Position numbers and translations under genes: made by a program. The notes beneath the pieces were generated by a model. It searched no databases and had not been told where the DNA came from. It worked only from the letters and a program-made list of their open reading frames with translations. Below, one piece after another: positions 1 to 64,000 of a stretch of 64,000 bases of DNA. Positions within the stretch are counted from its first letter, which is position 1; every line of letters starts with the position of its first letter. The stretch comes from Caulobacteraceae bacterium (GTDB lineage Bacteria > Pseudomonadota > Alphaproteobacteria > Caulobacterales > Caulobacteraceae). The DNA is taken from assembly GCA_019748095.1 (NCBI GenBank), contig JAIEQA010000008.1, positions 10,625 through 74,624 on the forward strand, in the 5' to 3' direction.

Positions 1-701
1 TAGGCATCGGGTCCAACTCCAACATCGGCGAGCGCGGGCTTGTAGTGGAGGAGGAGCGGGCGGTGGTGTGGGCCATCGACCGGGAGACCGGTGCGCGCCG
101 GACTGTAGCGACGGGCATCCGCAATCCGACGGCGCTCGCCATCGAGCCCCAGACCAGTGCGCTCTGGGCTGTGGCCAATGAGCGGGATGAGATCGGACCG
201 CAACTGGTGCCCGACTACCTGACCTCGGTACGCGAGGGGGCCTTCTATGGCTGGCCTTACAGCTACTGGGGCCAGAACGTCGATCCGCGCGTCTGGCCGC
301 AGAATCCCGAACTGGTGGCCCGGGCCATCGCGCCTGATTACGCCCTCGGTTCTCACGTTGCGGCGCTGGGCCTTTCGTTCGCGACGGAAGGCGGCTTCGG
401 CGGAGGCTTCAGCCAGGGGGCTTTCATCGGTGAGCACGGCAGCTGGAACCGCTCGGATCTGGCCGGCTACAAGGTGGTCTGGGTGCCATTCTCCGGCGGA
501 CAGCCCGCCGGACCGCCGGTCGATTTCGCGACGGGTTTCCTGACCGGAGACGGTCAGGCGCGGGGCCGACCCGTCGGGGTGGCCTTCGACCCCGTGCGGC
601 GCATCCTGCTGGTCGCGGACGATCTGTCGAACACGCTTTGGCGGATCGCGCCCCGAACCTTGAAGGCCACTGCGCCGACGGTGACCCCGCCGGCGACCTG
701 A
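1..701 (+). CDS. PQQ-dependent sugar (glucose/sorbosone) dehydrogenase family protein, C-terminal part; 5' end outside the window
   Basis: Frame 3 is open from the window edge to the TGA at 699-701 (listed ORF 45..701 begins at an internal GTG). IGSNSNIGERG, GAFYGWPYSYWG and FIGEHGSWNRS resemble the soluble glucose/sorbosone dehydrogenase beta-propeller family. Confidence 0.75.
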   Translation, partial: GIGSNSNIGERGLVVEEERAVVWAIDRETGARRTVATGIRNPTALAIEPQTSALWAVANERDEIGPQLVPDYLTSVREGAFYGWPYSYWGQNVDPRVWPQNPELVARAIAPDYALGSHVAALGLSFATEGGFGGGFSQGAFIGEHGSWNRSDLAGYKVVWVPFSGGQPAGPPVDFATGFLTGDGQARGRPVGVAFDPVRRILLVADDLSNTLWRIAPRTLKATAPTVTPPAT

Positions 702-705
702 ACCG

Positions 706-1980
706 TCAGCCGTAGCGCCGCCTTTTCTCGGCCGAGATCAGGGTGGAGCGCACGAAGTCGGCGGGCGGGTCGGTTTCGGCCAGGACGGCTTCCTTGATGG
801 CGCGGGGCTCGCCGAACAGATGGCCCTGGGCCATGGCGATGTCGAGCTCGAGGATGTCCACGATCTGGCGCTCGCTCTCGCACTTTTCCGCGATGACCTC
901 GATACCGTAGCGGCGGGTCAGCTGGGCGAAGTCGGCGGCCTGGATGTCGCGCAGGGACGGGATGGGCGAACCGCCGTCCAGATCCAGCAGCTGTTCGATC
1001 AGCAGGTCGGCGGCGACCTTGACGAAGCGGACGTCGGAGCGTTGCAGGTCGTTGAAATCCAGATCCAGGGTCTGGACCTTGTCGATCGAGAAGCGGAAGC
1101 CGAGGTCGGCCAGCTTGGCCATGTTGCGGGCCTCGACCGCGCCGCGGGCGTCGAAGGTGGCCTGGCCCAGTTCGAAAATGAGTGCCTCCTTGAGATCGCG
1201 ATTCTCGGACAGGAAGGCGAGGAACTGGGGGAAGAAGGTCTCGTCGCCCAGCGACGACAGGGCGACGTTGCAGAACACCCCGACCTTGCGGTCCTGACGC
1301 GCCAGCCGGCGCACGATCTGGGCGCAGCGGAACAGCAGCAGGTTGTCGATGGCGGGGACCAGGCCTTCGCCTTCCGCGATCGAAAGATACTCGGCCGGCA
1401 TCATGACGCGGTCGGTCGAATCGCGCAGGCGGGTGAAGCTCTCGTAGAAGATGGTCCGGCGCTGGGGCAGGGTGACGACGGGCTGGAGATAAAGGTCGAC
1501 CCGGTTCTCGCTCAGCGCATCGTGGACGGTCTTGAGCAGCAGGTTGGACTGGTGGTGGCGGCGGGCCTCGACGCTGTCGGGGGCGACCATGGGGGTGACC
1601 GACAGGCGCTGGTCGATGGAGAGACTCATCTGCTGGATGAGGTCTTCGAGGATGCGGACCTCGCCGGTCAGCTCCTCGGTGCGGCTGAGCGCGCCGCTCT
1701 CGATGGCGGTGGCCAGGTCGCCGAGCGCCGTCTGGGTCTGTTCCATGGCGTCGGCCAGGAGGCGGTGGGCCTCACGCACGCCGGCGATTTCGGCGCGCAG
1801 CGCCTTGCGCTCGGTCAGGCCGGTGAAGATGGCATGGGCCGCCCCCAGCAGGCCGAGCACACCGAAGGTCGCCGCGACGCCCGGCCCGATGCCGAGCCCC
1901 GCCCGCCACAGGAAGGCGCCCGCCGTCATCGCCAGGAAGACGTAGCCGAAGAACAGAAAACCGTTGGTCAGTGCACGCAT
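706..1980 (-). CDS. Membrane-anchored EAL-domain protein (c-di-GMP phosphodiesterase family, possibly degenerate)
   Basis: 424-aa ORF with two N-terminal hydrophobic helices, a coiled-coil-like linker and a C-terminal EAL-type domain (QPVVTL..YESFTRLR, CNVAL, IFELGQ, VKVAADLL, IAEKCE, AQGHLFGEP). The usual DDFGTG position reads SIDKVQ. Confidence 0.8.
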   Translation of the reverse strand: MRALTNGFLFFGYVFLAMTAGAFLWRAGLGIGPGVAATFGVLGLLGAAHAIFTGLTERKALRAEIAGVREAHRLLADAMEQTQTALGDLATAIESGALSRTEELTGEVRILEDLIQQMSLSIDQRLSVTPMVAPDSVEARRHHQSNLLLKTVHDALSENRVDLYLQPVVTLPQRRTIFYESFTRLRDSTDRVMMPAEYLSIAEGEGLVPAIDNLLLFRCAQIVRRLARQDRKVGVFCNVALSSLGDETFFPQFLAFLSENRDLKEALIFELGQATFDARGAVEARNMAKLADLGFRFSIDKVQTLDLDFNDLQRSDVRFVKVAADLLIEQLLDLDGGSPIPSLRDIQAADFAQLTRRYGIEVIAEKCESERQIVDILELDIAMAQGHLFGEPRAIKEAVLAETDPPADFVRSTLISAEKRRRYG

Positions 1981-2090
1981 GGGAACGGCTTGGTCCGTCT
2001 TCCCGGATGGAATCGGCCGAGTATCGGGGTATCAGGGCCAAACAGCTAGGGTGTGCCGGGAAGAAAGCACACCGATTTCAGGGGATACGC

Positions 2091-2861
2091 ATGGAACTGT
2101 TCGATCTGACCGGCAAGGTCGCTGTCATCACGGGCTCGTCGAGGGGCATTGGCAAGGCCATCGCCGAGCGCATGGCCGAGCATGGGGCCCGGGTGGTCAT
2201 CTCGTCGCGCAAGGCGGGGCCGTGCGAGGAGGTCGCTGCGGAAATCAACGGCCGCTACGGCGAAGGCCGCGCCATCGCCATCCCGGCCAATATCGGAGCG
2301 AAGGAGGATCTGCAGCGTCTGGTCGACGAGACCAATGCCGCCTTCGGGCAGATCGACATCCTGGTCTGCAATGCCGCGTCCAATCCCTATGCGGGGCCGA
2401 TGGCGGGCATTGCCGACGAGCAGTTCGAGAAGATTTTCCACAACAATGTGCTGGCCAACCACTGGCTGACCCAGATGGTCGCCCCCCAGATGCTGGAGCG
2501 CAAGGACGGGGCGATCGTGATCATCTCGTCGATCGGCGGCCTGCGCGGCAATGCCCTGATCGGGGCCTACAACGTCTCCAAGGCGGCCGACATGCAGCTG
2601 GCGCGCAATCTGGCGGTCGAGTGGGGGCCATCGAACGTGCGGGTCAACTGTATCGCGCCCGGCCTGATCCAGACCGATTTCGCCCGCTATCTGTGGGAGA
2701 ATGAGGAGGTGCTGAAGGTGACGGTCGAGCCCAATCCGATGAAGCGGATCGGCCAGCCGGACGAAATCGCGGGCACGGCCGTCTATCTGTGTTCCAAGGC
2801 GGGCTCCTATGTGAACGGCCAGACCCTGGTGGTGGACGGCGGACTGACGATTGCCTGGTGA
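2091..2861 (+). CDS. SDR family oxidoreductase
   Basis: Start reset to ATG 2091 (MELFDLTGKVAVITGSSRGIGKAI, TGxxxGIG Rossmann motif). Also CNAAS and catalytic YNVSKAA (YxxxK). The upstream part of listed ORF 1971..2861 is not SDR-like. Confidence 0.9.
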   Translation: MELFDLTGKVAVITGSSRGIGKAIAERMAEHGARVVISSRKAGPCEEVAAEINGRYGEGRAIAIPANIGAKEDLQRLVDETNAAFGQIDILVCNAASNPYAGPMAGIADEQFEKIFHNNVLANHWLTQMVAPQMLERKDGAIVIISSIGGLRGNALIGAYNVSKAADMQLARNLAVEWGPSNVRVNCIAPGLIQTDFARYLWENEEVLKVTVEPNPMKRIGQPDEIAGTAVYLCSKAGSYVNGQTLVVDGGLTIAW

Positions 2862-3810
2862 TGATCACAAGCCGGTCAGCCTGCGTCAGGACCTGATCTG
2901 GCGGCTGGAGGCCGTGGCGTTCGCGGGCTTCATCGGCCTGATGCGGCTGCTGGGCGTCGAGTGGGCATCGGCTCTGGGGGGCTGGCTGCTGCGGACGCTG
3001 GGGCCGCGCACGGGGACGCATCGGACGGTGCGCAAGAATCTGCGGATCGCCTTTCCGGACATGGACCCGGGCGAGCGCGAGCGGCTGGCGGTCGATCAGT
3101 GGGAGCAGACCGGGCGAACGTTCGCCGAAACGGCCGTTATGGATCGACTGGCCGCCCAGGGGCGGATCGAGGTGGTCGGAGCCGAGCGGCTGGAGGCCAT
3201 CCGGCTGTCGGGGCGGCCGGTCGTGTTCGTCGGCGGCCATTTTGCAAATATCGAGTGCCTGGGTCAGACGATCGTCAACTCGGGCATCCCATCGCAGATC
3301 ACCTACCGCGCGGCGAACAACCCCTATGTCGACGCCCAGATCCGGGACGCGCGGGCGCGTTACGGCGTGAAACTGTTCGCGCCCAAGGGCGGGGACGGCG
3401 CGCGCGAACTGCTGGCCGGCATGGCGCGGGGCGAGAGCGTGGCCCTGATGAACGACCAGAAATTTTCGGAGGGGCCGGAGGTTCTGTTTTTCGGCCAGCC
3501 GGTGAATGCGGCCCCCGGACCCAGCCGCCTGGCGTTGCGGTTCGGAACCGTGCTCCAGCCCCTGTCGGTGGTGCGGCTGCCGGGCGTGCGGTTCCGGGTC
3601 ACGGCGTATGAACCGATTGTACTGGAGGCCACGGGGGACCGTTCGGGCGATATCGCGCGCGGCGTCCAGGCCATCACGGCCTTTATCGAGGCACGGGTGC
3701 GCGAGCATCCGGTCGACTGGTTCTGGGTCCACAAGCGGTGGCCGGACCGGGTCTATGCGGCGCTGGATCCCGGCCCTGAGATTTCGGCACCCGCCGCCGT
3801 CCCGCGCTGA
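2851..3810 (+). CDS. Lipid A biosynthesis lauroyl/myristoyl acyltransferase family protein (LpxL/HtrB-like)
   Basis: 319-aa ORF with a TTG start overlapping the SDR stop. N-terminal hydrophobic segment and GGHFANIE (HX4D/E acyltransferase motif). Length and layout fit the LpxL family. Start codon uncertain. Confidence 0.7.
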   Translation: MPGDDHKPVSLRQDLIWRLEAVAFAGFIGLMRLLGVEWASALGGWLLRTLGPRTGTHRTVRKNLRIAFPDMDPGERERLAVDQWEQTGRTFAETAVMDRLAAQGRIEVVGAERLEAIRLSGRPVVFVGGHFANIECLGQTIVNSGIPSQITYRAANNPYVDAQIRDARARYGVKLFAPKGGDGARELLAGMARGESVALMNDQKFSEGPEVLFFGQPVNAAPGPSRLALRFGTVLQPLSVVRLPGVRFRVTAYEPIVLEATGDRSGDIARGVQAITAFIEARVREHPVDWFWVHKRWPDRVYAALDPGPEISAPAAVPR

Positions 3811-4292
3811 TCGGAATTGCGCCGCCAGGGGCCGCTATAGCCCTCCGGCGTGGAGCGGCGGCGATCCGGCCCGAAATAGGTGTCGGTCTGGATGAAGGCG
3901 CGGGGACGCAGGATGATGGCCTGGATCCGCTCGAAAATCGCCCGGGCGGTCACAGGCTTGACCACGAATTCGGTCACGCCGGCGTCGCGCGCCTCGGTGA
4001 CGCGGCTGCGTTCGGAATGGCCGGTCATCATGATGATCGGCAGATAGGGATTGACGCTGTCGGGGCTGTTGCGGACCAGCCGGGTGAATTCCACGCCGTC
4101 CATCGGCGACATGTTGAAATCGACGATGGCCAGATCGATCGGATACTCGCGAAGGGCCGTCAGGGCCATGGCGCCGTCGGACACCTCGCGGGTCCGCCGG
4201 ATTCCTGCCGACTTCAGGATCGCGACCGTGATCGCCCGCATGTGCGAGTTGTCGTCGATCACGAGAACATTGAGCGCGTGGAGAGCTGACAT
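3753..4292 (-). CDS. Single-domain response regulator (CheY-like receiver) with a C-terminal tail
   Basis: VLVIDDNSHMR, phospho-acceptor context DLAIVDFNMSPMDG, MMTG, VVKP. Tail contains YFGPDRRR. The 3' end overlaps the convergent acyltransferase gene by 58 nt. Confidence 0.85.
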   Translation of the reverse strand: MSALHALNVLVIDDNSHMRAITVAILKSAGIRRTREVSDGAMALTALREYPIDLAIVDFNMSPMDGVEFTRLVRNSPDSVNPYLPIIMMTGHSERSRVTEARDAGVTEFVVKPVTARAIFERIQAIILRPRAFIQTDTYFGPDRRRSTPEGYSGPWRRNSDQRGTAAGAEISGPGSSAA

Positions 4293-4396
4293 GACCGAAG
4301 AACGCCGGTGCCGCCTCCGCGGGCGGTCAAGAGCGAGACCCTAGGGTCAAACCGCAGCCGGGTCCATGCCGTCGATAACGGTGCGACCCGGGAAAT

Positions 4397-5242
4397 TCAT
4401 GCGGGAGCCGACTGTCCGATCATCAGCGACGGATCGAGGTTCCGGTCGCGCCAGCGCAGGCGCCAGCACAGATGCGGGCCGGTGGCGCGGCCGGTCATCC
4501 CGACCCGGCCGATGACCTCACCCCGAGTGACCCTCTGACCTGCAAGCACGTCGATCCGGGACTGGTGCAGGCAGGCGGTGATCAGCCCCTGGCCGTGGTC
4601 GATCAGGGTCAGGCCGCCCTCGAAATGCAGGCCGGAGCGGGCGAGGGTGACGAGGCCGTCGCCGGGCGCGCGGATCGGGGTGCCGGCCGGGGCTGCGAGG
4701 TCGATGCCATAGTGGGGGCGGGCCGGGGTTCCGTTCAGGACGCGCTGGGCCCCCCAGGCGCTGCTGACCCGGAAGGTCTCCAGCGGCCAGATGAAGCCGT
4801 TGCCGAAGTCGTCGGTGTCGACCCGGCTGGCGAAGCCCTCGGCCTTCAGCGCGCTCTCCTGCCGGATCCGCTCCAGCAGGGCCGGATCAGTGGGTTCCAC
4901 GGTTGAGGGGGGAAGGCCGTCTATCCGGGTCGAGGCGAACTGGCCCGGACGGACCGGCACCCGGCGACCGGCTGTACGGCGGCGGTCCCGCACCTCGAGC
5001 TCGACCGAGGTCGGGGCATCCCGGTCAAAACCGACGACGAACAGTCCGGCCGCCGAGGCGGTGGTCAGGGCCTCGCCGTCGACGAAAACGAGGGCCCGCG
5101 GCCAGGTTCGACCCATGGCGAAACCGCCCTGGACGAAAGTCCCGCTGAGGACGAACCCGTCCTGCTGCGCCGTCGCCGGAGTCGTTGCAGTCAGGGATGC
5201 GGCACCGGCCCCGAGGATCAGGGCGCGCCGCGTGGAGATCAC
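4397..5242 (-). CDS. M23 family metallopeptidase (Tat-type signal)
   Basis: Start reset to GTG 5242, giving VISTRRALILGAGAASLTATTPATAQ (twin-arginine-like signal) and a GTGA overlap with the DUF2093 stop. C-terminal HYGIDLAAPAGTPIRAP..GLIT..LHQS..GMTGRATGPHLCW fits M23/LytM. Confidence 0.85.
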   Translation of the reverse strand: MISTRRALILGAGAASLTATTPATAQQDGFVLSGTFVQGGFAMGRTWPRALVFVDGEALTTASAAGLFVVGFDRDAPTSVELEVRDRRRTAGRRVPVRPGQFASTRIDGLPPSTVEPTDPALLERIRQESALKAEGFASRVDTDDFGNGFIWPLETFRVSSAWGAQRVLNGTPARPHYGIDLAAPAGTPIRAPGDGLVTLARSGLHFEGGLTLIDHGQGLITACLHQSRIDVLAGQRVTRGEVIGRVGMTGRATGPHLCWRLRWRDRNLDPSLMIGQSAPA

Positions 5243-5433
5243 GCCTCGACCATCCGGGTCAGGGCCTCGGCCGGGCCGGCATAGGCCTCCTGCCGCTCGG
5301 CCGACCAGTAGCGCAGGGTGTCCAAGGGGATGCCCCGGCCGCTGACGGCGCACAGGACGAAGGGACCGGGCTTGAGAACGGCGAACTCGCCGTCGCCATA
5401 GTGAAGGGTCGCGGGGGTCGGGACTGTGGTCAT
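5239..5433 (-). CDS. DUF2093 domain-containing protein
   Basis: 64-aa ORF. ATLHYGDGEFAVLKPGPFVLCAVSGRGIPLDTLRYWSAERQEAY matches my recollection of the alphaproteobacterial DUF2093 family, commonly next to xseA. Confidence 0.75.
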   Translation of the reverse strand: MTTVPTPATLHYGDGEFAVLKPGPFVLCAVSGRGIPLDTLRYWSAERQEAYAGPAEALTRMVEA

Positions 5434-5461
5434 GGCAGACAGGATAGCGGGAGACGATAGG

Positions 5462-7057
5462 TCAGAACAGGTCGCCCTGTGACACGATTGCGGCTTTGGG
5501 CTTGTGGACAGGCTTCGGCCGGGCGGGGCCTTCGCCCTCGATCTGCGCGCCCCGCGATCCGTCCGGGAAGACGAGGGTGACGGACTGACCGGGGGACAGG
5601 GCGGCAGCGGAGGCGATCATGGTGCCGGTTTCGTCGTCGATGCGGGCGAAGCCGGCCCTGGGCCGTTTGGGGTCAAGGGTGGCCAGCGCCCGGGCGAGGG
5701 CAGCGAGGCGGGTGGTGGCGCGTTCCGCGATCAGGGGGCGTACCCGCTCGAACCTCGCTGACAGAGCGGTCAGGTCGATCTTGCGTTGGTCCTGGCGTCG
5801 TTGGATCGGGGCAAGGCTGAGCCGGCCGGCGACACGCAGCAGGCGGCGTTCATGGGCGGCGGCATTGGCCCCGAGCCCCGAGGCCAGTCGGGCGGACCAG
5901 GCCTCCAGCCGCGCCACCCTCTGTTCGACCGCGCGGTCCAGCAGGGCCGGGGCGAAGCGGCCGCCGACTGCGATCAGCCGGCGGTGGTGAAGTTCGGTGT
6001 TGCGGCTGAGGCCCGAGGCCAGACGGCTGGAGGCGTGGTCCAGCCTTTGCTGGGCGAGGGCGACCAGCTCCTCGGGGCGGGCCGGAAGGCCCCGGGCGAC
6101 GGCGCGCAGGCGGACGCGGCGGTCCTCCAGCAACCGGGCCCCGGCGCGGTCGAGGCGACGCTCCAGATCGGCGACGAAGGCGCGCAGGTCGGGCAGAACG
6201 GGGGTGGCAAGCTCGGCCGCCCCGGTGGGGGTGGGGGCGCGGCGGTCGGAGACGAAATCGATCAGGGTGGTGTCGGTCTCGTGCCCCACGGCCGAGAGGA
6301 TCGGGATCCGCGCGGCGGCGACCGTGCGGGCCAGGCCTTCGTCATTGAAGCACCACAGGTCCTCGACCGAGCCGCCGCCGCGCGCGACGATCAGCAGGTC
6401 GGGGCGCGGAATGGGCCCGTCGGGCGTCAGGGCGTCGAAGCCCCGGATGGCGGCCGAGACCTGGCCCGCGGCGGCGTCGCCCTGGACGACGACGGGCCAG
6501 ACGATGACGCGGCAGGGCCAGCGCTCGGCGATCCGGTGCAGGATGTCGCGGATGACCGCGCCGGTCGGGCTGGTGATCACCCCGATGGTGCGGGGATAGA
6601 GGGGCAGGGGGGTCTTGCGGGCGGCATCGAACAACCCCTCGCCCGACAATTTGACCTTGAGCCGCTCCAGCTGGGCCAGCAGGGCCCCGGCCCCAGCCGC
6701 CTCCATCGATTCGATCACGATCTGGTAGCTGGACCGGGCCGGGTAGGAGGTGATCTTGCCGGTGACGATGACCTCCAGCCCCGTCTCGGGCTGGACGCCG
6801 AGGCCGCGGGCGGAGCCCTTCCAGACCACGCCGTCGATCGCCGACTTGTCGTCCTTGAGCGTCAGATAGATGTGGCCCGAGGCGTGGCGGTTGACCTTGG
6901 AGATCTCGCCGCGCAGCCGGACATGGCCGAACCGGTCCTCCAGCGTGCGCTTGAGGGCGAACGACAGTTCCGAGATGGACAGGGGCGGGTTGTTGTCGCG
7001 CGGGGGCGCGGCCGGTTCCGGGTCGGCGGGGCCCGCGAAGACATAGTCGTCAGTCAT
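5462..7057 (-). CDS. xseA: Exodeoxyribonuclease VII large subunit
   Basis: 531-aa ORF. N-terminal OB fold ([44 protein letters not shown]), catalytic core ([41 protein letters not shown]) and a long helical C-terminus. Confidence 0.95.
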
Positions 7058-7122
7058 CGGGGCACTGTAGCGGGCGAGGGGGCGTGCGGAAACCGCCGCA
7101 ATGAGGCTATACCGGTCGGATC

Positions 7123-7278
7123 ATGACCGATGAACGCACGCCGCCCCGCGATGACGAGGACCCCCGCGAGCGCGATCTGGCACGCCGGGGCCGGGCCCCC
7201 GGCGGGAACCCCTGGATGATCGTAATCCTGATCGTGCTGCTGGCCGCAGCGGTTTATACGGCGTCGGCCCTGCTCTGA
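7123..7278 (+). CDS. Hypothetical small membrane protein (51 aa; below the ORF-track size cutoff)
   Basis: ATG 7123 to TGA 7276-7278 in the xseA-purD spacer. Charged N-terminus followed by one hydrophobic helix (WMIVILIVLLAAAVYTASALL). G/C-rich third positions. No homology recognised. Confidence 0.3.
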   Translation: MTDERTPPRDDEDPRERDLARRGRAPGGNPWMIVILIVLLAAAVYTASALL

Positions 7279-7326
7279 CCGCCGGCGGGTCTTGACCCAC
7301 CGGGTTCGCGCCGTCATTGCGCGGGC

Positions 7327-8604
7327 ATGGATATCCTGCTGGTAGGGTCGGGCGGCCGTGAGCATGCCCTCGCCTGGAAAATGCGTCAGTCGCCGCTGGT
7401 CGACCGGCTGTTCTGTGCGCCCGGCAATCCCGGCATCGCCCGGGTGGCCGAATGTCTGCCGGACGTCCGGGCGGATGACGCCGAGGGGCTGGCCAAACTG
7501 GCGCGGGAGCTGAAGGTCGGGCTGGTCGTGGTCGGGCCGGAAGTGGCGCTGCAGGCCGGGCTGGCCGATCTGCTGAACGCGGCCGGCATTCCCTGCTTCG
7601 GGCCCAGCGCCAAGGCGGCGCAGTTGGAGACCTCCAAGGCCTTTTCCAAGGCGTTTCTGGCCCGCCACGAAATTCCGACGGCCCACTACGGTGTCTATGA
7701 CCGGGTGGCGGATGCCCGGGCGGCGCTGGACGTGTTCCGGCCGCCCTATGTGATCAAGGCCGACGGGCTGGCGGCCGGCAAGGGGGTGGCGATCAGCCCG
7801 GACCGGGCCGATGCCGAGGCCGAGATCGAGCGGATGCTGGGCGGCCGGTTCGGCGCGGCCGGAGCCCGGGTCGTCATCGAGGAGTTCATGGAGGGCGAGG
7901 AGGGCTCGCTGTTCGCCCTGTGCGATGGCCAGCGTGCCGTCCTGTTCGGCGGGGCCCAGGACCACAAGCGGGCCTTCGACGGGGACCTGGGCCCGAACAC
8001 GGGCGGCATGGGGGCCTATTCACCCGCACCGGTGTTCGACGAGGCCCTGGTCACGGCGGCCGACCGTGACATCGTGCAACCGACCCTGAAGGCGATGGCC
8101 GCCGAGGGCGCGCCCTATCGCGGCGTGCTCTACGCCGGGCTGATGGCCACGGCCGAGGGGCCCAAGGTGGTGGAGTTCAACGCCCGCTTCGGCGACCCGG
8201 AATGCCAGGTGCTGATGATGCGGATGGCGGGGGACATCGTGCCCTATCTGCTGGCCTGTGCCCGGGGCGATGTCTCGCGCCTGCCGGCCCCGGAGTTCCG
8301 GCCCGAGACGGTGATCTGTGTGGTCATGGCGGCGCGGGGCTATCCCGACAGCCCGATCGAGGGCTCGATCATCCGCGGGGCGGATCAGGATTTCGGACCC
8401 GATGTGCAGGTCTTCCATGCCGGCACCCGGCGACGGGATGACGGGACGCTGGTGGCCGCCGGGGGACGGGTGCTGAGCGTCTGCGCGGCCGGAGCCGATA
8501 TCGTCGAGGCGCGCGAGCGGGCCTATGCGGCGGTGCGCAAGATCGACTGGCCGGGCGGGTTCAACCGGACCGACATCGGCTGGCGGGCGCTGGAGAGGGA
8601 TTGA
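7327..8604 (+). CDS. purD: Phosphoribosylamine--glycine ligase
   Basis: MDILLVGSGGREHALAWKM N-terminus, ATP-grasp core and a full-length 425-aa match to PurD architecture. Confidence 0.97.
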   Translation: MDILLVGSGGREHALAWKMRQSPLVDRLFCAPGNPGIARVAECLPDVRADDAEGLAKLARELKVGLVVVGPEVALQAGLADLLNAAGIPCFGPSAKAAQLETSKAFSKAFLARHEIPTAHYGVYDRVADARAALDVFRPPYVIKADGLAAGKGVAISPDRADAEAEIERMLGGRFGAAGARVVIEEFMEGEEGSLFALCDGQRAVLFGGAQDHKRAFDGDLGPNTGGMGAYSPAPVFDEALVTAADRDIVQPTLKAMAAEGAPYRGVLYAGLMATAEGPKVVEFNARFGDPECQVLMMRMAGDIVPYLLACARGDVSRLPAPEFRPETVICVVMAARGYPDSPIEGSIIRGADQDFGPDVQVFHAGTRRRDDGTLVAAGGRVLSVCAAGADIVEARERAYAAVRKIDWPGGFNRTDIGWRALERD

Positions 8605-8625
8605 GGGTTGTGATAGGGTTCCGCC

Positions 8626-8826
8626 ATGGGAAAGCCTGCGGTTGAACCTGAAGACGACGAGCCTAGGATCTTCGATATCCCGGATGAGGCGGCCGATGAG
8701 GCCGCGACGCTGCGTGGCATCGCGGATTTCAAGGCCGGTCGAACGGTGAGCCATGATGCCGTGATGCGTTGGGTCGCCTCATGGGGAACGGCCATTCCGC
8801 TGCCGAGACCAAAGTGGGGCGAGTAG
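8626..8826 (+). CDS. Short type II antitoxin (ParD/CopG-associated C-terminal type) paired with a ParE-like toxin
   Basis: 66 aa. The C-terminal FKAGRTVSHDAVMRWVASWGT..PLPRP resembles the toxin-neutralising tail of antitoxins partnered with ParE/RelE toxins. No ribbon-helix-helix N-domain is present. The stop overlaps the toxin GTG start by 13 nt. Confidence 0.6.
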   Translation: MGKPAVEPEDDEPRIFDIPDEAADEAATLRGIADFKAGRTVSHDAVMRWVASWGTAIPLPRPKWGE

Positions 8827-9088
8827 TCTGGTCCGACGAGGCGCTGGACGATCTTGAGCGCATCGGACGCTACATCGCGGAGTTCAACCCGGCTGCTGCA
8901 GGGCGCTTGCTGATCAAGCTGAGGGCAGCCGGCGAAGCATTGACCGAACATCCTGACCGGGGTCGGCCGCCTTCGCGGGAACCCGCGAACTGACGACTGT
9001 GAGCCCCTACGTGATCCGATACTGGGTCGAAGGTGACGAGGTCGTCATCGCCCATGTCCGCCATGGAGCCCAGCGCCCCGAACGCTGA
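8814..9088 (+). pseudogene. RelE/ParE family toxin gene interrupted by a single-nucleotide frameshift
   Basis: Frame A (GTG 8814) gives VVWSDEALDDLERIGRYIAEFNPAAAGRLLIKLRAAGEALTEHPDRGRP, then a stop at 8991-8993. Frame B continues AAFAGTRELTTVSPYVIRYWVEGDEVVIAHVRHGAQRPER with a stop at 9086-9088. Joined, they give a typical ~91-aa ParE. The frame switch must lie within 8957-8971. Confidence 0.7.
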
Positions 9089-9091
9089 GGC

Positions 9092-9763
9092 TCAGGCCCA
9101 GGCGAACAGGAGGCGGCCTTCGCCCATGCGCTCGCGCAGCATCGGCAGGTCGGTGTGGGCGGTCGAGAAACAGCCGTAGCTGCGGCCCAACTTGCCTTCG
9201 CGGGCGAGGAAGTCCGGGTCTGCATAGTCCGCACCGTGGACGATGATGGCGCGTTCGCGGGCGAGGTTGTTCGAATATTCCAGGCCGTCGAGCAGGATGT
9301 TGGGGCCCTGTTGCGGGCCCCAGCCGGCCCCGGCCGTGGCGAAGGCCCCGACCGAGGACATGTAGCTTTCGGGCGTGTTGGAGAAGCGGCGTGCAAAACC
9401 CGAGTGGGCGGGGTCGGAGCCGCGGCCATGGGTGGTGCGGAAGGCCGTGACCCGGCCGCCGATCAGGTCGACCTCGAACAGGCGTTCCTCACCGGAGAAT
9501 TTCTCGAAATCGACCAGATACATACGGTCGCGCAGGGCGATGCGGTTGTGATGCACATCCAGCGCAGCCATGGCGCGGCTCATCAGCTCCGGGCGCACGA
9601 GCCGCCTCGGATCGAGGGGCGGCGGCGTGACCTGCGGGATGGGCGCTAGCGGAGGCGGGGCCGGGATTTCCGCGATCACCATGGGCAAGGGCTTCGGCGC
9701 GGAGGCGCAACCGGCGATCATCGCCGAACCGCCAAGGATCAATCCCCGTCTCGATAGTCGCAT
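9092..9763 (-). CDS. L,D-transpeptidase catalytic domain family protein (YkuD_2-like), lipoprotein/Tat-like signal
   Basis: Start reset to ATG 9763 (MRLSRRGLILGGSAMIAGCASAP). C-terminal HGADYADPDFLAREGKLGRSYGCFS contains the conserved Cys context of this family. Confidence 0.7.
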   Translation of the reverse strand: MRLSRRGLILGGSAMIAGCASAPKPLPMVIAEIPAPPPLAPIPQVTPPPLDPRRLVRPELMSRAMAALDVHHNRIALRDRMYLVDFEKFSGEERLFEVDLIGGRVTAFRTTHGRGSDPAHSGFARRFSNTPESYMSSVGAFATAGAGWGPQQGPNILLDGLEYSNNLARERAIIVHGADYADPDFLAREGKLGRSYGCFSTAHTDLPMLRERMGEGRLLFAWA

Positions 9764-9890
9764 GCGACGCCCTTCCAACGGTAAAGCCGAAGTCACGGGT
9801 TGTTTCACAAATCCGAGGCCGGGTTCAAGCGCAGGCTTGGCCGCAGGCCGGGGAGGGCTATGGTGAAGGGAGTGTATCAGGGAGAGGTTT

Positions 9891-11207
9891 ATGAAGTTCG
9901 TTGCATTGGCGGCCGCTGCGGTGCTGGCCGCAGCCAGCCCTTCGCAGGCGCAGCAAAGCCCGGCCTCACAGGGTTTTCCCGCAGCCGGGGAAACCACGTT
10001 CGTTCAAGCGGGGCGGCTGTTGGCGGACCCGGCCAGCGGTATTGTGCTGCGCGATAAAACTCTCGTGATCGTCGGGAACCGGGTCACGGAAATCCGCGAC
10101 GGCTTTGTGGGTGAGGGGCGGATCGTCGATCTGCGCGACTCGTTCGTCCTGCCCGGACTGATCGACAGCCATGTGCATCTGACCTCGCAGCAGAGCCCGA
10201 CGGGCCGGCTGGACGCGGTGACACGGGATGCGGCCGACAGCGCCATGATCGGGGCCGGGTATGCGCGCAAGACGCTGATGGCGGGCTTCACGACGGTCGC
10301 GGATCTGGGTGGCTCCAACGATGCGGTGTTCGCGCTGAGGGACGGGATCCGGCGCGGCGATGTGGTTGGCCCACGCGTTCTGGCCTCGGGGTCGTCTGTG
10401 TCGATCCACGGGGGCCATGGGGACGCCAACGGCTACCGGGAGGACATCATGCACGTCCTGTCGTCCGAGAGCATCTGCTCGGGGCCGGAGGACTGTATGC
10501 GGGCGGTGCGCACCCAGGTGCGGTCCGGGGCCGACATCATCAAGATCACCGCCACCGGTGGCGTGCTGTCGAACACGGCGGCCGGGCTGGCCCAGCAGTT
10601 CACCGAGGCCGAGCTGGCCGCCATCGTCGAGGTCGGCCACCGCATGGGGCGTCAGGTGACGGCCCACGCGCATGGCGTGGACGGGATCAACGCCTTCCTG
10701 CGTGCCGGCGGGGATTCGATCGAACACGGCACCTATCTGGATGATGAGTCGTTGCGGCTGTTCCGGCGCGAGGGTGTCTATCTGGTGCCGACCCTGCTGG
10801 CGGGCGATTTCGTGGCCCGGGTGGCGGCGAGCCCCGAGAATTTCTTCACCCCGGCCCAGTCGGCCAAGGCGCTGGAAGCCGGGCCGAAAATGCTGGGGAT
10901 GGCCGCCCGGGCCCATGCCGGGGGCGTGCGGATCGCCTTCGGGACGGACTCCGGCGTCTCGGCCCACGGCGACAATGCCCAGGAGTTCGCCCTACTGGTG
11001 CAGGCCGGGATGACACCCCTGGAAGCGATCCAGGCCGCGACCGTGGTTGCGGCCGCGCATTTGCGGATCGCGGACGAGGCTGGACGGATCGTGCCGGGCA
11101 TGCCGGCCGACATCGTGGCGGTCGAGGGTGATCCGCTGGCGGATGTGACGGTGCTGGAAGACATGGCCTTCGTGATGAAGGGCGGGGTGGTCTACCGGGC
11201 GGACTGA
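9891..11207 (+). CDS. Secreted amidohydrolase family protein (metal-dependent hydrolase)
   Basis: Signal peptide MKFVALAAAAVLAAASPSQAQQ with GGAGAGG upstream of the ATG. DSHVHL metal-binding motif, HAHG, EHGTYLD and FGTDSGV are typical of the amidohydrolase superfamily. Confidence 0.85.
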   Translation: MKFVALAAAAVLAAASPSQAQQSPASQGFPAAGETTFVQAGRLLADPASGIVLRDKTLVIVGNRVTEIRDGFVGEGRIVDLRDSFVLPGLIDSHVHLTSQQSPTGRLDAVTRDAADSAMIGAGYARKTLMAGFTTVADLGGSNDAVFALRDGIRRGDVVGPRVLASGSSVSIHGGHGDANGYREDIMHVLSSESICSGPEDCMRAVRTQVRSGADIIKITATGGVLSNTAAGLAQQFTEAELAAIVEVGHRMGRQVTAHAHGVDGINAFLRAGGDSIEHGTYLDDESLRLFRREGVYLVPTLLAGDFVARVAASPENFFTPAQSAKALEAGPKMLGMAARAHAGGVRIAFGTDSGVSAHGDNAQEFALLVQAGMTPLEAIQAATVVAAAHLRIADEAGRIVPGMPADIVAVEGDPLADVTVLEDMAFVMKGGVVYRAD

Positions 11208-12199
11208 GCCAGCAGGGCCGCAAAGCCCGTCTCGTCCTCGAACCGGGCGACGACGGGCCATGCGGCGATGCGGGTCCGCCAGTCGGAAGGCAGGCGGACC
11301 CAGTCCTTTTCGGTCGTGACCAGACCGGCGTCGAACACGGCGGCTCGATCGGCGAGGAAGGCCAGGTCGCGGGGGTTGTAGCCCGCGTGGTCGGGAAAGG
11401 GCGCGAAGTCGACGAGGTCGCAGCCGGCGGCCTTGAGCGCACGCTCGACCTTCCACGGCTTGGCGATGCCGGCAAAGCCGACCTGTGGCCCGGACGGGGG
11501 TGGACCGGCGGGCTCCAGCCGGGCGATGAAGGTCGGCAAGGTCCCGAACAGGGCCAGCAACTCCGGATCAGCCTCGGGGGCGTCCGCGGGCAGCAGGACC
11601 ACCACCGCGTGAGCGCGGGACAGACCGGCCGCGAAGGGCTCGCGCATCGGGCCGGACGGAAAGACCGAACCATCGCCGAACGGCCATTCGTCCTCGCGGG
11701 TCTCGCCGTCGACGACGATCAGGCTGAGGGTCTTCGTCAGGGCCGGGTTCTGGTGGGCGTCGTCGAGCACGAGGGCCTGGGCCCCGCCCGCCACGGCGGC
11801 CCGGGCTCCGGCGACGCGGTCGCGGGCGATCCAGGCGGGGGCGTCCCCGGCCAGCATCAGGGGCTCGTCGCCGACATCGGCGGCATCATGGGTGGCGGGA
11901 TCGACCCGCAGTGGACCTTCCAGCCGGCCGCCATAGCCGCGTGACAGGGCGTGGGCCTCGACGCCCTGTTGCCGGAGCAGGCGCAGGACCTCGCGCGCGA
12001 CGGGGGTCTTGCCGGAGCCCCCGACGGTCAGGTTGCCGATGGAGATGACGGGCACGCCGACGTCGACGGGGACGGCCCGGGCGAGACGGCGGGCCGTGGC
12101 GGCGGCCCAGAGCCATGAGGCGGGCCGTAGCAGGGTGCGGGCGACGCGGCCGTGACGACCGTGGCGCTCATACCACCAGCGGGGGGTCGACAGTTTCAT
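11192..12199 (-). CDS. lpxK: Tetraacyldisaccharide 4'-kinase
   Basis: Start reset to ATG 12199 (MKLSTPRWWYE), an ATGA overlap with the waaA stop. P-loop GNLTVGGSGKTP. Size fits LpxK. Confidence 0.9.
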   Translation of the reverse strand: MKLSTPRWWYERHGRHGRVARTLLRPASWLWAAATARRLARAVPVDVGVPVISIGNLTVGGSGKTPVAREVLRLLRQQGVEAHALSRGYGGRLEGPLRVDPATHDAADVGDEPLMLAGDAPAWIARDRVAGARAAVAGGAQALVLDDAHQNPALTKTLSLIVVDGETREDEWPFGDGSVFPSGPMREPFAAGLSRAHAVVVLLPADAPEADPELLALFGTLPTFIARLEPAGPPPSGPQVGFAGIAKPWKVERALKAAGCDLVDFAPFPDHAGYNPRDLAFLADRAAVFDAGLVTTEKDWVRLPSDWRTRIAAWPVVARFEDETGFAALLAQSAR

Positions 12200-13491
12200 C
12201 GGCGGCTCCCGCGGGGTGTGGGCGGGAGCAGGGGTTGCAGGGCCGTCCACAGACGTTCCAGCCCGGCCCCGGCATCGGCAGCGGCGGTGCGGGCGCGCTC
12301 GCCCATCCGTCGGGCGGTGGCGGGGTCAGCCAGCAGGCCGGTGATCACGGCGGGCAGTTCAGCGGGGCTGCGCACCTGCACCAGACCTCCGGCGGCGACC
12401 AGGGCGGAGGTGACCGCCTGCCAGTTGGAGGCGTCGGGGCCTGTGATGGCGGGACGGGCGAGACGGGCGGGCTCCAGCGGATTGTGCCCGCCCCATGGCG
12501 GGCCCCCCAGACAGGAGCCAAAAGAGCCACCCATGACGACGACGTCGGCCAGACGCAGGAACAGGCCCAGTTCGCCGAGGGTGTCGGCGATATGGATGTC
12601 GGTGCTGATGCCCGGCACGGTTCCCTGCGAGCGAAGGGTGACGCTGTGACCGTCGCGCGCCAGATCGGCTGCGATCGCCGGACCACGCTCGGGGTGGCGG
12701 GGCACGAGGATCAGGCACAGGCGGTCGGCCATCTGAGCAAGCGCTTGGACGATGGCCCGCTCCTCGCCCTCGTGGGTGGAGGCCGCGACGATCACGGGCC
12801 GATCACCGACGGCGGCGCTGAGGGATGTGAAGGCGGCGGAATCGTGGGGCAGGGCCGCACCGGAGAGCTTGAGATTGACCTCGCCATCGATCCGGGCCCC
12901 GAGGGTCCGGAGCCGGTCGGCTGACGTCTCGTCCTGGGGCATGACAATGTTGAAGGCCCCCAGCACGGTCCGGGCGGAGGCAGGGAAGCGGGCCCAGCCG
13001 GCAGCGGTCTTTTCCGTGATGCGCGCGCTGACGAGGGCGAGGGGGATGGCGCGGTCGCGGGCCGCCAGGATCAGGTTGGGCCAGAGCTCGCTCTCGACGA
13101 AGACGCCCAGCGACGGACGCCAGTGGTCGAGGAAGGCGGCGACGGCAGCGGGGGCGTCGACCGGGGCGAACTGGTGGATGATGCCGGGCGGCAGGCGCCG
13201 GGCCAGCAACTCGGCCGAGGTGAGGGTGCCGGAGGTGACGAGGACGGTCAGATCGGGGCGGCTGATGCGGAACCGCTCGACCAAGGGCAGGAGCGACAGG
13301 GTCTCGCCGACGCTGACGCCATGGAGCCAGACGAGGTCGCCGGGCGGACGCGCGAGGCCAGCAACGCCGAGGCGTTCATCGACCCGGACGGGATCCTCCT
13401 TGCCCTGTTTGACGCGAGCGTCGAGCAGGCGGGGGGCCAGCGGCTCCAGCAGGCGGGTCAGCAGCCGGTAGACGGACAGGGGCAGGGTCAC
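12196..13491 (-). CDS. waaA: 3-deoxy-D-manno-octulosonic acid (Kdo) transferase
   Basis: Start reset to GTG 13491 (GTGA overlap with the upstream gene's stop). WLHGVSVGE motif and a C-terminal glycosyltransferase fold (GGSF..GGHNPLEPA). Confidence 0.9.
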   Translation of the reverse strand: MTLPLSVYRLLTRLLEPLAPRLLDARVKQGKEDPVRVDERLGVAGLARPPGDLVWLHGVSVGETLSLLPLVERFRISRPDLTVLVTSGTLTSAELLARRLPPGIIHQFAPVDAPAAVAAFLDHWRPSLGVFVESELWPNLILAARDRAIPLALVSARITEKTAAGWARFPASARTVLGAFNIVMPQDETSADRLRTLGARIDGEVNLKLSGAALPHDSAAFTSLSAAVGDRPVIVAASTHEGEERAIVQALAQMADRLCLILVPRHPERGPAIAADLARDGHSVTLRSQGTVPGISTDIHIADTLGELGLFLRLADVVVMGGSFGSCLGGPPWGGHNPLEPARLARPAITGPDASNWQAVTSALVAAGGLVQVRSPAELPAVITGLLADPATARRMGERARTAAADAGAGLERLWTALQPLLPPTPRGSRR

Positions 13492-14174
13492 AGCCGGGCC
13501 AGTCCGGTGATCGCATCGGCGCGGGCCTCGACTGCCGTCAGTCGGTCGGACCATGGCCCGGTCACGTCGCCGAGCGCCGCGCCCTCTGGATAGTGGGCGA
13601 TGTCGTAGACAATGGCTCCCTTGCTGAACGGCAGGGGCAGGACGGCCCGGTCCCAGCTGTTCAGGCGGATGGCCGGACTGCAGCTTGCACCGATGAACAG
13701 GACAGGCGCGCCGGACATCCGGGCCATCAGCGGCAGACCCTCGGCCATGACGCGGGCCGGTCCGCGCGGGCCGTCGGGCGTGATGGCCAGGGCCCCGACC
13801 TTGAGCTGTTTCAGACCGTCCCGCAGCGCGCGCGATCCGCCCTTGGCGGCCTCCGCCTTGTCCTTGTTGGCCGACGAGCCGCGCACGGCGGGGAAGCCCT
13901 GCAAGGCGACGGCTCTTGCGATGAACTCCCCGTCCTGACTCAATGAGATCATGGCCTTGATCGGCTGTGCGCGCGTGAAGTCCCAGGATGCGGGGGCGAG
14001 GCCGATGCGCGAATGCCAGAAGGCGCAGACGACGCCCCCGCCGTCGGACCAGACCTTGTCGGCGTGTTCCTGACCTTCCCGGGTCCAGCGGATGGTGGCA
14101 AAGCAGAACTTCATCCAGGCGGCCAGCACGACCGACAGAACGCTCTGTATGACGGGGTTGCGGAGCGGCCTCAC
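13488..14174 (-). CDS. DUF374 domain protein (lysophospholipid acyltransferase-like), LPS operon member
   Basis: Start reset to GTG 14174, 1 nt after the msbA-like stop. FWHSRI, SLSQDGEFIARA, RGSS..KGG..AL and ITPDGPRGP match the DUF374 family typically found between msbA and waaA in alphaproteobacteria. Confidence 0.8.
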   Translation of the reverse strand: MRPLRNPVIQSVLSVVLAAWMKFCFATIRWTREGQEHADKVWSDGGGVVCAFWHSRIGLAPASWDFTRAQPIKAMISLSQDGEFIARAVALQGFPAVRGSSANKDKAEAAKGGSRALRDGLKQLKVGALAITPDGPRGPARVMAEGLPLMARMSGAPVLFIGASCSPAIRLNSWDRAVLPLPFSKGAIVYDIAHYPEGAALGDVTGPWSDRLTAVEARADAITGLARL

Positions 14175-14175
14175 G

Positions 14176-16035
14176 TCAGGCGACCGGAACGACAGCTGGC
14201 ATGCCGTCCAGGGACTGGGACCGGGCGAGGCGGCTGTACAGCCCACCCTGTTTGACCAGCGCTGCATGGGTGCCGCTCTCGACGATCCGGCCGCCCTCAA
14301 GCACCAGAATGCGGTCGGCGTGGCGGACGGTGGACAGTCTGTGGGCAATCATCAAGGTTGATCGTCCGGCCATGAGGCGTTCCAGCGCGGCCTGGACCAG
14401 CGCCTCGCTCTCGGTGTCCAGGGCCGACGTCGCCTCGTCCAGCAGCAGGATGGGCGCGTCCTTAAGGAAGGCGCGCGCAATGGCGATCCGCTGACGCTGG
14501 CCGCCGGACAGTCGCATGCCGGCCTCGCCCGCCCGGGTGGCATAGCCTTCGGGCAGGGCGGTGATGAAGTCGTGGGCGGCGGCGGAGCGGGCCGCAGCCT
14601 CGATCTGGTCCGTGGTGGCGCCCGGCCGGGCATAGGCGATGTTGGCCGCGATCGTGTCGTCGAACAGGAAGGGCTCCTGGGTAACGAGGGCGATGCGGGC
14701 CCGCAGGTCGCTCAGGGACAGGTCGCGCAGGTCGGTGCCGTTGATGGTCACGGCGCCGCCGGTCACATCGTAAAAGCGCGGCAGCAGGCTGAGCAGGGTG
14801 GACTTGCCGCCTCCGGACGGGCCGACGAGGGCCACGGTCTCGCCGGGAGCGACGCTGAGCGAGACATCGGACAGGGTCGGGGTGTCCGGGCCGTAGTGGA
14901 AGGACACGCGGTCGAAGGCGACGGTCGCGGGGCCCGGGGGCAGGGGTCGGGGCGCGGCGGTCTCGCGGATCTCGGGGTCGATGTCGAGGGCGTCGAACAG
15001 GCGGCGGGCGGCGGTCAGACCCTCGGCCATGACGGTCTGGAGATTGGTGACCTGGCGCAGGGACTGCCCCGCCGACATCAGCAGGCCGACATAGGCGACG
15101 AACGTACCGATGGTGATCTGGTCGTTGCGGGCCTGCCAGCCGGCATAGGCCATGACGGCGGCTACGATGACCATGGCCACGAGGTTGGAGAAGGGGCCGG
15201 CGAAGGCGCGGGAGTCCGCGGACTTGATCACATGGCGTTGGCGGCGGCCGACGACCTCGGCCACGCGGGCTTCTTCGGCCGCCTCGCGGTTCTCGATCTT
15301 GATCAGACGGACCCCGTCGAGGTTCTCCATCAGGGCGGTCGACAGATTGCCGGTCTCGACCATGGCCCCGGTCGTGGCCTTCTTCATCCGTTTGCCGAAG
15401 CGGCGGAGCACCACAGCGATCACAGGCGCGCCCAACAGGACGATCAGGGTCAGCCGCCAGTCCAGCCATGCCATGTATGACAGCACAGCGACCAGGGTCA
15501 GTGCGTGCTGGGTGTAGTTCACCACGCCGTTGGTGAAGGCCTCGCGCACCAGATTGGCGTCGAACAGGACGCTGGAGACAAAGGCACCCGAATGCTGGCT
15601 GCGCAGGCGAGCAAGGTCGGCGCGGATCATGGCTCCAAACAGCCGCACCTGGATATCGCCGACGATCCCGTGCCCCAGCCGGTTGACGAGGGCCGCCTGA
15701 CCCAGGGCCGCCGCTGTCCAGATCAGGGCGACGCCGACGATGATGGCGGGGATGGCAAGGAGCGCATCCTCGGGCGCCACGACGAACAGGCCGGCGACCG
15801 TGACCGGCTGGCCGAGGAACATGCCGTCGATGGCGGGCTGCAGCAGCTGCAGCACGGTGGCGGCGCTGAGGCCGGCGATGGCGGCGCAGATCAGGGAAAG
15901 GATCAGCGGGGTCCGGCGCGTCGACAGGTAGTCGCGCCAGATGCGGCCGATCAGGGAAGGCGGGGGGCTTTCCGCCTGCGGAACGGTCGGGACGGGCGGA
16001 TGCATCTGCCGGAGGTCGGATGCTCCGCTCCTCAA
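14176..16035 (-). CDS. msbA: ABC transporter permease/ATP-binding fusion protein, MsbA-like lipid A exporter
   Basis: Six-TM exporter domain plus NBD (Walker A GPSGGGKST, signature LSGGQRQR, Walker [13 protein letters not shown]). Heads the DUF374-waaA-lpxK operon. Start may be an internal Met. Confidence 0.8.
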   Translation of the reverse strand: MRSGASDLRQMHPPVPTVPQAESPPPSLIGRIWRDYLSTRRTPLILSLICAAIAGLSAATVLQLLQPAIDGMFLGQPVTVAGLFVVAPEDALLAIPAIIVGVALIWTAAALGQAALVNRLGHGIVGDIQVRLFGAMIRADLARLRSQHSGAFVSSVLFDANLVREAFTNGVVNYTQHALTLVAVLSYMAWLDWRLTLIVLLGAPVIAVVLRRFGKRMKKATTGAMVETGNLSTALMENLDGVRLIKIENREAAEEARVAEVVGRRQRHVIKSADSRAFAGPFSNLVAMVIVAAVMAYAGWQARNDQITIGTFVAYVGLLMSAGQSLRQVTNLQTVMAEGLTAARRLFDALDIDPEIRETAAPRPLPPGPATVAFDRVSFHYGPDTPTLSDVSLSVAPGETVALVGPSGGGKSTLLSLLPRFYDVTGGAVTINGTDLRDLSLSDLRARIALVTQEPFLFDDTIAANIAYARPGATTDQIEAAARSAAAHDFITALPEGYATRAGEAGMRLSGGQRQRIAIARAFLKDAPILLLDEATSALDTESEALVQAALERLMAGRSTLMIAHRLSTVRHADRILVLEGGRIVESGTHAALVKQGGLYSRLARSQSLDGMPAVVPVA

Positions 16036-16044
16036 GTCAAGGGA

Positions 16045-16617
16045 TCACGCGGAGGGAGGGGGAATGGCGGCGTCGGTGATGACCACCCGTCCGAACGCGT
16101 CGATGAGCGGATCTGCGGACGGGAAACGGGGATAGGACCGGCCGTCGAACGACATCTTCACCTCATAGGCTGGCGGGCCGCCGCCTCCCGAGACGGTCAC
16201 GCCGATGTCGGGCAGGCCGTTCGTCGCGGTGTTGAGGACCCGCACGGGGGTGCTGACCCGCGAGACATTGCCGACCTGTTCCCAGCCGGTCTCCGTCGGG
16301 CGCAGGATCAGCAGGTTGCAGCCGCCGGAGCCACACCAGGTCATGCCCACCAGATAGACGAGCGCGATCCGGCCCTCGCCCTCGCCGTCGACGACGCTGA
16401 TCCAGCGGGTGCCGGCTGCGTCTTCGCCGAGGATCTCCGTGATCTTCGCCACCAGCGCAGGGTCCATCTGTGATGCCGCCGGTGGGGCAACTGTCGCGGG
16501 ACCGTCGGCCGCTTCGCTTTCGGCAGCCGCGGACACAGGTTGGCCCGTCGGGGAACAGCCGGCCATGGCGAGAGGCGCGAAGGCCAGGGCGAGAAGAAAC
16601 AGGCGCATCAGGGACAC
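16045..16617 (-). CDS. Hypothetical lipoprotein
   Basis: Lipobox signal MSLMRLFLLALAFAPLAMAGC. Mature part has a WCGSGGC motif. No family recognised. Confidence 0.6.
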   Translation of the reverse strand: MSLMRLFLLALAFAPLAMAGCSPTGQPVSAAAESEAADGPATVAPPAASQMDPALVAKITEILGEDAAGTRWISVVDGEGEGRIALVYLVGMTWCGSGGCNLLILRPTETGWEQVGNVSRVSTPVRVLNTATNGLPDIGVTVSGGGGPPAYEVKMSFDGRSYPRFPSADPLIDAFGRVVITDAAIPPPSA

Positions 16618-16679
16618 TCTGCCGAGGGATCGGGTCGTGGATGATCCTGCACGGGATGACGCCGGCTGGCGACCCCACT

Positions 16680-17357
16680 ATGTCTGCGCGGATGGCGCGA
16701 TTTGATGTGAGCACGGAGGCCGGGCGGCGCGCGGCCGAGCGGGACTTCTTCTGGAATGACCATGCCTTCCTGCGGCTGGCGTTTTCCAACGCCCACTGGC
16801 TGGGGCCGGATCTGGTGCGCACCAACCAGCCGTCACCGCGCCAGCTGGAGGGGTGGGCCAAACGCGGCATCCGCACCGTCATCAACCTGCGGGGCCAGAG
16901 GGATGAGGGCTATTACTGGCTGGAGAAGGCGGCGTGCGAACGGCTGGGCCTGACCCTGATCGATGCGCCGCTGGATTCACGGGACCCGCCGGGCAAGGAC
17001 CGGGTGCGGCGGGCGCGGGACCTGTTCGCCAGCATCGAATACCCCGCCCTGATCCACTGCAAGTCGGGCGCGGACCGGGCGGGGCTGATGGCCGTCTTCT
17101 ATCGCCATTTCCACCTCGGCGAGCCGATCTCCGAGGCCATGGGCGAGCTGTCGAAGAAATACCTGCACAGCCGTGAGGGCCTGACCGGGGTGCTGGACCA
17201 TTTCCTCGAGACCTATGTCCGGGATGTCGAGCCGACGGGCATGGGCTTCATGGAGTGGGTCGACAGCGACGCCTATGACCCCCAGGCCATGCGGCGGGAC
17301 TTCCGCGCCAACTGGTGGGGCACGCTGCTGACCGAGCGGCTGCTGCGGCGGGAGTAG
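16680..17357 (+). CDS. Protein tyrosine/dual-specificity phosphatase family protein
   Basis: Start reset to ATG 16680 (MSARMARFD). CX5R active-site loop HCKSGADRAG. Confidence 0.8.
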   Translation: MSARMARFDVSTEAGRRAAERDFFWNDHAFLRLAFSNAHWLGPDLVRTNQPSPRQLEGWAKRGIRTVINLRGQRDEGYYWLEKAACERLGLTLIDAPLDSRDPPGKDRVRRARDLFASIEYPALIHCKSGADRAGLMAVFYRHFHLGEPISEAMGELSKKYLHSREGLTGVLDHFLETYVRDVEPTGMGFMEWVDSDAYDPQAMRRDFRANWWGTLLTERLLRRE

Positions 17358-17360
17358 GGT

Positions 17361-17588
17361 TCAGCCCCAGGGGCCGCGCGGGCCCTGATCGGTCTTGTCC
17401 GTCGAAGAGGACTTTGAGACGCCCTGTTCGGCGTCCCGCGCCGCCTTGCGGTCCGCTTCCCACTGTCGGAACCAGCGTGCGTAGCCACGCTCGCGGCCGA
17501 GAACGATCAGCCACAGGGCGAGGGTGGCAAGCAGGCCCACGAGGGCCGCGATCTGGGCGGGATCGAGGGTGGTGCCAAACAGGGTCAT
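17361..17588 (-). CDS. Hypothetical small membrane protein (75 aa)
   Basis: One hydrophobic helix (IAALVGLLATLALWLIVLG) followed by a charged tail. Its start overlaps the stop of the upstream small ORF (ATGA). Last gene of a same-strand string. Confidence 0.45.
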   Translation of the reverse strand: MTLFGTTLDPAQIAALVGLLATLALWLIVLGRERGYARWFRQWEADRKAARDAEQGVSKSSSTDKTDQGPRGPWG

Positions 17589-17794
17589 GGGCGGGGCTCC
17601 GGAGGTTCTGGCAGGGGTTGGTCGGGCGGGGCCTGATCCGGCCCGGGATCTGTCCAGGCGATGTTCTGATGGTCACTTGCGGCAGGGGGGCGGCCGCCCG
17701 GACGGTGAGTGGCAAGGGCGACGATGGCCACGCCCAGCGCCAGCAAGCCGAGCACGATCAGGGTTGGGGCCATGGGTCGCTCCTTTGTCCGCAC
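17585..17794 (-). CDS. Hypothetical small membrane protein (69 aa)
   Basis: One hydrophobic helix (LIVLGLLALGVAIVALA) and a Pro-rich tail. Translationally coupled to the 75-aa ORF. Confidence 0.4.
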   Translation of the reverse strand: MRTKERPMAPTLIVLGLLALGVAIVALATHRPGGRPPAASDHQNIAWTDPGPDQAPPDQPLPEPPEPRP

Positions 17795-17856
17795 ACTGGG
17801 TCAAGTCAGCGCCTGCGTCGCCGCGACGGTTCCCCGCCGCGACCATAGGCAGCGGC

Positions 17857-18102
17857 TCAGCCGTCAGCGCGCGGGTCGATCATCCGATGCGCATGCAGGA
17901 TGAAGTAACGCATATGCGCATTGTCAACCGTCGCCTGGGCGCGGGCCTTCCAGGCTACCTTGGCCTCGGCATAGTTGCCGAAGGCCCCGACGAACTCGAC
18001 CTTGGACAGGTCGCGGAAGACGGGGGCGTCGAGGTGGCGCAGCTCGCCGCCGATGACGAGGTGCAGCAGCTGCGGGTCGGCGGTGTTGGGGGCGTCGGTC
18101 AT
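17857..18102 (-). CDS. DUF4170 domain-containing protein
   Basis: LHLVIGGELRHLDAPVFRDLSKVEFVGAFGNYAEAKVAWKARAQATVDNAHMRYFILHAH matches my recollection of the alphaproteobacterial DUF4170 family. Confidence 0.8.
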   Translation of the reverse strand: MTDAPNTADPQLLHLVIGGELRHLDAPVFRDLSKVEFVGAFGNYAEAKVAWKARAQATVDNAHMRYFILHAHRMIDPRADG

Positions 18103-18129
18103 GGGCGGGCCTTCCGGGGCAACAGGGAT

Positions 18130-18939
18130 CTATTGCGCCAGCGGGATAGGCGCTGTGCGGCGCAGGATCAACGGGTGCAGGGCCGGGGCGGAGCAGACAA
18201 GGCTGGCCTGACGGGGGTCGGGGCGGTTGAAGACCCACGGCCGGCCGTGGTGATCGCTGACGCGCCCACCCGCCTCGGTGGCGATCAGGGCCCCGGCGCA
18301 GACGTCCCAGTCAAACTTGGGCGTCAGGGCGATGGCGGCGTCGAAGGCCCCCGAGGCCACCAGCGCCATGCGGTAGGCGAGGGCGTTGCGCTTCTCGTAG
18401 CGCATGGGTGGCCAGGGCTCGGGCCAGTGCGGGCCCTCCATCAGCCGGGCGTCGGCGAGGACAGCGGCGTCATCGAGGGTGTCGACATCCGAAGCTGTGA
18501 TCGGACGGTCGTTCAGGCGGGCCCCGCCACCGACGGTGGCCTCGAAGGTGTCGTTCATCGAGGGGACGTGGATCACGGCGGCGACGGGCTGGCCGTCCTC
18601 GACAACGGCGATCGGCACGCACCACCAGGGCCGGGCCTTCATGAAGGCGACGGTGCCGTCGATGGGGTCGACCACGAAGATCCGGCGCCGGGTGAGGCGG
18701 TCGGGCGTGTCCGGCGTCTCTTCCGACAGCCAGCCATAGTCGGGTCGGGCAGCCAGCAACATCGCCTTGAGCATGGTGTCGACCGCCATGTCGGCATTGG
18801 TGACGGGCGAACCGCCGTCCTTGTGGGTCACGGTCAGGCCGAGGGTCCGTTCCTGCTCGGCGAGGATGCCGCCGGCGCGGGCGGCCGCCCGGATCAGGGC
18901 AAGGTCGGCGGCGAGATCAATCGGGCCCGGATCGCTCAT
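18130..18939 (-). CDS. Inositol monophosphatase family protein (CysQ-like 3'(2'),5'-bisphosphate nucleotidase)
   Basis: WLSEET, VVDPIDGT and WDVCAG motifs of the IMPase/CysQ superfamily. ATGA overlap with the pmbA stop. Confidence 0.85.
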   Translation of the reverse strand: MSDPGPIDLAADLALIRAAARAGGILAEQERTLGLTVTHKDGGSPVTNADMAVDTMLKAMLLAARPDYGWLSEETPDTPDRLTRRRIFVVDPIDGTVAFMKARPWWCVPIAVVEDGQPVAAVIHVPSMNDTFEATVGGGARLNDRPITASDVDTLDDAAVLADARLMEGPHWPEPWPPMRYEKRNALAYRMALVASGAFDAAIALTPKFDWDVCAGALIATEAGGRVSDHHGRPWVFNRPDPRQASLVCSAPALHPLILRRTAPIPLAQ

Positions 18940-20282
18940 TTGCCCGCAATGGCGACGGCGTCGATGAGCAGGGAGGGGGTGTTGAAACTGCCGCGGAACT
19001 CGAGGTCCGAACCGGGTATCAGTCGGGCCCAGAAGTCGAGGAGGTTGCCGGCGACGGTGATCTCACTGACGGGATAGGCGATCTGACCATTCTCGAACCA
19101 CAGGCCCGAGGCCCCGGCGGACCAGTCGCCGGTGTTGGAATTCAGCGAGGGGCCGAACATGCCGGTGACCAGCAGGCCCGTCCCGGCCTGGGCCATCAGT
19201 CCCGCCTGATCGGCGTCGCCGGGGGTCAGGTGCAGGTTGTGGGTCGAGACCCCGGCCGGGCCGGCAAGGCCGCGCGAGGCGTGGCCTGTGGTCTGCAGGC
19301 CCAGCTGATCGGCCGAGGCGCTGTTCAGCAGCCAGGTGGTCAGGACACCGTCGTCGATGATGGCGTGCCGCGCGACCGGCGAGCCTTCGTCGTCGAAGGG
19401 CACCGAGCCCAGGCCCCGGACGCGGAAGGGATCGTCGATCAGGCTGAGGCCCGCGGGCAGGATGCGGTCGCCCATCCGGGTCTTGAGGAAGGAGGTGCCG
19501 CGCGCGATCGAGGGGCCCGAGATGGCCCCCAGCAGGGGCGACAGGACCTGGGTCGCCATGCGGCGATCGAAGATGACCGGGGCGGTGGTCGAGGCGATCT
19601 TGCGGGGACCCAGCTTCTCGACTGCCCGGCGGCCGGCCTCGGCCCCGATGCCCTCGGGCCCCGGCAGGTCGGACAGCCAGCGGGTCGAGCGGCTTTCGCC
19701 GCCACGCTCCATGGCGCCCTCTTTTTCGGCGATGACCCCGACGCCCAGCGAGAAGCCCGTCGCCTGATAGGCTCCGTCGAAGCCTTCGGAGGTGACCAGA
19801 CGCCAGCGGCTGGATGAGGTCGAGGCATGGCCGCCTTCAGAGCGGGCGACGCCGGGGACCGCCAGGGCGACGGCCTCGGTCTCGCGGGCGGCCTGTTCCA
19901 GCTCGGCGGCGGTGCGCTCGGACGGGTCGAACAGCTCCAGATCCCGGAACGGGCCCCGGGCGAGGCGGTCGGCGGGGATCAGGGCGGCGTGGGGATCCTC
20001 GGGGGCGAGCCGGGCCATGGCCACGGCCCGCTCGACCAGACGGGCGCGGGTGGCGGGCGAGAGGTCGGAGGCCGAGACGGTCGCCTGCTGGCGGCCGACG
20101 AAGACCCGCAGGCTCAGATCGCGGCTCTCCTCGCGCTCCACATCCTCCAGCACGCCGTTGCGGACCCCGACGGACAGGGAGGCGCGTTCCGAGGTGACGG
20201 CCTCGGCCGCATCGGCCCCGGCGCGCAGGGCGGCGGCCACGATGTCGTTCAGGATGTCGGTGGGAGGAAGGCTGTCAGGCAT
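18936..20282 (-). CDS. pmbA: TldD/PmbA family metalloprotease (PmbA/TldE)
   Basis: Start reset to ATG 20282 (MPDSLPPTDILNDIVAAALRAGADAAEAV). The 448-aa length and the C-terminal GMFGPSLNSNTGDWSAGASGLWFENGQI..PVSEITVAGNL are typical of PmbA. Confidence 0.9.
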   Translation of the reverse strand: MPDSLPPTDILNDIVAAALRAGADAAEAVTSERASLSVGVRNGVLEDVEREESRDLSLRVFVGRQQATVSASDLSPATRARLVERAVAMARLAPEDPHAALIPADRLARGPFRDLELFDPSERTAAELEQAARETEAVALAVPGVARSEGGHASTSSSRWRLVTSEGFDGAYQATGFSLGVGVIAEKEGAMERGGESRSTRWLSDLPGPEGIGAEAGRRAVEKLGPRKIASTTAPVIFDRRMATQVLSPLLGAISGPSIARGTSFLKTRMGDRILPAGLSLIDDPFRVRGLGSVPFDDEGSPVARHAIIDDGVLTTWLLNSASADQLGLQTTGHASRGLAGPAGVSTHNLHLTPGDADQAGLMAQAGTGLLVTGMFGPSLNSNTGDWSAGASGLWFENGQIAYPVSEITVAGNLLDFWARLIPGSDLEFRGSFNTPSLLIDAVAIAGK

Positions 20283-20978
20283 GGCCCGATATGGCGGACC
20301 GGGGGGCGGGCCGCAACGGCGGGGCCATGCGGACCCGGAAAACTGTGTCCGGATGGTCCGGATCGCACCTCGGGACCGGTGTGCATCAAAGGGCCACCGG
20401 AAGGCATGGTGGGTAAGGCCAGGCGAATTTTTTGGTGTGCCGGACGAGCGCGTCCTGGGTTCAGGCCTCGGGTCGCTGTGCCGGCGGCACCGGTGTCCGG
20501 CGGACATCTGTGGCCGCAGTCGATTCGCTTTTTTGGGCCCCAAGCAGTTTCACGGTCCGACACATTCGAGACGTTTGTGTGAAAGGGTCATACGACCGAG
20601 CCTGACTCTCCTCTGCCCTTCGCTGGACGCAAAACGCAGGGGCTGCGACCTCGTCCACTTTTGCGGGGGAGGATCAGTCTGGCATGCCCGGCACACCGTC
20701 TGCTCCACCCTGTGCCGGTTCGGGACAACAGTGAAGCTTTGTGGGACATACTGGTCCGCCGCCTCCCCGGTTTCCGGCTCCGGAGCAGAGGTGCATGAAC
20801 CCATGAACGGGGAAGGAATCGACCTTTTCAGCCTCCGGCCGTGGGAAAACGGCCCGCCCGGATAGGTTGACGGCTGGATTCAGCGTTGTTCTGACACGTT
20901 GGTACGCCGCCAGGGCTCTTTCGGCCCCACCCTTGCACTGCCCTGCCTGCCCATCACGGGCATGTCAGGAGCCCCATA

Positions 20979-21593
20979 GTGAAGTCCATCTCTCTTCTTT
21001 CAGCCGTGGCGGCCCTCGCCCTCGTCGCCGGTGCTGCCGAGGCGCAAACGATCAACTCCGGCCAGCTTCTCCAGGGCAATGTGCGGGCCCAGCTGAACGC
21101 CGTGGTCAGCACCGTCCGGGCGGACCTCTCCGCCACTGCGGCTGCCATCGGCAACGGCTTTGGCGCGGACGGCACTACCGGGCCGGCGATCAACAACATC
21201 CAGCTTTTCTCGGGCAACGCCACGTCGATCCTGAACAGCGTCGTCCTGGACGTGAATGGAGACGTGAGCCAGCTCTCAACGGCTATCGCCAACCGGTCCA
21301 GCATAAGCACAGATGCCATGGAGGGCCGGATCAACAACCTGCAGAATGCAAACAACGGCCCGACAGCGATCCTGAACACGGCGGTCGAGAACGTAGGCGG
21401 CGACATGTCGGCGACCGCCGCTGCGATCAGCAATGCGGCGTCGATCAATTCGCGCCTCTCGATGGTGAACTCGGGCCAGAACAACGAGGCCGACGTCACC
21501 GCCTCCGTCGAGTCCCTCGTGCGCAATGTCGCGGGCAAGACGACGATCACGGCGGGTGCCATCGGCAACGTCGTCTCCGTCACCGGTTTCTGA
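20979..21593 (+). CDS. Secreted four-repeat curlin-like protein (first gene of the holdfast-anchor-like locus)
   Basis: GTG 20979 preceded by AGGAG 7 nt upstream. Signal peptide MKSISLLSAVAALALVAGAAEAQ. Four ~45-aa repeats, each ending in an A-I-(G/A/S)-N motif (AAAIGNGFG, STAIANRSS, AAAISNAAS, AGAIGNVVSVTGF). N/Q/S/T/A/G-rich, no Cys. Confidence 0.7.
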   Translation: MKSISLLSAVAALALVAGAAEAQTINSGQLLQGNVRAQLNAVVSTVRADLSATAAAIGNGFGADGTTGPAINNIQLFSGNATSILNSVVLDVNGDVSQLSTAIANRSSISTDAMEGRINNLQNANNGPTAILNTAVENVGGDMSATAAAISNAASINSRLSMVNSGQNNEADVTASVESLVRNVAGKTTITAGAIGNVVSVTGF

Positions 21594-21669
21594 TCCGTCG
21601 AGGAGCCGGGCGGTGTCCTGAAGGGCGCTGCGGTTTCCGCCTCAAAAGCCTCACCAGGACATATCCCCA

Positions 21670-22086
21670 ATGAAACGCTCTCTCTTCGCGGCCACGATTC
21701 TGGCCGGTCTCGCTCCCGCAAGTCTCGCCCTGGCCCAGTCCGTCTCAGGATCAGGTCTCGGGACCATGGAGTCCGGCTATGGGGGTGCGGGCCGGGTCGC
21801 CCACCAAGCCTACAATCCGAGCACACGCGACGCGAACGGCAACCGTCTGATCGTCAACGGCCGGATCATTGACCCGCGGGGGCAGGCGTTCTCGAGCTAT
21901 AGCAGCAGCGATGCCGGCACCGGTGCAGCCTACGCCCAGAGCGGAGCAGGCGGCGGCGGCACGACCACCAGCACAGCCATTGGCAATCTGCTGACGGTGC
22001 AGGTCACCGGCAGCAACAACGTCGTGGTCCTGAACGCACGCCAGACCAATAACGGGACCATCATCGCCCGGGCGAACGCCCAATGA
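21670..22086 (+). CDS. hfaA: HfaA-like holdfast anchor / curlin-repeat protein
   Basis: Signal peptide MKRSLFAATILAGLAPASLALAQ. C-terminal TSTAIGNLLTVQVTGSNNVVVLNARQTNNGTIIA resembles a CsgA/CsgB curlin repeat. Lies directly upstream of, and ATGA-coupled to, a CsgG-like gene. Symbol assigned by context, not by a search. Confidence 0.6.
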   Translation: MKRSLFAATILAGLAPASLALAQSVSGSGLGTMESGYGGAGRVAHQAYNPSTRDANGNRLIVNGRIIDPRGQAFSSYSSSDAGTGAAYAQSGAGGGGTTTSTAIGNLLTVQVTGSNNVVVLNARQTNNGTIIARANAQ

Positions 22087-22949
22087 GCCCGCGTCTGATC
22101 TTGCCGCTGGTCCTCGGATCCCTCGCGCTCGTGGCCGGTCCCGCCGGGGCCGATCCACGGGGCGGTGCGCCCGTCACGGCCAATCCGTCGTCCTATTCCC
22201 CCGCGCTGAGATGCCTGGCGGCCCGCGCCGGATGGTGGGACGGGGCGGCTCCACGTGTCGCCGTCGGCCGGATTACCGACATGACCGGCCGGAACGAGTT
22301 CTATAGCGGGACTCCCGTGCCCCAGGGCGCGTCGCTGTTCGCGATCACGGCGCTCAGACAGGCCGGAGTGCCGGTCGTTGAAAGGCTGGACAACACCGTC
22401 GCCGAGATCGAGCTGAACTATGCGCGCCAGCACCTGCTCTCCGACACGCCGGAGCAGGCGGGTCAGAGCGCGGACAATTTCCGTCCCATCCTGGCCGGCC
22501 AGATCGCGGGTTCGCGCTACTATATCGTCGGTGGGGTGACCGAGTTGAACTACAATATCGCGTCCTCGGGCCTTCAGCTCCAGGGCGGCCAGGCTGCGAA
22601 CGATGACAACAATGCCCTCGGGGGCGCGATCGGCCGGTCGCGCTTCGTTCTGAATGTCGCCGTCGATCTGCGGCTGGTCGATACCCGGTCCCAGGAAGTG
22701 GTCGAGACCGTCACGTTCCAGAAGCAGGTCGTCGGTACCGAGGCGGGGCTCAACGTCCGCGGAGTCAATCTGCGCGGGAGTGACGATACGGCGACCGGGC
22801 GATTGAACGGCGGGACGGGGGCCATGGAGCCGATCCAGTTCGCGGTTCGGTCCCTCGTCGAGCGCGGGGTCTTCGAGCTGGTGGCGGGGCTCCAGTCGGG
22901 CGACGCCCGCGGGGCCTGCCTGCCGATCGGTCCGGGAGCCCCGGCATGA
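22083..22949 (+). CDS. hfaB: CsgG/HfaB family secretion-pore protein, paralog 1 (signal peptide without a lipobox Cys)
   Basis: RVAVGRITDMTGRNEF..GASLFAITALRQAGVPVVERLD and GSRYYIVGGVTELNYNI fit the CsgG family core. N-terminus MSPRLILPLVLGSLALVAGPAGA has no Cys. Which paralog is the true HfaB orthologue is uncertain. Confidence 0.7.
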   Translation: MSPRLILPLVLGSLALVAGPAGADPRGGAPVTANPSSYSPALRCLAARAGWWDGAAPRVAVGRITDMTGRNEFYSGTPVPQGASLFAITALRQAGVPVVERLDNTVAEIELNYARQHLLSDTPEQAGQSADNFRPILAGQIAGSRYYIVGGVTELNYNIASSGLQLQGGQAANDDNNALGGAIGRSRFVLNVAVDLRLVDTRSQEVVETVTFQKQVVGTEAGLNVRGVNLRGSDDTATGRLNGGTGAMEPIQFAVRSLVERGVFELVAGLQSGDARGACLPIGPGAPA

Positions 22950-24088
22950 ACCGGTTCAGATCCGGGGTCGCCCTGGTCGCCGCGGCTGCAGTTCTCGGGG
23001 GCTGCGCCAGCACAGCCTATGATCCACAGACGGGCCTCTATGCCCGTCCGGGCGGCGGTGCCCCCGCCACCGATAACGAGACGCCCTATTCGGAGCCCCT
23101 GCGCTGTCTGGCCTCTGCGGCGAGCGAAGCTCAGCGTGTCGCTCCGCGACTGGCTGTGGGCGACATCGCGGACCTGACCGGACGCCGCGACCTTCAGACC
23201 GGCCGGATCGTCAGCCAGGGTGCAGCCCTGTTCGCGGTCACGGCCCTGACCCGGGCCGGAGTGCCGACCGTCGAGCGCCTGGATCCGGGCGTGTCCGAGA
23301 TCGAGCGACAGTACGCCCAGGCTCACCTGCTCTCGGATACACCGGAGCAGGCAGGCCAGAGCCGCGAGAATTTCCGGCCGGTCTATGCCGGAGAGATCGC
23401 CGGCTCGCGCTATTATGTCGTCGGAGGCGTGACCGAGCTGAACTATAATATCCGTTCGCGCGGTGTGGATCTCGCCGCCGGAGCCGTGCAGATCGTCGGG
23501 GCCAAGGGTGGCTTTACCGGCAGCGACTACGTCATGAACGTCGCCATCGACCTGCGCCTGATTGACACGATTTCCCAGGAGGTGGTCGCCACCGCCTCCT
23601 ACCAGAAGCAGATCGTCGGCCATGAGATTCGCGCCGGTGTGTTCAACTTCATGGGTGGGACCCTGTTTGATCTCACCGCCGGCGGCAGCGCCATGGAGCC
23701 GGTCCAGCTGGCTGTGCGGACCGCCGTCGAGCTTGGTCTCTATGATTTTGTGGCCGATCTCTACAGCCTGCCGCGCGACCGCTGTCTGGCGGGTGCTGAA
23801 GTCGGGGACCCCAGCCTGCTCGTTCGCCGCCTGACCGCGCCTCCCGCTGCGGTGGTAGCGCCCGAACCGCCTCCGGTCCTCGCAGCAGCGCCGCCCCCCG
23901 CCGCAGAGCTCCACGCTCCGCCGCCTCACGTCCATGCCCCGGCCCCGCGCCCCTATGCACTGCCCCCGCGGAACTACACCCCGTCCCCACAGGCCTACGA
24001 CCCTTCATCCTCGACATCGGCCCCGTCGGCACGTCCTCGCTCGGTGATCGAGCCCGGCGCCTGGCGGCTGCGCACGGGAGGGCGCTGA
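22946..24088 (+). CDS. CsgG/HfaB family lipoprotein, paralog 2, with a ~100-aa Pro-rich C-terminal extension
   Basis: Lipobox MNRFRSGVALVAAAAVLGGC. The core is clearly paralogous to the preceding gene (RLAVGDIADLTGRRD, HLLSDTPEQAGQS, GSRYYVVGGVTELNYNI, MEPVQLAVRT). The tail is PPAAVVAPEPPPVLAAAPPPAAELHAPPPHVHAPAPRPYALPPRNYTPSPQAYDP. ATGA overlap with paralog 1. Confidence 0.75.
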   Translation: MNRFRSGVALVAAAAVLGGCASTAYDPQTGLYARPGGGAPATDNETPYSEPLRCLASAASEAQRVAPRLAVGDIADLTGRRDLQTGRIVSQGAALFAVTALTRAGVPTVERLDPGVSEIERQYAQAHLLSDTPEQAGQSRENFRPVYAGEIAGSRYYVVGGVTELNYNIRSRGVDLAAGAVQIVGAKGGFTGSDYVMNVAIDLRLIDTISQEVVATASYQKQIVGHEIRAGVFNFMGGTLFDLTAGGSAMEPVQLAVRTAVELGLYDFVADLYSLPRDRCLAGAEVGDPSLLVRRLTAPPAAVVAPEPPPVLAAAPPPAAELHAPPPHVHAPAPRPYALPPRNYTPSPQAYDPSSSTSAPSARPRSVIEPGAWRLRTGGR

Positions 24089-24302
24089 GGCGGCCCCGAC
24101 GACGGCTCTGCGGGGGCGGGCGCGGGGTGTGCTGCCGCACGGGCTCGACGACTGTCTGCTTTCGGGCCAGGTGCCGGTGTCGAGATCTGGCGCTATTCGC
24201 AAGTTGATGGGGGCGGCCGTACACGGCTGCTCCTGAACCGAACAGACCTCCGCCCCGTCTTCCTGGTGCCACGGCCATGCCCCGTGCCTGCGGGAGTTTC
24301 GG

Positions 24303-24725
24303 TCAGAGCGGCCGACCGCCCACGAAGGCGTGGACCACCAGCATGGCCCCGGCGGCCAGCAGGGGCAGCCAGGTCAGGCACATGCCGAGGATGCGACCGG
24401 CGGTGGCCTTGCTGGGGCTGAGGGTCGTGGCGTGGATCAGTCGGCCGACGAACAGCAGGCTGCCGAGGATGTGGATGATGTAAGCCGGCATGCCGAGCAG
24501 GGTCAGGACGGCCATCGCGCCGATGGCGGCCGGGATGTATTCGGCGGCATTGCCGAAGACCCGGCTGGCCACCAGCACGGCGGGATTGCCGCCGTCGCCC
24601 AGCACGACCCTGTTGCCACGCCGGGCCAGACCGACCCGCACGCCCAGGATCACCAGCAGCAGGATCATCAGACCGCTCCACAGGGCGGTGGCCTGGGCGG
24701 AGGTCATGCCGGTGAGGAGGTCCAT
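24303..24725 (-). CDS. MAPEG family membrane protein
   Basis: 140 aa with four hydrophobic helices. RVFGNAAEYIPAAIG fits the MAPEG (glutathione transferase-like) family. Confidence 0.8.
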   Translation of the reverse strand: MDLLTGMTSAQATALWSGLMILLLVILGVRVGLARRGNRVVLGDGGNPAVLVASRVFGNAAEYIPAAIGAMAVLTLLGMPAYIIHILGSLLFVGRLIHATTLSPSKATAGRILGMCLTWLPLLAAGAMLVVHAFVGGRPL

Positions 24726-24727
24726 GG

Positions 24728-26557
24728 TCAGTTCTCCCGGGCCACCGGATAGAGCCGGTAGCGGTCGTCGTGGAAGGGGGTGCGGGCGTAGAACCAGGCC
24801 AGACGCGCGTCGCCGTTGGCGGCGAAGGCGGGATCGGCGGCCAGCTTCGCCTCGAACTCGGCCTTGAGGGCAGGATCGGCGGCCATCATGGCCTCGGCGA
24901 GCGGGGCAATGGCGTAGCCCTCGATATACTCCACGCGGCTGAGGATCTCGGGGAACAGGCCCCAGGCGAAGAAGCTTTCATTCGACTGCGGCTCCAGCAG
25001 GAGGACGGCGATGTCGCCCAGCGGCTGGTCGGTCGGCACGCGCACCGAGCCGGGGGCGAAGGTCCAGTCGCGACGCTCGGGCGTCACGTCGGTGACGGTG
25101 GCCTGGACGTGGCCTTCATTGGCCCGGGTCGCCAGCGTCGGGTTGTTGAGACGCAGCATCTCTACGGCGACCGTGCGCGGGGCGTCGAGGGTTTCCAGGG
25201 TCAGGCCGTGCAGACGCAGGCGCTCGATCAGGTCGGACCGGTGGGCGGGGACCCAGTAGGCGGTCGGCCGGGCGAGGCTCAGGCCGGGGCGCGAGCCATA
25301 GTAGGGGACCTGCCACAGTTCGGGGTCCGGGCGGCCCAGCCAGCGGATCTCGGCGCGGCCGGAGGCGGGGCTGTCGTAGGTCTCGTACAGCACACCCTTG
25401 AAGGCGCGGGTCTGGTGCGGGGTCGGGTCGGGCTGGAAGTTGGCGGGGATTTCGGTGGGGCGCAGGGCCTGATCGGCGGTGATGGCGGCCCGCAGCGGCG
25501 CGGCCTGATCGGCCAGCAGCCGCAGGGAGGCCTCCATGAAGACATAGGTGCCCAGAACCCGCTGTTCATAGGGTTTCAGGCTGTGGTTCTCGATCAGGAC
25601 GGTGGGGATGTGGGCGGCCGCGCCCCAGCCGTTGGAGAATCGCTCGCCCAGACCGCCGTCACTGAGACCGGCCTTCGGGTTCTGGTCGTCCAGACCGAAG
25701 ACGAGGGGGCCGGGGATGTGGCCCTGATCCTCGAGTGCGGTGTTGATCGCCCGCTTGAAGACGTCGTCCAGCCAGGCCGAGGAGGCGGGCGAGCGGCTGT
25801 AGCTGTCGAACTCGCCGTTGAAGCCGAAGGTGATGTCGTACTGGTAGTCCATGCCGTCGGTGACATGGATGTCCAGATAGAGGTCGGGCTTCAGGGCGTT
25901 GATGAAGGTGCGCAGGACCCGCATCTCGGGCTGGTCCAGCTTGAGGAAGTCGCGGTTCAGGTTCTGGTTGGTGGCGGTGTTGCGCCAGCCCTGGATGCGG
26001 GGGCCGCGCTGGTTGGGACGGCTGTAGGGCGAGGCGCGCTCGTGGCCGTCGACCGACAGGATGGGGATCAGCACCAGATTGGCGCGGTCGATCAGCTCGC
26101 CCTTCGACCCGAAGGCGATGTCGCGCAGCAGCATCATGCCCGCGTCCTTGCCGTCGATCTCGCCGGGGTGGATGCCGGCCTGGGCCAGCAGGACCGGCTT
26201 GGCGGGATCCAAGGTCGCGCCGTCGCGTGAGGCAATGACGGCATAGATCGGGCGGCCCTCCGGCGAGGTACCGAACTGTTCGATGCGGATCAGGTCGGAG
26301 GCCGCGTCCAGCCGGTCGAACCAGGCGCGGGTGGCGGCATAGTCGGGGCTGAAATCGAGGGCGGGGTCACGCTCGAAATCGGTGACCCAGGGATTGGCGG
26401 CGTCGGCCAGCAGGGCCCGGCTGGCCCCGTCCCACGCCAGGGCGGGCGGCAGGAAGGGCTGGTCCCAGGGGGCGAGGTTGGAACGCGACTGGGACATGGC
26501 GGGACTCGAACTCAGGACAAGGGCGGCGAGGGCCGCAGAAAACAGGATGTGGCGCAT
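24728..26557 (-). CDS. Secreted M14 family zinc carboxypeptidase
   Basis: Start reset to ATG 26557 (MRHILFSAALAALVLSSSPAMSQ signal). Zinc motif GIHPGEIDGKDA (HxxE) and HVTDGMDYQYD. Listed ORF 24728..27043 is an in-frame read-through of the upstream gene region. Confidence 0.85.
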   Translation of the reverse strand: MRHILFSAALAALVLSSSPAMSQSRSNLAPWDQPFLPPALAWDGASRALLADAANPWVTDFERDPALDFSPDYAATRAWFDRLDAASDLIRIEQFGTSPEGRPIYAVIASRDGATLDPAKPVLLAQAGIHPGEIDGKDAGMMLLRDIAFGSKGELIDRANLVLIPILSVDGHERASPYSRPNQRGPRIQGWRNTATNQNLNRDFLKLDQPEMRVLRTFINALKPDLYLDIHVTDGMDYQYDITFGFNGEFDSYSRSPASSAWLDDVFKRAINTALEDQGHIPGPLVFGLDDQNPKAGLSDGGLGERFSNGWGAAAHIPTVLIENHSLKPYEQRVLGTYVFMEASLRLLADQAAPLRAAITADQALRPTEIPANFQPDPTPHQTRAFKGVLYETYDSPASGRAEIRWLGRPDPELWQVPYYGSRPGLSLARPTAYWVPAHRSDLIERLRLHGLTLETLDAPRTVAVEMLRLNNPTLATRANEGHVQATVTDVTPERRDWTFAPGSVRVPTDQPLGDIAVLLLEPQSNESFFAWGLFPEILSRVEYIEGYAIAPLAEAMMAADPALKAEFEAKLAADPAFAANGDARLAWFYARTPFHDDRYRLYPVAREN

Positions 26558-26604
26558 GGGTCTTTCGTCCTCTGCGCCGGTCGATCTGGCAAGCCCCGGC
26601 CGCA

Positions 26605-27222
26605 TCACAGCGAGGGAGACCAGGCCCCGGCGGCGAACAGCAGCCAGCCGGCCCGCACCATGTTCCACAGGGTGTAGGCCAGCACGACCAGCAGGGCGGC
26701 GATGACGATCCTCCGGGACGGAGCGAAGGCGGCCGTGGCCGTGCCGACAGCGAAGAGGACGACCCCGATCTGGAGCCTCGGCGTCCAGAAGGCGGCCCAG
26801 GCCGGGTCCACGAGCGCCAGCGCACCCAGCAGCAGCCAGACCATGGCGTTGGCGGCGAGGACACAGCCGAACACCACCCGGCGATGGGCCCAGAAATGGT
26901 CGTCGAGATCGATCCGTGTCTCCACGCCCTCGGCCGTCACGCGCGGGAAGGTGATGCTGGCGGCGACATAGAAGGTCGCGGCGATCATCAGGCCGATCAG
27001 CAGCAGCACCGGATTGAACGGCGCGTCGCGGAAGAACCGCCAAGCCTGGTTCCAGAAGGTGGCCAGGTCGATGGCCACGAACAGGGCCAGAAGTGGCGTC
27101 AGCCAGCCGAAGCGGACGCGGTGCCGCTCATGCAGCAGCCGGGCGAAGCCGCCGGTCAACTCGGCGACGGACAGGCCCAGCAGCAGGCCGTAGAAGCTGA
27201 AAAAGAACTCGAACGCGCTCAA
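26605..27222 (-). CDS. Hypothetical integral membrane protein (about 6 TM)
   Basis: 205-aa ORF with strongly hydrophobic segments throughout (MSAFEFFFSFYGLLLGLSVAEL...). No family recognised. Confidence 0.6.
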   Translation of the reverse strand: MSAFEFFFSFYGLLLGLSVAELTGGFARLLHERHRVRFGWLTPLLALFVAIDLATFWNQAWRFFRDAPFNPVLLLIGLMIAATFYVAASITFPRVTAEGVETRIDLDDHFWAHRRVVFGCVLAANAMVWLLLGALALVDPAWAAFWTPRLQIGVVLFAVGTATAAFAPSRRIVIAALLVVLAYTLWNMVRAGWLLFAAGAWSPSL

Positions 27223-27288
27223 CCGGCCCCCCGACCGTGGTTTCGATGGAGCCTATACACGGTCCCGGGCACCGTCACGCTTCCGGGA

Positions 27289-27606
27289 TCACTCCTCGAA
27301 CATTTCGCGCAGGGTGGCGAGCAGACCGGTCAGATGTTGCGGCTGAAGTGCGCCGATGCGGCGAAGCATGCGTGAGCGATCCACGGAACGCATCTGGTCC
27401 GGCAGGAGGCGGCCCACCCGGCCCGCGAAGGTGATCGCCGGGCGATAGCGTGAAGGCAGGCTGCCGGTGGTCATGGGTACGATGACGTGGACCGGCAGGT
27501 GGCTCATGTCATCCGGGGAGACGACGACACACGGGCGGGTCTTGCGAAGCTCATGCCCGACGACCGGGTCGAGCCGGACCAGCCAGACGTCGCCGCGCCG
27601 GATCAT
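27289..27606 (-). CDS. mazF: Type II toxin-antitoxin system PemK/MazF family toxin
   Basis: MIRRGDVWLVRLDPVVGHELRKTRPCVVVSPDDM is the canonical MazF/PemK N-terminus. 105 aa. 4-nt overlap with the antitoxin gene. Confidence 0.9.
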   Translation of the reverse strand: MIRRGDVWLVRLDPVVGHELRKTRPCVVVSPDDMSHLPVHVIVPMTTGSLPSRYRPAITFAGRVGRLLPDQMRSVDRSRMLRRIGALQPQHLTGLLATLREMFEE

Positions 27607-27935
27607 TCTGGCCGGGTATCATTGACCGCCAGCGCAGCTTCCAGTTCGGCGATCTCTTCGTCGGTCCAGTCGGGGCCGAGAGCCTCGGGGTCTGTATCAC
27701 TGGTCAGATCAGCGTCCAGCCACTCCCGTTCCTCATCGGTCAGGCCGGCGGCGGCGATGCGTCTGGAGTCCTCGGCCCAACCCTCGCGCACGGCTCTCTT
27801 CGCCGGAACGATGGTGATCCTGCCGGGTTCATGAACGAACTCGACCGCCCCGCCTTCGCTGACGCCGAGCGCTGCGAGCGCTGCCTTCGGCAGGATCACC
27901 CCCGACGAGTTGCCGATCTTCCGGATCACGGGCAT
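27603..27935 (-). CDS. mazE: AbrB/MazE/SpoVT family antitoxin
   Basis: MPVIRKIGNSSGVILPKAALAALGV (swapped-hairpin SpoVT/AbrB motif) with an acidic C-terminal tail. Directly upstream of mazF. Confidence 0.85.
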   Translation of the reverse strand: MPVIRKIGNSSGVILPKAALAALGVSEGGAVEFVHEPGRITIVPAKRAVREGWAEDSRRIAAAGLTDEEREWLDADLTSDTDPEALGPDWTDEEIAELEAALAVNDTRPE

Positions 27936-27977
27936 GGGCTCACTCCGTTAGAACGAAGTTATAACACGGCCGGCCGT

Positions 27978-29507
27978 CTATTTCCAGATCGGCGTTCCGT
28001 CACCGGGCAGTCCGAGGCGGTCCCACATGGAGGATACGCGGTCGATGACCTCGCGGTCCATGCGGATCTCCTCACCCCATTCGCGCTTCGTCTCGGGCGG
28101 CCATTTGTCGGTGGCGTCGAGGCCGATCTTGGAGCCGAGGCCGCTCTCGGGGCTGGCGAAGTCGAGATAGTCGATCGGGGTGTTCTCGATCAGGGTGATG
28201 TCGCGCGCCGGGTCCATCTTGGTCGAGATGGCCCACATGACCTGTTTCCAGTCGCGGGCGTCGATGTCGTCGTCCACGACGATGACCCATTTGGTGTACA
28301 TGAACTGGCGCAGATAGCTCCAGACGCCCAGCATCACGCGCTTGGCGTGGCCGGGATAGGCCTTCTTCATCGACACCACAGCGATGCGGTAGCTGCAGCC
28401 CTCGGGCGGCAGCCAGAAGTCGGTGATCTCGGGGAACTGGGCCCGCAGCAGGGGGATGAAGACCTCGTTCAGGGCTTCGCCCAGCACGCTGGGCTCGTCC
28501 GGCGGCCGGCCCGTGAAGGTGGTGAGATAGACGGGGTCTCTCCGCATCGTGATGGCGCTGACCTGGAAGACCGGGAAGGTCTCGACCGAGTTGTAATAGC
28601 CGGTGTGGTCGCCGTAGGGGCCTTCCTCGGCGTGTTCGTTGAGCAGGACGTGGCCCTCCAGCACGATCTCGGCCTGGGCCGGGACCATCAGGGGCACGGT
28701 CTTGCAGGCCACCAGCTCGGCCTTGGCCCCGCGCATCAGTCCGGCGAACTGGTATTCCGACAGGGTGTCCGGCACGGGGGTGACGGCGGCCAGGATGGTG
28801 CCGGGATCGGCCCCCAGGACGACGGCGCAGGGCAGGGGCTCGGTCGGGCGCGCCTTCTTGTGGCGGGCATAGTGCTGGGCCCCGCCGCGGTGGGCCAGCC
28901 AGCGCATGATGGCGCGGTCCTTGCCCAGCACCTGCATCCGGTAGATGCCGAGGTTGAAGTCGTCCTCGCGGTCGTCGGACGGACCCTTGGTGACGACGAG
29001 GCCCCAGGTGATCAGGGGCGCGGGCTCGCCGGGCCAGCAGGTCTGGATGGGGAGTTTGCCGAGGTCGATCTGGTCGCCCTTGAGGACCATGTCCTGCACG
29101 GGTGCGGACTTCACCACCTTGGGCCGCATGGCGAGCACCGACTGGGCCAGGGGCAGCATGTCCATGGCGTCAGACAGGCCGCGCGGCGGGGTCGGGTTCT
29201 TGAGGAAGGCCAGCAGTTCGCCGACCTCACGCAGTTCGGCGGCGGTGGTGCGGGACTTCTTGTCCAGGGTCACGCCCATGGCCACGCGTTTGACGGTGCC
29301 GAACAGGTTGGCGAGGGCCGGGATGGGGCTGATCGAGCCGTCGGGCATGACGGGCTTCTCGAAGAGGACCGCCGGGCCGCCGTTGCGCAGCAGCCGGGTC
29401 TGGATCTCGGTCATCTCCAGCACGGTGGAGACCGGTTCGGTCACCCGGACCAGCTCGCCGGCGGCCTCCAGCTGGGCCATGAAGTCGCGCAGGGATTTGT
29501 AGGCCAT
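27978..29507 (-). CDS. ubiD: 4-hydroxy-3-polyprenylbenzoate decarboxylase
   Basis: 509 aa. [23 protein letters not shown]-terminus, NLGIYRMQV and PYGDHTGYY motifs typical of UbiD. Confidence 0.95.
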
Positions 29508-29590
29508 GCGTCCGGATAGGACGGTGTAGGCCCGCTGTCACCTGTCGCGCGGCGGTTCAGGCCGCGGTCAAGCGCCGCGTCGGAGGCCCG

Positions 29591-29734
29591 TCAGGTCAGG
29601 GCCGCCAGCAGGCAGCCGGTGAGGCCGATGACGATGCCGAGGGCGGTTCCGATTCGGACGGCCCTTCCAGTGCCTTCCCGGGTCCGCAGGCCGGTGCGGA
29701 ACCCTGCCAACAGGGCGGCGCGTCGCCAGACCAT
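29591..29734 (-). CDS. Hypothetical 47-aa membrane micro-protein (not in the ORF track)
   Basis: ATG 29734 lies 1 nt after the stop of the upstream HTH gene. MVWRRAALLAGFRTGLRTREGTGRAVRIGTALGIVIGLTGCLLAALT has a basic N-part and one TM helix. Confidence 0.25.
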   Translation of the reverse strand: MVWRRAALLAGFRTGLRTREGTGRAVRIGTALGIVIGLTGCLLAALT

Positions 29735-29735
29735 C

Positions 29736-29984
29736 TCAGTAGGCCCGGCTGTCAGAGACCAGGGCCCACACGGGCAGCCGCAGGTGCCGGGTGGCGGCGG
29801 CGATCTGGAGCGTGTTCAGATGGGCGCGACCGGCCTCGGCGCGGCGCTCCTCTTCCGGCGTGATCTTGAGGGCCGCAGCGACGGCCTCGACATCGACGCC
29901 CCGTTCCTCGCGCCAGCGTTTCAGCCGGGCCCCGACCGCCGCGTCGCGGGGATCAATACCGGGGAAACCAAGAACCGAACCCAT
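29736..29984 (-). CDS. Small XRE-like helix-turn-helix protein (82 aa)
   Basis: Start reset to ATG 29984 to avoid overlap with the aldo/keto reductase. VGARLKRWREERGVDVEAVAAALKITPEEERRAEAGRAHLNTLQIAAATRHLRLPVWAL follows the XRE/Cro HTH pattern. Confidence 0.5.
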   Translation of the reverse strand: MGSVLGFPGIDPRDAAVGARLKRWREERGVDVEAVAAALKITPEEERRAEAGRAHLNTLQIAAATRHLRLPVWALVSDSRAY

Positions 29985-30024
29985 TCTGCAACCTCCCTGC
30001 GCGGCTTTGGCGTCGCGTCTGGGG

Positions 30025-30861
30025 TTATTTCTGATCCCAAACGAAGGCCTTGTCGATCCAGTCGCCCAGACGGCCGTCCGGACGGGCGAGGGCATGGATG
30101 CGGCCCATGTCCTCGTCGGTGAGCTGGAAGTCCTGGATGTCGAAATTCTCGGCGGCGCGTTCGGCCTTCACGGTGCGGGGGATGGCGATCACGCCCTGCT
30201 GGATGATCCAGCGCAGGGTCACCTGACCCGGAGTCTTGCCGTGGGCACGGGCGATATCCCCGATGACGGTGTCGTTGGCGATCTTGCCCTGGGCGAGGGG
30301 CGACCAGGCGGTGATGGTCGAGCCGAGGTTGGCGGCCGTGTCGCGCAGGGTCTGGAGCGACAGATAGGGGTGATATTCGACCTGGTTGGTGACCAGTTTC
30401 GACCGGGACAGGGCCTGGGCCTCCCGGAACTGGCCGGACGGGAAGTTCGACACGCCGATGGCGCGGGTCAGGCCCTGGTCCTTCGCCTCGTTCAGGGCCC
30501 CGAGCGTCTCGGCGAAGGTCGGCTTGACCCTGGGCCAGTGCAGCAGCAGCAGGTCGGGGGTGAAGCCGAGGCTGGCGGCGGATTCTGCGGCCTGGCGCAG
30601 CAGGGCGTCGCGTTCGAAATGATCGACCCAGATCTTGGTGGTCAGCCAGATGTCCTGGCGCGCCACGCCTGAGTCGCGGATGCCGTCCCCGACGGCGGCC
30701 TCGTTCCTGTAGATCCATGCCGTGTCGATGTGGCGATAGCCGATGCGCAGGGCCTCGGCGACCATGCGCCGGGCATCCGCGGGCTCCAGCTGCCAGGTGC
30801 CGAAGCCGAGCCGGGGGATGGTCAGGTCGTCGACGGTCAGGGACAGCTGGGAAGGCGACAT
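30025..30861 (-). CDS. Aldo/keto reductase (2,5-diketo-D-gluconate reductase-like)
   Basis: GFGTWQL, GYRHIDTAWIYRNE, LLLHWP, IGVSNF and VIAIPRT are AKR signature segments. Confidence 0.9.
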   Translation of the reverse strand: MSPSQLSLTVDDLTIPRLGFGTWQLEPADARRMVAEALRIGYRHIDTAWIYRNEAAVGDGIRDSGVARQDIWLTTKIWVDHFERDALLRQAAESAASLGFTPDLLLLHWPRVKPTFAETLGALNEAKDQGLTRAIGVSNFPSGQFREAQALSRSKLVTNQVEYHPYLSLQTLRDTAANLGSTITAWSPLAQGKIANDTVIGDIARAHGKTPGQVTLRWIIQQGVIAIPRTVKAERAAENFDIQDFQLTDEDMGRIHALARPDGRLGDWIDKAFVWDQK

Positions 30862-30922
30862 GGGAGCTCCGGTGTGGATCGGGGGGAAGGGCCCATATGG
30901 GGCGGACAGGCCGGATTTCCAG

Positions 30923-31783
30923 TCAGGGCTGTTCCAGCCAGTCCGCGATTTCGTCCCAGAGCGGCTCGAGCCCGCGCCGGAATGCGCCCTCGTGGCCGAT
31001 CCGCTGGATGCCGAAATCTTGCGGCGCGTGGAGCACGAGATCGCTGGGGGCTCGGGGATAGACCGCCAGCAGGGCCGGGGCGGTCCGGGGGTTGGCGATC
31101 GGGTCGTCGGTGAAGATCCAGGACCGGATCGGTGAAGTCATTTCGGTGAAGTGGTTCGGCTGAAGCTCGGTCTGCAGCCGTCGGCTGTAGTAGTGCCGGT
31201 CATGGCACCAGTGTCGCCAAGGCAGGAATACGCCCCGCGGGAGGTCGGCGCCGCGCCAGAGGGACCCGCCTTTGACATAGCCGTGGCGGGCGAGGCTGAG
31301 CGGGCCATAGATCCACCAGAAGAACAGTTCGAGGGGATTGTACCGCAGCGGATGATGCCGCCAGTAGCCGGAGCCGACGGCGACGAAGGCATGGCGCGTG
31401 ATCTTCGCATGGTTGGGCATGAAGCCGGCGAAATGGCCGCCGACGCTGTGGCCGACATGGGTGACAGGCAGGCCGGGCGCGGCGGCGATCAGGGCCTCGA
31501 GCGCCGCCGGCATGTCGAGACGGCCCCAGTCCTCATAGGTCATATCCATGGCGGCCAGATCGTCGGGGCGCGAGCCGCCGATGCCGCGCATGTCGAAGGT
31601 CAGGACTACGGCACCCCGCGCCGCCAGATGTCGGGCAAAGCGGTCGTAGAAGCCTTTGGGAAAGCCGGTGCCGGAGCTGACCAGCACGGCATGGGTGGGT
31701 GCCGGCCCTTGCATGAGACGCGCCGACAGCTGATAGCCGTCGGCGGCCACGGCGATGAGATCGCGAGCGTTGACGTCTGACAT
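30923..31783 (-). CDS. Alpha/beta hydrolase
   Basis: Nucleophile elbow VGHSVGGH (GxSxG). 286 aa with typical alpha/beta fold spacing. A C-terminal His is present. Confidence 0.75.
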   Translation of the reverse strand: MSDVNARDLIAVAADGYQLSARLMQGPAPTHAVLVSSGTGFPKGFYDRFARHLAARGAVVLTFDMRGIGGSRPDDLAAMDMTYEDWGRLDMPAALEALIAAAPGLPVTHVGHSVGGHFAGFMPNHAKITRHAFVAVGSGYWRHHPLRYNPLELFFWWIYGPLSLARHGYVKGGSLWRGADLPRGVFLPWRHWCHDRHYYSRRLQTELQPNHFTEMTSPIRSWIFTDDPIANPRTAPALLAVYPRAPSDLVLHAPQDFGIQRIGHEGAFRRGLEPLWDEIADWLEQP

Positions 31784-31861
31784 GGCGACACCCGTAGTCC
31801 GTCCTGTTTCAAAACGAACAAGACACGGCCAGCCGACCGGACGTCAAGGGACCGGATACAA

Positions 31862-31893
31862 CGAAAAGGCCGCGTCCCTTTCGAGACGCGGCC
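31862..31893 (-). terminator. Rho-independent terminator downstream of exbD-like gene
   Basis: Perfect 9-bp GC-rich stem (GGCCGCGTC / GACGCGGCC, 31868-31876 and 31885-31893) with an 8-nt loop, followed on the minus strand by TTTTCGTTGT. Confidence 0.8.
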
Positions 31894-31922
31894 CTGTATG
31901 GCGCGGACAGGCGACTGGAGGC

Positions 31923-32378
<456 letters not shown>

Positions 32379-32521
32379 CAGGCTCGGCCAGCAGGCGCGA
32401 GCGACGCGTTACGGTTCGGACGGTTTCTGGCGTCTGCCGCGAGGCTTGTAAAGCGGTCTCGGGACGAACCGGGTCCCTGATGCGGGGATTTCTCGCAACG
32501 GGCGAAAAATCCCCGTCAGGA

Positions 32522-33136
32522 TCAGCCCTTGGCCAGCTTCAGGAAGCGTTCGATCAGGGCCGGGTCGGTCTTGAAGGCCCCGGTGAAGCGGGTGGTGATG
32601 GTCGAGACGTGGCGATGGTGAACCCCACGCGTCGTCATGCACTGGTGCTCGGCGTCGATCAGGACGGCGACCCCGGCGGGCGACAGGTGGTCTTCCAGGG
32701 CACCGGCGATCTCCTGGGTCAGGGTCTCCTGGGTCTGGAGACGCTTGGAGAATATCTCGACGACGCGGGCGATCTTGGAGATGCCGACGACCTTTTCGGT
32801 CGGCAGATAGGCGACATAGGCCTTGCCGAGGAACGGAGCCATGTGGTGCTCGCAGTGGCTCTCGACCTCGATGTCGCGCAGCAGCACCATGTCGTCATAG
32901 CCCTGCACGTCCTCGAAGGTGCGGCTGAGTTCCTTGGCCGGATCGGCCGTATAGCCCTCGAACCATTCGCCATAGGCGTCCACCACCCGTTTTGGCGTGT
33001 CCAGCAGGCCCTCGCGGTCGGGATTGTCACCTGACCAGGCGATGAGTGTGCGGACGGCGGCCAGGGCCTCCTCCCGAGTGGGGCGGGACAGATGATCGTT
33101 GCCGACGAGGGTCGGTCTGGAGGCGTTGGCGTCCAT
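32522..33136 (-). CDS. folE: GTP cyclohydrolase I
   Basis: [22 protein letters not shown] and HQCMTTRGV motifs. 204 aa. Confidence 0.95.
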
Positions 33137-33291
33137 GAAGTGTTTTCTAAGCGACCAGTAGCGCCGGGACGAAGGTCCCGGATTGACGCGCGTCGCTCTC
33201 CCTGTTCGTTGCCACGGCTGTTCGCCGGGTCAATCCGGCTATATGGGACGCGCGCACCATCCCGCAAGAAAACCGACTGCAACGCTTCAAA

Positions 33292-34701
33292 ATGACGCTT
33301 TTCCTTCACGACACCCTGAAACGCGAAAAGCGGGCCTTTGTCCCTCGGGACCCGGAGCGCGTGACCCTCTATGTCTGCGGACCGACGGTCTATGACTATG
33401 CCCACATCGGCAATGCGCGGCCGCCGGTGGTGTTCGATGTTCTCGTGCGGCTGCTGCGCCGTGAGTACGGCACCGACAGCGTCGTCTATGCCCGCAACGT
33501 CACCGACGTGGACGACAAGATCAACCAGAAGGCGGCGCGCGAGGGTGTGCCGATCGGCGAGGTCACGGCGCGCTACGAGGCCGCCTATCTGGCCGATATG
33601 GCGGCGCTGAACGTCGGCGCGCCGGACATCGCGCCCCATGTCACCGACCATATGGACGCGATCGTGCGCCAGATCGGCGAGATCATGGACCAGGGCTGCG
33701 CCTATGCCGCCGAGGGTCATGTGCTGTTCGATGTGTCCAGCTATCCGGCCTATGGCGCGCTGTCGGGGCGCAATCTGGACGACATGATCGCCGGGGCCCG
33801 GGTCGAGGTCGCGCCCTATAAGAAGAATCCGCACGACTTCGTTCTGTGGAAGCCGTCGAAGGCGGACGAGCCCTCGTGGCCGTCGCCCTGGGGCGAGGGA
33901 CGCCCGGGCTGGCATATCGAATGCTCGGCCATGATCGACCAGACCCTCGGCCTGCCGATCGACATCCATGGCGGGGGCATCGACCTGGTGTTCCCGCATC
34001 ATGAGAACGAGATCGCCCAGGGCGTCTGCGCCCATGGCCACGCGCATGGTGACGCCGCGCACGAACAATACAGCCGCTACTGGATGCACAACGGCTTCCT
34101 GACCGTGGACGCCGAGAAGATGTCCAAGTCGGTCGGCAACGTCCTGCTGCTGCATGATCTGGTGCAGACCATGCCGGGCGAGGTGGTGCGCTGGGCCCTG
34201 CTGAGTGCCCACTATCGCCAGCCGCTGGACTGGAACCAGTCGCTGCTGGACCAGTCGCGCAAGAACCTGGACCGGCTTTACGGGGCGCTGAGGCGGGCGG
34301 AAGGCGTCGAACCGCTGGGGGACATGCCGTCGCCCGAGTTCCTGACGGCGATCTGCGACGATCTGAACACGCCGGGGGCGATGGCGACCCTGTTTGCCCT
34401 GTCCAGCGAGATCGAGCGGGCGATGACGGCGGGCGATCACCATGCGGTCGGGATCGCCAAGGCCGAGCTGACGGCGTCGGGGCGGATCCTGGGCGTACTG
34501 CTGTCGACACCGGACCAGTGGTTCGAGGGCGGCGCCGACGATGCACTGAAGGCCGAGGTCGAGGGGCTGCTGGCGGAACGGGTGACCGCGCGGGCGGAGA
34601 AGAACTGGGGCGAGGCGGACCGGATCCGCGACCGGCTGACGGCGCTGAACGTGGTGGTGATGGACGGCCCGACCGGGGCGACGTGGCGCTTGAAGGAGTG
34701 A
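33292..34701 (+). CDS. cysS: Cysteine--tRNA ligase
   Basis: Class I signatures HIGNARP (HIGH) and [13 protein letters not shown] zinc-site context. 469 aa. Confidence 0.97.
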
Positions 34702-34708
34702 CCGGTTC

Positions 34709-34877
34709 CCTTCTCCCCTTGCGGGAGAAGGTGGCCCGAAGGGCCGGATGAGGGGTACGAAGATACAAAGCAGGTGAGACGGACGGACGCTCACCGGCGG
34801 CACCGGGAGTCACCCCTCATCCGACCTCCCCCGGGGCAAGCCCGGGGTCGGCCACCTTCTCCCGCAAGGGGAGAAGG
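34709..34877. repeat. MITE/REP-like nested inverted-repeat element, family 1 (CCTTCTCCC..GGGAGAAGG modules)
   Basis: Perfect 28-nt terminal inverted repeats (34709-34736 ccttctccccttgcgggagaaggtggcc; 34850-34877 is its exact reverse complement). Each arm is itself a 9-bp hairpin. An inner 11-nt inverted pair ggatgaggggt / acccctcatcc is present. Lies between convergent cysS and the transglycosylase gene. Confidence 0.85.
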
Positions 34878-34885
34878 AATTCGGC

Positions 34886-36202
34886 CTAGATCCCGCGCAT
34901 CAGCTCATCGGCCAAAGCCGGGGTCAGGTAGCCGTCGGGCACGCGGCCGGTGGCGATCTGCCACTGGCGCAGGGCGCGGCGGGTGCCCGAGCCGATGACG
35001 CCGTCGATGACGCCCGGATCATAGCCGAGGCGGGCCAGGGCGGTCTGGGCCCCGAACCGCTGCTCGCGCGAGATCGGGCCGTCGTCAGGCCATGTTCCGA
35101 CCAGGCCCGGTCGGCCGGCCACGCCGTCGGCCATCAGGCCGATGGCGAGGGCGTAGCTGACCGAGTTGTTGTAGCGGCGGATCACATAGTGGTTGGGCAG
35201 GGCCAGGAAGGCCGGGCCGCGTGCGCCCTGGGGCAGGAGGATGACGCCGTTCTCGGCCGCCTCGTCCGAGGACAGGGCCGCGCCGCGGGTGAGCGACACA
35301 CCGCGATCGGCCCAGAAACGCCACGGGCGGCCGTCAGCCTCGGCCAGGGCATAGTCGAATCCGGCCGGGAGCTGGACCTCGTGGCCCCACGACTGGCCGC
35401 GCTTCCAGCCGGCCTGGGCCAGCAGGTTGGCGGCGGAGGCGAGGGCGTCGGATTCGGTGCCCCAGATGTCGACCTTGCCGTCGCCGCTCTGGTCGATGCC
35501 GAGGCGCAGATAGTTGTCGGGCATAAACTGGGTCTGGCCCATGGCCCCGGCCCAGCTGCCCAGCAGGCCTGACCGGTCGCGGCGGCCGTCGATGACGATG
35601 TCGAGGGCGTTCTTGAGCTGGTCCTCGGCCCAGTCACGGCGGCGGCCGTCGAAGGCGAGGGTGGCCAGGGAGCGGATTACATCCTTGGAGCCCTGGACCT
35701 GACCGAAACTGGATTCTAGGCCCCAGATGGCGACGAGAATCTCGGACGGGACGCCGAAGCGCTGGGTCACGGACCAGGGGACGGCCTCAAGGCGGCGGCG
35801 CGCCTCGGCGATCCGGGCACCGGATACGGCGTTGGCGATATAGGCCCCGGCGGGGCGGCTGAACTCGGGCTGGTTGCGATCCAGCCGGATGACCTCAGGG
35901 TCGGGAGTCAGATCCGCCAGCTGGAGGGCATAGGCGTCTCGACGTGTTCCGCCCTTGCGAGCGAGGAAGCCCTGTTTCCAGCCTTCGAAGCCGGCGGCAT
36001 CAGCCGCATCGGTGACGGCGGCCGTCGCAGGAACCGCGCCGCTGGAACCCGGCGCAGGCGCAACCGGCAGAGGGTCCGCCGGAAGGGCGGCCGGGGGCGC
36101 AGACGGCAGCATGGGGGCGCAGGCCGAGACGCAGGCGATCAGGACGAGACGATAGTCGAGGCGCATGGAGCGATGAGTTCCCGAATCACTGGACCCGATC
36201 AA
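34886..36202 (-). CDS. Lytic murein transglycosylase (MltB family) with C-terminal peptidoglycan-binding domain
   Basis: GLESSFG and GAMGQTQFMP catalytic-domain motifs. C-terminal LGYDPGVIDGVIGSGTRRALRQWQ is a PG_binding_1 repeat. Confidence 0.9.
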   Translation of the reverse strand: MIGSSDSGTHRSMRLDYRLVLIACVSACAPMLPSAPPAALPADPLPVAPAPGSSGAVPATAAVTDAADAAGFEGWKQGFLARKGGTRRDAYALQLADLTPDPEVIRLDRNQPEFSRPAGAYIANAVSGARIAEARRRLEAVPWSVTQRFGVPSEILVAIWGLESSFGQVQGSKDVIRSLATLAFDGRRRDWAEDQLKNALDIVIDGRRDRSGLLGSWAGAMGQTQFMPDNYLRLGIDQSGDGKVDIWGTESDALASAANLLAQAGWKRGQSWGHEVQLPAGFDYALAEADGRPWRFWADRGVSLTRGAALSSDEAAENGVILLPQGARGPAFLALPNHYVIRRYNNSVSYALAIGLMADGVAGRPGLVGTWPDDGPISREQRFGAQTALARLGYDPGVIDGVIGSGTRRALRQWQIATGRVPDGYLTPALADELMRGI

Positions 36203-36407
36203 GAGCCATTGAATTAGCGCCCGAGTATGACCGGGCGTTGCTGTCTTATGGTAAAAACCGGATTAGCCCTGTTCACTGGGGCGATGTTAAGTCCCGGACA
36301 TCAGGGTCCGCGTGTTCCAAGACACGGCCTGGTGGCGGAGGGGCGACGCAGCGGGTGTGCAAGCCCGTCCACCCTCCGTTCGACTCGGGGGCCAGGCCTC
36401 CAGCGCT

Positions 36408-37499
36408 TCAGAGCGGTGTGATCCGGTTGACGTGGGCCATCTTGCGGCCCGGTCGGGCCTCGGCCTTGCCGTACAGATGCAGGCGGTGGTCGGGTTTGGC
36501 CGCCAGCTTCGCCCACTGGTCGACATCGGCACCCAGAAGATTGGTCATCTGGACCCGGGCATGGGCGGTGACGGGACCCAGCGGCCAGCCGGCGATCGCG
36601 CGGATATGCTGTTCGAACTGGTCGCAGACGCAGCCGTCCTGGGTCCAGTGGCCGGTGTTGTGGACGCGCGGCGCGATCTCGTTGACCAGCAACTTGCCGT
36701 CGCCGAGGTCGAACAGTTCGATGCCGATGACCCCGACATAGGCGAGGCCTTCCAGCACGGCCGTGGCGATGGCGCGGGCGCGGCGTTCGGTTTTCGCATC
36801 GACGGCAGCGGGGGCGTGGGTGGTGCGCAGCACCCCGCCGGCGTGGTGGTTCTGACCCAGGGGATAGACGGCGATGGTCCCGTCACGGCCGCGGGCGGCG
36901 ATGATCGACAGCTCGCGGGCGAAGTCGGCCCGCGCCTCGAGGATGGCGGGGCGACCGCCGAGGGAGGCCAGGGCGGTCGCGGCCTGTTTGGCGGACTTGA
37001 TCCAGACCTGACCCTTGCCGTCATAGCCGTCGCGCCGGGTCTTGAGCAGGGCGGGCGTGCCCAGCGTCTGCAGGGCGGTGGTCAGGTCGTTCGGGCTGTC
37101 GATCGCGGCGAAGGCGACGGTGGAGGCCCCGACGGCGTTGAGGAAGGTCTTTTCCTCGACCCGGTCCTGGGCCACGGCCAGGGCCACGGGGCCCGGGGCG
37201 ACCAGGGCCCCGGCCTCGGCCAGGCGCTCGACCGAGGCGGCCGGGACGTTCTCGAACTCGAAGGTAACGACGTCGCAGACGCGGCCGAAGACGTTGAGGG
37301 CGGTGGGGTCGTCATAGGCGGCGACGATCTGGCCGCGCGAGACCCGGCCGGCGGGGCTGTTCTCCTCCGGGTCGAGGATGACGACGTCGAAGCCAAGGCG
37401 GGCGGCGGCCTGGGACAGCATACGGCCCAGCTGGCCGCCGCCGAGGATGCCGATCGTGGCCCCCGGGGCCAGGGGCGGGAGGTCGGACGGGGCGGCCAC
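36408..37499 (-). CDS. purK: 5-(carboxyamino)imidazole ribonucleotide synthase
   Basis: GTG start immediately after the purE stop. GILGGGQLGRM and an ATP-grasp core (EIAPRVHNTGHWT). Confidence 0.95.
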   Translation of the reverse strand: MAAPSDLPPLAPGATIGILGGGQLGRMLSQAAARLGFDVVILDPEENSPAGRVSRGQIVAAYDDPTALNVFGRVCDVVTFEFENVPAASVERLAEAGALVAPGPVALAVAQDRVEEKTFLNAVGASTVAFAAIDSPNDLTTALQTLGTPALLKTRRDGYDGKGQVWIKSAKQAATALASLGGRPAILEARADFARELSIIAARGRDGTIAVYPLGQNHHAGGVLRTTHAPAAVDAKTERRARAIATAVLEGLAYVGVIGIELFDLGDGKLLVNEIAPRVHNTGHWTQDGCVCDQFEQHIRAIAGWPLGPVTAHARVQMTNLLGADVDQWAKLAAKPDHRLHLYGKAEARPGRKMAHVNRITPL

Positions 37500-37991
37500 T
37501 CAGTCTTCGACCGTCTCGTGGACCGATTCGGTCTGGGCCTCGCGGAAGGCATCGAGGCGACCGGCGAGGATCGGATCCGACAGGGCCAGGATCTGGGCCG
37601 CGAGGATGCCGGCGTTCTTCGCCCCGGCCTCGCCGATGGCCAGGGTGGCGACGGGGACGCCGCCGGGCATCTGGACGATGGAGAGCAGCGAATCGAGACC
37701 CTTCAGGGCCTTCGACTGGACCGGTACGCCCAGCACCGGCAGGGGGGTCATGGAGGCGGCCATGCCGGGCAGGTGGGCGGCGCCGCCGGCCCCGGCGATG
37801 ATGACCTTGAAGCCCGCAGCCCGGGCCCCCGTGGCGAAGTCGAACAGGCGTTGGGGCGTACGGTGGGCGGACACGACCCGGGCGTCCCAGGCCACGCCCA
37901 GACGGTCCAGGGTGTCGGCCGCGTGCTTCATCGTGGGCCAGTCCGAACGGCTGCCCATGATGATCGCCACCGGAGGAGTCGGGGTCGCCAT
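37500..37991 (-). CDS. purE: 5-(carboxyamino)imidazole ribonucleotide mutase
   Basis: [20 protein letters not shown] and [10 protein letters not shown] motifs. 163 aa. Confidence 0.95.
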
Positions 37992-38100
37992 ACTGCTGAG
38001 GGCCCTGCTGCGAAAGCGGCCGGTTACAGCACACGCGTTGCGCCCGCAACCAACCGCGTTAGCCTAGCGGTTCCCGGCGTCCGTCTGAGTCGCCCCCGGA

Positions 38101-38721
38101 GTGTCCTGCGCCGTGACCGACGCCGCCCGAACCGATCGCGTCACCGATCCGCTGGACGCCAGCCGGGCCGAGATCGCGCGGCTGAAGGCCGAGGTCGAGG
38201 CGCTGCGGGCGCGGACCCTGGAACTGGAACAGCGGGCCGCGGCGGCCGAGGCGGCGGCGGACCACGATGTCCTGACCCCGGTGCTGAACCGGCGGGGGTT
38301 CGTCACCGCCATGAGCCGCAGCATGGCCTATTGCACCCGCTACAAGGTGCCGGCCGTCCTGCTGTATCTGGATCTGGACGGATTCAAGCGGGTCAATGAC
38401 ACCCTGGGCCACGCCGCCGGGGATGCGGCCCTGGTGCGGGTGGCCGAGCTTCTGCTCGAGAATGTGCGGGCCACCGACGCCGTGGGGCGTCTGGGCGGGG
38501 ACGAGTTCGGCCTGCTGCTGCTGAACGCCGGGCCGGACGAGGGCCGGGAGAAGGCCGACGGGCTGAAACAGGCGCTGGAACAGGCGGCCTTTCTGTACGA
38601 AGGGCAGGCGGCGTCTCTGGGTGGATCGTTCGGGGTGCGGGCCTTTGCCGGGCAGCCGGACGCGGAGACCTGGCTGGCCGAGGCCGATGCGGCCATGTGG
38701 GTGCGCAAGCGCGGGCGTTAG
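38101..38721 (+). CDS. Diguanylate cyclase (coiled-coil + GGDEF domain) with an RxxD I-site
   Basis: N-terminal coiled coil (IARLKAEVEALRARTLELEQRAAAAEAAA). GGDEF domain with an intact RLGGDEFGLLL, and RATD five residues upstream (I-site). GTG start. Confidence 0.85.
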   Translation: MSCAVTDAARTDRVTDPLDASRAEIARLKAEVEALRARTLELEQRAAAAEAAADHDVLTPVLNRRGFVTAMSRSMAYCTRYKVPAVLLYLDLDGFKRVNDTLGHAAGDAALVRVAELLLENVRATDAVGRLGGDEFGLLLLNAGPDEGREKADGLKQALEQAAFLYEGQAASLGGSFGVRAFAGQPDAETWLAEADAAMWVRKRGR

Positions 38722-39000
38722 GCACCGGCGATGACCGGACAAAATGTCCGCGAAAACAGCGTGACATACCGTGACATTTCCGGGGGCGGTCCCGGAAAAC
38801 GCTTTTGAATCAGAGGTGCCGGTGTCTGCGGTTTGTCATGGTGACGGGATTATCGGAAATTGACGCCGCTGCTCACAGCGGACGTCAGGGGCCGGACCTG
38901 TCAAAGACCAGACCGTCAGATGGCGGCTCGGGGGAGGGATACAAGGGTGCGCGAGGAATAAAATCCGCAAGGCCAGTCCCGTGACCCGCCTGTCGTGACC

Positions 39001-39225
39001 TCAGGCGATGATGTCCGGCAGGATCCGGCCCTCGATCTGGACGATCTCGTCGCGCAGCAGAAGCTTCTTGCGCTTCAGCCGGGCGATCAGCAGCTGGTCG
39101 GGGACCGGCATGTGGCCGAGGGCCTCGATCGAGGCCTCGAGGTCGGCGTGCTCGAGCCGGAGGACCTTGACCTGGGCCTGCAGCGCCAGCTCTTCCTCGC
39201 TCAGAAACGGTTGGTCGTCGTTCAT
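39001..39225 (-). CDS. DUF465 (YdcH-like) domain-containing protein
   Basis: 74 aa. LRLEHADLEASIEAL....PDQLLIARLKRKKLLLRDEI is the DUF465 signature. Confidence 0.8.
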   Translation of the reverse strand: MNDDQPFLSEEELALQAQVKVLRLEHADLEASIEALGHMPVPDQLLIARLKRKKLLLRDEIVQIEGRILPDIIA

Positions 39226-39264
39226 GCCTGTCCCCGCGAAGGCGGGCTTATAGCCGAGGCCGGC

Positions 39265-39747
39265 TCAGGCCGGAAGGCGTTCGGCGAGATGGATCAGCGC
39301 AGGCCGGGGCACGACGCGGCTCCAGCCCCGGGCGACGGCCACCAGCCCCTCGATCGCGGGGGCGGGCGGGTCCACCTGAGGCCCGGCGAGTGCTTCCAGA
39401 CCGGCCAGCAGATGACGCTCTGCGGCAAGTTCGGCGGCCTTGACCTGGGTCCTGAGGGCCTCGCGGGCAGTGTCATCGATGTCGGGCAGGGGCTTTTTCA
39501 GGGTGCGTCGGATGGCGCGCAGCGGGGTGACGGCCGCCGCATCCCAGGCGCGGGCGGTGTCGCAGCCGGCCTCGACCATGTCGGAATCGAGGGTTCGGCC
39601 GGTGCCGGCCATCCAGGCGGCCCAGAGCAGGAGGGGGACGTTGTGGCCGTGGGCGTCCTGGAGCGACAGACAGGCCTCGGGCACACCCTCGGCACGATAG
39701 GCGGTCAGGGCCCAGTCCCAGAGGCTTGCTGGATGGCTATCGCTCAT
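39265..39747 (-). CDS. TIGR02444 family protein (DUF2390)
   Basis: LWDWALTAYRAEGVPEACLSLQDAHGHNVPLLLWAAWMA matches my recollection of the TIGR02444 N-terminal signature. 160 aa. Confidence 0.7.
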   Translation of the reverse strand: MSDSHPASLWDWALTAYRAEGVPEACLSLQDAHGHNVPLLLWAAWMAGTGRTLDSDMVEAGCDTARAWDAAAVTPLRAIRRTLKKPLPDIDDTAREALRTQVKAAELAAERHLLAGLEALAGPQVDPPAPAIEGLVAVARGWSRVVPRPALIHLAERLPA

Positions 39748-39750
39748 CTT

Positions 39751-39879
39751 CCGCTCATCCCCGCGAACGCGGGGACCCAGTCCTGTTGTTCGCCACGGTG
39801 CCGGGGATTGCGGTCAGCGCAGATTCGTTGGGGATCATCGCCCAAAGCACTGGGTCCCCGCGTTCGCGGGGATGAGCGG
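39751..39879. repeat. MITE/REP-like inverted-repeat element, family 2 (CATCCCCGCGAACGCGGGGAC type)
   Basis: Perfect 30-nt terminal inverted repeats (39751-39780 ccgctcatccccgcgaacgcggggacccag; 39850-39879 exact reverse complement). Each arm contains its own short hairpin (ccccgcgaacgcgggg). 69-nt spacer. Lies between ubiX and the TIGR02444 gene on the same strand. Confidence 0.85.
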
Positions 39880-39890
39880 AGAATTGGAAA

Positions 39891-40517
39891 TCAGACATCG
39901 CCTGCGCCCTTGAGCCCGTCCCAGCGGCGCACGGCTGACCAGTCCAGACCGAACTGGTCGAGGGCGCGACCGACCGACTGATCCACCATCTCGGCAATGG
40001 ACTTCGGTCGGGCGTAGAAGGCGGGCAGGGGCGGGGCGATGGTGGCCCCCATTTCGGCGAGGGCCGTCATGGTGCGCAGATGGCCGAGGTGGAACGGCGT
40101 CTCGCGTACCATCAGCACCAGCGGCTTGCGTTCCTTCAGCACCACATCGGCGGCGCGGGTCAGCAGGGTGGAGGTCACACCGGTGGCGATCTCGCTCATG
40201 GTCCGGACCGAACAGGGGGCGACGATCATGCCGAGCGTCCGGAAGGAGCCCGAGGCGATGGTCGCCCCGACGTCATTGAGGCGGTGCAGCACGGTGGCTT
40301 TCGACGTCAGCTCATCCGGCGTCAGATCGGTCTCCTGCGACAGGGTCAGCAGGGCGGCGCGGGTGACGACCAGATGGCTCTCGACCCCCAGATCCTTAAG
40401 GGCGTCCAGCACACGGACCCCGTAGATCACGCCCGAGGCCCCCGAAATACCGACTACGAGGCGGGAAGGGGAAGTCGGTACGGCCAAGTTCACATCAGGG
40501 TCCATATCGGGTGTCAA
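39891..40517 (-). CDS. ubiX: Flavin prenyltransferase UbiX
   Basis: VVGISGASGVIYG flavin-binding N-terminus, APCSVRTMSEIA and LKERKPLVLMVRETP. 208 aa. Confidence 0.93.
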   Translation of the reverse strand: MTPDMDPDVNLAVPTSPSRLVVGISGASGVIYGVRVLDALKDLGVESHLVVTRAALLTLSQETDLTPDELTSKATVLHRLNDVGATIASGSFRTLGMIVAPCSVRTMSEIATGVTSTLLTRAADVVLKERKPLVLMVRETPFHLGHLRTMTALAEMGATIAPPLPAFYARPKSIAEMVDQSVGRALDQFGLDWSAVRRWDGLKGAGDV

Positions 40518-40630
40518 TGTCTTCAGTGCCCGGTGTTTTTAACGGTCTGTTGACGTCACCGAACCGTGATTTCACAGACCGCAAATCCAGGCGCTCACTG
40601 TGTGGTCCCTTAGACATGGAGGCGCAAGCC

Positions 40631-40804
40631 ATGACCATCGAAGCTCGTATCCGCGAACTGGGAAACCGTCATCGCCAGCTGGACGAGACCATCCAGCGGG
40701 AGGTCTGGCGACCCGCCGTGGATGAGTTGCAGGTCAGGGAGCTCAAACGAAAGAAGCTCCGGCTCAAGGAGGAAATCATCAGTCTCGAGGCCCGGGCCGG
40801 ATAG
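40631..40804 (+). CDS. DUF465 (YdcH-like) domain-containing protein, second copy
   Basis: Start reset to ATG 40631. MTIEARIRELGNRHRQLDETIQRE....DELQVRELKRKKLRLKEEI follows the same pattern as the 39001-39225 protein. Confidence 0.75.
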   Translation: MTIEARIRELGNRHRQLDETIQREVWRPAVDELQVRELKRKKLRLKEEIISLEARAG

Positions 40805-40830
40805 GCCGGGTCGTAGTTCGAAAAGCGAAC

Positions 40831-40860
40831 GGCCCCGGGAGCGATCCCGGGGCCGTTTTT
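40831..40860 (+). terminator. Rho-independent terminator (possibly bidirectional) after the DUF465 gene
   Basis: Perfect 10-bp stem GGCCCCGGGA / TCCCGGGGCC with a GCGA loop, followed by GTTTTT. An A-rich tract on the 5' side could serve the convergent minus-strand gene. Confidence 0.8.
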
Positions 40861-40867
40861 CATTCCT

Positions 40868-40888
40868 CCCTCTCCCAGCGGGAGAGGG
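40868..40888. repeat. Solo hairpin module of repeat family 1
   Basis: CCCTCTCCC-agc-GGGAGAGGG, the same 9-bp stem module as the arms of the 48314-48483 element. Located just before the stop of the DUF1013 gene. Confidence 0.6.
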
Positions 40889-40895
40889 TAGATCG

Positions 40896-41561
40896 CTACT
40901 CGTTCGTGCCGAACACCGAGGCGGCGGTCGGTTCGGCAGTGCGGCGTTCGCGTTCCTCGGGGACGAACTCCGGCTCGGCGGGTTCGGCCTCGATCGGCTG
41001 GAGAGCGGCACCGCCCTTTTTCGCGTCGTCCTTGTTCTTTTTGTCGGCGGCCCTGGAGACCAGTTCGTCGAGGACCAGCTGGCCGACCAGGCCCAGGGTG
41101 ACCGGGTCGACCGGCTTGATCTGGGGGCTGTTCCAGTGGGTGCGGTTGCGCACGCTGTCGATGGTGGACTTGGTCGTGCCAAGCAGTTTGGCGATCTGGG
41201 CGTCGGTCACCTCGGGGTGATTCTTGACGAACCACATGATGGCGTCCGGGCGGTCCTGACGACGCGAGACGGGGGTGTATTTCGGGGCGGGCTTGTTGGT
41301 CTTCATCAGCTCGGCGTGGCGGCTGACGATGGCCTGCATGCGGTAGTTCTCGTTGGCCTGGGCCTTGTCGAGCTCCTCGCGTGCCAGCTGGCCCCCGGTG
41401 ATGGGATCGACGCCGCGGATGTCGCGGGCGACGTCGCCGTCGGCGATGCCGCGCACCTCGAGCGGGTGCAGGCCGCAGAAGGCGGCGATCTGCTCGAACG
41501 TCAGGGAGGTGTTGTCCACCAGCCAGACCGCAGTGGCCTTGGGCATGAGGATGTCTGTCAT
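40896..41561 (-). CDS. DUF1013 domain-containing protein (TrcR-like cell-cycle regulator family)
   Basis: Start reset to ATG 41561. MTDILMPKATAVWLVDNTSLTFEQIAAFCGLHPLEVRGIADGDVA and HPEVTDAQIAKLLGTTKSTIDSVRNRTHWN match the DUF1013 family. Listed ORF 40896..42431 has a non-homologous 290-aa extension. Confidence 0.85.
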   Translation of the reverse strand: MTDILMPKATAVWLVDNTSLTFEQIAAFCGLHPLEVRGIADGDVARDIRGVDPITGGQLAREELDKAQANENYRMQAIVSRHAELMKTNKPAPKYTPVSRRQDRPDAIMWFVKNHPEVTDAQIAKLLGTTKSTIDSVRNRTHWNSPQIKPVDPVTLGLVGQLVLDELVSRAADKKNKDDAKKGGAALQPIEAEPAEPEFVPEERERRTAEPTAASVFGTNE

Positions 41562-41774
41562 GGGCGTTGTCCCGGTGTGCGAGGCCCGGGCGAAGCCGGG
41601 CGCTGGATACGACGGCGCCCGACCTTTCGGCCGGGCGCGATGATCGGGATATAGGCGCATTCGGAGCAAAAGAAAACGCCGTCTGTCCGTGCCATACAGC
41701 CAAGGTTCATACTGACTGCTGGATATGATGATATCGCGGCGGTCAGACGCCTTGAGAAAAAGTTGGAGGGTACC

Positions 41775-42413
41775 ATGAAGACGATCGCCTTTTTCGCCGC
41801 CGGAGCTGTTCTCGCCTCGGCCGGTCTCGCCGCCGTGCCGCAGTCGGCCGAGGCCCAGTCGCGCGCCGCGCCGCGTGGCAGCTATGCCCAGAGCTGTTCG
41901 GGGGCCTATGTGAACCAGGGGCGGCTGTATGCGGATTGCCGCGACCGCTCCGGCAATCGGCGCCCGACGTCGATCGAACTGGCCCCTTGCTCGTCCAGCG
42001 ACATCGGCAACGACAACGGCCTGCTGGTCTGCCAGGGCGTGCGCGGGGAGTATGAGCGCGGCAACAACGGCGGTGGCAACAGCGGCGGGGGTTGGGGCGG
42101 CAACAACAACGGCGGCGGCTGGGGCGGTGGCAACAACGGTGGCGGCAACGGTCGCGACACCATCACCGTCTATCGCGACGCCAATTTCGGTGGCGGGTCC
42201 CAGACCTTCCGCGGCGAGGTCTACAATCTCGTCAGCAGCGGCTTCAACGACACCATCAGCTCGATGGAGTTCCGCGGTGTCTGGGAGGCCTGTACCGATG
42301 CCGAGTTCCGCGGCCAGTGCCAGGTCTTTACCGAGAATGTGCGCAATCTCAGCCGCTTTGGCATGAACGACAGCATCTCGTCGCTGCGTCCCGTGCGTCG
42401 CAACAACTGGTAG
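41775..42413 (+). CDS. Secreted protein: CVNH-like half-domain + Gly/Asn-rich linker + beta/gamma-crystallin domain
   Basis: ATG 41775 preceded by GGAGGG. Signal peptide MKTIAFFAAGAVLASAGLAAVPQSAEAQ. SCSGAYVNQGRLYADCRDRSGNRRPTSIELAPCSSSDIGNDNGLLVC resembles one cyanovirin-N (CVNH) repeat. Linker is GNNGGGNSGGGWGGNNNGGGWGGGNNGGGNG. Two Greek-key motifs: YRDANFGG...NDTISSMEF and TDAEFRGQ...NDSISSLRPV. Confidence 0.75.
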   Translation: MKTIAFFAAGAVLASAGLAAVPQSAEAQSRAAPRGSYAQSCSGAYVNQGRLYADCRDRSGNRRPTSIELAPCSSSDIGNDNGLLVCQGVRGEYERGNNGGGNSGGGWGGNNNGGGWGGGNNGGGNGRDTITVYRDANFGGGSQTFRGEVYNLVSSGFNDTISSMEFRGVWEACTDAEFRGQCQVFTENVRNLSRFGMNDSISSLRPVRRNNW

Positions 42414-42444
42414 GGCGCGCTCCGGGGCCACGGCCCCGGAGGCT

Positions 42445-43431
42445 TCACCCCCGGATCGCGCCGGTCGTCAGCACGATCTTGCCGACATGCTCGCCCGCCT
42501 CCAGCCGGAGGTGGGCGAGTTTCGCCTCGGCGAGCGGGAAGGTGGCCTCGACCGGCGGGCGGACCGCGCCGGACACCACCCAGGGCCAGACCGTCGCCTC
42601 TATGGCGGCGGCGAGGCGGGCCTTCTCGTCGTCGGAGCGCCGGCGCAGGGTCGACCCGGTGAGGGTCGCCGACTTCATCATCAGGCGCAGCAGGTCCACC
42701 TCGGCCAGACCCCCCGTCAGGGTGGCGATCACGACCCAGCGACCACCCGGCTTCAGGGCGTCCAGATTGAGCCCGGCATAGGCGGCCCCGACCATATCCA
42801 GCACGACATCCGCCCCGCCGGCGGCAGCGATGCCCGCCGCGAGGTTGTCGGCCGAGGCGTCGAGGCTGACGTCGGCCCCGAGCTCCAGCGCGGCCCGGGC
42901 CTTGGCGGCGGTACGGGAGGTGGCGATGACACGGGCCCCGGCGGCACGGGCCATCTGGATCGCCGTGACCCCGATGCCCGAGGTGGCCCCGTGCAGTAGC
43001 AGGGTCTGGCCGGCCTTCAGCCCTCCGGCCTCGAAGACGTTGGCGAACACCGTGAAGACCGTCTCGGGCAGGGCGGCGGCCTGGACGAAATCGAGGCCCT
43101 CCGGGACCGGCAGGGCATGGCGGGCGTCGACGACCGCCCGTTCGGCATAGCCGCCGCCGCCCAGCAGGGCACAGACCCGGTCGCCGATACGCCAGCGGGT
43201 GACACCCGAGCCGACCTGATCGACCTCACCGGCCACCTCCAGCCCGAGGATGTCGGAGGCTCCGGGCGGGGGCGGATAGGCCCCGGCCCGCTGCAGCAGA
43301 TCGGGCCGGTTGACCCCCGCCGCCCGGACCCGGATGCCGATCTGGCCCGGTCCGGCAACGGGATCGGGCCGCTCCGCCAGCCGCAGGGCCCCGGCGGGGC
43401 CGGAACCGCCGTCGATCTCGATGGCCTGCAT
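42445..43431 (-). CDS. NAD(P)H:quinone oxidoreductase (zinc-independent MDR, PIG3/Qor type)
   Basis: Start reset to ATG 43431 (MQAIEIDGGSGPAGALRL). VRAAGVNRPDLLQRAGAYPPPPGASDILGLEVAGEV and LLHGATSGIG cofactor motif. Confidence 0.9.
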   Translation of the reverse strand: MQAIEIDGGSGPAGALRLAERPDPVAGPGQIGIRVRAAGVNRPDLLQRAGAYPPPPGASDILGLEVAGEVDQVGSGVTRWRIGDRVCALLGGGGYAERAVVDARHALPVPEGLDFVQAAALPETVFTVFANVFEAGGLKAGQTLLLHGATSGIGVTAIQMARAAGARVIATSRTAAKARAALELGADVSLDASADNLAAGIAAAGGADVVLDMVGAAYAGLNLDALKPGGRWVVIATLTGGLAEVDLLRLMMKSATLTGSTLRRRSDDEKARLAAAIEATVWPWVVSGAVRPPVEATFPLAEAKLAHLRLEAGEHVGKIVLTTGAIRG

Positions 43432-43510
43432 GTCTGGCTCCTGGTCTTGCAATCGTCCGTGTCCGGGCGCGTAAATGGGGGTGTGCGAGGGGCTGGCCAA
43501 GGAGGCGAGG

Positions 43511-43717
43511 ATGACGTTCGACGATCTGGACCCGCGACCGCAGCGCGGGGCGGCCCTGACAGCCCTGGCTCGGGAGGACCTTGATCTGTACGCCGTCGAG
43601 GAACTGGGCGAGCGGATCGAGGCGCTGGAGGCCGAGATCACGCGGGTGCGGACCGCGCTCGCGGCCAAGGCGGCCAAGAAGTCGGCGGCCGACGCCCTGT
43701 TCAACTTCCGGCCGTGA
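43511..43717 (+). CDS. DUF1192 domain-containing protein
   Basis: Start reset to ATG 43511. EDLDLYAVEELGERIEALEAEITRVRTAL is the DUF1192 coiled-coil signature. Confidence 0.75.
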   Translation: MTFDDLDPRPQRGAALTALAREDLDLYAVEELGERIEALEAEITRVRTALAAKAAKKSAADALFNFRP

Positions 43718-43816
43718 TGCGGTTCCGCGCGCGGCCGTTCCGTGGCATGGCCGTTGCAGGCTGCGGGCCTGCGGTGCCGATCCGGCCCGACGGTCCAGCG
43801 GAACATCCGTGTCACG

Positions 43817-44356
43817 ATGAGTATGGTTGAGTTGATGGCCACCGAGGACGAGCCCGGACGGAAACTGGCGGACAAGGCGTCGCGCGCCGGCGAGATCCGC
43901 GATTTCGCGCGCTCCGAACTGTTCGACCGTACCTTTCAGGAAGGCATGGAACTGGTCGAGGAGACCGCCGCCTATCTGGACGGTGAGGGCCGGCGGGATT
44001 CCAAGCTGCTGTCGCGCTCGGCGGCCCTGGCCTATGCGGGCGAGAGCATGAAGCTGACGACGCGGCTTATGCAGGTGGCGTCCTGGCTTCTGGTGCAACG
44101 CGCGGTGCGCGAAGGCGACATGACCCCGGAGGCGGCCTGTGACGCCCGCTATCGCCTCGGCGAGCGGAAGGTCGAGGCCGAGCCCGGTCATCCCGAGATT
44201 CCCATGGCCCTGGTCGAATATCTGGTGCGCGCCGAAAAACTGTATGACCGGGTGCTGTATCTGGACCGGCGCATGTATCTGGATGATGCGCCGGAGCCGG
44301 ACGCCAATCCGGTGCTGAGCCAGATGGGACGTCTGGAAGCCGCGTTCCGGGAGTAG
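43817..44356 (+). CDS. DUF1465 family protein (RcdA-like regulator of CtrA degradation)
   Basis: Start reset to ATG 43817. FDRTFQEGMELVEETAAYLDGEGR..LAYAGESMKLTTRLMQVASWLLVQRAV fits my recollection of the DUF1465/RcdA helical-bundle family. Confidence 0.7.
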   Translation: MSMVELMATEDEPGRKLADKASRAGEIRDFARSELFDRTFQEGMELVEETAAYLDGEGRRDSKLLSRSAALAYAGESMKLTTRLMQVASWLLVQRAVREGDMTPEAACDARYRLGERKVEAEPGHPEIPMALVEYLVRAEKLYDRVLYLDRRMYLDDAPEPDANPVLSQMGRLEAAFRE

Positions 44357-44365
44357 ACGGCCGGC

Positions 44366-45931
44366 TCAGGGACCGACGTCGTTGGCGTCGGTCCGGCCAT
44401 CGCTGATGACCGCAGGCAGGCTGACGGCAATACCGAGCGCCTGGGCCAGACGCTGGTCGCGGCGATAGACGTCCTCGCGGAAGGCGACCCGGCCCTGGCC
44501 GTCGACGAAGGCGGTCCAGTAGAGCAGGCGCACGCTGATCTCGCGGCCGGTCTGGATGCGTTTCGTCTGGCGCGACGTCTGGGCGGCGTCGAACTCGCCG
44601 AGCAGCATGGGATCGGGAGCCAGCAGCAGGCGGGCGAACTCGACCGCGTTCTGGACCCGGACGCAGCCGTGCGAGCGCTGGCGCATCGCCAGGTTGAACG
44701 CGCCCTTGGAGGGGGTGTCGTGCAGGAAGATGGCGTAGCTGTCGCGCAGTTCGAACTTCACATAGCCGAGGGCGGCGTTGGGTCCGGCGCGCTGAATCAC
44801 CGTGCCGTTCTGGATGTACATGTTCTGGCTGGCCAGATAGGCGGGGCCGCGCGGCAGGATCTCGTTGCGGGCGATCGAGGCAGGCACATACCAGGGCGGA
44901 TTGGCCACGACCGAGGCAAAAGGTTTCTCGAGGCTCGGGGTCTGGTTGGTCGGTGATCCGACCACCACGCGGTTGGAATGAACCGGCCGGCCGTCCTTCC
45001 AGTAGACCATGATGGCGGCGGCGGTGTTGACCTCGATCCGCTCGGGATTCAGCTCGCGCTTCAGCCAGCGGCGGCGTTCCAGGTTGAGGGCGATCTGGCG
45101 GGCGCGGTCCTCGGCCGAAGCGCCGAGCGAGCTCTGGGTGCCGGCCCCGATGCGGCCGTCGGCCTCGAGCCCGTGGCGGGTCTGGAAGCCGCGCACGGCC
45201 GCCTGCAACTCGGCCCCGTAGACGAGGCCCTCGGCCGTCAGGCGTGCGCCGTCGGCAGCCGACAGATCGCCCTCGGCCACCAGTCGGGCGATCAGGGCGG
45301 GGATGCGGGTGTCGCTGGCGAAGGGCTCGAGCGTGCCCGGGCGGGGGGTGAAGCGCGGCCAGCCGCCGTCCCGAATCAGTCGGCGATAGCGAATGTAGCC
45401 GGCGGACAGGTTGGCATAGCCGATGTCGGTGGGGGCCAGGCCCTCGAACCATTCGACGATCTGGTTCCGGGCCAGGGCGTCGTTGAGGCCGACGGGCAGG
45501 TCGACCCGGTTCTTCTGCATCTCCCACAGATCCTCGACCGTCTCCGGGCGGACCCGGCCCTCGGCGAGCACGCGGGCATAGGTCAGGGTCGCAGCAGTGG
45601 TGCGCAGATCGGCGCTGTCAGGGTCGGCCGCGAGTCCGACGAAATCGAAGAAGTCGGCGCTGGACAGGCCGTGACGCTCGGCCCGCGCGGCGGCCTCGTT
45701 CAGGCGACGCAGACGGTCGGCGGTCCAGATCGGACGCCAGCCGTTGAGCTCATAGAGGGCCCGGACGTCCGGCTGAACGGTCGCGGGCAGGCGGGAGAGC
45801 TGGTCGGTGAAGGTGGCGTACCAGGCGCTGGGCGGGGCGGCCACGGCCTGTTGTGGACCGGCCTGGGCGGCGAGGGCCGGACCCGTGACCGCTGAAAGGG
45901 CAACCCCCAGAGTGAGTTCGCGTCGGTTCAT
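44366..45931 (-). CDS. L,D-transpeptidase family protein (YcbB-like) with peptidoglycan-binding domain
   Basis: Start reset to ATG 45931 (MNRRELTLGVALSAVTGPALAAQ). PG-binding repeat VRGFQTRHGLEADGRIGAGT. YkuD catalytic motif FLHDTPSKGAF....SHGCVRV. Confidence 0.85.
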   Translation of the reverse strand: MNRRELTLGVALSAVTGPALAAQAGPQQAVAAPPSAWYATFTDQLSRLPATVQPDVRALYELNGWRPIWTADRLRRLNEAAARAERHGLSSADFFDFVGLAADPDSADLRTTAATLTYARVLAEGRVRPETVEDLWEMQKNRVDLPVGLNDALARNQIVEWFEGLAPTDIGYANLSAGYIRYRRLIRDGGWPRFTPRPGTLEPFASDTRIPALIARLVAEGDLSAADGARLTAEGLVYGAELQAAVRGFQTRHGLEADGRIGAGTQSSLGASAEDRARQIALNLERRRWLKRELNPERIEVNTAAAIMVYWKDGRPVHSNRVVVGSPTNQTPSLEKPFASVVANPPWYVPASIARNEILPRGPAYLASQNMYIQNGTVIQRAGPNAALGYVKFELRDSYAIFLHDTPSKGAFNLAMRQRSHGCVRVQNAVEFARLLLAPDPMLLGEFDAAQTSRQTKRIQTGREISVRLLYWTAFVDGQGRVAFREDVYRRDQRLAQALGIAVSLPAVISDGRTDANDVGP

Positions 45932-46022
45932 CGTCGTCTTCGCCTTCGTTCGACACCGCGCGGAACCCGGCGTCCATGCCCCGGCGTCGAACTGCCGGAC
46001 AATATCGAGGTTGTAGACAAAC

Positions 46023-46049
46023 AAAAAGCGCCGGTCGCAGGACCGGCGC
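46023..46049 (-). terminator. Rho-independent terminator downstream of rpmE
   Basis: Perfect 9-bp stem GCGCCGGTC / GACCGGCGC (46028-46036, 46041-46049) with a 4-nt loop, followed on the minus strand by TTTTTGT. Confidence 0.8.
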
Positions 46050-46095
46050 TCTTCGTGATGTCTTTGCCGCAGTGATTGCGACCGACAGTCGCAGC

Positions 46096-46320
46096 CTACT
46101 TCTTGATGAAGCCGCCGAACTTGTTGTTGAAGCGCGAAACGCGGCCGCCGCGGTCCATCAGCTGCTGGTTGCCACCGGTCCAGGCCGGGTGGGTCGACGG
46201 ATCGATGTCGAGGTTCAGCGTGTCGCCTTCCTTGCCGTAGGTCGACCGGGTCTTGTAGGTCGAGCCGTCGGTCAGGGTGACGGTGATGAAGTGGTAGTCG
46301 GGGTGCGTATCCGCTTTCAT
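46096..46320 (-). CDS. rpmE: 50S ribosomal protein L31
   Basis: Start reset to ATG 46320. [60 protein letters not shown] is an unmistakable L31 (non-zinc type). Confidence 0.95.
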
Positions 46321-46452
46321 GGTCTCGGTCCGGCCTCTGCGCGATGACGATGCCGACCGTCGGTGCGCGAAAATGAGAAATCCCGCCAGACGCTCCGGCG
46401 GGAATGAGCGGCGGCGTTTACACTGCAGGGCGTTCCGGGGCAAGAGCGCGGC

Positions 46453-48312
46453 ATGACAGCCGCAACGCCGAACTTCGAGACCGCTTCCACCCCGGCGGAG
46501 GCTTCCGGCCGCCCGGGGGCCGGGGCCGTTCTGATCGAGCAGATGGGTGAGGCCGGGGCCCGGCGCGACAAGGGCAAGGATGTGCGGCCGCTGCTGCGGC
46601 TGTGGCCCTATCTGATGCAGCACAAGGTCGATGCCCTGATCGCGGGCTTCTGGTTGCTGGGCTCGACCGCCGCCTCGCTGGGACTGACGGCGACGGCGCG
46701 GGGTGCCATTGACCACGGGTTCGAGAACGGCGGGCGCGACATCGACCGCTGGTTCATCTTCCTGGGGCTGAACGCCGTGCTGCTGGGGGTCGCCACGGCG
46801 GTCCGCTATTTCTACGTCACCAAGACCGGCGAGCGGATGATCGCGGACCTGAGGAAGGGGCTGTTCGATCGGATCCTGACGCTGGACCCCGCCTTCTTCG
46901 CGCGGATGCGGACCGGGGAGGTGCTCAGTCGCCTGACCACTGACATCGCCCTGGTGGAGACCCTGCTGACGACCTCGGTGTCGTTCGCCCTGCGCAACAT
47001 CCTGACCCTGATCGGCGGCGTGGCCCTGTTGTTTATCGTCAGCCCCAAGCTAACCGGGCTGGTGTTACTGACCGCGCCGATCCTGATCGCGCCGATTTTC
47101 ATCTTCGGCAAACAGGTGCGCAAACTGACCGTGCGGTCGCAGGACCGGTTCGCCAATGCCGTGGGCTTTGCCGGAGAGAGCGTCGACGCCATCGAGACGG
47201 TGCAGGCCTTCGGGCGGGTGCGGAGCGCGGTCGAACGGTTCGGCGGGGTGGTGGAGGAGGCCTTCGGTGTCTCCCTCGTGCGGATGCGGGCCCGGGCGTG
47301 GATGACGGCTGTGGTCATTGTGGTGATCTTCGGCGGTGTCACCTTCGTGCTGTGGCTGGGAGCCCAGGACGTGGCGCGCGGGACCATGACGCCGGGGGCC
47401 CTGCTGCAGTTCGTGCTGCTGTCGGTGTTCACGGCCGGTGCCGTCGGGGCGCTGGGCGAGAGCTGGGGCGATGTGCAGAAGGCCTCGGGGGCCATGGCGC
47501 GGATCGACGAACTGATGCGGGCGCAGGCTTCCATTGCCGCGCCGGAACATCCGGTGGCCCTGCCCAGCCCGCCGGAAGGCCGCGTGGCCATGGCCGGGGT
47601 GCGGTTCGCCTATCCGGGGCGGCCCGACCTGCCGGCGCTGAAGGGGTTCGACCTGACCGTGCGTCCGGGCGAGACCGTGGCCCTGGTCGGCCCCTCGGGG
47701 GCCGGCAAGTCGACCGTGTTCCGGCTGCTGCTACGCTTCTATGACCCCCAGGACGGCGCGGTCAGCGTCGACGGCGTCGATGTGCGCACGGCCGATCCGG
47801 CCGAGGTGCGGGGACGCTTCGCCTGGGTCTCGCAGGAGGCCCCGCTGTTTTCGGGATCAGCGCTGGAAAACATCCGCTTCGGCCGGGAAGCGGCCAGCGA
47901 GGATGAGGTGCGTGAGGCCGCCACGGAGGCCCAGGCCGAGGCTTTCATCGACGCCCTGCCCGAAGGGTTCGCCACCCCGCTGGGCGAGCGCGGCAAGAGC
48001 CTGTCGGGCGGACAGCGGCAAAGGCTGGCCATCGCCCGGGCCCTGGTCCGCGATGCGCCGATCCTGTTGCTGGACGAGGCGACCAGCGCGCTGGATGCCG
48101 AGAACGAGCGGCTGGTGCAGGCGGCTCTTGATCAGGCCATGGAGGGGCGCACGACGCTGGTCATCGCCCACCGTCTGGCGACCGTGCTGCGCGCCGACCG
48201 GATCGTGGTCATGGAGAATGGCGCGGCGGTCGAGGAGGGCACGCACCACGAACTGGTGGCGAAGGGCGGGCTGTATGCCCGTCTGGCGGAGCTGCAGTTC
48301 CGGGAGGGGTGA
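46453..48312 (+). CDS. ABC transporter permease/ATP-binding fusion protein (ABCB exporter, second MsbA/Atm1-like copy)
   Basis: Six-TM exporter domain. Walker [10 protein letters not shown], signature LSGGQRQR, Walker [13 protein letters not shown]. 619 aa. Confidence 0.9.
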
Positions 48313-48313
48313 T

Positions 48314-48483
48314 CCCTCTCCCTGCGGGAGAGGGCTTGAGGCTCGCAGAGCGAAGCGATGCGTCAGCCGAAAGGGTGAGGGGTGTTGCCCTCGCCGGTTG
48401 GCATCTGGCCCTCACCCTTTCGCGCAAGACCGATCGCCCTGACGGGCTCCCGGGCGCTCAAGCCCTCTCCCTATGGGAGAGGG
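48314..48483. repeat. MITE/REP-like nested inverted-repeat element, family 1, second full copy
   Basis: Outer arms at 48314-48340 (ccctctccctgcgggagagggcttgag) and 48457-48483 (ctcaagccctctccctatgggagaggg) are reverse complements except in the small loop. A perfect inner 14-bp pair is cgaaagggtgaggg (48368-48381) / ccctcaccctttcg (48409-48422). Abuts the ABC gene stop and overlaps the last codons of the convergent phosphodiesterase gene. Confidence 0.85.
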
Positions 48484-49493
48484 TGGTCACGCGCCGCCAC
48501 AGCCACGCCGGGGAAGTCGCTGAACACCGCGTCGACACCAAGCGCATAGAAGCGTTTCAGCCAGCCGGGCAGGTCGCTCCGGTAATCGGCGGGCAGGAAG
48601 ACGTCCTCGGCGCGGAAGGTCCACGCGACGACCTGAAGCCCGGCGGCGTGAGCGTCGGGGATCAGGGTCGTGGGGGCACCGGATGCACCCGAGGCCGTGA
48701 CGGGCACGATCATGGCCGTGTCGACCCCGATGGCGTCGGCATAGGTGGCGATCTGCGCCAGACCCGCCGGCGTGGCCATGGCGGCATAGGTCACATCCGG
48801 CTGATCGGCGGGGACACCGAGCGACCACATCAGTTGCAGCAGGGGCGCATCGGTCAGGCCGTTAAGGGCCCGCAGGGGGCCGACCTCGAAACACTGGATC
48901 AGGACGGGGCTGTCGGCCGCCATCAGGTCGTGGGCGGCGAGTACGGCGACGAGGGCGGCCTCCATCGGCAGGCCGGCGGCGGCGAAATGGGTCGGGTGTT
49001 TCAGCTCGGGAGCGACGCCGATGGTGCGCCCGGTGCGGGCGCTGCCGGCGCGGGCGATAGCGATGACCTCGGCAAAGGTGAGGATCGACTCCTCGGTGAA
49101 GGCGGTGTTGCCGGGACGCAGCGACGGCAGCCGTTCGCGGGCGCGCAGGGTCCGGAGCTCGGCGAGGGTGAAGTCCTCGGTGAACCAGCCGGTGACCGCC
49201 ATGCCGTCGATGGTGCGGGTGGTGCGGCGGTCGGCGAAGCCGGGATGGTCGGCCACGTCGGTGGTTTCGGAGATCTCGTTCTCGTGGCGGACCACCAGAT
49301 GACCGTCGCGGGTCATGACCAGATCGGGCTCGATCATGTCGGCCCCCTGATCGATGGCCAGATCATAGGCGGCGCGGGTGTGCTCGGGCCGTTCGCCGGA
49401 GGCACCGCGATGGGCGATGACGAGTGGGTCGGGCATGGCGAAGGCGGGCGACGCCGCAATGAGCAGCAGGACAGGCAGGATGAACCGGATCAT
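48471..49493 (-). CDS. Secreted glycerophosphodiester phosphodiesterase
   Basis: Start reset to ATG 49493 (MIRFILPVLLLIAASPAFA). VIAHRGASGERPEHT and EPDLVMTRDGHLVVRHE GDPD motifs. Confidence 0.85.
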   Translation of the reverse strand: MIRFILPVLLLIAASPAFAMPDPLVIAHRGASGERPEHTRAAYDLAIDQGADMIEPDLVMTRDGHLVVRHENEISETTDVADHPGFADRRTTRTIDGMAVTGWFTEDFTLAELRTLRARERLPSLRPGNTAFTEESILTFAEVIAIARAGSARTGRTIGVAPELKHPTHFAAAGLPMEAALVAVLAAHDLMAADSPVLIQCFEVGPLRALNGLTDAPLLQLMWSLGVPADQPDVTYAAMATPAGLAQIATYADAIGVDTAMIVPVTASGASGAPTTLIPDAHAAGLQVVAWTFRAEDVFLPADYRSDLPGWLKRFYALGVDAVFSDFPGVAVAARDHPLP

Positions 49494-49581
49494 CCCGGAA
49501 GGGTAGGGCGGGGCGATGACAGCCCTGTGAAGCCTCGGGGCCCTGCGGACCTGCGAGTCGGCGGTCGGCCAAGAGATCGGC

Positions 49582-50343
49582 CTACGGGGGCGGAAAGTCG
49601 TCCCAGCCCATGCTGTTGCACACGACCGTCGCAGAGCGCGCAATGCCCCGGCGGTGCAGTCGCTCGGCGCGGCCGGGGCGAAGCGGCCCGACGTCCAGAT
49701 CGGCCTGATAGGGGACGATTTCCACGTTCGGCAGGCACGAGCGCGCCATCCGCTCCTCGACGATGACCATACGTCGTTCACGCGTCAGTCCGCCCCATTC
49801 GCCGTCCAGCGCCTCGGTCGCGGTCGCATCCGCCCGTCGGTACAGCAGCCAACCGGGATGGATGTTGTTGCGGCGGGCGAAGATCATCTGTCGGTTCGCC
49901 GTCTGGATCAGCCTTCCGATGGTCTCCTCGGACTGGCCGCGTCGACGCGTGTTCGCGATCAGCATGGGGTCGAGACTGCCGTGCAGGCCGACGATGGCGC
50001 CGGGCTCGACGATCAGTCGTCCGGCCAGGGGCAGGAAGTAGTTGGCGCAGGACGAATTGCATTCATTGCGGACCCGCATCGTCAGCCGTCGGCCCTCGAA
50101 ACGTTCGGCGATATCCAGAGCCGGGCCGACCGAACCTCCGCGGCTGTCCAGAACCACTTCGCGGGTCGTCGGCTGAAGGCGCCCGGCCACGCAGTCCGCC
50201 AGCGACTGATCGATCTCGCCGCGAAGGAAAAACACGTCCGGTGTCAGCTGTCGGCAGCTCGATGCGGCCTGCGCCGGTCGCGCGGACGCCGTCAGCCAGA
50301 GTCCCACCGCCAGCAAGGCGGCGGCCCCAATCCGATGGATCAT
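49582..50343 (-). CDS. Hypothetical secreted protein with ClpP/SppA-like (COG3904-type) features
   Basis: Start reset to ATG 50343 (MIHRIGAAALLAVGLWLTASARPAQA). VVLDSRGGSVGPALDIAE and CNSSCANYFLPLAG resemble predicted periplasmic ClpP-fold proteins. Assignment is weak. Confidence 0.5.
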   Translation of the reverse strand: MIHRIGAAALLAVGLWLTASARPAQAASSCRQLTPDVFFLRGEIDQSLADCVAGRLQPTTREVVLDSRGGSVGPALDIAERFEGRRLTMRVRNECNSSCANYFLPLAGRLIVEPGAIVGLHGSLDPMLIANTRRRGQSEETIGRLIQTANRQMIFARRNNIHPGWLLYRRADATATEALDGEWGGLTRERRMVIVEERMARSCLPNVEIVPYQADLDVGPLRPGRAERLHRRGIARSATVVCNSMGWDDFPPP

Positions 50344-50423
50344 GTCGGCATCCCCCACGTTCCCGGCCCGCGCATCCTATCGGGCAAGCCTTGTCGAGGC
50401 CAAGGGGCTCCGGGCCGACCGGA

Positions 50424-51230
50424 TCAGCTGGCGTTCAGGACCTTGCGGAGCTGGGGGTGGAGTTCGGTGTTGGAGGCGAGGATGGAGACGCCGGTCTTGG
50501 GGTCGCCGTCGGGCTCGATGGTGGTGACGCTGCCGCCAGCCTCGGTGACGAACAGGATGCCCGCAGCCACGTCCCAGGGTTTCAGGTTGCGCTCGTAGTA
50601 GGCGTCGTAGCGGCCGCAGGCGACCCAGGCGAAGTCCAGCGCCGAGGAGCCGAGACGGCGGATGCCGGCGACCCGCTGGCCGATGGCGTGGATGTCCTTG
50701 ATCGACTGGGCGTGGCCCGACTTGCCGATGAAGGGCAGGCCGGTGGCGATCAGGCTTTCCGACAGGTCGCGGCGACCCGCGACGCGGATGCGCTGGTCGT
50801 TCAGATAGGCGCCCTTGCCCTTCTCGGCCCAGAACAGCTCGTTCATGATCGGGTTGTAGGTGACGCCGGCGACGATCTCGGACGATCCGTCGGGCGCATA
50901 GCGCTGCAGCCCCACCGTGATGGCGAAATGGGGCATGGCGTGCATGAAGTTGGTGGTGCCGTCGATCGGGTCGACGATCCAGGTGTGGGACTTGTCCGTC
51001 CCCTCCATCATGCCGCGCTCCTCGCCCAGGAAGCCGTAGCCGGGGCGGGCCTTCATCAGCAGTTCGTAGAGGGTGTCCTCGGCCCGGATGTCGGCGGCGG
51101 TGACGAAATCGCCCGGGCCCTTGCGCGACACCTGCAGCTCGGCGACCTCACCGAAGTCACGCAACATGGGTCGGGCGGTCTTGCGGACCGCGTCGATGAT
51201 GACGGAGACGAGGGCGGAGGCGAGGGCCAT
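50424..51230 (-). CDS. suhB: Inositol monophosphatase
   Basis: FLGEERG, WIVDPIDGTTNF and WDVAAG IMPase motifs. 268 aa. Confidence 0.9.
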   Translation of the reverse strand: MALASALVSVIIDAVRKTARPMLRDFGEVAELQVSRKGPGDFVTAADIRAEDTLYELLMKARPGYGFLGEERGMMEGTDKSHTWIVDPIDGTTNFMHAMPHFAITVGLQRYAPDGSSEIVAGVTYNPIMNELFWAEKGKGAYLNDQRIRVAGRRDLSESLIATGLPFIGKSGHAQSIKDIHAIGQRVAGIRRLGSSALDFAWVACGRYDAYYERNLKPWDVAAGILFVTEAGGSVTTIEPDGDPKTGVSILASNTELHPQLRKVLNAS

Positions 51231-51369
51231 TCGGGGGGGTGCTTTACGATGTCGGACGTCGGGAAGGACAGGAGTGAAGAGTGCCAGTGCTAGTGAGCAA
51301 GGCCTGCTTTTGCTGGCTCACCAGCACTATCACTAGCACTCCGGAGCCCGCACGGCTCCACGCAGCGGC

Positions 51370-51939
51370 CTATTCCGCGCGGCGGACGTATTCGCCGGTG
51401 GCGGTGTCGACGATGATGCGCTCGCCGGCAGACATATAGGGGGGGATCATGATGCGGACGCCGTTGTCGGCCATGGCGGGCTTGTAGGAGGACGAGGCGG
51501 TCTGGCCCTTCACGGTGGGCTCGGTCTCGGCGACGGTCAGGGTGACCTGGTCGGGCAGGCTGAGGCCGATCGGCCGGCCCTCGTGCATCTCGATGGTGAC
51601 CTTCATGCCGTCCTGCAGATAGGCGACGCGATCCTCGCCGACCCAGTCCTTCTGCAGTTCGGTCTGTTCGTAGGTCTCGTCGTCCATGAACACCAAGGCG
51701 TCGCCCTGTTCGTACAGATAGGAGAATTCCTTCTGCTCGAGGGTGACGCGCTCGACCTTGTCTTCCGAACGGAAGCGTTCGTTCAGCTTGTTGCCGGTCT
51801 CGAGGTTCTTGGCCTCGACGTTGGCGAAGGCCCCGCCCTTGCCGGGCTTGACGTGGCTGGCCTTGGTGACGACCCACAGGCCCTTGTTGTGCTCAAGCAC
51901 CATGCCGGGCTTGATGGTGTTGCCGTTGATTTTCGCCAT
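51370..51939 (-). CDS. efp: Elongation factor P
   Basis: [38 protein letters not shown]. 189 aa with three-domain EF-P length. Confidence 0.97.
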
Positions 51940-52061
51940 GGATGAACCGGGGGTTGGAAGCGCAGCCGTTGGCCCTCCGAACCAGTCGGAGGGTGACGTA
52001 CGCGAAATCGGGCGCGATCCGTAGAGGAAGCCGCTGCTGAGGGCAAGGCGAGGGGGCGGGC

Positions 52062-52304
52062 TCAGACCTCCGGGTCGTCGGGCGGGTTCAGGTCGGCGGG
52101 GTCGCTGTCATAGTCCAACAGGTCCCCGGGACGGCAGCCCAGGGCGGCGCACATCCGGGCCAGGGTCGAGAAGCGGATGCCCTTGACCTTGCCCGAGCGG
52201 AACAGGGACAGCTGGGTCTCGCTGAGCCCGATCTCGGCGGCGAGGTCGCGGGCCTTCAGGCCACGGGCGACGATCAGGGCGTCCAGTGTCACGCGGACCG
52301 GCAT
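52062..52304 (-). CDS. XRE family helix-turn-helix transcriptional regulator (YozG-like)
   Basis: 80 aa. [61 protein letters not shown] is the short Cro/C1-type pattern usually paired with DUF2975. Confidence 0.85.
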
Positions 52305-52810
52305 CAGATGATCTGGTCCAGCTCGGACTGGATGGCCCCGGCCTGATCGATGACCCGGCCGAGCAGGAACAGGGCCCCGCCGATCATGCCCAGCGTCATG
52401 CCCGCCACGTCGAAATAGGCGAAACTGCCCTGATCGCCGCCGATCAGGCGCGAGATGTTGGTGATGCCGAAGACGCTGAGCAGGCCACCGAGGCCAAGCG
52501 CGATGCCGACGTGGCGCAGGGCGCGCGACAGGACCGGCTGGATCAGACGGCCCTTTGACACCTGGCCCAGCGCCGCTCCGATCGACCAGACGGCGTAGAG
52601 ATAGAAGAGGGTGGGGGTGGTCCAGACGGCTTTTTCGATCAGGTCAACGGGGCTGACGTGGCTCGGGAATACGCCGCGCGAGAGCGCGACAGCCGGGGCG
52701 ATGACGAACATCAGGATGAGAACGGCTGCCACGCTGCAGACCATGAAGACCGCCAGCCAGCGGAACTGGCCGCACAGGCGGCGGAAACGGGCGAGATCGG
52801 AGGCGGGCAT
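52304..52810 (-). CDS. DUF2975 domain-containing membrane protein
   Basis: 168 aa, about 4 TM helices. C-terminal IDQAGAIQSELDQII resembles the conserved acidic tail of DUF2975. Its stop abuts the start of the XRE gene. Confidence 0.65.
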   Translation of the reverse strand: MPASDLARFRRLCGQFRWLAVFMVCSVAAVLILMFVIAPAVALSRGVFPSHVSPVDLIEKAVWTTPTLFYLYAVWSIGAALGQVSKGRLIQPVLSRALRHVGIALGLGGLLSVFGITNISRLIGGDQGSFAYFDVAGMTLGMIGGALFLLGRVIDQAGAIQSELDQII

Positions 52811-52828
52811 GGCGCGGTTTTCCTGTCT

Positions 52829-52853
52829 GATCTTTAATCTTGACTTAAAGATC
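52829..52853. promoter_or_regulatory. Perfect palindromic operator candidate GATCTTTAA-N7-TTAAAGATC (also a TTAA-N7-TTAA CtrA-box match)
   Basis: The 9-nt arms at 52829-52837 and 52845-52853 are exact reverse complements. AT-rich in a GC-rich genome. Sits in the 90-bp divergent spacer between the DUF2975/XRE operon (start 52810) and the ABC-2 transporter operon (start 52901). Confidence 0.6.
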
Positions 52854-52900
52854 GCGCCTTCGCAACTTTATGTCAGAGTTAAACGGGAAGGGGCGAGGGA

Positions 52901-53842
52901 ATGGTCGAGGCCGTGGAGACGGAGGGGCTGACGCGGCGGTTCGGCCGGCATCTGGCCGTGGACCGGCTGTCGATGCGGGTGCCGGAAGGCGCGATCTATG
53001 GCTTTCTCGGACGCAATGGCGCGGGCAAGACCACGACGCTGAAGATGCTGCTGGGGCTGCTGTCGCCGACGGCGGGGTCGGCGCGGATCTGCGGGATCGA
53101 TGTCGCGCGTGACCGGATCGGGGCGGCGCGCAAAGTCGGGGCCCTGCTGGAGGCGCATGGATTCTACGCCAACCTGACCGGGCGCGAGAACCTCGACCTG
53201 ACCCGGACCCTGCTGGGGCTGGCGGGGTCCGAGATCGACCGGGTGCTGGAGGTGGTGGACCTGACGGACAATGCCCGGCGGCGGGTGTCGGACTATTCGC
53301 TGGGGATGCGCCAGAGGCTGGGACTGGCCCGGGCCATGCTGGGGGCCCCGCCGGTGCTGATTCTGGATGAGCCGACCAACGGGCTGGACCCGGACGGGAT
53401 CGCCGACATGCGGGGCTTTCTGAAGACCCTGCCGGAACGCACGGGCGCGACCGTGCTGCTGTCCAGCCATCTGCTGGGCGAGATCGAACAGACCGCGATC
53501 CATATCGGCATCGTCAACGAGGGCCGGCTGGTGCTGGACGGAGAACTGGCCCGGCTCAAGGCGGAGATGGCCCCGGAGATCGGGCTGCGCGTGAATGATC
53601 CGGACCGGGCAAGCGCGGTGCTGAGACGCCACGACCTGACGCTGGGGCGGGACGCGGAGGGGCTGGTCGTGCGGCTGCGGCCCGGGATCGACCATGACAC
53701 CGCCACGGCGGCCCTGAACCGCGATCTGGTCGAGGCGGGGGTGCAGGTCTTCGCCATCGGCCCGCGCAGCCCGTCGCTGGAAGGCCTCTATCGCAGCGTC
53801 ACCGCGCCGTCCTCGGCGGCCCGCCAACCGGAGACTGTCTGA
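52901..53842 (+). CDS. ABC transporter ATP-binding protein (ABC-2 / bacitracin-lantibiotic export type)
   Basis: Walker A GRNGAGKTT, signature YSLGMRQRL, Walker B LILDEPTNGLD. GAGGGA upstream of the ATG. Confidence 0.9.
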   Translation: MVEAVETEGLTRRFGRHLAVDRLSMRVPEGAIYGFLGRNGAGKTTTLKMLLGLLSPTAGSARICGIDVARDRIGAARKVGALLEAHGFYANLTGRENLDLTRTLLGLAGSEIDRVLEVVDLTDNARRRVSDYSLGMRQRLGLARAMLGAPPVLILDEPTNGLDPDGIADMRGFLKTLPERTGATVLLSSHLLGEIEQTAIHIGIVNEGRLVLDGELARLKAEMAPEIGLRVNDPDRASAVLRRHDLTLGRDAEGLVVRLRPGIDHDTATAALNRDLVEAGVQVFAIGPRSPSLEGLYRSVTAPSSAARQPETV

Positions 53843-54567
53843 TGCTCGCCGTCCTCGCCGTCGAACTGCGCAAGCTGAAGCGCTCGCTGGCCCTGCTGCT
53901 GGCGCTGGCCGCGCCGACGCTGATCGCCATCTTCGTCTTCTTCAACATGCTGCGGGGCGACGAGCCGCGGCCGTGGCTGATGTATGTCCAGGGGGCGACA
54001 GGGATCTGGGCCTTCTTCATGCTGCCCATGAGCGTGACGGCCCTGACGGCACTGGTCGCGCACATGGAACATGGGCCCAGGGCCTGGGATCACCTGAGGG
54101 CCCTGCCGGTGGCGTGCTGGAAGCTCTATGCGGCCAAGGCGGTCTGCGTGCTGGGGGTGGTGGCGGCCATGAGCGTGCTGAACCTGGTGCTGACCTGGGG
54201 GGCGGTCACCCTGGCCGCGACGCTCAAGCCGGTGCTGGCCCCGACGGGTGTGTTCGACCTCGCCGGACAGGCGATCCTGCTGGGCAGGGTGCTGCTGGCG
54301 GCCATCCTGATGATCGCCATCCAGTTCTGGGTCGCGCTGCGCTTCGCCAGCTTCGTGCCGGCGCTGGCGATCGGGATCGGTGGGACCTTCTTCTCGGTCG
54401 TGGCGACCTCGGCGAAGCAGGGCGTGTTCTTCCCGTGGCAGATGCCGGTCAACATGCTGGGCACCGAGGCCTGGCGGGTGAACACCGCTCTCGGGCTGGG
54501 CTGCGGGCTGGGGCTGGTCGTCCTCGCGGCCGCGATCGCCCACCTCAGCCGGCGCGAGGTGATCTGA
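53842..54567 (+). CDS. ABC-2 type transporter permease
   Basis: 241 aa, six hydrophobic segments. Its start overlaps the ATPase stop (ATGA-type coupling). Confidence 0.75.
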   Translation: MLAVLAVELRKLKRSLALLLALAAPTLIAIFVFFNMLRGDEPRPWLMYVQGATGIWAFFMLPMSVTALTALVAHMEHGPRAWDHLRALPVACWKLYAAKAVCVLGVVAAMSVLNLVLTWGAVTLAATLKPVLAPTGVFDLAGQAILLGRVLLAAILMIAIQFWVALRFASFVPALAIGIGGTFFSVVATSAKQGVFFPWQMPVNMLGTEAWRVNTALGLGCGLGLVVLAAAIAHLSRREVI

Positions 54568-54570
54568 CGA

Positions 54571-55071
54571 TCACCCCCCCGTGGCGGACTTGTCGGGGGC
54601 GATCTCGGTCATGGCGGACTGCAGATAGTTCTGCTCGCCCAGCTGTTCGATCAGTTTGAACTGGGCCTCGAGGAAGTCGATGTGCTCCTCGGTATCGGAC
54701 AGGATCTCCATCAGGATCTGGCGGCTGACGAAGTCGTGGCCGGCCTCGCACTGGGTGATGGCGGCCAGCTGGGCGGCGCGGCCGTCGATCTCCAGCTGCA
54801 GGTCGGCGCCCAGGCATTCGATCGCGCTCTCGCCGATCTTGAGTTTGTGCAGGTCCTGCATATTGGGCAGGCCGTCGAGGAACAGGATGCGTTTGATCAG
54901 CTTGTCGGCGTGTTTCATCTCGCCGATCGATTCCTGGTAGATGATCTCGCCCATGTGGCGCAGACCCCAGCTCTCGAACATGCGGGCGTGCAGGAAATAC
55001 TGGTTCACGGCCGTCAGTTCGTTGGTCAGCACCGCATTCAGGGTGCGGATGATCGCAGGATCGCCCTTCAT
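54571..55071 (-). CDS. bfr: Bacterioferritin
   Basis: Start reset to ATG 55071. MKGDPAIIRTLNAVLTNELTAVNQYFLHARMFESWG, the heme-ligand Met context and the EEHIDFLE ferroxidase motif. Confidence 0.95.
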   Translation of the reverse strand: MKGDPAIIRTLNAVLTNELTAVNQYFLHARMFESWGLRHMGEIIYQESIGEMKHADKLIKRILFLDGLPNMQDLHKLKIGESAIECLGADLQLEIDGRAAQLAAITQCEAGHDFVSRQILMEILSDTEEHIDFLEAQFKLIEQLGEQNYLQSAMTEIAPDKSATGG

Positions 55072-55212
55072 GTCGTCGTCTCTCGTTCGCGCCGCGCGAA
55101 TCCAGACGATCCGCAGCACCACACTAGCACGGGAAATTGACCTCCGGTTACTTGCGAGTGCTTTTCAACGCATTGATATTGCGAGTGATAAGCTGAAAGC
55201 CCGGTCGCCGGC

Positions 55213-55398
55213 CTATTCGGCGGCGAGGGCCAGAGACTGGCGGCTGTCGTCGATCATCTGGCGCATTTCGCAGACGCATTTGGCGCACTGGGCGGCGCAC
55301 TGGTGGCGGGCGAAGACGTCGCGGGGCCGGGTGGCTCCGGCTTCAATCGCACGGGCCACGTCACGCTGGCGAAGGCCGTTGCAGTTGCAGACGTACAC
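55213..55398 (-). CDS. bfd: Bacterioferritin-associated ferredoxin ((2Fe-2S)-binding protein)
   Basis: 61 aa. MYVCNCNG...CAAQCAKC gives the four-Cys BFD pattern. Located upstream of bfr. Confidence 0.85.
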
Positions 55399-55514
55399 GC
55401 GTGGGCTCCGGCCAGCTGTTGCGACTGGTTATCTGTAGCATCTATCCCGGCGATTGCAACGCGTTCGCATCAGGGCGGGTTGACGCAGACGCCTGCGCGT
55501 CGCACCTGCCGCGA

Positions 55515-56153
55515 ATGTCCACCGCGCCCTGTCAGCTTTATCTGATCACCCCGCCGGTCCTTGAGGACCTGGAGGCCTTTGCCGCCGTGCTGGAGCGGGC
55601 CCTGGAGGCCGGCCCGGTCGCCGCCCTGCAGATCCGGCTGAAGCCGGCCGATGACGCGCTGATCACCGCTGCGGTGAGGCGACTTGCACCGCTGGCCCAG
55701 AGCCGGGGCGTGGCGGTCCTCCTGAACGACCGTCCGGATCTGGCGGCCGCGCTGGGTTGCGACGGCGTCCATCTGGGCCAGTCCGACGCCCCGGTGGCGT
55801 CGGCGCGCCGGCTGATGGGACCGTCTGCCATGATCGGTGTGACCTGCCACGACAGTCGCCATCTGGGGATGGAGGCGGCCGAGGCCGGCGCGGACTATGT
55901 GGCCTTTGGCGCCTTCTATCCGACGCAGACCAAGGCGACCGAACATCGGCCCGAACCCGGTATCCTGACCATCTGGCAGGAGACCATGGTCATCCCGTCG
56001 GTCGCGATCGGCGGGATCACCGTGGACAACGCCGCCGCCCTGGTCAGGGCCGGTGCCGATTTCCTCGCCATCAGCCACGGGGTCTGGGGCCATCCCGACG
56101 GGGTCGAGGCGGCCGTGCGGGCGCTGAACGTGATCTGCGCAGGCGGCGACTGA
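55515..56153 (+). CDS. thiE: Thiamine phosphate synthase
   Basis: Start reset to ATG 55515 ([14 protein letters not shown]). [28 protein letters not shown] and IGGI motifs. Confidence 0.9.
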
Positions 56154-56220
56154 CTTCAGGGGATATTAGGAAGCCTATGCAACGCTAGGGTCAGTCGCAG
56201 CATAGAAGTCTCCCCTGTTC

Positions 56221-57909
56221 ATGATCACCAGCCGCGTGATGATCCCGACGGATGCCGATGTCGTCGATTGGGCGTCAGCGACCCCCCGTGCCTCCCGCCC
56301 GACCAGCGCCGTCGACCTGTTCGCCCGGCCCCTGGTCCCGATGGCGACTGCGGCGGGTGTGACCCTGCTGACCCTGATTGCCATCAGCTCGTTCCGGACC
56401 GCTGATCTGGTCGCTGCCCTGTGGGCCGCAAACGCCCTTGCGGTCGGGGTCTGGCTGCGGAGCGGACGGGGTCTGGGCTATGACATCAGCTTCGGGGCCA
56501 TCATCGCGTTCGGGGTTCTGGCGGGGCAGTTTCTCGGCCGCAACCATCCGAGCACGGCGATCATGTTCACGATCGCCAATATGGTGGAGATCAGTCTGGC
56601 TGTGGTCCTGGCCCGGCGGTTCTCACCGACCCTGAACCTGGCGACCGTCAACGGCGCCGGCCGGTTCATTTTCTGCGCCGCAGCCGTGGCTCCGATCGCG
56701 GGCGGCCTGATTGCGGCTTCCGGCCTGTACCTGCTGCGCGGTGCTCCGTTCCTGATGAGTTTCCAGACCTGGTGGTTCGGCCATGCCCTGGGTCTGGCGG
56801 TCATCGCCCCCTTCGTTCTTGCGCTCGACCGTCGGGCCATCCGTGCGCTGTGGAACCCGTGGCGGGGTGCCGAGACGCTCCTGCTGTTCGGCGTTCTGGG
56901 GGCGATGTGCGGCTCGATCTATTTCGTTTGGGACCTGCCACTGGGCTTTGTCCTGATCCCGATGCTGATCCTGATCGCGGCGCGGCTGAGAGTTCTGGGC
57001 GTGACAGCGGCCCTCGTCATCGTGTCCGTCTCCGCCATCTTTGCGGTCCGCATCGGGGCCGGCCCCTGGAGTGGGGTAATCACGGACATGGCGGAGCGGG
57101 CCATGTTTACCCAGCTGGGCATCCTGTTCGGTTTCGTCCCGATCATCCTCGTCGCCTCGCTTCTGGAGGAGCGCGACCGTCTGTCGGCGCGCGCCAGGGC
57201 GGGTCAGGTGCGGGCCGAGGAAGCCTCCGCGTCCAAGTCGCGCCTGCTGGCCAATGTCGCGCATGAGATCAAGAGCCCTGTCGCCGGCATCATCGGCATC
57301 GGTGACCTTTGGCTGAGCGGGCAACTGGGGCCCGTCACCGCGACCCAGAAGGAGATGGCCGGCATGCTGGTCAAGACCGCCCGCCAGGTCGAGGCGCTGT
57401 CGCATGACCTGCTGGACGTCGCCCGCGCCGAATCCGGGGCTGTCAGGGTCGAGTTGCGCCCGACCGATGTTCCGGGGGTCCTGGCCGATGTCTGCCGCGC
57501 AACGGCCCTGCGACCCGAGGCCCGGTCCCTGTCGCTCAAGGTCGATTGCGAGGGGGACGGTCTGATCGCCATTGCCGACTCGCAACGCCTGACCCAGGTC
57601 ATCGACAATCTTGCCACCAATGCGGTCAAGTATGCCGCCGCCGGCGGCGAGGTGACCTTCCGGGCGCGTCGGGTGCATGACGGGGTGCGGATCGAGGTGA
57701 TCGACCGCGGTCCTGGCCTGACCCCCGAAAAGCTGACCCAGTTGTTCGAGCCCTTCAACCGACTGGGCCTCGAGCGGTCCGCCGTCGAGGGACACGGGAT
57801 CGGCCTGGCGCTGGCCAAGCGGCTTGTGGAACTGCAGGGCGGCTCCATCGGGGTGGACTCGGTCCTCGGTCAGGGCTCGACCTTCTGGATCGAACTGCCG
57901 GCGGCGTGA
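56221..57909 (+). CDS. MASE1-domain sensor histidine kinase
   Basis: N-terminal ~300 aa polytopic membrane domain of MASE1 type. H-box ANVAHEIKSPV. N, G1 and G2 boxes (NLATNAVKY, DRGPGL, GHGIGLALA). Confidence 0.85.
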   Translation: MITSRVMIPTDADVVDWASATPRASRPTSAVDLFARPLVPMATAAGVTLLTLIAISSFRTADLVAALWAANALAVGVWLRSGRGLGYDISFGAIIAFGVLAGQFLGRNHPSTAIMFTIANMVEISLAVVLARRFSPTLNLATVNGAGRFIFCAAAVAPIAGGLIAASGLYLLRGAPFLMSFQTWWFGHALGLAVIAPFVLALDRRAIRALWNPWRGAETLLLFGVLGAMCGSIYFVWDLPLGFVLIPMLILIAARLRVLGVTAALVIVSVSAIFAVRIGAGPWSGVITDMAERAMFTQLGILFGFVPIILVASLLEERDRLSARARAGQVRAEEASASKSRLLANVAHEIKSPVAGIIGIGDLWLSGQLGPVTATQKEMAGMLVKTARQVEALSHDLLDVARAESGAVRVELRPTDVPGVLADVCRATALRPEARSLSLKVDCEGDGLIAIADSQRLTQVIDNLATNAVKYAAAGGEVTFRARRVHDGVRIEVIDRGPGLTPEKLTQLFEPFNRLGLERSAVEGHGIGLALAKRLVELQGGSIGVDSVLGQGSTFWIELPAA

Positions 57910-58029
57910 TATTTATTTATCCAATTACAGAAAGCGTGTGACTGAGCGTCGCGGGGCGGCGAGATCGCATGGACGCCTTCGGACCATGGGCGTACTGCCG
58001 GGCCAGTCATCCTCAGGAGGAACACGCCC

Positions 58030-59493
58030 GTGGATCTCGACGCCCTTTTGCTGTCGCGCCTGCAGTTCGCCTTCACCATCGCCTTTCACATTCTCTTCCC
58101 GGCCTTCACGATCGGGTTGGCGGCCTATCTGGCGGTGCTGGAGGGGCTGTGGCTCTGGACGAAGCGCGAAGCGTTCAAAACCCTGTATCTGTTCTGGGTG
58201 AAGATCTTTGCGCTCAGCTTCGGCATGGGCGTCGTGTCCGGGGTGGTGCTCAGCTACCAGTTCGGGACCAACTGGTCCGAGTTCATCCGTCTGACCGGGG
58301 GTGTGATCGGGCCGCTGCTCGCCTACGAGGTCCTGACGGCCTTCTTCCTCGAAGCATCATTCCTCGGGGTCATGCTGTTCGGCTGGAAGAAGGTTGGGCC
58401 CAAACTCCACTTCGCCTCGACCGTGCTGGTGGCGATCGGTACCACAATTTCGGCCTTCTGGATCCTGTCGGCCAACAGCTGGATGCAGACGCCGCAGGGC
58501 TTTCAGATCATGGCGGACGGCACCTTTGAGGCCGTCGACTATATGGCCGTCATCTTCAATCCCAGCCTGCCGACACGGCTGGCGCACATGCTGCTGGCGG
58601 CCTTCATGACCACGGGTCTGGTGGTCGGCGCGGCCTCGGCCTACCGGCTGCTGAAAGAGCGGGCGGCCCGGGTGAAGACCGAGGGGTGGACCGAGAGCCG
58701 GATCGCCCTCGTCATGGCCGTCGGGCTGATCGCCGTGCTGTCCCCGCTGCAACTGGTGGTCGGCCATGCCTCGGGCGAGGTCACACACAAATACCAGCCC
58801 GCCAAGACGGCCGCGATCGAGGGGTACTGGGAAACCCGCGCCGATCAGCCCCTGCACCTGTTCGGCATCCCTGACCGCGAGGCCCAGAAGAACCATTTCG
58901 AGGTCTCGATCCCCGGAATCGGCAACCTGATTCAGGGCGTCCCGAAGGACGAGGTCATCAAGGGCCTCGACAGCTGGGCCCGCGAGGATCAGCCGCCGCC
59001 CTTCATTCCGTTCTTCGGCTTTCGCATCATGGTGGGCCTGGGCCTGTTGATGATCGGGCTGGGCCTGTGGGGCGCGGTGCTGATCTGGCGCAAGCGGATC
59101 TTCGACAGCCCGTGGTTCCTGCGCTTCGCCGTGGCCATGGGGCCGTCGGGGTTCCTCGCCGTGCTGGCGGGCTGGATGGTGACCGAGGTCGGGCGCCAGC
59201 CCTGGGTGGTCTATGGCGTTCTGCGGACCCGGGACGCGGTGTCGCCGGTCATCGCCAGCCAGGTCGCGACCTCCCTGATCGCCTATATCGTCGTCTATTC
59301 GATCGTGTTCACGGCGGGGGCGATCTTCATCCTGAGGCTGATGGCCGAGGGACCGGTTGCCGCGACGACGGAGCCCGCCCCGCACGGGCAGCGCTCGCCG
59401 GGCACGCCTTTGGCCAAGGCCCCGGAGAACACCACACCAGGGGACGATGACACGCCAGACGGTCCTGACGGCGTCCGTGGAGCCACGTCATGA
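58030..59493 (+). CDS. cydA: Cytochrome bd-type ubiquinol oxidase subunit I
   Basis: GTG start preceded by AGGAGG. LSRLQFAFTIAFHILFP and the GWMVTEVGRQPWVVYG Q-loop region. 487 aa (short Q-loop, CIO-like length). Confidence 0.95.
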   Translation: MDLDALLLSRLQFAFTIAFHILFPAFTIGLAAYLAVLEGLWLWTKREAFKTLYLFWVKIFALSFGMGVVSGVVLSYQFGTNWSEFIRLTGGVIGPLLAYEVLTAFFLEASFLGVMLFGWKKVGPKLHFASTVLVAIGTTISAFWILSANSWMQTPQGFQIMADGTFEAVDYMAVIFNPSLPTRLAHMLLAAFMTTGLVVGAASAYRLLKERAARVKTEGWTESRIALVMAVGLIAVLSPLQLVVGHASGEVTHKYQPAKTAAIEGYWETRADQPLHLFGIPDREAQKNHFEVSIPGIGNLIQGVPKDEVIKGLDSWAREDQPPPFIPFFGFRIMVGLGLLMIGLGLWGAVLIWRKRIFDSPWFLRFAVAMGPSGFLAVLAGWMVTEVGRQPWVVYGVLRTRDAVSPVIASQVATSLIAYIVVYSIVFTAGAIFILRLMAEGPVAATTEPAPHGQRSPGTPLAKAPENTTPGDDDTPDGPDGVRGATS

Positions 59494-60527
59494 ACCTCGA
59501 CCTGCAACTGATCTGGGCGGGGCTCATCGCCGTCGCCGTGCTGCTTTATGTGACGCTGGACGGGTTTGATCTGGGCATCGGCATCCTGTTTCCCTTCGCG
59601 AAATCGAAGGAGGAGCGGGATGTGATGATGAACACCATCGCCCCCGTCTGGGACGGCAACGAGACCTGGCTGGTGCTGGGAGGCGGGGGGCTGCTGGCGG
59701 CGTTTCCACTGGCCTATTCGGTGCTGATGCCGGCCCTGTATCTGCCCATCCTGCTGATGCTGGCGGGGCTGATCCTGAGGGGGGTGGCGTTCGAGTTCCG
59801 GTTCCGGGCCCGCAACCGGGGCCGGAAATTCTGGACCCAGATGTTCGCCGGCGGGTCCATCCTGACGGCCGTGGCCCAGGGACTGGTGCTGGGCGGCTTC
59901 ATCCAGGGCGTGACGGTGCGCGAGGATCGGTTCGCGGGCGGGCCGTTCGACTGGCTGACGCCCTATACGCTGCTGGTCGCAGCGGGGCTGGTGGCCGGCT
60001 ACGCCCTGCTGGGCGGGGCATGGCTGATGATGAAGACGAAAGACAACCTGCACGGCGACGCGAAGCGCTGGACCAGCGTGTCAGCGGTGGTGGTGACCGT
60101 TTTGCTGGCGGCAGTCAGTGTGGCGACCCTGGCGATCCATCCTCGCGTCGCTGCGCGCTGGGGCTTCGATCTCGGCCACGGGTTCGCACTGGACGCGTCC
60201 GTGCTCATGCCGTTGCTGCCCATCCCGTTGCTGGGGCTGGCCGGCCTGGCATTGGTGTGGGTGATGTCGCGCAGGGGCTCGCATCGGTGGCCCTTCGTGG
60301 GGGCCATTCTGGTCTTCCTGTCGGGCTATCTGGGGCTGGCGGTCGGCTTCGCCCCGTATGTCGTGCCCTATGCCCTGGACTTCCGTCAGGCGGCGGCTCC
60401 GGACAATGCCCTCGGGCTGATGCTGGTGGGGACAGTGGCGATCCTGCCCATGATCCTGGCTTATACCGGCTGGGTCTACTGGGTGTTCCGCGGCAAGATC
60501 GACGAGGAGGCCGGCTATCATCATTGA
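59490..60527 (+). CDS. cydB: Cytochrome bd-type ubiquinol oxidase subunit II
   Basis: ATGA overlap with cydA. LDGFDLGIGIL, WDGNETWLV. 345 aa. Confidence 0.95.
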   Translation: MNLDLQLIWAGLIAVAVLLYVTLDGFDLGIGILFPFAKSKEERDVMMNTIAPVWDGNETWLVLGGGGLLAAFPLAYSVLMPALYLPILLMLAGLILRGVAFEFRFRARNRGRKFWTQMFAGGSILTAVAQGLVLGGFIQGVTVREDRFAGGPFDWLTPYTLLVAAGLVAGYALLGGAWLMMKTKDNLHGDAKRWTSVSAVVVTVLLAAVSVATLAIHPRVAARWGFDLGHGFALDASVLMPLLPIPLLGLAGLALVWVMSRRGSHRWPFVGAILVFLSGYLGLAVGFAPYVVPYALDFRQAAAPDNALGLMLVGTVAILPMILAYTGWVYWVFRGKIDEEAGYHH

Positions 60528-60567
60528 TCCTGTTCCCCCGCCGCAGCCGGGCGAGGACACCGGCCCG

Positions 60568-60669
60568 TTGTGGAAGAAACTTCTGTGGTTCGCCGGCCTG
60601 TGTCTGGCCGGATCGGCGAGCGTGGCGGCCGTCGCCTATGTGCTGAGAAGCTTGCCGTTCATGGGCTGA
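60568..60669 (+). CDS. DUF2474-like small membrane protein following cydB (start uncertain)
   Basis: Frame open from cydB to TGA 60667-60669. ...GPLWKKLLWFAGLCLAGSASVAAVAYVLRSLPFMG resembles the DUF2474 micro-proteins encoded after cioB/cydB. The only canonical-type start in frame is TTG 60568, with GAGGA 10 nt upstream. Confidence 0.4.
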   Translation: MWKKLLWFAGLCLAGSASVAAVAYVLRSLPFMG

Positions 60670-60675
60670 GGGGCG

Positions 60676-61524
60676 ATGGTCCATGCCATGTCGCATATCG
60701 TTCTGCTTTCCGTCCTTGTGCTCGCCGGGTCCGGCCAGACCCAGTCGGCTCCGTCCGTCCCGGCCGGGAGTGCCATCACCCGCAGCCTGAACTCGGCGCC
60801 GCCGGCGGCAGTCGTGCCCGTCGCTGTCCCCCCGGCCGCGGCGCCCGGTCCGGCCGCTGCACCCGAGACCGTCGCTCCGGCCCGTACTGCCCCCGTGACG
60901 GCTCCTGCGGCGGTGACACCCCCTCTAACCGCGCCGGTCGTGCGACCCACGCCCGCTCCCGCCGTCTCGCCGCCGAGGACCGTCCCGGCCCCGGCGACCG
61001 CGCCCGTCCGCACACCGGCCCCCCCGCCGACGGCTGCCGCGACCCCAGTGCCGGCACCCGCGCGAGTGCCCGCATCTGTCCCTGCACCAACCCCGGCTCC
61101 GACTCCGGCTCCCGTAGCCGCTCCTGTAGCCGTTCCCGTGGCCGCGCCGGCCCCGACGCTGACCGTCCTCGACGCCCCGGCGATTGCGGCGCTGCCGTTC
61201 GGGATCGACCTGCCGGCAGGGACCAGTGTGACGGCCGGACGGCCCGGGCCGAACTTCAACATCTGGACGATCCGGCGCGGCGAGCAGCCGCTGGTGATGG
61301 TCTACGCCGGGCCGGCGTCGCAGTTCCCCATCTACAGCGGCGACATGGTCGAGGCGGGCGGGCGGGCCTCAGTGGTAGCCAGCGAGGGTGGACGTCGGGT
61401 GGCCCTTGAGCACCTGTTCACGCGGACAGACGCGCCGAACGAGATCCATGTCTGGATCACCAGCGTGGAGGGCACCGACCGGACCCTGGCCGAACGAATC
61501 GGCCAGTCGGTGGATCCGCGCTAG
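60676..61524 (+). CDS. Hypothetical secreted/anchored protein with a ~150-aa Pro/Ala/Val-rich spacer and a C-terminal globular domain
   Basis: N-terminal hydrophobic segment MSHIVLLSVLVLAGSG. Low-complexity region (PAPTPAPTPAPVAAPVAVPVAAPAP etc.). A non-repetitive ~110-aa C-terminus. No family recognised. Confidence 0.6.
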   Translation: MVHAMSHIVLLSVLVLAGSGQTQSAPSVPAGSAITRSLNSAPPAAVVPVAVPPAAAPGPAAAPETVAPARTAPVTAPAAVTPPLTAPVVRPTPAPAVSPPRTVPAPATAPVRTPAPPPTAAATPVPAPARVPASVPAPTPAPTPAPVAAPVAVPVAAPAPTLTVLDAPAIAALPFGIDLPAGTSVTAGRPGPNFNIWTIRRGEQPLVMVYAGPASQFPIYSGDMVEAGGRASVVASEGGRRVALEHLFTRTDAPNEIHVWITSVEGTDRTLAERIGQSVDPR

Positions 61525-61925
61525 GCCCGGCGCACGGGCGTGTCGGTCGGACCGAGCCGCACGCCTCTCTGACCGGCGAAGACCAGCACCTCAGGATCGC
61601 CGGAGGCGGCCCAGCGACGCAGTTGCGCTTCATAAGGATCGCGTCGCCAGTCGTGGGGACGGGCGGCGTCGCATTCCACGATCAGCCGTGCGCCGCCCTG
61701 TTCGGAATGCAGGACGAAGCCGGCGACAGAGGGTTTCCAGGCCTCATCCAGAGCCTCGGTCAGCAGCCACAGGCAGTTGAAAACACGACAGTCGTCGGGG
61801 CGCTCCGCATAGACGGCGCAGCCGGCGGTTTTGCTGAAATGGCGGCACCAACGTCCGGCAGGCTTCTGCAGGGCGGTGACGCCCATCAGCTTGCAGCACA
61901 GGCCGCAGGTGCCGCAGTCCTTCAT
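61521..61925 (-). CDS. YkgJ family cysteine-cluster protein (UPF0153)
   Basis: MKDCGTCGLCCKLMG (CxxCxxCC) plus a second Cys group, CAVYAERPDDCRVFNC. Confidence 0.8.
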   Translation of the reverse strand: MKDCGTCGLCCKLMGVTALQKPAGRWCRHFSKTAGCAVYAERPDDCRVFNCLWLLTEALDEAWKPSVAGFVLHSEQGGARLIVECDAARPHDWRRDPYEAQLRRWAASGDPEVLVFAGQRGVRLGPTDTPVRRA

Positions 61926-62175
61926 GGATGGTCGAGGGCGGAGGCGCGGTGGCTGGTCTCGCCTCCCATCGCCATGACGGGCCAGGGTGCGACCGTTATC
62001 GCGCTTGCAAGTCGGTCAGACTTCCCATCATGATGCGAACGACTCGCAAGTGCAGGTACGCTCATGATCGTTCTGATGACCGGCCCGGAAGGCCTGCTGC
62101 GGCTGATGCGCGAGGCGCGACAGCCAGTGCCCGGGCCACCGCCGCCGCCTTCGCCACTGCCGGAGCCCCGTCCGG

Positions 62176-63147
62176 TCACCCGGTGAGCCAGCCGGTGCGG
62201 TGACCGAACGCCTTGACCAGATCGGGCCACACGGCGGCGGGTTTGCCGGCGATCAGGCGGATGCCGAAGCCGTGGCCGCCCTCGGCGAACAGATGGGCCT
62301 CGCTGCGGACCCCGGCGGCCCGAAGCGTGGTCAACAGTTGCAGGCTGTTCTCGGGCGGGACGCCGGTGTCGTCCATGGCGTGGATCAGGACCGTGGGCGC
62401 GACCCCGGTCCAGTCCATCCGCTCCAGCGACCATGCGGCGATCTGGTCCGGCGTGGGCGAGGGGCCCAGCAACTGGGTGCGGGACCCCACATGGGCGAAG
62501 GGATCGGCCAGGGTCACGACCGGATAGAGCAGGATGTTCAGGTCGGGCCGGAAGGCCACCGCGTCAGCCGCGTCCACCGCCGCATAGGTGGCGTCGCGGC
62601 GAGCGGCGAGCAGGCCGGCCAGATGGCCGCCGGCCGATGCCCCCAGAGCGGCGATGCGGGCCGGATCGATGCCGTAGTCCGCCGCGTTGGCCCGGATCAG
62701 CCGCAGGGCCCGCTGGGCGTCCTGAAGCGGGGCGTTCGGGCCGGCGGTCCAGCCATCGGCGGGCAGACGATAGCGCAGGACGAAACAGGTGGTGCCGGTT
62801 GCGGCGAAGACGCGGGCGACGTCATGGCCTTCCTTGTCCAGAACGGCCCAGCGATAGCCGCCGCCGGGAATCAACAGCAGGGCCGAACCGTCCGGGCGCG
62901 CAGGCCGGAATACCGTCAGGATCGGGTCGGTGGTGTACTGGGCGTAGCGGTCGTGGAAGGCCGGATCGGTCGAGCGTTCCGGCACGATGGGGGTAACGGT
63001 GACATTCTCTCCGCCGGGCGCGCCGGCGGGCCACAGATGGATGGTCTCGGTCGGGTCCGGCGGGGCCACCGCCGCCTGGCGGGGGAGGGCCGGTGCGGAG
63101 GCAGCCAGCGCCCCCACACCCAGCAGGGTTCGCCGATCCAGGGTCAT
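62176..63147 (-). CDS. Secreted alpha/beta hydrolase (esterase/lipase, Tat-type signal)
   Basis: Start reset to ATG 63147 ([22 protein letters not shown]), an ATGA overlap with the thiolase stop. LLIPGGGY oxyanion region and GASAGGHLA nucleophile elbow. Confidence 0.85.
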
Positions 63148-64000
63148 GCCAGCTCCACCGCCATGGCCACGGCCTCGCCGCCGCCGATGCACAGGCTGGC
63201 CATGCCCTTGGCCTTGCCGCGCGCCTGCAGGGCCGCAATCAGGGTGGTCAGGACCCGGGCCCCCGAGGCCCCGATGGGATGGCCAAGCGCCGTGGCCCCG
63301 CCGTTCACGTTCAGCTTCGCGTGATCGATGCCCATTTCCTGCATGGCGATCATGGGGACGACGGCGAAGGCCTCATTGACCTCCCACAGGTCGACGTCCT
63401 CAACGGACCAGCCCGCCTTCGCCAGCGCCTTGCGCATCGCCGGGACGGGCGCGGTGGTGAACAGACCGGGTTCATGGGCGTGGGCCGCGTGGCTGACGAT
63501 CCGGGCGACGATTGGCAGGTTCATCGCCTTTGCTACGCTCTCGCGGGTCAGGACCAGCGCGGCGGCCCCGTCGCTGATGGAGCTGGCATTGGCGGCGGTG
63601 ATGGTGCCGTCCTTGCTGAAAGCCGGTTTCAGGGTCGGGATCTTCTCGGGCATGGCCTTGCCGGGCTGTTCGTCGACGGTGACCGTGACGGTGCCCTTGC
63701 GGCCCGCGACCTCGACCGGGGTGATCTCGGCCTCGAAGGCTCCGGTTTCGATGGCGGCCAGGGCGCGGCGCAGGCTTTCCAGCGCATAGGCGTCCTGGGC
63801 CTCGCGCGTGAACTGGTAGGTCTGCGCGGAATCCTCGGCGAAATTGCCCATCAGCTTGCCGGGTGTATAGGCGTCCTCAAGGCCGTCCATATACATGCTG
63901 TCGACAAGGACATCGTGGCCGATGCGGGCCCCGCCGCGGTGCTTGGTCATCAGATAGGGGGCCCCGGTCATGGACTCCATGCCGCCCGCAACGATCAGGT
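63144..64000 (-). CDS. Acetyl-CoA C-acyltransferase/acetyltransferase (thiolase), C-terminal part; 5' end outside the window
   Basis: Frame open to the window edge (..[14 protein letters not shown]). [21 protein letters not shown] and [13 protein letters not shown] thiolase signatures. Confidence 0.9.

Follow-up and report, generated by a model that had tools for sequence, protein, structure and literature searches.

The closest known systems to the locus analysed here are the HfaA-HfaB-HfaD anchors of C. crescentus and Hirschia baltica, in which co-oriented, tightly coupled genes are preceded by a sigma54-like box and HfaE is encoded elsewhere. A single HfaB is found there, a CsgG-like lipoprotein with a Pro-rich tail and a terminal motif, and HfaD is a protein of about 415 aa, one half of which carries a CxxC motif. 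The functions of HfaA, HfaB and HfaD have been published (bioRxiv 10.1101/2022.07.20.500906), a published comparison states that all the Caulobacterales genomes it covered share the hfaA-hfaB-hfaD arrangement (10.1101/523142), and HfaA is one of 11 proteins exclusive to Caulobacterales (10.1101/2022.07.20.500906). Two further points of comparison are the curli of E. coli, with CsgA and CsgB as subunits, one CsgG as outer-membrane secretion component and CsgE and CsgF as accessories, and the Fap system of Pseudomonas.

The stretch of DNA that we analysed (64 kb, hereafter the window) comes from a Brevundimonas-like bacterium and holds the same protein families as the Hfa systems in a different arrangement. 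Four ORFs within 20979-24088 are likewise co-oriented, tightly coupled and preceded by a sigma54-like box, but in place of the canonical order A, B, D they run as a short HfaD-like gene (g1), hfaA (g2), a short hfaB (g3) and a long hfaB (g4), so that two HfaB paralogues are present, one of them non-lipidated and tailless. We refer to this layout as type II and to the canonical order with a single hfaB as type I. With a probability of roughly 0.6, we read the region as an intact, self-contained type II holdfast-anchor-like cassette, paralogous to HfaA/HfaB/HfaD of the Caulobacterales. Its features are as follows.

20621..24123, + strand: shared block, the type II hfa cassette, from blastn of the window against locus L001 of Brevundimonas sp. 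R86498
20923..20936, + strand: sigma54-type -24/-12 promoter-like box, GG-N8-TTGC (here cGGccccacccTTGCa), from the invariant alignment columns of six type II upstream regions
20979..21593, + strand: g1, 204 aa, GTG start with GGAG 8 nt upstream
21670..22086, + strand: g2, ORF of 138 aa
22083..22086, + strand: ATGA stop/start overlap of g2 and g3, 4 nt, from ORF coordinates and codons (ATG start, TGA stop)
22083..22949, + strand: g3, ORF of 288 aa
22946..22949, + strand: ATGA stop/start overlap of g3 and g4, 4 nt, from ORF coordinates and codons
22946..24088, + strand: g4, ORF of 380 aa

Four same-strand genes with both ATGA overlaps had been described in an earlier note on this DNA, and the ORFs and overlaps lie at exactly those positions. 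The closest relative is Brevundimonas sp. R86498, in which blastn finds the cassette as a single shared block with 91.2% nucleotide identity across 3506 nt, while alignments of the edges find the flanks unrelated on either side; the same block of about 3.5 kb thus stands in an unrelated genomic context in R86498. Neither terminal inverted nor terminal direct repeats were found at the cassette ends. Against the R86498 orthologues the four genes have dN/dS values of 0.07-0.33; all four are under purifying selection, and they are real genes of an intact system. A Pfam scan of the approximately 44 window proteins returned no csgD, csgE or csgF, in agreement with the earlier note, and the 64-kb window contains no hfs genes, hfaE or canonical hfaD, so the neighbourhood gives no tie of the cassette to the holdfast.

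For g2, the NCBIfam equivalog model for HfaA (NF037934) gives 99.1 bits against a cutoff of 50 and covers model positions 1-114 of 115, a score which lies between those of the type I HfaA (142 bits) and type II HfaA (87 bits) of B. mediterranea that we used for calibration. NCBI also names the protein HfaA (MBX9614188.1), and on the strength of its profile match g2 is an HfaA paralogue. Both g1 and g2 lack cysteine, have an N-terminus that looks like a signal peptide upon inspection, and are rich in A, N, S, G and T (with one TAIGN motif in g2), which bears out the composition and AIGN-type motifs noted previously. The likeness to curlin repeats drawn from them does not hold for either protein, as the curlin repeat model PF07012 has no match in g1 or g2 at E <= 1, and we rejected both as curlin-repeat proteins.

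The g1 protein is built from four repeats, each about 46 aa long and closing on (T)AAAI(G/S/A)N, and it ends in VTGF, with C-terminus and length conserved in all type II loci. With the NCBIfam equivalog model for HfaD (NF037936, cutoff 100) it reaches only 22.6 bits, over model positions 2-183 of 374, compared with 447 bits for the canonical HfaD of B. mediterranea. Canonical HfaD proteins have about 400-415 aa and a C-terminal half with invariant C347 and C350 (C-x-x-C), and it is this half that the shorter, cysteine-free g1 lacks. When hhalign compares the g1 family with canonical HfaD (probability 89%, E 2.2e-6), only the N-terminal half is aligned. The Pfam family PF27277 (HfaD) is annotated on 9/9 g1 homologues found, including an 86%-identical orthologue (P0001), so that together with hhalign the membership of g1 was judged by proxy, through the precomputed annotation of its homologues. 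A form of about 200-235 aa is the commonest architecture in the HfaD family, and such short proteins fill the hfaD slot, after hfaA-CsgG, in other lineages. A locus of uncultured alphaproteobacteria in the order A-B-D (L090) and a two-gene locus in a Rubrimonas MAG (L091) each pair a short four-repeat HfaD-family protein (192-219 aa) with a CsgG-like gene, the former with HfaA as well and the latter as a pair of CsgG and short PF27277 protein; in contrast to the cassette, both have a single CsgG/HfaB copy and the HfaD-family gene last rather than first. Also unlike g1, the proteins P0004 and P0005 of this group have N-terminal cysteines.

Taken by these profile matches, g1 is a short member of the HfaD family. 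It follows that all three canonical Hfa component types are present in the cassette, along with one extra HfaB, and that the upstream protein which the earlier note had called extra does have four repeats but is not an addition to the system. We also considered g1 as HfaE and rejected this, since g1 is cysteine-free and the conserved C-terminal motifs of HfaE (PHPASQV, CNERSLLR and DGGVG; 10.1101/2022.07.20.500906) do not occur as a co-located set in the six frames of the window. Compared as profiles, g1 and HfaA match only weakly (40% probability), and a templating relationship like that of CsgB and CsgA is therefore not supported.

The AF2 model of g1 is confident (pLDDT 85.7) and all-beta, with 12 strands in a 4x3 pattern. 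Foldseek ranks FapC amyloid, CsgA fibril and beta-helix structures highest among its matches, with TM-scores of 0.20-0.24, low values that place the reading as an amyloid-like solenoid at the level of fold class only. FapC is the best of these (9u4u_A, E 1.8e-4, 13% identity), and three strands per repeat are predicted in g1; unlike Pseudomonas Fap, the cassette has neither a Fap operon nor a FapF-type barrel, and its export component is CsgG-like. With curli, the cassette has in common Cys-free, N/Q/S/G-rich repeat proteins with a predicted beta-solenoid-like fold and a CsgG-fold outer-membrane component, whereas the three-stranded repeat unit of g1 is longer than the curlin repeats of about 22 aa and two CsgG paralogues replace one. 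From its model, g1 is predicted to be a secreted beta-solenoid-like fibre or anchor subunit.

The last two genes share about 70% nucleotide identity, and both belong to the CsgG family, as had been proposed, with Pfam PF03783 scores of 48.1 bits (g3) and 54.4 bits (g4) against a gathering threshold of 20.8. More specifically, both exceed the cutoff of 300 of the NCBIfam equivalog model for HfaB (NF037935), at 339.1 bits for g3 and 370.4 bits for g4, which compares with 418 bits for the type I HfaB of B. mediterranea, and NCBI names both of them HfaB (g4 is MBX9614190.1). The equivalog model for CsgG proper (NF011731, cutoff 505) gives 26.8 bits for g4 and no match for g3, and the HfaD model NF037936 finds no match in g4. 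The profile searches proposed in the earlier note therefore agree with its expectation of an hfa-type locus in which a second CsgG paralogue takes the place expected of hfaD, and none of the outcomes that it had listed as refutations was seen.

Of the pair, g4 is on sequence grounds the long HfaB, a CsgG-like lipoprotein with the full canonical architecture. It has a lipobox (LGGC, in AAVLGG|CAST) after the signal peptide, found by motif inspection only, its C-terminus has a Pro-rich linker and closes with the [DE]P..W[RH] motif common to canonical HfaB, and its sequence matches solved CsgG structures in the PDB (E 1e-6). All type II long copies have a lipobox, and lipobox and [DE]P..W tail are confined to the long copy of the type II pair, which speaks for a division of labour between the two HfaB proteins. 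The N-terminus of g3 (MSPRLILPLVLGSLALVAGPAGADP) is a signal peptide without cysteine, in which inspection finds no lipobox, and the C-terminal tail is missing as well. The lipobox is also missing from the short HfaB copies of Brevundimonas, while those of L011 and Asticcacaulis have a cysteine that falls within the signal peptide's hydrophobic core and is ambiguous as a lipobox. In its AF2 model (pLDDT 75.2), which matches CsgG (6l7a) in Foldseek with an E-value of 6.8e-13 and a probability of 1.0, a long beta-hairpin (strands 180-200 and 206-228) lies where the transmembrane hairpin of CsgG lies. By sequence and model, g3 is a short HfaB, a CsgG-fold paralogue without a lipid anchor.

A soluble role for g3 is the alternative that survives best, and it concerns this one step of the system. 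In place of a channel subunit, g3 could be a periplasmic ring or adaptor, functionally CsgE-like or a kind of pre-pore, with a gating or chaperoning role towards substrates of the g4 channel, and since g3 lacks lipobox and tail, the cassette has no homologue of CsgE or CsgF, and E. coli CsgG forms a soluble pre-pore when not lipidated (title of PDB 4uv2), we keep this as a tentative second choice. It is weakened by the hairpin that the g3 model retains, by an alignment along nearly the whole CsgG chain, and by an HfaB score above the equivalog cutoff. Against g3 as a channel subunit, on the other hand, there is to our knowledge no precedent for a non-lipidated CsgG-family protein that reaches the outer membrane. 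A g3-type copy is nearly always co-encoded with a g4-type copy, usually with a coupled start; the 4-nt overlap of short and long HfaB occurs in 8/10 distinct type II loci with the window counted (L001, L005, L007, L011, L013, L015 and L019; L012 fits given the start used, and the start in L017 is uncertain).

Compared with the hfa operon and with other Brevundimonas genomes, as the earlier note had suggested, the layout differs from A-B-D and recurs. Type II occurs in at least 11 loci of Brevundimonas, Asticcacaulis and unclassified MAGs, in addition to the window, and type I in about 70 others; the genome scan used exact degenerate patterns, of whose 114 matches 80 were taken in, and the HfaD search listed 120 of 643 matches. 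We found no description of the type II variant in the papers searched; it recurs, but as a variant of an adhesion system already known and not as a system of a new kind. In the HfaB tree, type I is monophyletic (71/71), and the short and long type II copies together make one clade with 22 members, among them both Asticcacaulis and Brevundimonas, within which the short copies make up a monophyletic S clade (11/11). Type II HfaA is likewise monophyletic (11/11) and shares about 41% identity with the type I protein, and the type II proteins are only about 41-46% identical to their type I counterparts. Both types are present together in the isolate B. mediterranea DSM 14878 (L012 and L027) and in the MAG LE19-114.1A (L011 and L046).

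These results bear on a second alternative, in which the cassette is the only holdfast-anchor operon of the organism, a lineage-specific rearrangement of hfaABD in which a shortened hfaD has come to lie upstream and a second hfaB has arisen by duplication, and does the canonical job. Every Hfa component type does lie within the cassette, the window has no type I locus or full-length HfaD, and for R86498 (CP139004.1), which is the closest complete genome, and for Asticcacaulis currens, Asticcacaulis sp. W401b and Brevundimonas sp. ASV9 only type II was recovered among the 80 of 114 matches. The missing type I locus in R86498 is weak evidence given that coverage of the exact-pattern scan and of the HfaD search. 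Coexistence in at least two genomes and clades that stay separate across genera instead point to type II as a distinct, old paralogous cassette, and with same-genome HfaA pairs only 40-42% identical, this means old paralogy rather than recent rearrangement; the unrelated contexts of the cassette in closely related genomes also count against a sole operon, which we therefore consider unlikely. For the same reasons we do not read the locus as a reshuffled hfaABD, and the interpretation in the earlier note is overall partly supported.

The upstream region offers a possible regulatory link between the two types. The gap between g1 and the divergent pmbA-like gene is long, as noted before, and about 358 nt of it is part of the conserved cassette, but the only upstream element common to all type II loci is the sigma54-like box, which precedes the start codon of g1 by 56 nt. 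Should this box act as promoter, the transcript would probably carry a leader of only about 30 nt, not the long leader first described. The box lies at -47 to -59 in 11/13 loci that start with a g1-type gene, including all 11 of type II, and about 31/72 type I loci have an exact match at approximately -39 to -63 of hfaA, or at -85 in one case, against a background of about 0.1 per 260 nt. Its conservation makes 20923..20936 a putative promoter, and the similar placement suggests shared control of type I and type II operons. Counting against the sigma54 reading, Janakiraman & Brun reportedly found in 1999 that transcription of C. crescentus hfaA is sigma54-independent despite a sigma54-like sequence.

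That the cassette is an independent curli-like system secreting a surface fibre or biofilm-matrix protein, with no holdfast role and merely shared Hfa ancestry, would fit the lack of hfs, hfaE and polar-development genes nearby, a patchy distribution in unrelated contexts with some copies adjoining resolvase or transposase genes (as is typical of an accessory trait), the CsgG and short HfaD-family pair beyond Caulobacterales in the Rubrimonas MAG, the HfaD-family genes found without CsgG nearby and the resemblance of the g1 fold class to functional amyloids, but it seems quite improbable to us since a bona fide paralogue of HfaA, a Caulobacterales-only protein (10.1101/2022.07.20.500906), is present in every type II locus, the box is similarly placed in both types, and the named type II hosts are all from stalked, holdfast-forming genera.

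For the holdfast-anchor-like cassette that we favour, the mechanism would run as follows. The four genes would form one transcription unit behind the sigma54-like -24/-12 box, with translation of g2, g3 and g4 coupled through the ATGA overlaps. Sec would export g1, the four-rung Cys-free beta-solenoid-like repeat protein, and g2, which would then cross the outer membrane via a CsgG-type channel whose central component is the lipoprotein g4. In this secretion route g3 would most likely share a mixed ring with g4, or alternatively assist the channel from the periplasm. Once outside, g1 and g2 may polymerise at the surface into stable, amyloid-like multimers that anchor the holdfast polysaccharide to the envelope, a presumed anchoring function that is modelled on HfaA and HfaD of C. 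crescentus.

The base composition of the cassette differs from that of its upstream flank, with a GC of 0.61-0.69 within it versus 0.70-0.75 there, and the GC3 of its genes is 0.77-0.85, a further sign that they are real.

The four genes of the cassette (g1 to g4) are open reading frames on the forward strand, with exactly the coordinates that the earlier note had read from the sequence. Their layout, with a short HfaD-like gene, hfaA, a short hfaB and a long hfaB, is hereafter called type II, and the canonical hfaA-hfaB-hfaD locus type I.

Features of the cassette, with scores against NCBIfam and Pfam models
20923-20936: sigma54-type -24/-12 box GG-N8-TTGC, 56 nt before the g1 start codon, invariant in six type II upstream regions
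20979-21593 (+): g1, 204 aa; HfaD NF037936 22.6 bits (NCBIfam cutoff 100); no Pfam curlin-repeat match
21670-22086 (+): g2, 138 aa; HfaA NF037934 99.1 bits (NCBIfam cutoff 50); no Pfam curlin-repeat match
22083-22949 (+): g3, 288 aa; HfaB NF037935 339.1 bits (NCBIfam cutoff 300); CsgG PF03783 48.1 bits (Pfam cutoff 20.8)
22946-24088 (+): g4, 380 aa; HfaB NF037935 370.4 bits (NCBIfam cutoff 300); CsgG PF03783 54.4 bits (Pfam)

The 4-nt ATGA overlaps seen earlier at g2/g3 and g3/g4 are real, since each overlapping pair consists of an ATG start and a TGA stop, and g1 opens with a GTG codon that has GGAG eight bases before it. With a third-position GC of 0.77-0.85 and a dN/dS of 0.07-0.33 relative to their closest orthologues, g1-g4 are therefore all taken to be real genes under selection. 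The translated sequences also agree with the earlier description of g1 and g2 as free of cysteine, with signal-peptide-like N-termini and an enrichment in A, N, S, G and T. A self-BLAST of the window gave no duplication beyond g3/g4 and two ABC-transporter paralogues.

The proposal of a holdfast-anchor-type locus was right in kind, with g2 assigned to HfaA and both g3 and g4 to HfaB above the NCBIfam cutoffs. NCBI has already given these names to the three genes in this MAG (MBX9614188-190), and likewise to their counterparts in Brevundimonas sp. R86498, the closest relative. The identity of g1 and g2 as curlin-repeat proteins did not survive, being ruled out at the HMM level by the lack of any curlin-repeat match in Pfam. 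The g4 sequence matches solved CsgG structures at an E of 1e-6, and the AlphaFold2 model of g3 (pLDDT 75.2) aligns nearly full-length with CsgG 6l7a (E 6.8e-13, probability 1.0), keeping a long beta-hairpin at the site of the CsgG membrane hairpin.

Annotation by custom-built HMMs of 80 loci, collected by looking up genomic contexts and by scanning GTDB species representatives with an alignment of HfaA (the genome scan used exact degenerate patterns, and 80 of its 114 matches were kept), resulted in two layouts. Type I, with ~70 loci, has an hfaA of ~144 aa, an hfaB of ~338 aa and an hfaD of ~415 aa (longest open reading frames to ~490 aa), while type II has a g1-type gene of 204-213 aa, hfaA, a short hfaB of 282-296 aa and a long hfaB of 316-430 aa. 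Type II hosts in Brevundimonas are R86498, a ‘B. vesicularis’ assembly, a ‘B. subvibrioides’ assembly, B. mediterranea DSM 14878 and ASV9, and further hosts are two unclassified MAGs and three Asticcacaulis genomes. In neighbour-joining trees, type I HfaB is monophyletic (71/71), as are the type II short HfaB copies (11/11), and the short and long type II copies together form a clade of 22 across Brevundimonas and Asticcacaulis, so that the hfaB duplication is older than the split of these two genera. Type II HfaA is monophyletic as well (11/11), with ~41% identity to type I HfaA.

Both types occur together in one isolate, B. mediterranea DSM 14878 (L012 type II, L027 type I), and in one MAG, LE19-114.1A (L011 type II, L046 type I). 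The type I locus of B. mediterranea scores 142 (HfaA), 418 (HfaB) and 447 (HfaD) bits, and its type II locus 87 (HfaA), 381 and 383 (HfaB) and 20 (HfaD) bits. Because the two types share genomes and score differently, sequence comparison indicates that type II is a paralogous cassette rather than a reshuffled hfaABD, which replaces the earlier view of the layout as a departure from a single hfaABD operon. The hfaA-hfaB-hfaD organisation has been reported as conserved in all analysed Caulobacterales (10.1101/523142), and no mention of a second hfa locus type was found in the papers searched; with respect to these papers, type II is an undescribed variant, three of whose four genes had already been named automatically. 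None of the 120 alignment-search matches to canonical HfaD listed, out of 643, is named R86498. Since the genome scan and this search speak for the matches kept and listed, the cassette may be either this organism's sole anchor or an additional one.

The two HfaB copies are distinguished at their ends. Every type II long copy carries a lipobox (LGGC in g4) and a Pro-rich C-terminal linker closed by a [DE]P..W[RH] motif, which is also present in type I HfaB. The Brevundimonas short copies have a signal peptide with the lipobox cysteine missing, and the type II short copies stop directly after the core. Short and long genes share the 4-nt overlap in 8 of the 10 distinct type II loci, the window counted.

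Four repeats of ~46 aa, each closed by a (T)AAAI(G/S/A)N motif, make up g1. PF27277, a newer Pfam family named HfaD, is found on all nine detectable g1 homologues (9/9), including the 86%-identical R86498 orthologue, and hhalign matches the g1-type profile (n=10) to the N-terminal half of the canonical HfaD profile (n=12) with a probability of 89% and an E of 2.2e-6; the C-terminal half of HfaD with its invariant C-x-x-C is missing from g1. Short HfaD-family proteins also stand behind CsgG-like genes in a metagenomic contig of an uncultured lineage (L090 5442-7660: hfaA, a 349-aa CsgG and a 219-aa protein in the hfaD slot) and in a Rubrimonas MAG of the Rhodobacterales (L091 5825-7579: a 106-aa open reading frame, a 269-aa CsgG and, last, a 192-aa protein), so that the hfa-like module reaches past Caulobacterales. 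On the basis of the PF27277 homologues, the hhalign match and these short proteins, g1 is assigned to the HfaD family, and what had been read as an extra protein upstream is the locus's own HfaD-family member. A full HMMER search gave 354 clusters of the g1-type family at 50% identity, the commonest architecture being a single unit of roughly 200-235 aa.

The AlphaFold2 model of g1 (pLDDT 85.7, pTM 0.79) is all-beta, and its twelve strands follow a strict 4 x 3 pattern. Among solved structures it comes closest to the FapC functional amyloid (E 1.8e-4), the CsgA fibril and right-handed beta-helix lyases and adhesins, with TM-scores of only 0.2, so this similarity is evidence of fold class only. 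The twelve strands and the C-terminal Phe suggested an outer-membrane beta-barrel, which seems unlikely: mature g1 contains no aromatic residues besides three Phe, and the folds closest to it are solenoids. The idea that HfaA serves g1 as a one-repeat nucleator, in the manner of CsgB, was not supported, the profile match having a probability of 40% and being driven in part by the signal peptide. HfaE, defined by the motifs PHPASQV, CNERSLLR and DGGVG (10.1101/2022.07.20.500906), is ruled out for g1, which has no cysteine, and the three-motif set is absent from every frame of the window. A PDB sequence search with the g1 profile returned spurious coiled-coil matches only.

The R86498 orthologue of g1 (L001 10001-11074) is annotated as 357 aa, with a start 153 codons too far upstream that falls within the non-coding leader. 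The 204-aa g1 of the window is not in a collection of 15 billion proteins in which g2-g4 are present, and g1 was probably also mis-started or left unannotated in this MAG.

Apart from the ribosome-binding site, GG-N8-TTGC is the sole invariant element of the six type II upstream regions. Of the 13 loci that open with a g1-type gene, 11 carry the box at -47 to -59, among them 11/11 type II loci, and it is found at the same position in L001, L005, L007, L011-L015, L017 and L019. Among 72 type I loci, ~31 have a near-consensus TGGCACGCGGGTTGCTTG upstream of hfaA, between about -39 and -63 except for one at -85; the chance expectation is about 0.1 box occurrences per region. Given this conserved box upstream of both types, in Brevundimonas and Asticcacaulis, it seems probable that type I and type II loci share control. 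The C. crescentus hfaA promoter is reportedly sigma54-like, with transcription said to be sigma54-independent, and for this reason we do not claim RpoN dependence. Scans of the cassette region for an Rfam family, a sigma70-like promoter and a clear terminator found none.

The sole block common to the window and R86498 is window 20621-24123, at 91.2% nucleotide identity between wholly unrelated flanks. In the window the cassette is flanked by a pmbA/tldD-family gene and a MAPEG gene amid housekeeping genes; in R86498 it adjoins a resolvase, HNH and Mrr island (L001 13944-21074), and in ‘B. vesicularis’ a DDE transposase is nearby (L005 10504-11258). Cassette GC is slightly below that of the upstream flank, and no terminal repeats or transposon-like ends were found at its edges, 20621 and 24123. 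This context would fit an accessory module that is occasionally relocated or transferred. The 64-kb window contains no hfs, hfaE or canonical hfaD genes, and a window-wide Pfam survey for hfs and other holdfast genes found none.

In the characterised system, HfaB is a CsgG-like lipoprotein on which HfaA and HfaD depend for their stability and for their localisation to the surface, and these two form SDS-resistant multimers anchoring the holdfast; the attachment of the holdfast polysaccharide to the cell is a standing question in the field, and HfaB is suspected of roles beyond the export of HfaA, HfaD and HfaE (10.1101/2022.07.20.500906). By homology with this system, we infer that g1 and g2 would be subunits exported by Sec and released through a CsgG-type channel based on g4, with g3 as a co-translated partner (a mixed-ring subunit or a periplasmic adaptor), and that g1 and g2 would then build a stable anchor at the cell surface, presumably for holdfast as opposed to another surface fibre. 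The most far-reaching form of this proposal, to which we give about one chance in four, is that g3 and g4 form an obligate hetero-oligomeric CsgG-type ring dedicated to the export of a minimal four-rung HfaD-like solenoid plus HfaA, in a 3.5-kb cassette exchangeable among Caulobacterales. If true, this ring would be the first heteromeric channel of the CsgG family, and the cassette a second, alternative tether for holdfast or another adhesin.

Since the families, fold classes and likely biology were already known, these results refine the existing picture. Type II offers a naturally split HfaB (lipid anchor and tail vs. core only) as a ready separation-of-function experiment, and its 204-aa minimal HfaD-like protein should be a simpler target for structural work than the ~415-aa HfaD. 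Whether the two types are redundant or specialised can be tested directly in strains that have both, for example B. mediterranea DSM 14878. Comparative genomics that presumes one conserved hfaABD locus (10.1101/523142) will mis-assign orthologues in Brevundimonas and Asticcacaulis; current automatic annotation calls both paralogues plain ‘HfaB’ and the HfaD-like gene ‘hypothetical’, with the R86498 start over-called.

Some type II loci carry an extra g1-like HfaD-family gene of 310-328 aa on the opposite strand, directly after the long hfaB (L005 9207-10139, L006 1347-2279, L012 9511-10497 and L014 9501-10433, all on the minus strand); its score against the NCBIfam HfaD model is 38.6 bits, and the window has no such gene. 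A third layout, in two Caulobacter MAGs (L084 6231-9743; L085 902-2871), has a short HfaD-like gene (201 aa), hfaA and one hfaB, whose lipidated 292-aa product has no tail and is sister to the type I clade. The exact sigma54-like box was not found upstream of these two loci, and the one in L084 is followed by a hybrid histidine kinase/response regulator gene. Freshwater metagenome contigs (L002 6623-8978; also L003 and L004) contain two HfaD-family genes in tandem (326 and 325 aa) beside housekeeping genes and a recombinase/AbiE island; neither a CsgG nor an HfaA gene lies within 8 kb.

Elsewhere in the window, the accessory-looking genes include those for a GGDEF diguanylate cyclase (38101-38721, +) and an EAL phosphodiesterase (706-1980, -), possible c-di-GMP inputs to adhesion that are not linked to the cassette. 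A MazF/PemK toxin gene (27289-27606, -) and a gene for a protein with a beta/gamma-crystallin domain (41763-42413, +) look accessory.

Follow-up and report, generated by a model that had tools for sequence, protein, structure and literature searches.

Results

Organization of the hfa locus

The DNA analyzed here, a stretch of 64,000 nucleotides from Caulobacteraceae bacterium (GCA_019748095.1 JAIEQA010000008.1:10625-74624), is referred to below as the window, and positions are counted from its first nucleotide. It contains a 204-residue reading frame, here called X, which is followed on the same strand by hfaA and by two tandem hfaB paralogues. The features of the locus are as follows.

20967..20971, + strand: AGGAG, Shine-Dalgarno-like, 7 nt before the GTG start of X (sequence reading)
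20979..21593, + strand: X, four-repeat HfaD-family CDS, 204 aa, stop codon included (ORF list, HfaD profile comparisons)
20979..21044, + strand: Sec signal peptide of X, residues 1-22, predicted cleavage AEA↓QT (hydrophobic core, A-x-A motif)
21670..22086, + strand: hfaA, 138 aa (NCBIfam HfaA, 99 bits, cut-off 50)
22083..22949, + strand: hfaB paralogue 1, 288 aa, CsgG-like (NCBIfam HfaB, 339 bits, cut-off 300; Pfam CsgG)
22946..24088, + strand: hfaB paralogue 2, 380 aa, CsgG-like lipoprotein (NCBIfam HfaB, 370 bits; Pfam CsgG)

The hfaA gene lies 76 nt 3' of X, and its product was 97% identical to the Brevundimonas sp. R86498 protein that bears the name HfaA; for HfaB the identity between the window and the same organism was 95%, and the window is assigned to a Brevundimonas. 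The two hfaB paralogues overlap by 4 nt (ATGA) and encode proteins that are 54% identical to each other. Reading of the N termini showed a Sec-type signal without a lipobox cysteine in paralogue 1 and a lipobox (LGGC) in paralogue 2, which also carries a Pro-rich tail of approximately 100 aa, is closer to canonical HfaB by score and is presumed to be the secretion channel of the locus. The signal peptide of X was followed by the same A-x-A↓Q cleavage pattern as that of the adjacent HfaA, and the first 20 residues of X were assigned a pLDDT below 50 in the AlphaFold2 (AF2) model.

The 435 bp 5' of X (20544-20978) are noncoding, and neither an Rfam match nor a sigma-70-like promoter match was obtained within them. 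Rfam and promoter/terminator scans of positions 20300-24400 likewise returned nothing relevant.

X consists of four tandem repeats

The first-pass annotation of this DNA, made by eye, had described four internal repeats of about 45 aa in X. When the sequence was anchored on A-I-(G/A/S)-N, the mature protein divided into four units of 46, 47, 45, and 43 aa, each of which was recovered by the unit alignment and by the unit HMM.

21048..21185, + strand: repeat unit 1, residues 24-69 (TINSGQ...TAAAIGN...)
21186..21326, + strand: repeat unit 2, residues 70-116 (AINNIQ...LSTAIAN...)
21327..21461, + strand: repeat unit 3, residues 117-161 (RINNLQ...TAAAISN...)
21462..21590, + strand: repeat unit 4, residues 162-204 (MVNSGQ...TAGAIGNVVSVTGF)

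Two motifs recur in register in these units, (I/V)N(N/S)xQ and A(A/G)AI(G/A/S)N. Their Gln residues (29, 75, 122, and 167) and Asn residues (59, 105, 152, and 197) are spaced by 46, 47, and 45 aa in both series. In Smith-Waterman comparisons with 500 shuffles each, five of the six unit pairs gave z scores of 7.7-11.6, with none of the shuffles reaching the observed score, while units 2 and 4 gave a z of 2.8 (7/500 shuffles reaching the score). Division of mature X into quarters gave a summed score with a z of 19 against shuffles, and the repeat-unit HMM found four domains in X, each with an E value of 1e-12 to 1e-15. The repeats described by eye are therefore real; the earlier start at 21054 falls two residues inside unit 1. 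At the DNA level the period (138/141/135 nt) was visible only at the conserved motifs, which marks the duplication as old. The unit consensus across the relatives of X was SINNTQLNNGDVSATLNATVGDVAGDVSATAAAIGNSASITGDAAG.

X belongs to the HfaD family

X had previously been left without a family name. In NCBIfam its sole match was HfaD (NF037936), at 22.6 bits with an E value of 5.6e-5, covering profile positions 2-183 of 374. As the equivalog cut-off of NF037936 is 100 bits, X is not an HfaD equivalog by the NCBI criterion. HfaD was also the only meaningful NCBIfam match of nine relatives of X, which scored 20-72 bits and thus all fell below the 100-bit cut-off. A homologue search with X returned nine proteins, all nine of which have precomputed matches to PF27277; according to the context table PF27277 is HfaD and PF27294 is HfaA. 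A Pfam scan of X and four homologues, conducted with a Pfam set that did not contain PF27277, gave nothing significant.

The best match of X, with 86% identity, was P0001, its orthologue in Brevundimonas sp. R86498 and one of the nine proteins with a PF27277 match. The public annotation gives this protein (L001:4438-5511) 357 aa, from a start called upstream of the correct one by 153 codons. Residues 1-153 derive from translation of intergenic DNA, and it is the correct start that matches the GTG at position 20979 of the window in the alignment.

The link to HfaD was clearest in comparisons of family profiles. The X-family profile detected the approximately 410-aa gene that follows hfaB in Caulobacter, Phenylobacterium, and Hyphomonadaceae, with E values of 1e-15 to 1e-4, and one such canonical Caulobacter HfaD of approximately 410 aa scored 375 bits on NF037936. 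Alignment of the X family with 15 canonical HfaD sequences by hhalign gave a probability of 98.3% and an E value of 1.5e-14 over 181 columns, registering X residues 25-203 with HfaD residues 31-216; with the signal peptides removed, the values were 97.8% and 1e-12. The canonical HfaD proteins are built of eight units in which Gln and Asn are invariant, and the spacing from Gln to Asn (30 residues) and from Asn to the next Gln (15-17 residues) is alike in the two families. X is thus tied to HfaD both by a profile-profile match and by a common repeat spacing, and its gene forms an operon with hfaA and hfaB, although its position within that operon is not the canonical one. With NCBIfam, the PF27277 homologues, and hhalign all naming the same family, the view that the family of X cannot be named no longer holds.

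An alternative identity, that X is the Brevundimonas HfaE and hence a fourth holdfast anchor protein, had been raised by the earlier suggestion that X occupies the position of C. crescentus hfaE. Like the protein sought, X is small, secreted, and encoded beside hfa genes. The published hfaE genes, however, lie downstream of the hfa genes and not upstream: C. crescentus hfaE (CC_2639) is found downstream of the hfa locus at a distance of eight genes, and H. baltica hfaE is directly downstream of hfaD (bioRxiv 10.1101/2022.07.20.500906). HfaE is marked by the C-terminal motifs PHPASQV, CNERSLLR, and DGGVG (bioRxiv 10.1101/2022.07.20.500906), none of which is present in X. In a six-frame translation of the window, the only one of these motifs found was a lone DGGVG at approximately position 53068, outside the hfa locus. 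With the motifs missing, the published position different, and all sequence and profile searches pointing to HfaD, the HfaE identity was rejected and in our estimation has next to no chance of being correct.

An exhaustive HMMER search of 1.84 billion proteins yielded only 354 clusters at 50% identity, and among the top 154 family representatives the repeat number ranged from 2 to 13, with four being the commonest (56/154). X and every short-form relative that was looked up carry the name "hypothetical protein" in public sources, these sequences being beyond the reach of the curated HfaD model. Curated annotation thus missed X, which is no new kind of protein but a short member of the known HfaD family. 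Short forms also occur outside the Brevundimonas lineage: P0004 (219 aa, four repeats) occupies the HfaD slot in an hfaA-CsgG-HfaD gene order, and another four-repeat relative, of 192 aa, is encoded after a CsgG gene in a Rubrimonas MAG.

X takes the place of canonical hfaD in Brevundimonas-type loci

Gene order was compared across 47 loci with HfaB relatives, whose ORFs were classified by profiles of four families; HfaA is also encoded by 45 of these loci when the window is included. The span inspected was approximately 12 kb around hfaB for each relative and 64 kb for the window. The window and L001-L008 had the order X-hfaA-hfaB-hfaB' with no canonical hfaD in the spans inspected. X or its homologue thus stands beside hfaA and hfaB in all nine of these Brevundimonas-type loci. 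L001-L008 are seven Brevundimonas records and one labelled Caulobacter vibrioides OR37. The order hfaA-hfaB-hfaD was found in 31/36 of L009-L044, from Caulobacter, Phenylobacterium, Hyphomonadaceae, and Hyphobacterium; the other five (L033, L035, L037, L042, and L043) had no clear hfaD after hfaB, the profiles giving weak scores or no match, and in two of them the contig ends there. X was found in none of these 36 loci. Since none of the 45 loci had both X and canonical hfaD, HfaD is replaced by X in the Brevundimonas lineage. The slot after hfaB in the Brevundimonas-type loci is filled by a second hfaB; the tandem pair was kept in all of L001-L008, while loci with canonical hfaD had a single hfaB.

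Several loci showed features of their own. The record labelled Caulobacter vibrioides OR37 (L008, NZ_APMP01000016) encodes an HfaB that is 57% identical to that of the window, compared with 48% for other Caulobacter; it represents either an unusual lineage or a mislabelled record. A six-repeat HfaD-like gene was present on the opposite strand just past hfaB' in three loci (L004:8056-9042(-), L005:8076-9008(-), and L006:8026-9000(-)). In a MAG labelled Myxococcales (JABSQV010000100, L045:3761-9287), hfaA and hfaB are followed by HfaD-like genes encoding 637, 395, and 346 aa, the first with approximately 13 repeats. An anchor-like gene set is thus present in a record whose label falls outside Alphaproteobacteria. 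Finally, L048/L049:4623-6978 carries a tandem pair of HfaD-like genes with six repeats each (326 and 325 aa) amid central-metabolism genes; neither hfaA nor a CsgG-like gene was found within 6 kb, indicating that some family members are unlinked to an hfa operon.

The second HfaD-like gene after hfaB' in some Brevundimonas loci, together with the weak match of X to the HfaD model, raised the possibility that X is a decayed or accessory HfaD paralogue without an essential anchoring role, the real partner of HfaA being encoded elsewhere, for example by the six-repeat paralogue of L004-L006. That paralogue, however, was absent from the window, L001-L003, L007, and L008, whereas the orthologues of X were intact and colinear in 9/9 Brevundimonas-type loci (33-52% identity to X of the window in alignment A2). 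X also has a good ribosome-binding site and stands directly before hfaA on the same strand, 76 nt away. We consider an accessory role unlikely. X instead probably serves the Brevundimonas holdfast anchor as its HfaD-type component, in a short form with four repeats rather than eight and encoded upstream of hfaA.

Predicted structure of X

The first-pass annotation had taken X for a secretion substrate and expected a beta-solenoid if it was curlin-like. Secretion and an all-beta fold were both upheld by prediction, the former by the signal peptide and the latter by the AF2 model of X (10-sequence alignment), which had a mean pLDDT of 84.8 and a pTM of 0.79, with four of the five models in agreement. 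The model has 12 strands, three per unit, of approximately 8, 12, and 16 residues, joined by turns of approximately 3 residues.

Unit 1, predicted strands (AF2): residues 24-31, 35-46, 50-65
Unit 2, predicted strands (AF2): residues 70-77, 81-92, 96-111
Unit 3, predicted strands (AF2): residues 117-124, 129-139, 143-158
Unit 4, predicted strands (AF2): residues 162-169, 174-184, 188-202

When the model was compared with the PDB by Foldseek, the 50 best matches were parallel beta-helices or solenoids only, led by the FapC amyloid (E value of 1.7e-4), pectate lyase, and the CsgA fibril (E value of 0.059). The TM-scores of these matches were 0.06-0.17, with an rmsd of approximately 20 A, and the solenoid reading therefore rests on local similarity and on the identity of the targets, not on superposition. 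The same scores indicate that the cross section of X is not that of any solved solenoid. The expected beta-solenoid is thus favored by the targets, all of which belong to this class, but the models superpose poorly and the fold is a prediction. A search of PDB sequences with the family profile gave nothing below an E value of 0.35; the matches returned, Cwp19 and an antibody light chain, were at chance level.

Twelve predicted strands with short turns could also be read as an integral outer membrane beta-barrel, particularly as X ends in Gly-Phe, as had been remarked before, and the Phe might then serve as a BAM-type C-terminal signal. This ending was kept in the Brevundimonas orthologues. However, only 21/55 four-repeat relatives of X had an aromatic last residue and none of the canonical HfaD sequences inspected did, so that no special meaning can be attached to the terminal Phe. 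Moreover, no outer membrane barrel was among the 50 best Foldseek matches, X is poor in aromatic residues and built of four near-identical three-strand units, and the 2 to 13 units of its homologues are ill-suited to a closed barrel. Given the targets that Foldseek returned and the variation in repeat number, the barrel was rejected, and we regard it as extremely improbable.

The third Foldseek match bears on another proposal, that X is a curlin (CsgA/CsgB-type) subunit and the major fibre protein, with HfaB acting as CsgG. The repeats of X are Gln/Asn-rich, its neighbours are CsgG-like, the CsgA fibril was in the Foldseek top three, and HfaA has been called CsgA-like (bioRxiv 10.1101/2022.07.20.500906). 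Nevertheless, the CsgA match had an E value of 0.059 and a TM-score below 0.1, the profile search of PDB sequences, CsgA among them, gave nothing below an E value of 0.35, and neither X nor HfaA matched Pfam Curlin_rpt at E values up to 1. The curlin repeat is approximately 22 aa long and contributes two strands, with the motif S-x5-Q-x-G-x-G-N-x-A-x3-Q, whereas X has a period of 45-47 aa with three predicted strands. Nor did the locus show any csgE- or csgF-like accessory genes. Curlin membership of X was rejected, as the Pfam curlin-repeat match is missing, and this proposal appears very unlikely to be right.

The nearest analogy for a unit of approximately 46 aa with invariant Gln and Asn is instead FapC. 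By cryo-EM, each imperfect repeat of FapC (approximately 52-62 aa) forms one cross-beta layer that is stabilized by conserved Asn and Gln residues (PMC12392863).

Resemblance between X and HfaA

It had been suggested, from an AIGN motif common to the last unit of X and the downstream protein, that the two are related secretion substrates. The tetrapeptide is indeed present in HfaA (TAIGNLLTVQVTG), and the conserved C terminus of HfaA (TAIGNLLTVQVTGSNNVVVLNARQTNNGTIIA) resembles one X unit with the register shifted: TAIGN-LLTVQVTG-SNNVVVLNARQTNNGTIIA of HfaA lines up with TAAAIGN-SASITG...-SINNTQLNNGDVSA of X, such that the matching region covers strand 3 of one X unit and then strands 1 and 2 of its successor. 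The match extends in order over about 40 residues, as AIGN-x-L-x-V-x-V-x-G ... N-x-x-Q-x-N-N-G-x-v-x-A.

The initial hhalign comparison of X and HfaA gave a probability of 94.7%, which was inflated because the signal peptides were aligned; this value was set aside in favor of the 27% obtained with mature sequences. With the signal peptides removed, the comparisons with HfaA gave probabilities of 22-27%. The X family scored 28.1 against HfaA (P = 7e-4; probability of 27%), and HfaD scored 30.1 (P = 9e-4; 40 columns), compared with 8-16 for the controls, consisting of twelve column-permuted profiles and one reversed profile. The initial repeat-unit HMM matched HfaA marginally, with E values of 0.007 to 4.6 in 14/46 HfaA ORFs. 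The AF2 model of the HfaA monomer (48-sequence alignment) was uninformative, with a pLDDT of 51 and no defined secondary structure. The suggested link therefore stands insofar as the motif is present and the scores exceed those of all controls, while the hhalign probability stays below 30%; the common motif is above chance, but this weak sequence likeness does not amount to proof of homology.

The invariant Asn residues of DANGNR and TAIGN in HfaA, residues 58 and 106, are 48 apart, the same distance as the repeat period of HfaD. On this count HfaA may contain two degenerate units and not one.

Discussion

In C. crescentus, HfaA and HfaD are found at the external surface of the outer membrane and both need HfaB to get there, and SDS-resistant multimers of HfaA are formed only with HfaD (PMC6707917; bioRxiv 10.1101/2022.07.20.500906). 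By analogy, we propose that the X precursor would be exported by Sec and its signal peptide cut at AEA↓Q, after which the unfolded protein may pass the outer membrane via HfaB, the CsgG-like channel whose gene lies two genes downstream. At the surface each unit of approximately 46 aa could fold as one three-stranded layer, and the four layers would stack as a beta-solenoid in which the conserved Gln and Asn form stabilizing ladders. X would then support the assembly of HfaA into SDS-resistant multimers, like HfaD of C. crescentus, and X and HfaA together would keep the holdfast polysaccharide attached at the cell pole. The secretion of X via HfaB, its surface location, its partnership with HfaA, and its anchoring role are in each case suggested by what is known of the C. 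crescentus proteins.

X as the counterpart of HfaD completes the anchor gene set of Brevundimonas. In the studies consulted, C. crescentus HfaD is described only as bearing limited similarity to S-layer proteins and adhesins (PMC6707917; bioRxiv 10.1101/2022.07.20.500906). Mature X, with 180 residues in four near-identical units, should be easier to use for structural or amyloid work than the 410-aa HfaD of C. crescentus. Current views of holdfast anchoring are not overturned by X.

The weak similarity between the units of HfaD and HfaA suggests a testable templating mechanism. In this speculative scheme, which we put forward tentatively and think rather less probable than its converse, the holdfast anchor would be a templated hetero-amyloid: the HfaD-type solenoid, exposed on the cell surface, would offer an open edge onto which the HfaA unit stacks and from which it propagates, much as CsgB nucleates CsgA. 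The scheme would have the C terminus of HfaA contain a homologous three-stranded unit of approximately 46 aa with Gln/Asn ladders, in a layer fold like that of FapC and unlike that of curlin, and this too strikes us as doubtful though conceivable. If true, templating would give a structural reason for the dependence of HfaA multimers on HfaD, and the short Brevundimonas X would be a convenient minimal four-layer model in which to study it.

Among known systems, HfaD of C. crescentus (NF037936; PF27277) is the one closest to X. Both have a signal peptide and tandem units of approximately 46-48 aa with the same Gln/Asn spacing, and both genes belong to an hfaA/hfaB operon. They differ in that X has four units in 204 aa and HfaD eight in approximately 410 aa, in that X is encoded upstream of hfaA and hfaD downstream of hfaB, and in the greater regularity of the X repeats (TAAAIGNS). 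A CxxC pair that all the aligned canonical HfaD sequences share (C358 and C361 in the first sequence of the alignment) is missing from X. X is known from sequence and prediction, whereas the function of HfaD has been studied in C. crescentus and H. baltica. HfaA shares with X the A-x-A↓Q cleavage site and the operon, but its units number no more than one or two, and its N-terminal half (AGYG, TRDANGNR) is unrelated. It has been described as CsgA-like (bioRxiv 10.1101/2022.07.20.500906).

FapC of Pseudomonas (PDB 9u4u), the best Foldseek match of X, likewise has several strands per repeat and conserved Gln and Asn residues. No sequence similarity between the two was found in the profile search, and the TM-scores were 0.12-0.16. 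The layers of FapC, each a Greek-key arch of five short strands, are joined through long linkers, whereas the units of X are directly consecutive, and FapC is secreted via the FapF barrel and not via a CsgG-like channel. With CsgA/CsgB and CsgG, the hfa system has in common a CsgG-family channel encoded beside small, Sec-exported, Gln/Asn-rich repeat proteins, as well as SDS-resistant assemblies, which on the hfa side are known from C. crescentus; a nucleator-subunit relation between two proteins may be common to both. The two systems differ in repeat length and in the number of strands per layer, and the product of the hfa genes anchors a polysaccharide adhesin to the cell instead of forming free fibres (bioRxiv 10.1101/2022.07.20.500906; PMC6707917).

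Follow-up and report, generated by a model that had tools for sequence, protein, structure and literature searches.

A tandem of HfaB paralogs, one with and one without a predicted lipid anchor, in a holdfast-anchor operon of the Caulobacteraceae

Results

The locus under study lies within a 64,000-nucleotide stretch of Caulobacteraceae DNA (the window) and is a holdfast-anchor (hfa) operon of a Brevundimonas-like genome, with the gene order hfaD-like, hfaA, hfaB-S, hfaB-L:

20979..21593, + strand: hfaD-like repeat protein, 204 aa, first gene of the cassette, with a signal peptide
21670..22086, + strand: hfaA, 138 aa, curlin-like holdfast anchor protein with a signal peptide (NF037934)
22083..22949, + strand: hfaB-S (S), 288 aa, predicted non-lipidated paralog of the HfaB/CsgG family (NF037935, Pfam CsgG)
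22946..24088, + strand: hfaB-L (L), 380 aa, predicted canonical lipoprotein HfaB (NF037935, Pfam CsgG)

An AGGAG sequence is located 9 nt upstream of the GTG start of the hfaD-like gene, and hfaA directly precedes the HfaB pair, with 4-nt ATGA overlaps at both the hfaA/hfaB-S and hfaB-S/hfaB-L junctions. An upstream scan for sigma-70 promoters and terminators, together with simple pattern searches for CtrA and sigma-54 sites, gave nothing useful. The cassette is flanked by housekeeping genes (inositol monophosphatase, PmbA/TldD, MAPEG, M14 peptidase, MazEF and UbiD). Neither the cassette (four genes) nor eight genes on its flanks gave a match to CsgE or CsgF, and a long hfaD is not present within the window cassette.

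HfaA was identified by the NCBIfam model holdfast_HfaA (NF037934; E 2e-28, 99.1 bits against a cut-off of 50), and an identical protein on Logan contig L001 is annotated as PF27294 HfaA. The 204-aa HfaD-like protein matched the NCBIfam HfaD model NF037936 with an E-value of 5.6e-5 and 22.6 bits, below the cut-off of 100. Its translation, read by eye, contains four units of ~46 aa, each with A-A-I-x-N at its end. Homologues were found by jackhmmer in ~40 loci; those of B. mediterranea, Caulobacter sp., A. excentricus and Phenylobacterium occupy the same cassette position and are all sub-threshold HfaD matches. The protein is likely to be an exported anchor subunit.

The initial annotation described the last two genes as tandem CsgG/HfaB-like paralogs with near-identical blocks, and the coordinates proved exact and the relationship real. 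S and L share 56% identity across 258 aa (BLASTP, E 9e-85), an alignment that includes the common blocks HLLSDTPEQAGQS..NFRP and AGSRYY.VGGVTELNYNI. Both exceed the cut-off of 300 for the NCBIfam HfaB equivalog NF037935 (S 339.1 bits, L 370.4 bits; the partners from Caulobacter, Asticcacaulis and Phenylobacterium reach 388-408 bits) and the gathering threshold of 20.8 bits for Pfam CsgG PF03783 (S 48.1 bits, L 54.4 bits). When compared with the PDB using Foldseek, the AF2 model of S (pLDDT 72) had CsgG 6l7a_A as its top match (E 7.6e-13) and that of L (pLDDT 76.6) had CsgG 4uv2_N (E 8.4e-12). L is also 100% identical to P0107, a Caulobacteraceae MAG protein named HfaB by NCBI; looking up the exact L sequence of the window among contigs gave none. 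Placement of the fourth gene outside the CsgG family, for example as HfaD, had been flagged as a possibility and was rejected, given the 370 bits with NF037935 and no match to HfaD NF037936.

Outer-membrane delivery of CsgG-type lipoproteins depends on the lipid anchor. The two paralogs differ in this respect, with signal-peptide types of S and L called here by lipobox regular expressions and the -3/-1 rule only:

22083-22151, + strand: S signal peptide, aa 1-23, cleavage site between AGA and D (-3/-1 rule)
23003-23005, + strand: L lipobox Cys20, followed by the linker motif DPQTGLYARPGG

The S N-terminus reads MSPRLILPLVLGSLALVAGPAGA up to the cleavage site and DP thereafter. With no Cys before residue 44, it carries a plain signal peptide without a lipobox Cys, as first described. 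Re-examination of the start codon does not alter this; an alternative start cannot add a lipobox because an in-frame stop is located only 10 codons upstream of the ATG (the stop-to-stop segment begins at 22053). The L N-terminus, MNRFRSGVALVAAAAVLGG followed by C20, provides the classical lipobox LGGC that had been noted, with Ala at +2. The lipoprotein signal described for C. crescentus HfaB is thus found, by these pattern rules, in L and not in S. L is predicted to be a Lol-sorted outer-membrane lipoprotein, the canonical subunit with CsgG-like membrane hairpins.

The distinction extends across the family. A strict lipobox occurs in 1/80 S-type sequences, compared with 68/85 L-type sequences (80/85 with a permissive pattern), and 103/119 full-length family representatives have a pattern-matched lipobox. 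These patterns mark the S type as derived and exceptional in a family whose other members are almost all predicted lipoproteins. In some S lineages the motif that follows the lipobox (S..DLYAKPFGDAPAT) persists while the Cys is missing, a sign of descent from a lipoprotein whose lipobox S would have lost. As a separate observation, a lipobox missed by the pattern is visible by eye in many of the other 16 of the 119 family representatives.

The CsgG-like core of both paralogs contains the following elements:

22560..22643, + strand: S hairpin 1 insert, aa 160-187, 28 aa, ASSGLQLQGGQAANDDNNALGGAIGRSR, equivalent of CsgG TM1
22743..22826, + strand: S hairpin 2 insert, aa 221-248, 28 aa, AGLNVRGVNLRGSDDTATGRLNGGTGAM, equivalent of CsgG TM2
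23627..23695, + strand: L hairpin 2 insert, aa 228-250, IRAGVFNFMGGTLFDLTAGGSAM, CsgG-TM2-like, aromatic
22212-22214 and 22917-22919, + strand: S Cys44 and Cys279
23105-23107 and 23783-23785, + strand: L Cys54 and Cys280

The hairpins are present in both AF2 models (pLDDT 55-77), with S hairpin 1 modelled as a long beta-hairpin (E146-169/E180-200, pLDDT 57-77). It was found that the inserts measure 25 + 23 aa in both S and L in 20/23 non-redundant pairs, with no variation in L hairpin lengths among the pairs compared. In the window S, hairpin 1 exceeds the length found in most S and L proteins by 3 aa, and hairpin 2 exceeds the usual 23 aa by 5; with 28/28 aa for S versus 25/23 for L, the lengths are therefore unmatched in the window lineage. 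Hairpin 1 is Gly/Ala/Ser-rich with few aromatics in both S and L. The classes diverge at hairpin 2, where S is Gly/Ser/Thr-rich and the number of aromatic residues is 0.18±0.43 in S versus 2.56±1.06 in L (zero in the window S); a profile-versus-PDB alignment places L hairpin 2 against E. coli CsgG VQAGVFRFIDYQRLLEG. The constriction-loop motif D.TG..D..TG..[ST]QGA is identical in S and L. The Cys residues noted near both ends of the paralogs are invariant within each class (C44/C279 in 80 S-type sequences, C54/C280 in 85 L-type sequences), and the two may form a disulfide. S has lost the hairpin 2 aromatics but retains the CsgG fold, hairpin lengths, Cys pair and constriction-loop motif.

L continues beyond its second conserved Cys:

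23786..24085, + strand: L Pro/Ala-rich C-terminal tail, aa 281-380, low-confidence (composition, pLDDT)
24032..24085, + strand: terminal motif of the tail, RPRSVIEPGAWRLRTGGR (family pattern [ILY]-[DE/L]-[PR]-x-x-W-R)

The extension of ~100 aa reported for the second paralog is indeed Pro/Ala-rich (24 Pro and 19 Ala among the 101 aa that begin at Cys280) and has a pLDDT of 47-65 over aa 311-380. In L proteins of other lineages the tail spans 40-160 aa. A regular expression detected the Trp motif in the last 40 aa of 49/58 L tails of at least 35 aa and missed 3 further L tails with DPATW or DTRTW. Variants include YLDRSRW in Caulobacter/Phenylobacterium and ADPSRW in the L-only hfaABD type. In one lineage the tail is carried by the S-like partner instead of L, and tail-bearing S-like proteins end in the variant RYLRDSWRR. 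The L tail is long and flexible and probably tethers the channel to another envelope component; it may plausibly span the periplasm.

The S-then-L tandem was found at 46 loci, a count that includes the window and some duplicate contigs, among them loci of Brevundimonas, Asticcacaulis, Phenylobacterium and some Caulobacter. Five loci from isolates or MAGs define its distribution across named species (B. mediterranea, B. subvibrioides CP114542, A. excentricus CP002395, a Phenylobacterium MAG and Caulobacter sp.), supplemented by metagenome contigs. In Caulobacter and Phenylobacterium, S and L do not overlap and are separated by gaps of 68-95 nt. Among loci with DNA at hand, none had S without L. 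L-only loci do exist, in the A-L-D order (classical hfaA-hfaB-hfaD) and the D-A-L order, and carry both substrate types; the lack of S in some lineages (D-A-L) indicates that it is not universally required. No S-type protein of C. crescentus/vibrioides was present among the best 120 matches to a Caulobacter S-type query, which is suggestive only.

S and L separate into two clades whose topologies mirror each other. Distances between partners are strongly correlated (Mantel r 0.953, permutation maximum 0.30), with a slope of 1.03, and the S-L distance within a locus (0.85±0.07) exceeds the within-class distances (0.56-0.58). With a distant CsgG as root, bootstrap values for monophyly were modest (S 57%, L 43%); the root sequence was checked against PDB alignment fragments only. 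There are 47 invariant columns in S and 40 in L, and 76 columns are at least 85% conserved in both. No column was found that is at least 85% conserved in each class yet differs between S and L, the two classes differing mainly at the N-terminus, in hairpin 2 and in the tail. Rather than a local curiosity, the pair is old, widespread and co-diverging. Both HfaB genes appear to derive from a single ancient duplication of a lipoprotein ancestor and to have remained side by side since, with S seemingly retained since before the sampled Caulobacteraceae lineages split.

Discussion

HfaB of C. crescentus and H. baltica is a lipoprotein required for surface placement of HfaA, HfaD and HfaE, and in C. 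crescentus it is required for both surface localisation and stability of HfaA and HfaD. Both window paralogs pass the same HfaB equivalog model and adjoin hfaA, and L combines a lipoprotein signal, a CsgG-like core and a Trp-ended tail; the Trp motif also ends the tail of P0209, an L-only hfaABD-type protein. However, descriptions of C. crescentus and H. baltica give a single HfaB and a long HfaD encoded downstream, whereas the window has two HfaBs, one of them non-lipidated by prediction, and a short upstream HfaD-like gene.

The fold of both models corresponds to that of E. coli CsgG (PDB 4uv3, 4uv2, 6l7a, 6si7; Foldseek E 1e-11 to 1e-13), and L resembles CsgG in its predicted N-terminal lipid anchor and in hairpin 2, which aligns with TM2 (AGVFNF against AGVFRF). 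In contrast, identity is only ~20%, the HfaB constriction loop is 4 aa shorter and without the Y-N-F residues, hairpin 1 is Gly/Ala/Ser-rich in both HfaB paralogs, and HfaB adds the conserved Cys pair and Pro-rich tail in a cassette without csgE/csgF. The L model finds its best structural match, and the S model a strong one, in the CsgG(C1S) pre-pore (PDB 4uv2), which has the CsgG fold without a lipid anchor, as does S. This pre-pore is an engineered mutant, whereas S is a naturally selected, conserved lineage. The next-best matches, the FlgT/LPHT ring and PelC, have a related alpha/beta fold and form rings under the outer membrane. They are nevertheless distant fold relatives (E 1e-4 to 1e-5) without membrane hairpins, and serve different pathways (flagellar H-ring, Pel polysaccharide export). 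We know of no natural non-lipidated paralog partner for CsgG.

As S has no lipoprotein route to the outer membrane and is never found without L, it most likely forms one complex with L. The best reading, to which we assign a probability of roughly 0.55, is that S depends on L and shares its secretion complex, in a mixed or stacked ring. S would be made in step with L through the 4-nt overlaps and would join it either in a mixed ring or as a second S ring docked on the L ring. HfaA and the HfaD-like repeat protein would pass through this complex to the cell surface and there anchor the holdfast. CsgG rings are nonamers, making strict alternation of two subunits impossible, which counts against this reading; in addition, the Gly/Ser/Thr-rich hairpin 2 of S lacks aromatics and S may therefore not insert in lipid. 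The unmatched hairpin lengths of the window lineage, the 68-95 nt gaps in Caulobacter and Phenylobacterium, the modest bootstrap values and the lineages that do without S likewise speak against it. A more specific form, in which S and L constitute an obligate hetero-oligomeric CsgG-type channel (one beta-barrel or a two-tier ring) with the tail as envelope tether, is possible but held only tentatively. To our knowledge, all members of the family described so far are homo-nonamers, and such a channel would be its first natural heteromer.

The initial annotation also raised the possibility of two separate pores with one substrate each; as homo-oligomers, S would for example serve the HfaD-like protein and L HfaA. 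Both paralogs indeed have the constriction-loop motif, two long hairpins and the CsgG fold, and the cassette encodes two candidate substrates. However, both substrate types occur in L-only loci where no S is present, and a single HfaB serves HfaA, HfaD and HfaE in C. crescentus and H. baltica. S itself has neither a lipid anchor nor hairpin 2 aromatics, and was never seen without L. In the case of E. coli CsgG, the non-lipidated protein reportedly stays soluble in the 4uv2 work, and the title of that PDB entry describes its crystallisation as a pre-pore form. One pore per substrate is thus weakened to an unlikely proposal, and a shared complex, whether a hetero-oligomeric pore or stacked rings, would fit better.

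S could instead be a soluble periplasmic ring or adaptor outside the membrane that caps, gates or feeds the L channel, functions that belong to CsgE in curli. The missing lipobox, the Gly/Ser/Thr-rich hairpin 2 and the lack of a csgE/csgF-like gene in or beside the cassette would suit such a role, as would the ring-formers of the same fold, periplasmic or lipoprotein, among the next structural matches (FlgT, LPHT ring, PelC) and the pre-pore oligomer formed by non-lipidated E. coli CsgG (4uv2; 16 chains per entry). FlgT forms its ring without a lipid anchor. Two observations make this alternative rather doubtful: exact hairpin lengths of 25/23 aa persist through most of the S clade, which is unexpected for free loops, and the best matches of the S model, at modest pLDDT, are membrane-bound forms of CsgG. 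If S were a redundant copy or one in decay, without a function of its own, its absence from some lineages (D-A-L, A-L-D loci) would be accounted for, but this is highly improbable for a gene that is intact in 46/46 tandem loci with 47 invariant columns, evolves at the rate of L (slope 1.03) and appears to have been retained since before the sampled Caulobacteraceae split. On the same column and slope values, S as a pseudogene was rejected.

The S-L pairing is common in nature yet seemingly undescribed and apparently missing from the model species, and our data suggest that a second, non-lipidated HfaB belongs to the type of hfa locus most often met in Caulobacteraceae genomes and freshwater metagenomes. 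The conserved Trp-tipped tail and Cys pair are two concrete features that may bear on why losing hfaB is more severe than losing hfaA, hfaD and hfaE in combination. If S and L do co-assemble, heteromeric CsgG-type channels are possible, and a lipidated partner can carry a subunit along to the outer membrane. Co-assembly would thus bear on the targeting and gating of CsgG-type channels, and the pair may interest groups engineering CsgG as a nanopore.

Tandem HfaB paralogs in the hfa cassette

The holdfast-anchor (hfa) cassette is compact, with four plus-strand ORFs and unrelated housekeeping genes on the minus strand on either side. ATGA start/stop overlaps link genes 2, 3 and 4.

Genes of the hfa cassette (window coordinates, strand, product; NCBIfam score against cut-off)
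20979-21593, +, gene 1, HfaD-like, 204 aa; weak HfaD match, 22.6 bits against 100
21670-22086, +, gene 2, HfaA, 138 aa; 99 bits against 50
22083-22949, +, gene 3, HfaB paralog hfaB-S (S), 288 aa; 339 bits against 300
22946-24088, +, gene 4, HfaB paralog hfaB-L (L), 380 aa; 370 bits against 300

The initial annotation described genes 3 and 4 as CsgG/HfaB paralogs, and this was borne out: both exceed the NCBIfam HfaB cut-off, both are assigned to Pfam CsgG, and pairwise comparison gives 56% identity across 258 aa. Both already carry the database label HfaB: NCBI uses this name for a Caulobacteraceae MAG protein that L matches at 100% identity and for a Brevundimonas MAG protein that S matches at 98%. 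Gene 1, a sub-threshold HfaD match, contains four ~46-aa repeats (..LN..V..V.GD.SAT.AAI.N..SI..).

GC skew at 20001-24000 is ~0 or slightly negative versus about +0.1 in most of the remaining window, in agreement with a cassette strand opposite to that of its immediate neighbours. The G+C content of the cassette is ordinary, and thus gives no sign of recent transfer. A toxin-antitoxin pair with overlapping genes lies 3 kb downstream (27289-27935, minus strand); the toxin is MazF/PemK (PF02452, E 1e-22) and the antitoxin of the MazE type (PF04014, E 2e-9). A hydrophobic 205-aa ORF with no Pfam match (26605-27222, minus strand) overlaps the long reading of an M14 peptidase ORF (24728-27043), whose real start is probably further downstream.

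Probable loss of the lipid anchor in S

The N-terminus of S reads MSPRLILPLVLGSLALVAGPAGA followed by DP, and its first Cys is residue 44, in line with the signal peptide lacking a lipobox Cys reported initially. A re-chosen start cannot yield a lipobox, as just 10 codons of open frame precede the ATG. L has the expected lipobox (LGGC, Cys20), with the linker DPQTGLYARPGG directly after the Cys. By pattern rule, a strict lipobox occurs in 1/80 S-type proteins, whereas 68/85 L-type proteins match strictly and 80/85 permissively, the remaining L being N-terminally truncated. Across the wider family (119 full-length representatives at 50% identity), the pattern identifies a lipobox in 103, and many of the other 16 have one visible by eye. 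The lipobox is thus near-general and S a derived exception. In some S lineages the motif that follows the lipobox (..DLYAKPFGDAPAT) persists in the absence of the Cys, which points to probable descent of S from a lipoprotein.

Distribution and age of the pair

Protein searches revealed many contigs with one short HfaB lacking a lipobox and one long lipobox HfaB. Gene-context look-up found the order HfaD-like, HfaA, S, L in B. mediterranea, a Caulobacter sp. contig, Asticcacaulis excentricus CP002395, a Phenylobacterium MAG and B. subvibrioides CP114542. A metagenome scan added 67 further loci, and all loci were classified using class-specific HMMs for S and L. S is directly followed by L in 46 loci (counting the window; some entries are duplicate contigs), lies at a contig end in 7, and in a few is otherwise arranged with L (S<A<D<D<L> and A<D<L>S>). 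No S without L was found among loci whose DNA permitted checking. About 10 loci are L-only, part of them in the classical hfaA-hfaB-hfaD order (e.g. a Brevundimonas sp. with a 419-aa PF27277 HfaD) and others ordered HfaD-like, HfaA, L. In every S+L cassette, the short HfaD-like form stands in place of a long downstream HfaD; B. mediterranea has an additional, convergent 328-aa HfaD-like gene downstream (L002 10056-11042).

Several entries depart from the common pattern. At locus L034 (6004-7046, FWPV01004485.1), L is split into two overlapping ORFs beside an intact S; this could be a frameshift, by sequencing error or real disruption. Proteins P0020 (341 aa) and P0064 (357 aa) combine an N-terminus of the S type, which matches P0002 and P0018 exactly, with an L-like core or tail, and may be S/L recombinants, gene-fusing deletions or assembly chimeras. 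The B. aurantiaca-type proteins P0175, P0178 and P0238 ('CsgG/HfaB family protein') are L-type and have, besides a C-terminal tail, a ~40-aa Pro-rich insertion in the core between LLS.. and ..AGQIAGS. P0180 groups with P0175 in the tree; P0180 and S-type P0052 each come from a 57,581-bp contig, which suggests that both are on the same one.

Neighbour-joining trees place an S clade apart from the L proteins, with internal topologies that are mirror images. S-S distances track those of the partner L proteins (Mantel r 0.953, permutation maximum 0.30, slope 1.03), and the S-L distance inside a locus (0.85±0.07) exceeds the within-class spread (0.56-0.58). Together, these distances indicate a probable single duplication older than the divergence of the sampled paired lineages, followed by equal rates without gene conversion; the initial annotation had proposed dating the event by phylogeny. 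With E. coli CsgG as a distant root, bootstrap support is modest: 57% for S monophyly, 43% for L monophyly and 90% for the L-only clade. The outgroup sequence agrees with PDB alignment fragments. The L-only lineages may have lost S or may have split off before the duplication.

Core, hairpins and tail

AF2 models of S and L (pLDDT 72 and 77) both have CsgG as best structural match, followed by HpaA, FlgT, LPHT ring and PelC. The two classes have in common 76 columns conserved at ≥85% in each and a constriction-loop motif, the CsgG loop being 4 aa longer. The conserved Cys residues noted near both ends do not vary when 80 S-type and 85 L-type proteins are aligned. In 20/23 non-redundant pairs, the inserts equivalent to CsgG TM1 and TM2 (hairpins 1 and 2) have lengths of exactly 25 and 23 aa in S and L alike. 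The exception is the window's lineage (also L009 and L012), where S hairpins are 28/28 aa:

22560-22643, +, S hairpin 1, lengthened, turn QAANDDNNAL
22743-22826, +, S hairpin 2, lengthened, turn RGSDDTATGR

These Asp/Asn-rich turns would sit at the hairpin tips. Hairpin 2 of L (REIRAGVFDF..FDL) resembles CsgG TM2 (YEVQAGVFRF) and averages 2.6 aromatic residues; that of S is Gly/Ser/Thr-rich and averages 0.2. Neither class has many aromatic residues in hairpin 1.

The Pro/Ala-rich tail of ~100 aa ascribed to L was confirmed: 100 aa follow the core, and a count over 101 aa starting at Cys280 gives 24 Pro and 19 Ala. L usually has a low-complexity tail, 40-160 aa long, and most such tails end in a short Trp motif (49/58 by pattern, plus three near-matches): IEPGAWR in the window (tail end 24032-24085), YLDRSRW in Caulobacter and Phenylobacterium, and ADPSRW in the classical type. 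One lineage is reversed, with a short lipoprotein L (about 300 aa) and a non-lipidated S-like partner (420-454 aa) bearing the tail and RYLRDSWRR. From these sequences it looks as if each system has a tail on one of its two partners. Entries relevant to this tail distribution are P0111, P0113, P0117, P0118 and L007 2631-3893.

A possible role for S

L would be the canonical outer-membrane channel subunit. S, with a predicted Sec/SPI-type signal and lacking the lipid anchor, should on its own remain periplasmic. Engineered non-lipidated CsgG is reportedly soluble. An engineered form of this kind crystallised as a pre-pore form (4uv2), whereas S is naturally anchor-free. Decay of S is ruled out by its conservation. 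As the simplest mechanism, we infer that S joins L in a single export complex, which would serve HfaA and the HfaD-like protein, because S is conserved, evolves at a rate equal to that of L, is in every case encoded together with L and in many cases shows translational coupling to it.

Within such a complex, S strands could form part of the barrel, as the retained hairpin lengths would favour, or S could be a separate ring or cap docked on L, for which the loss of aromatic residues from its hairpin 2 and the fact that CsgG rings have odd symmetry argue instead. The initial annotation also raised two pores, one per substrate. This is less likely, as both substrate types are present in L-only systems and S has no route to the membrane.

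Published work on holdfast anchoring presents HfaB as one single lipoprotein and finds hfaA-hfaB-hfaD conserved across the genomes that it covered. Searches for an additional HfaB, an HfaB paralog or Brevundimonas/Asticcacaulis holdfast anchor genes found no description of the pair in literature of partial coverage. It has seemingly been overlooked so far because descriptions of the model organisms feature just one hfaB. The S-L pair is real and conserved, and represents a version with two paralogs of a secretion and anchoring system that is already known.
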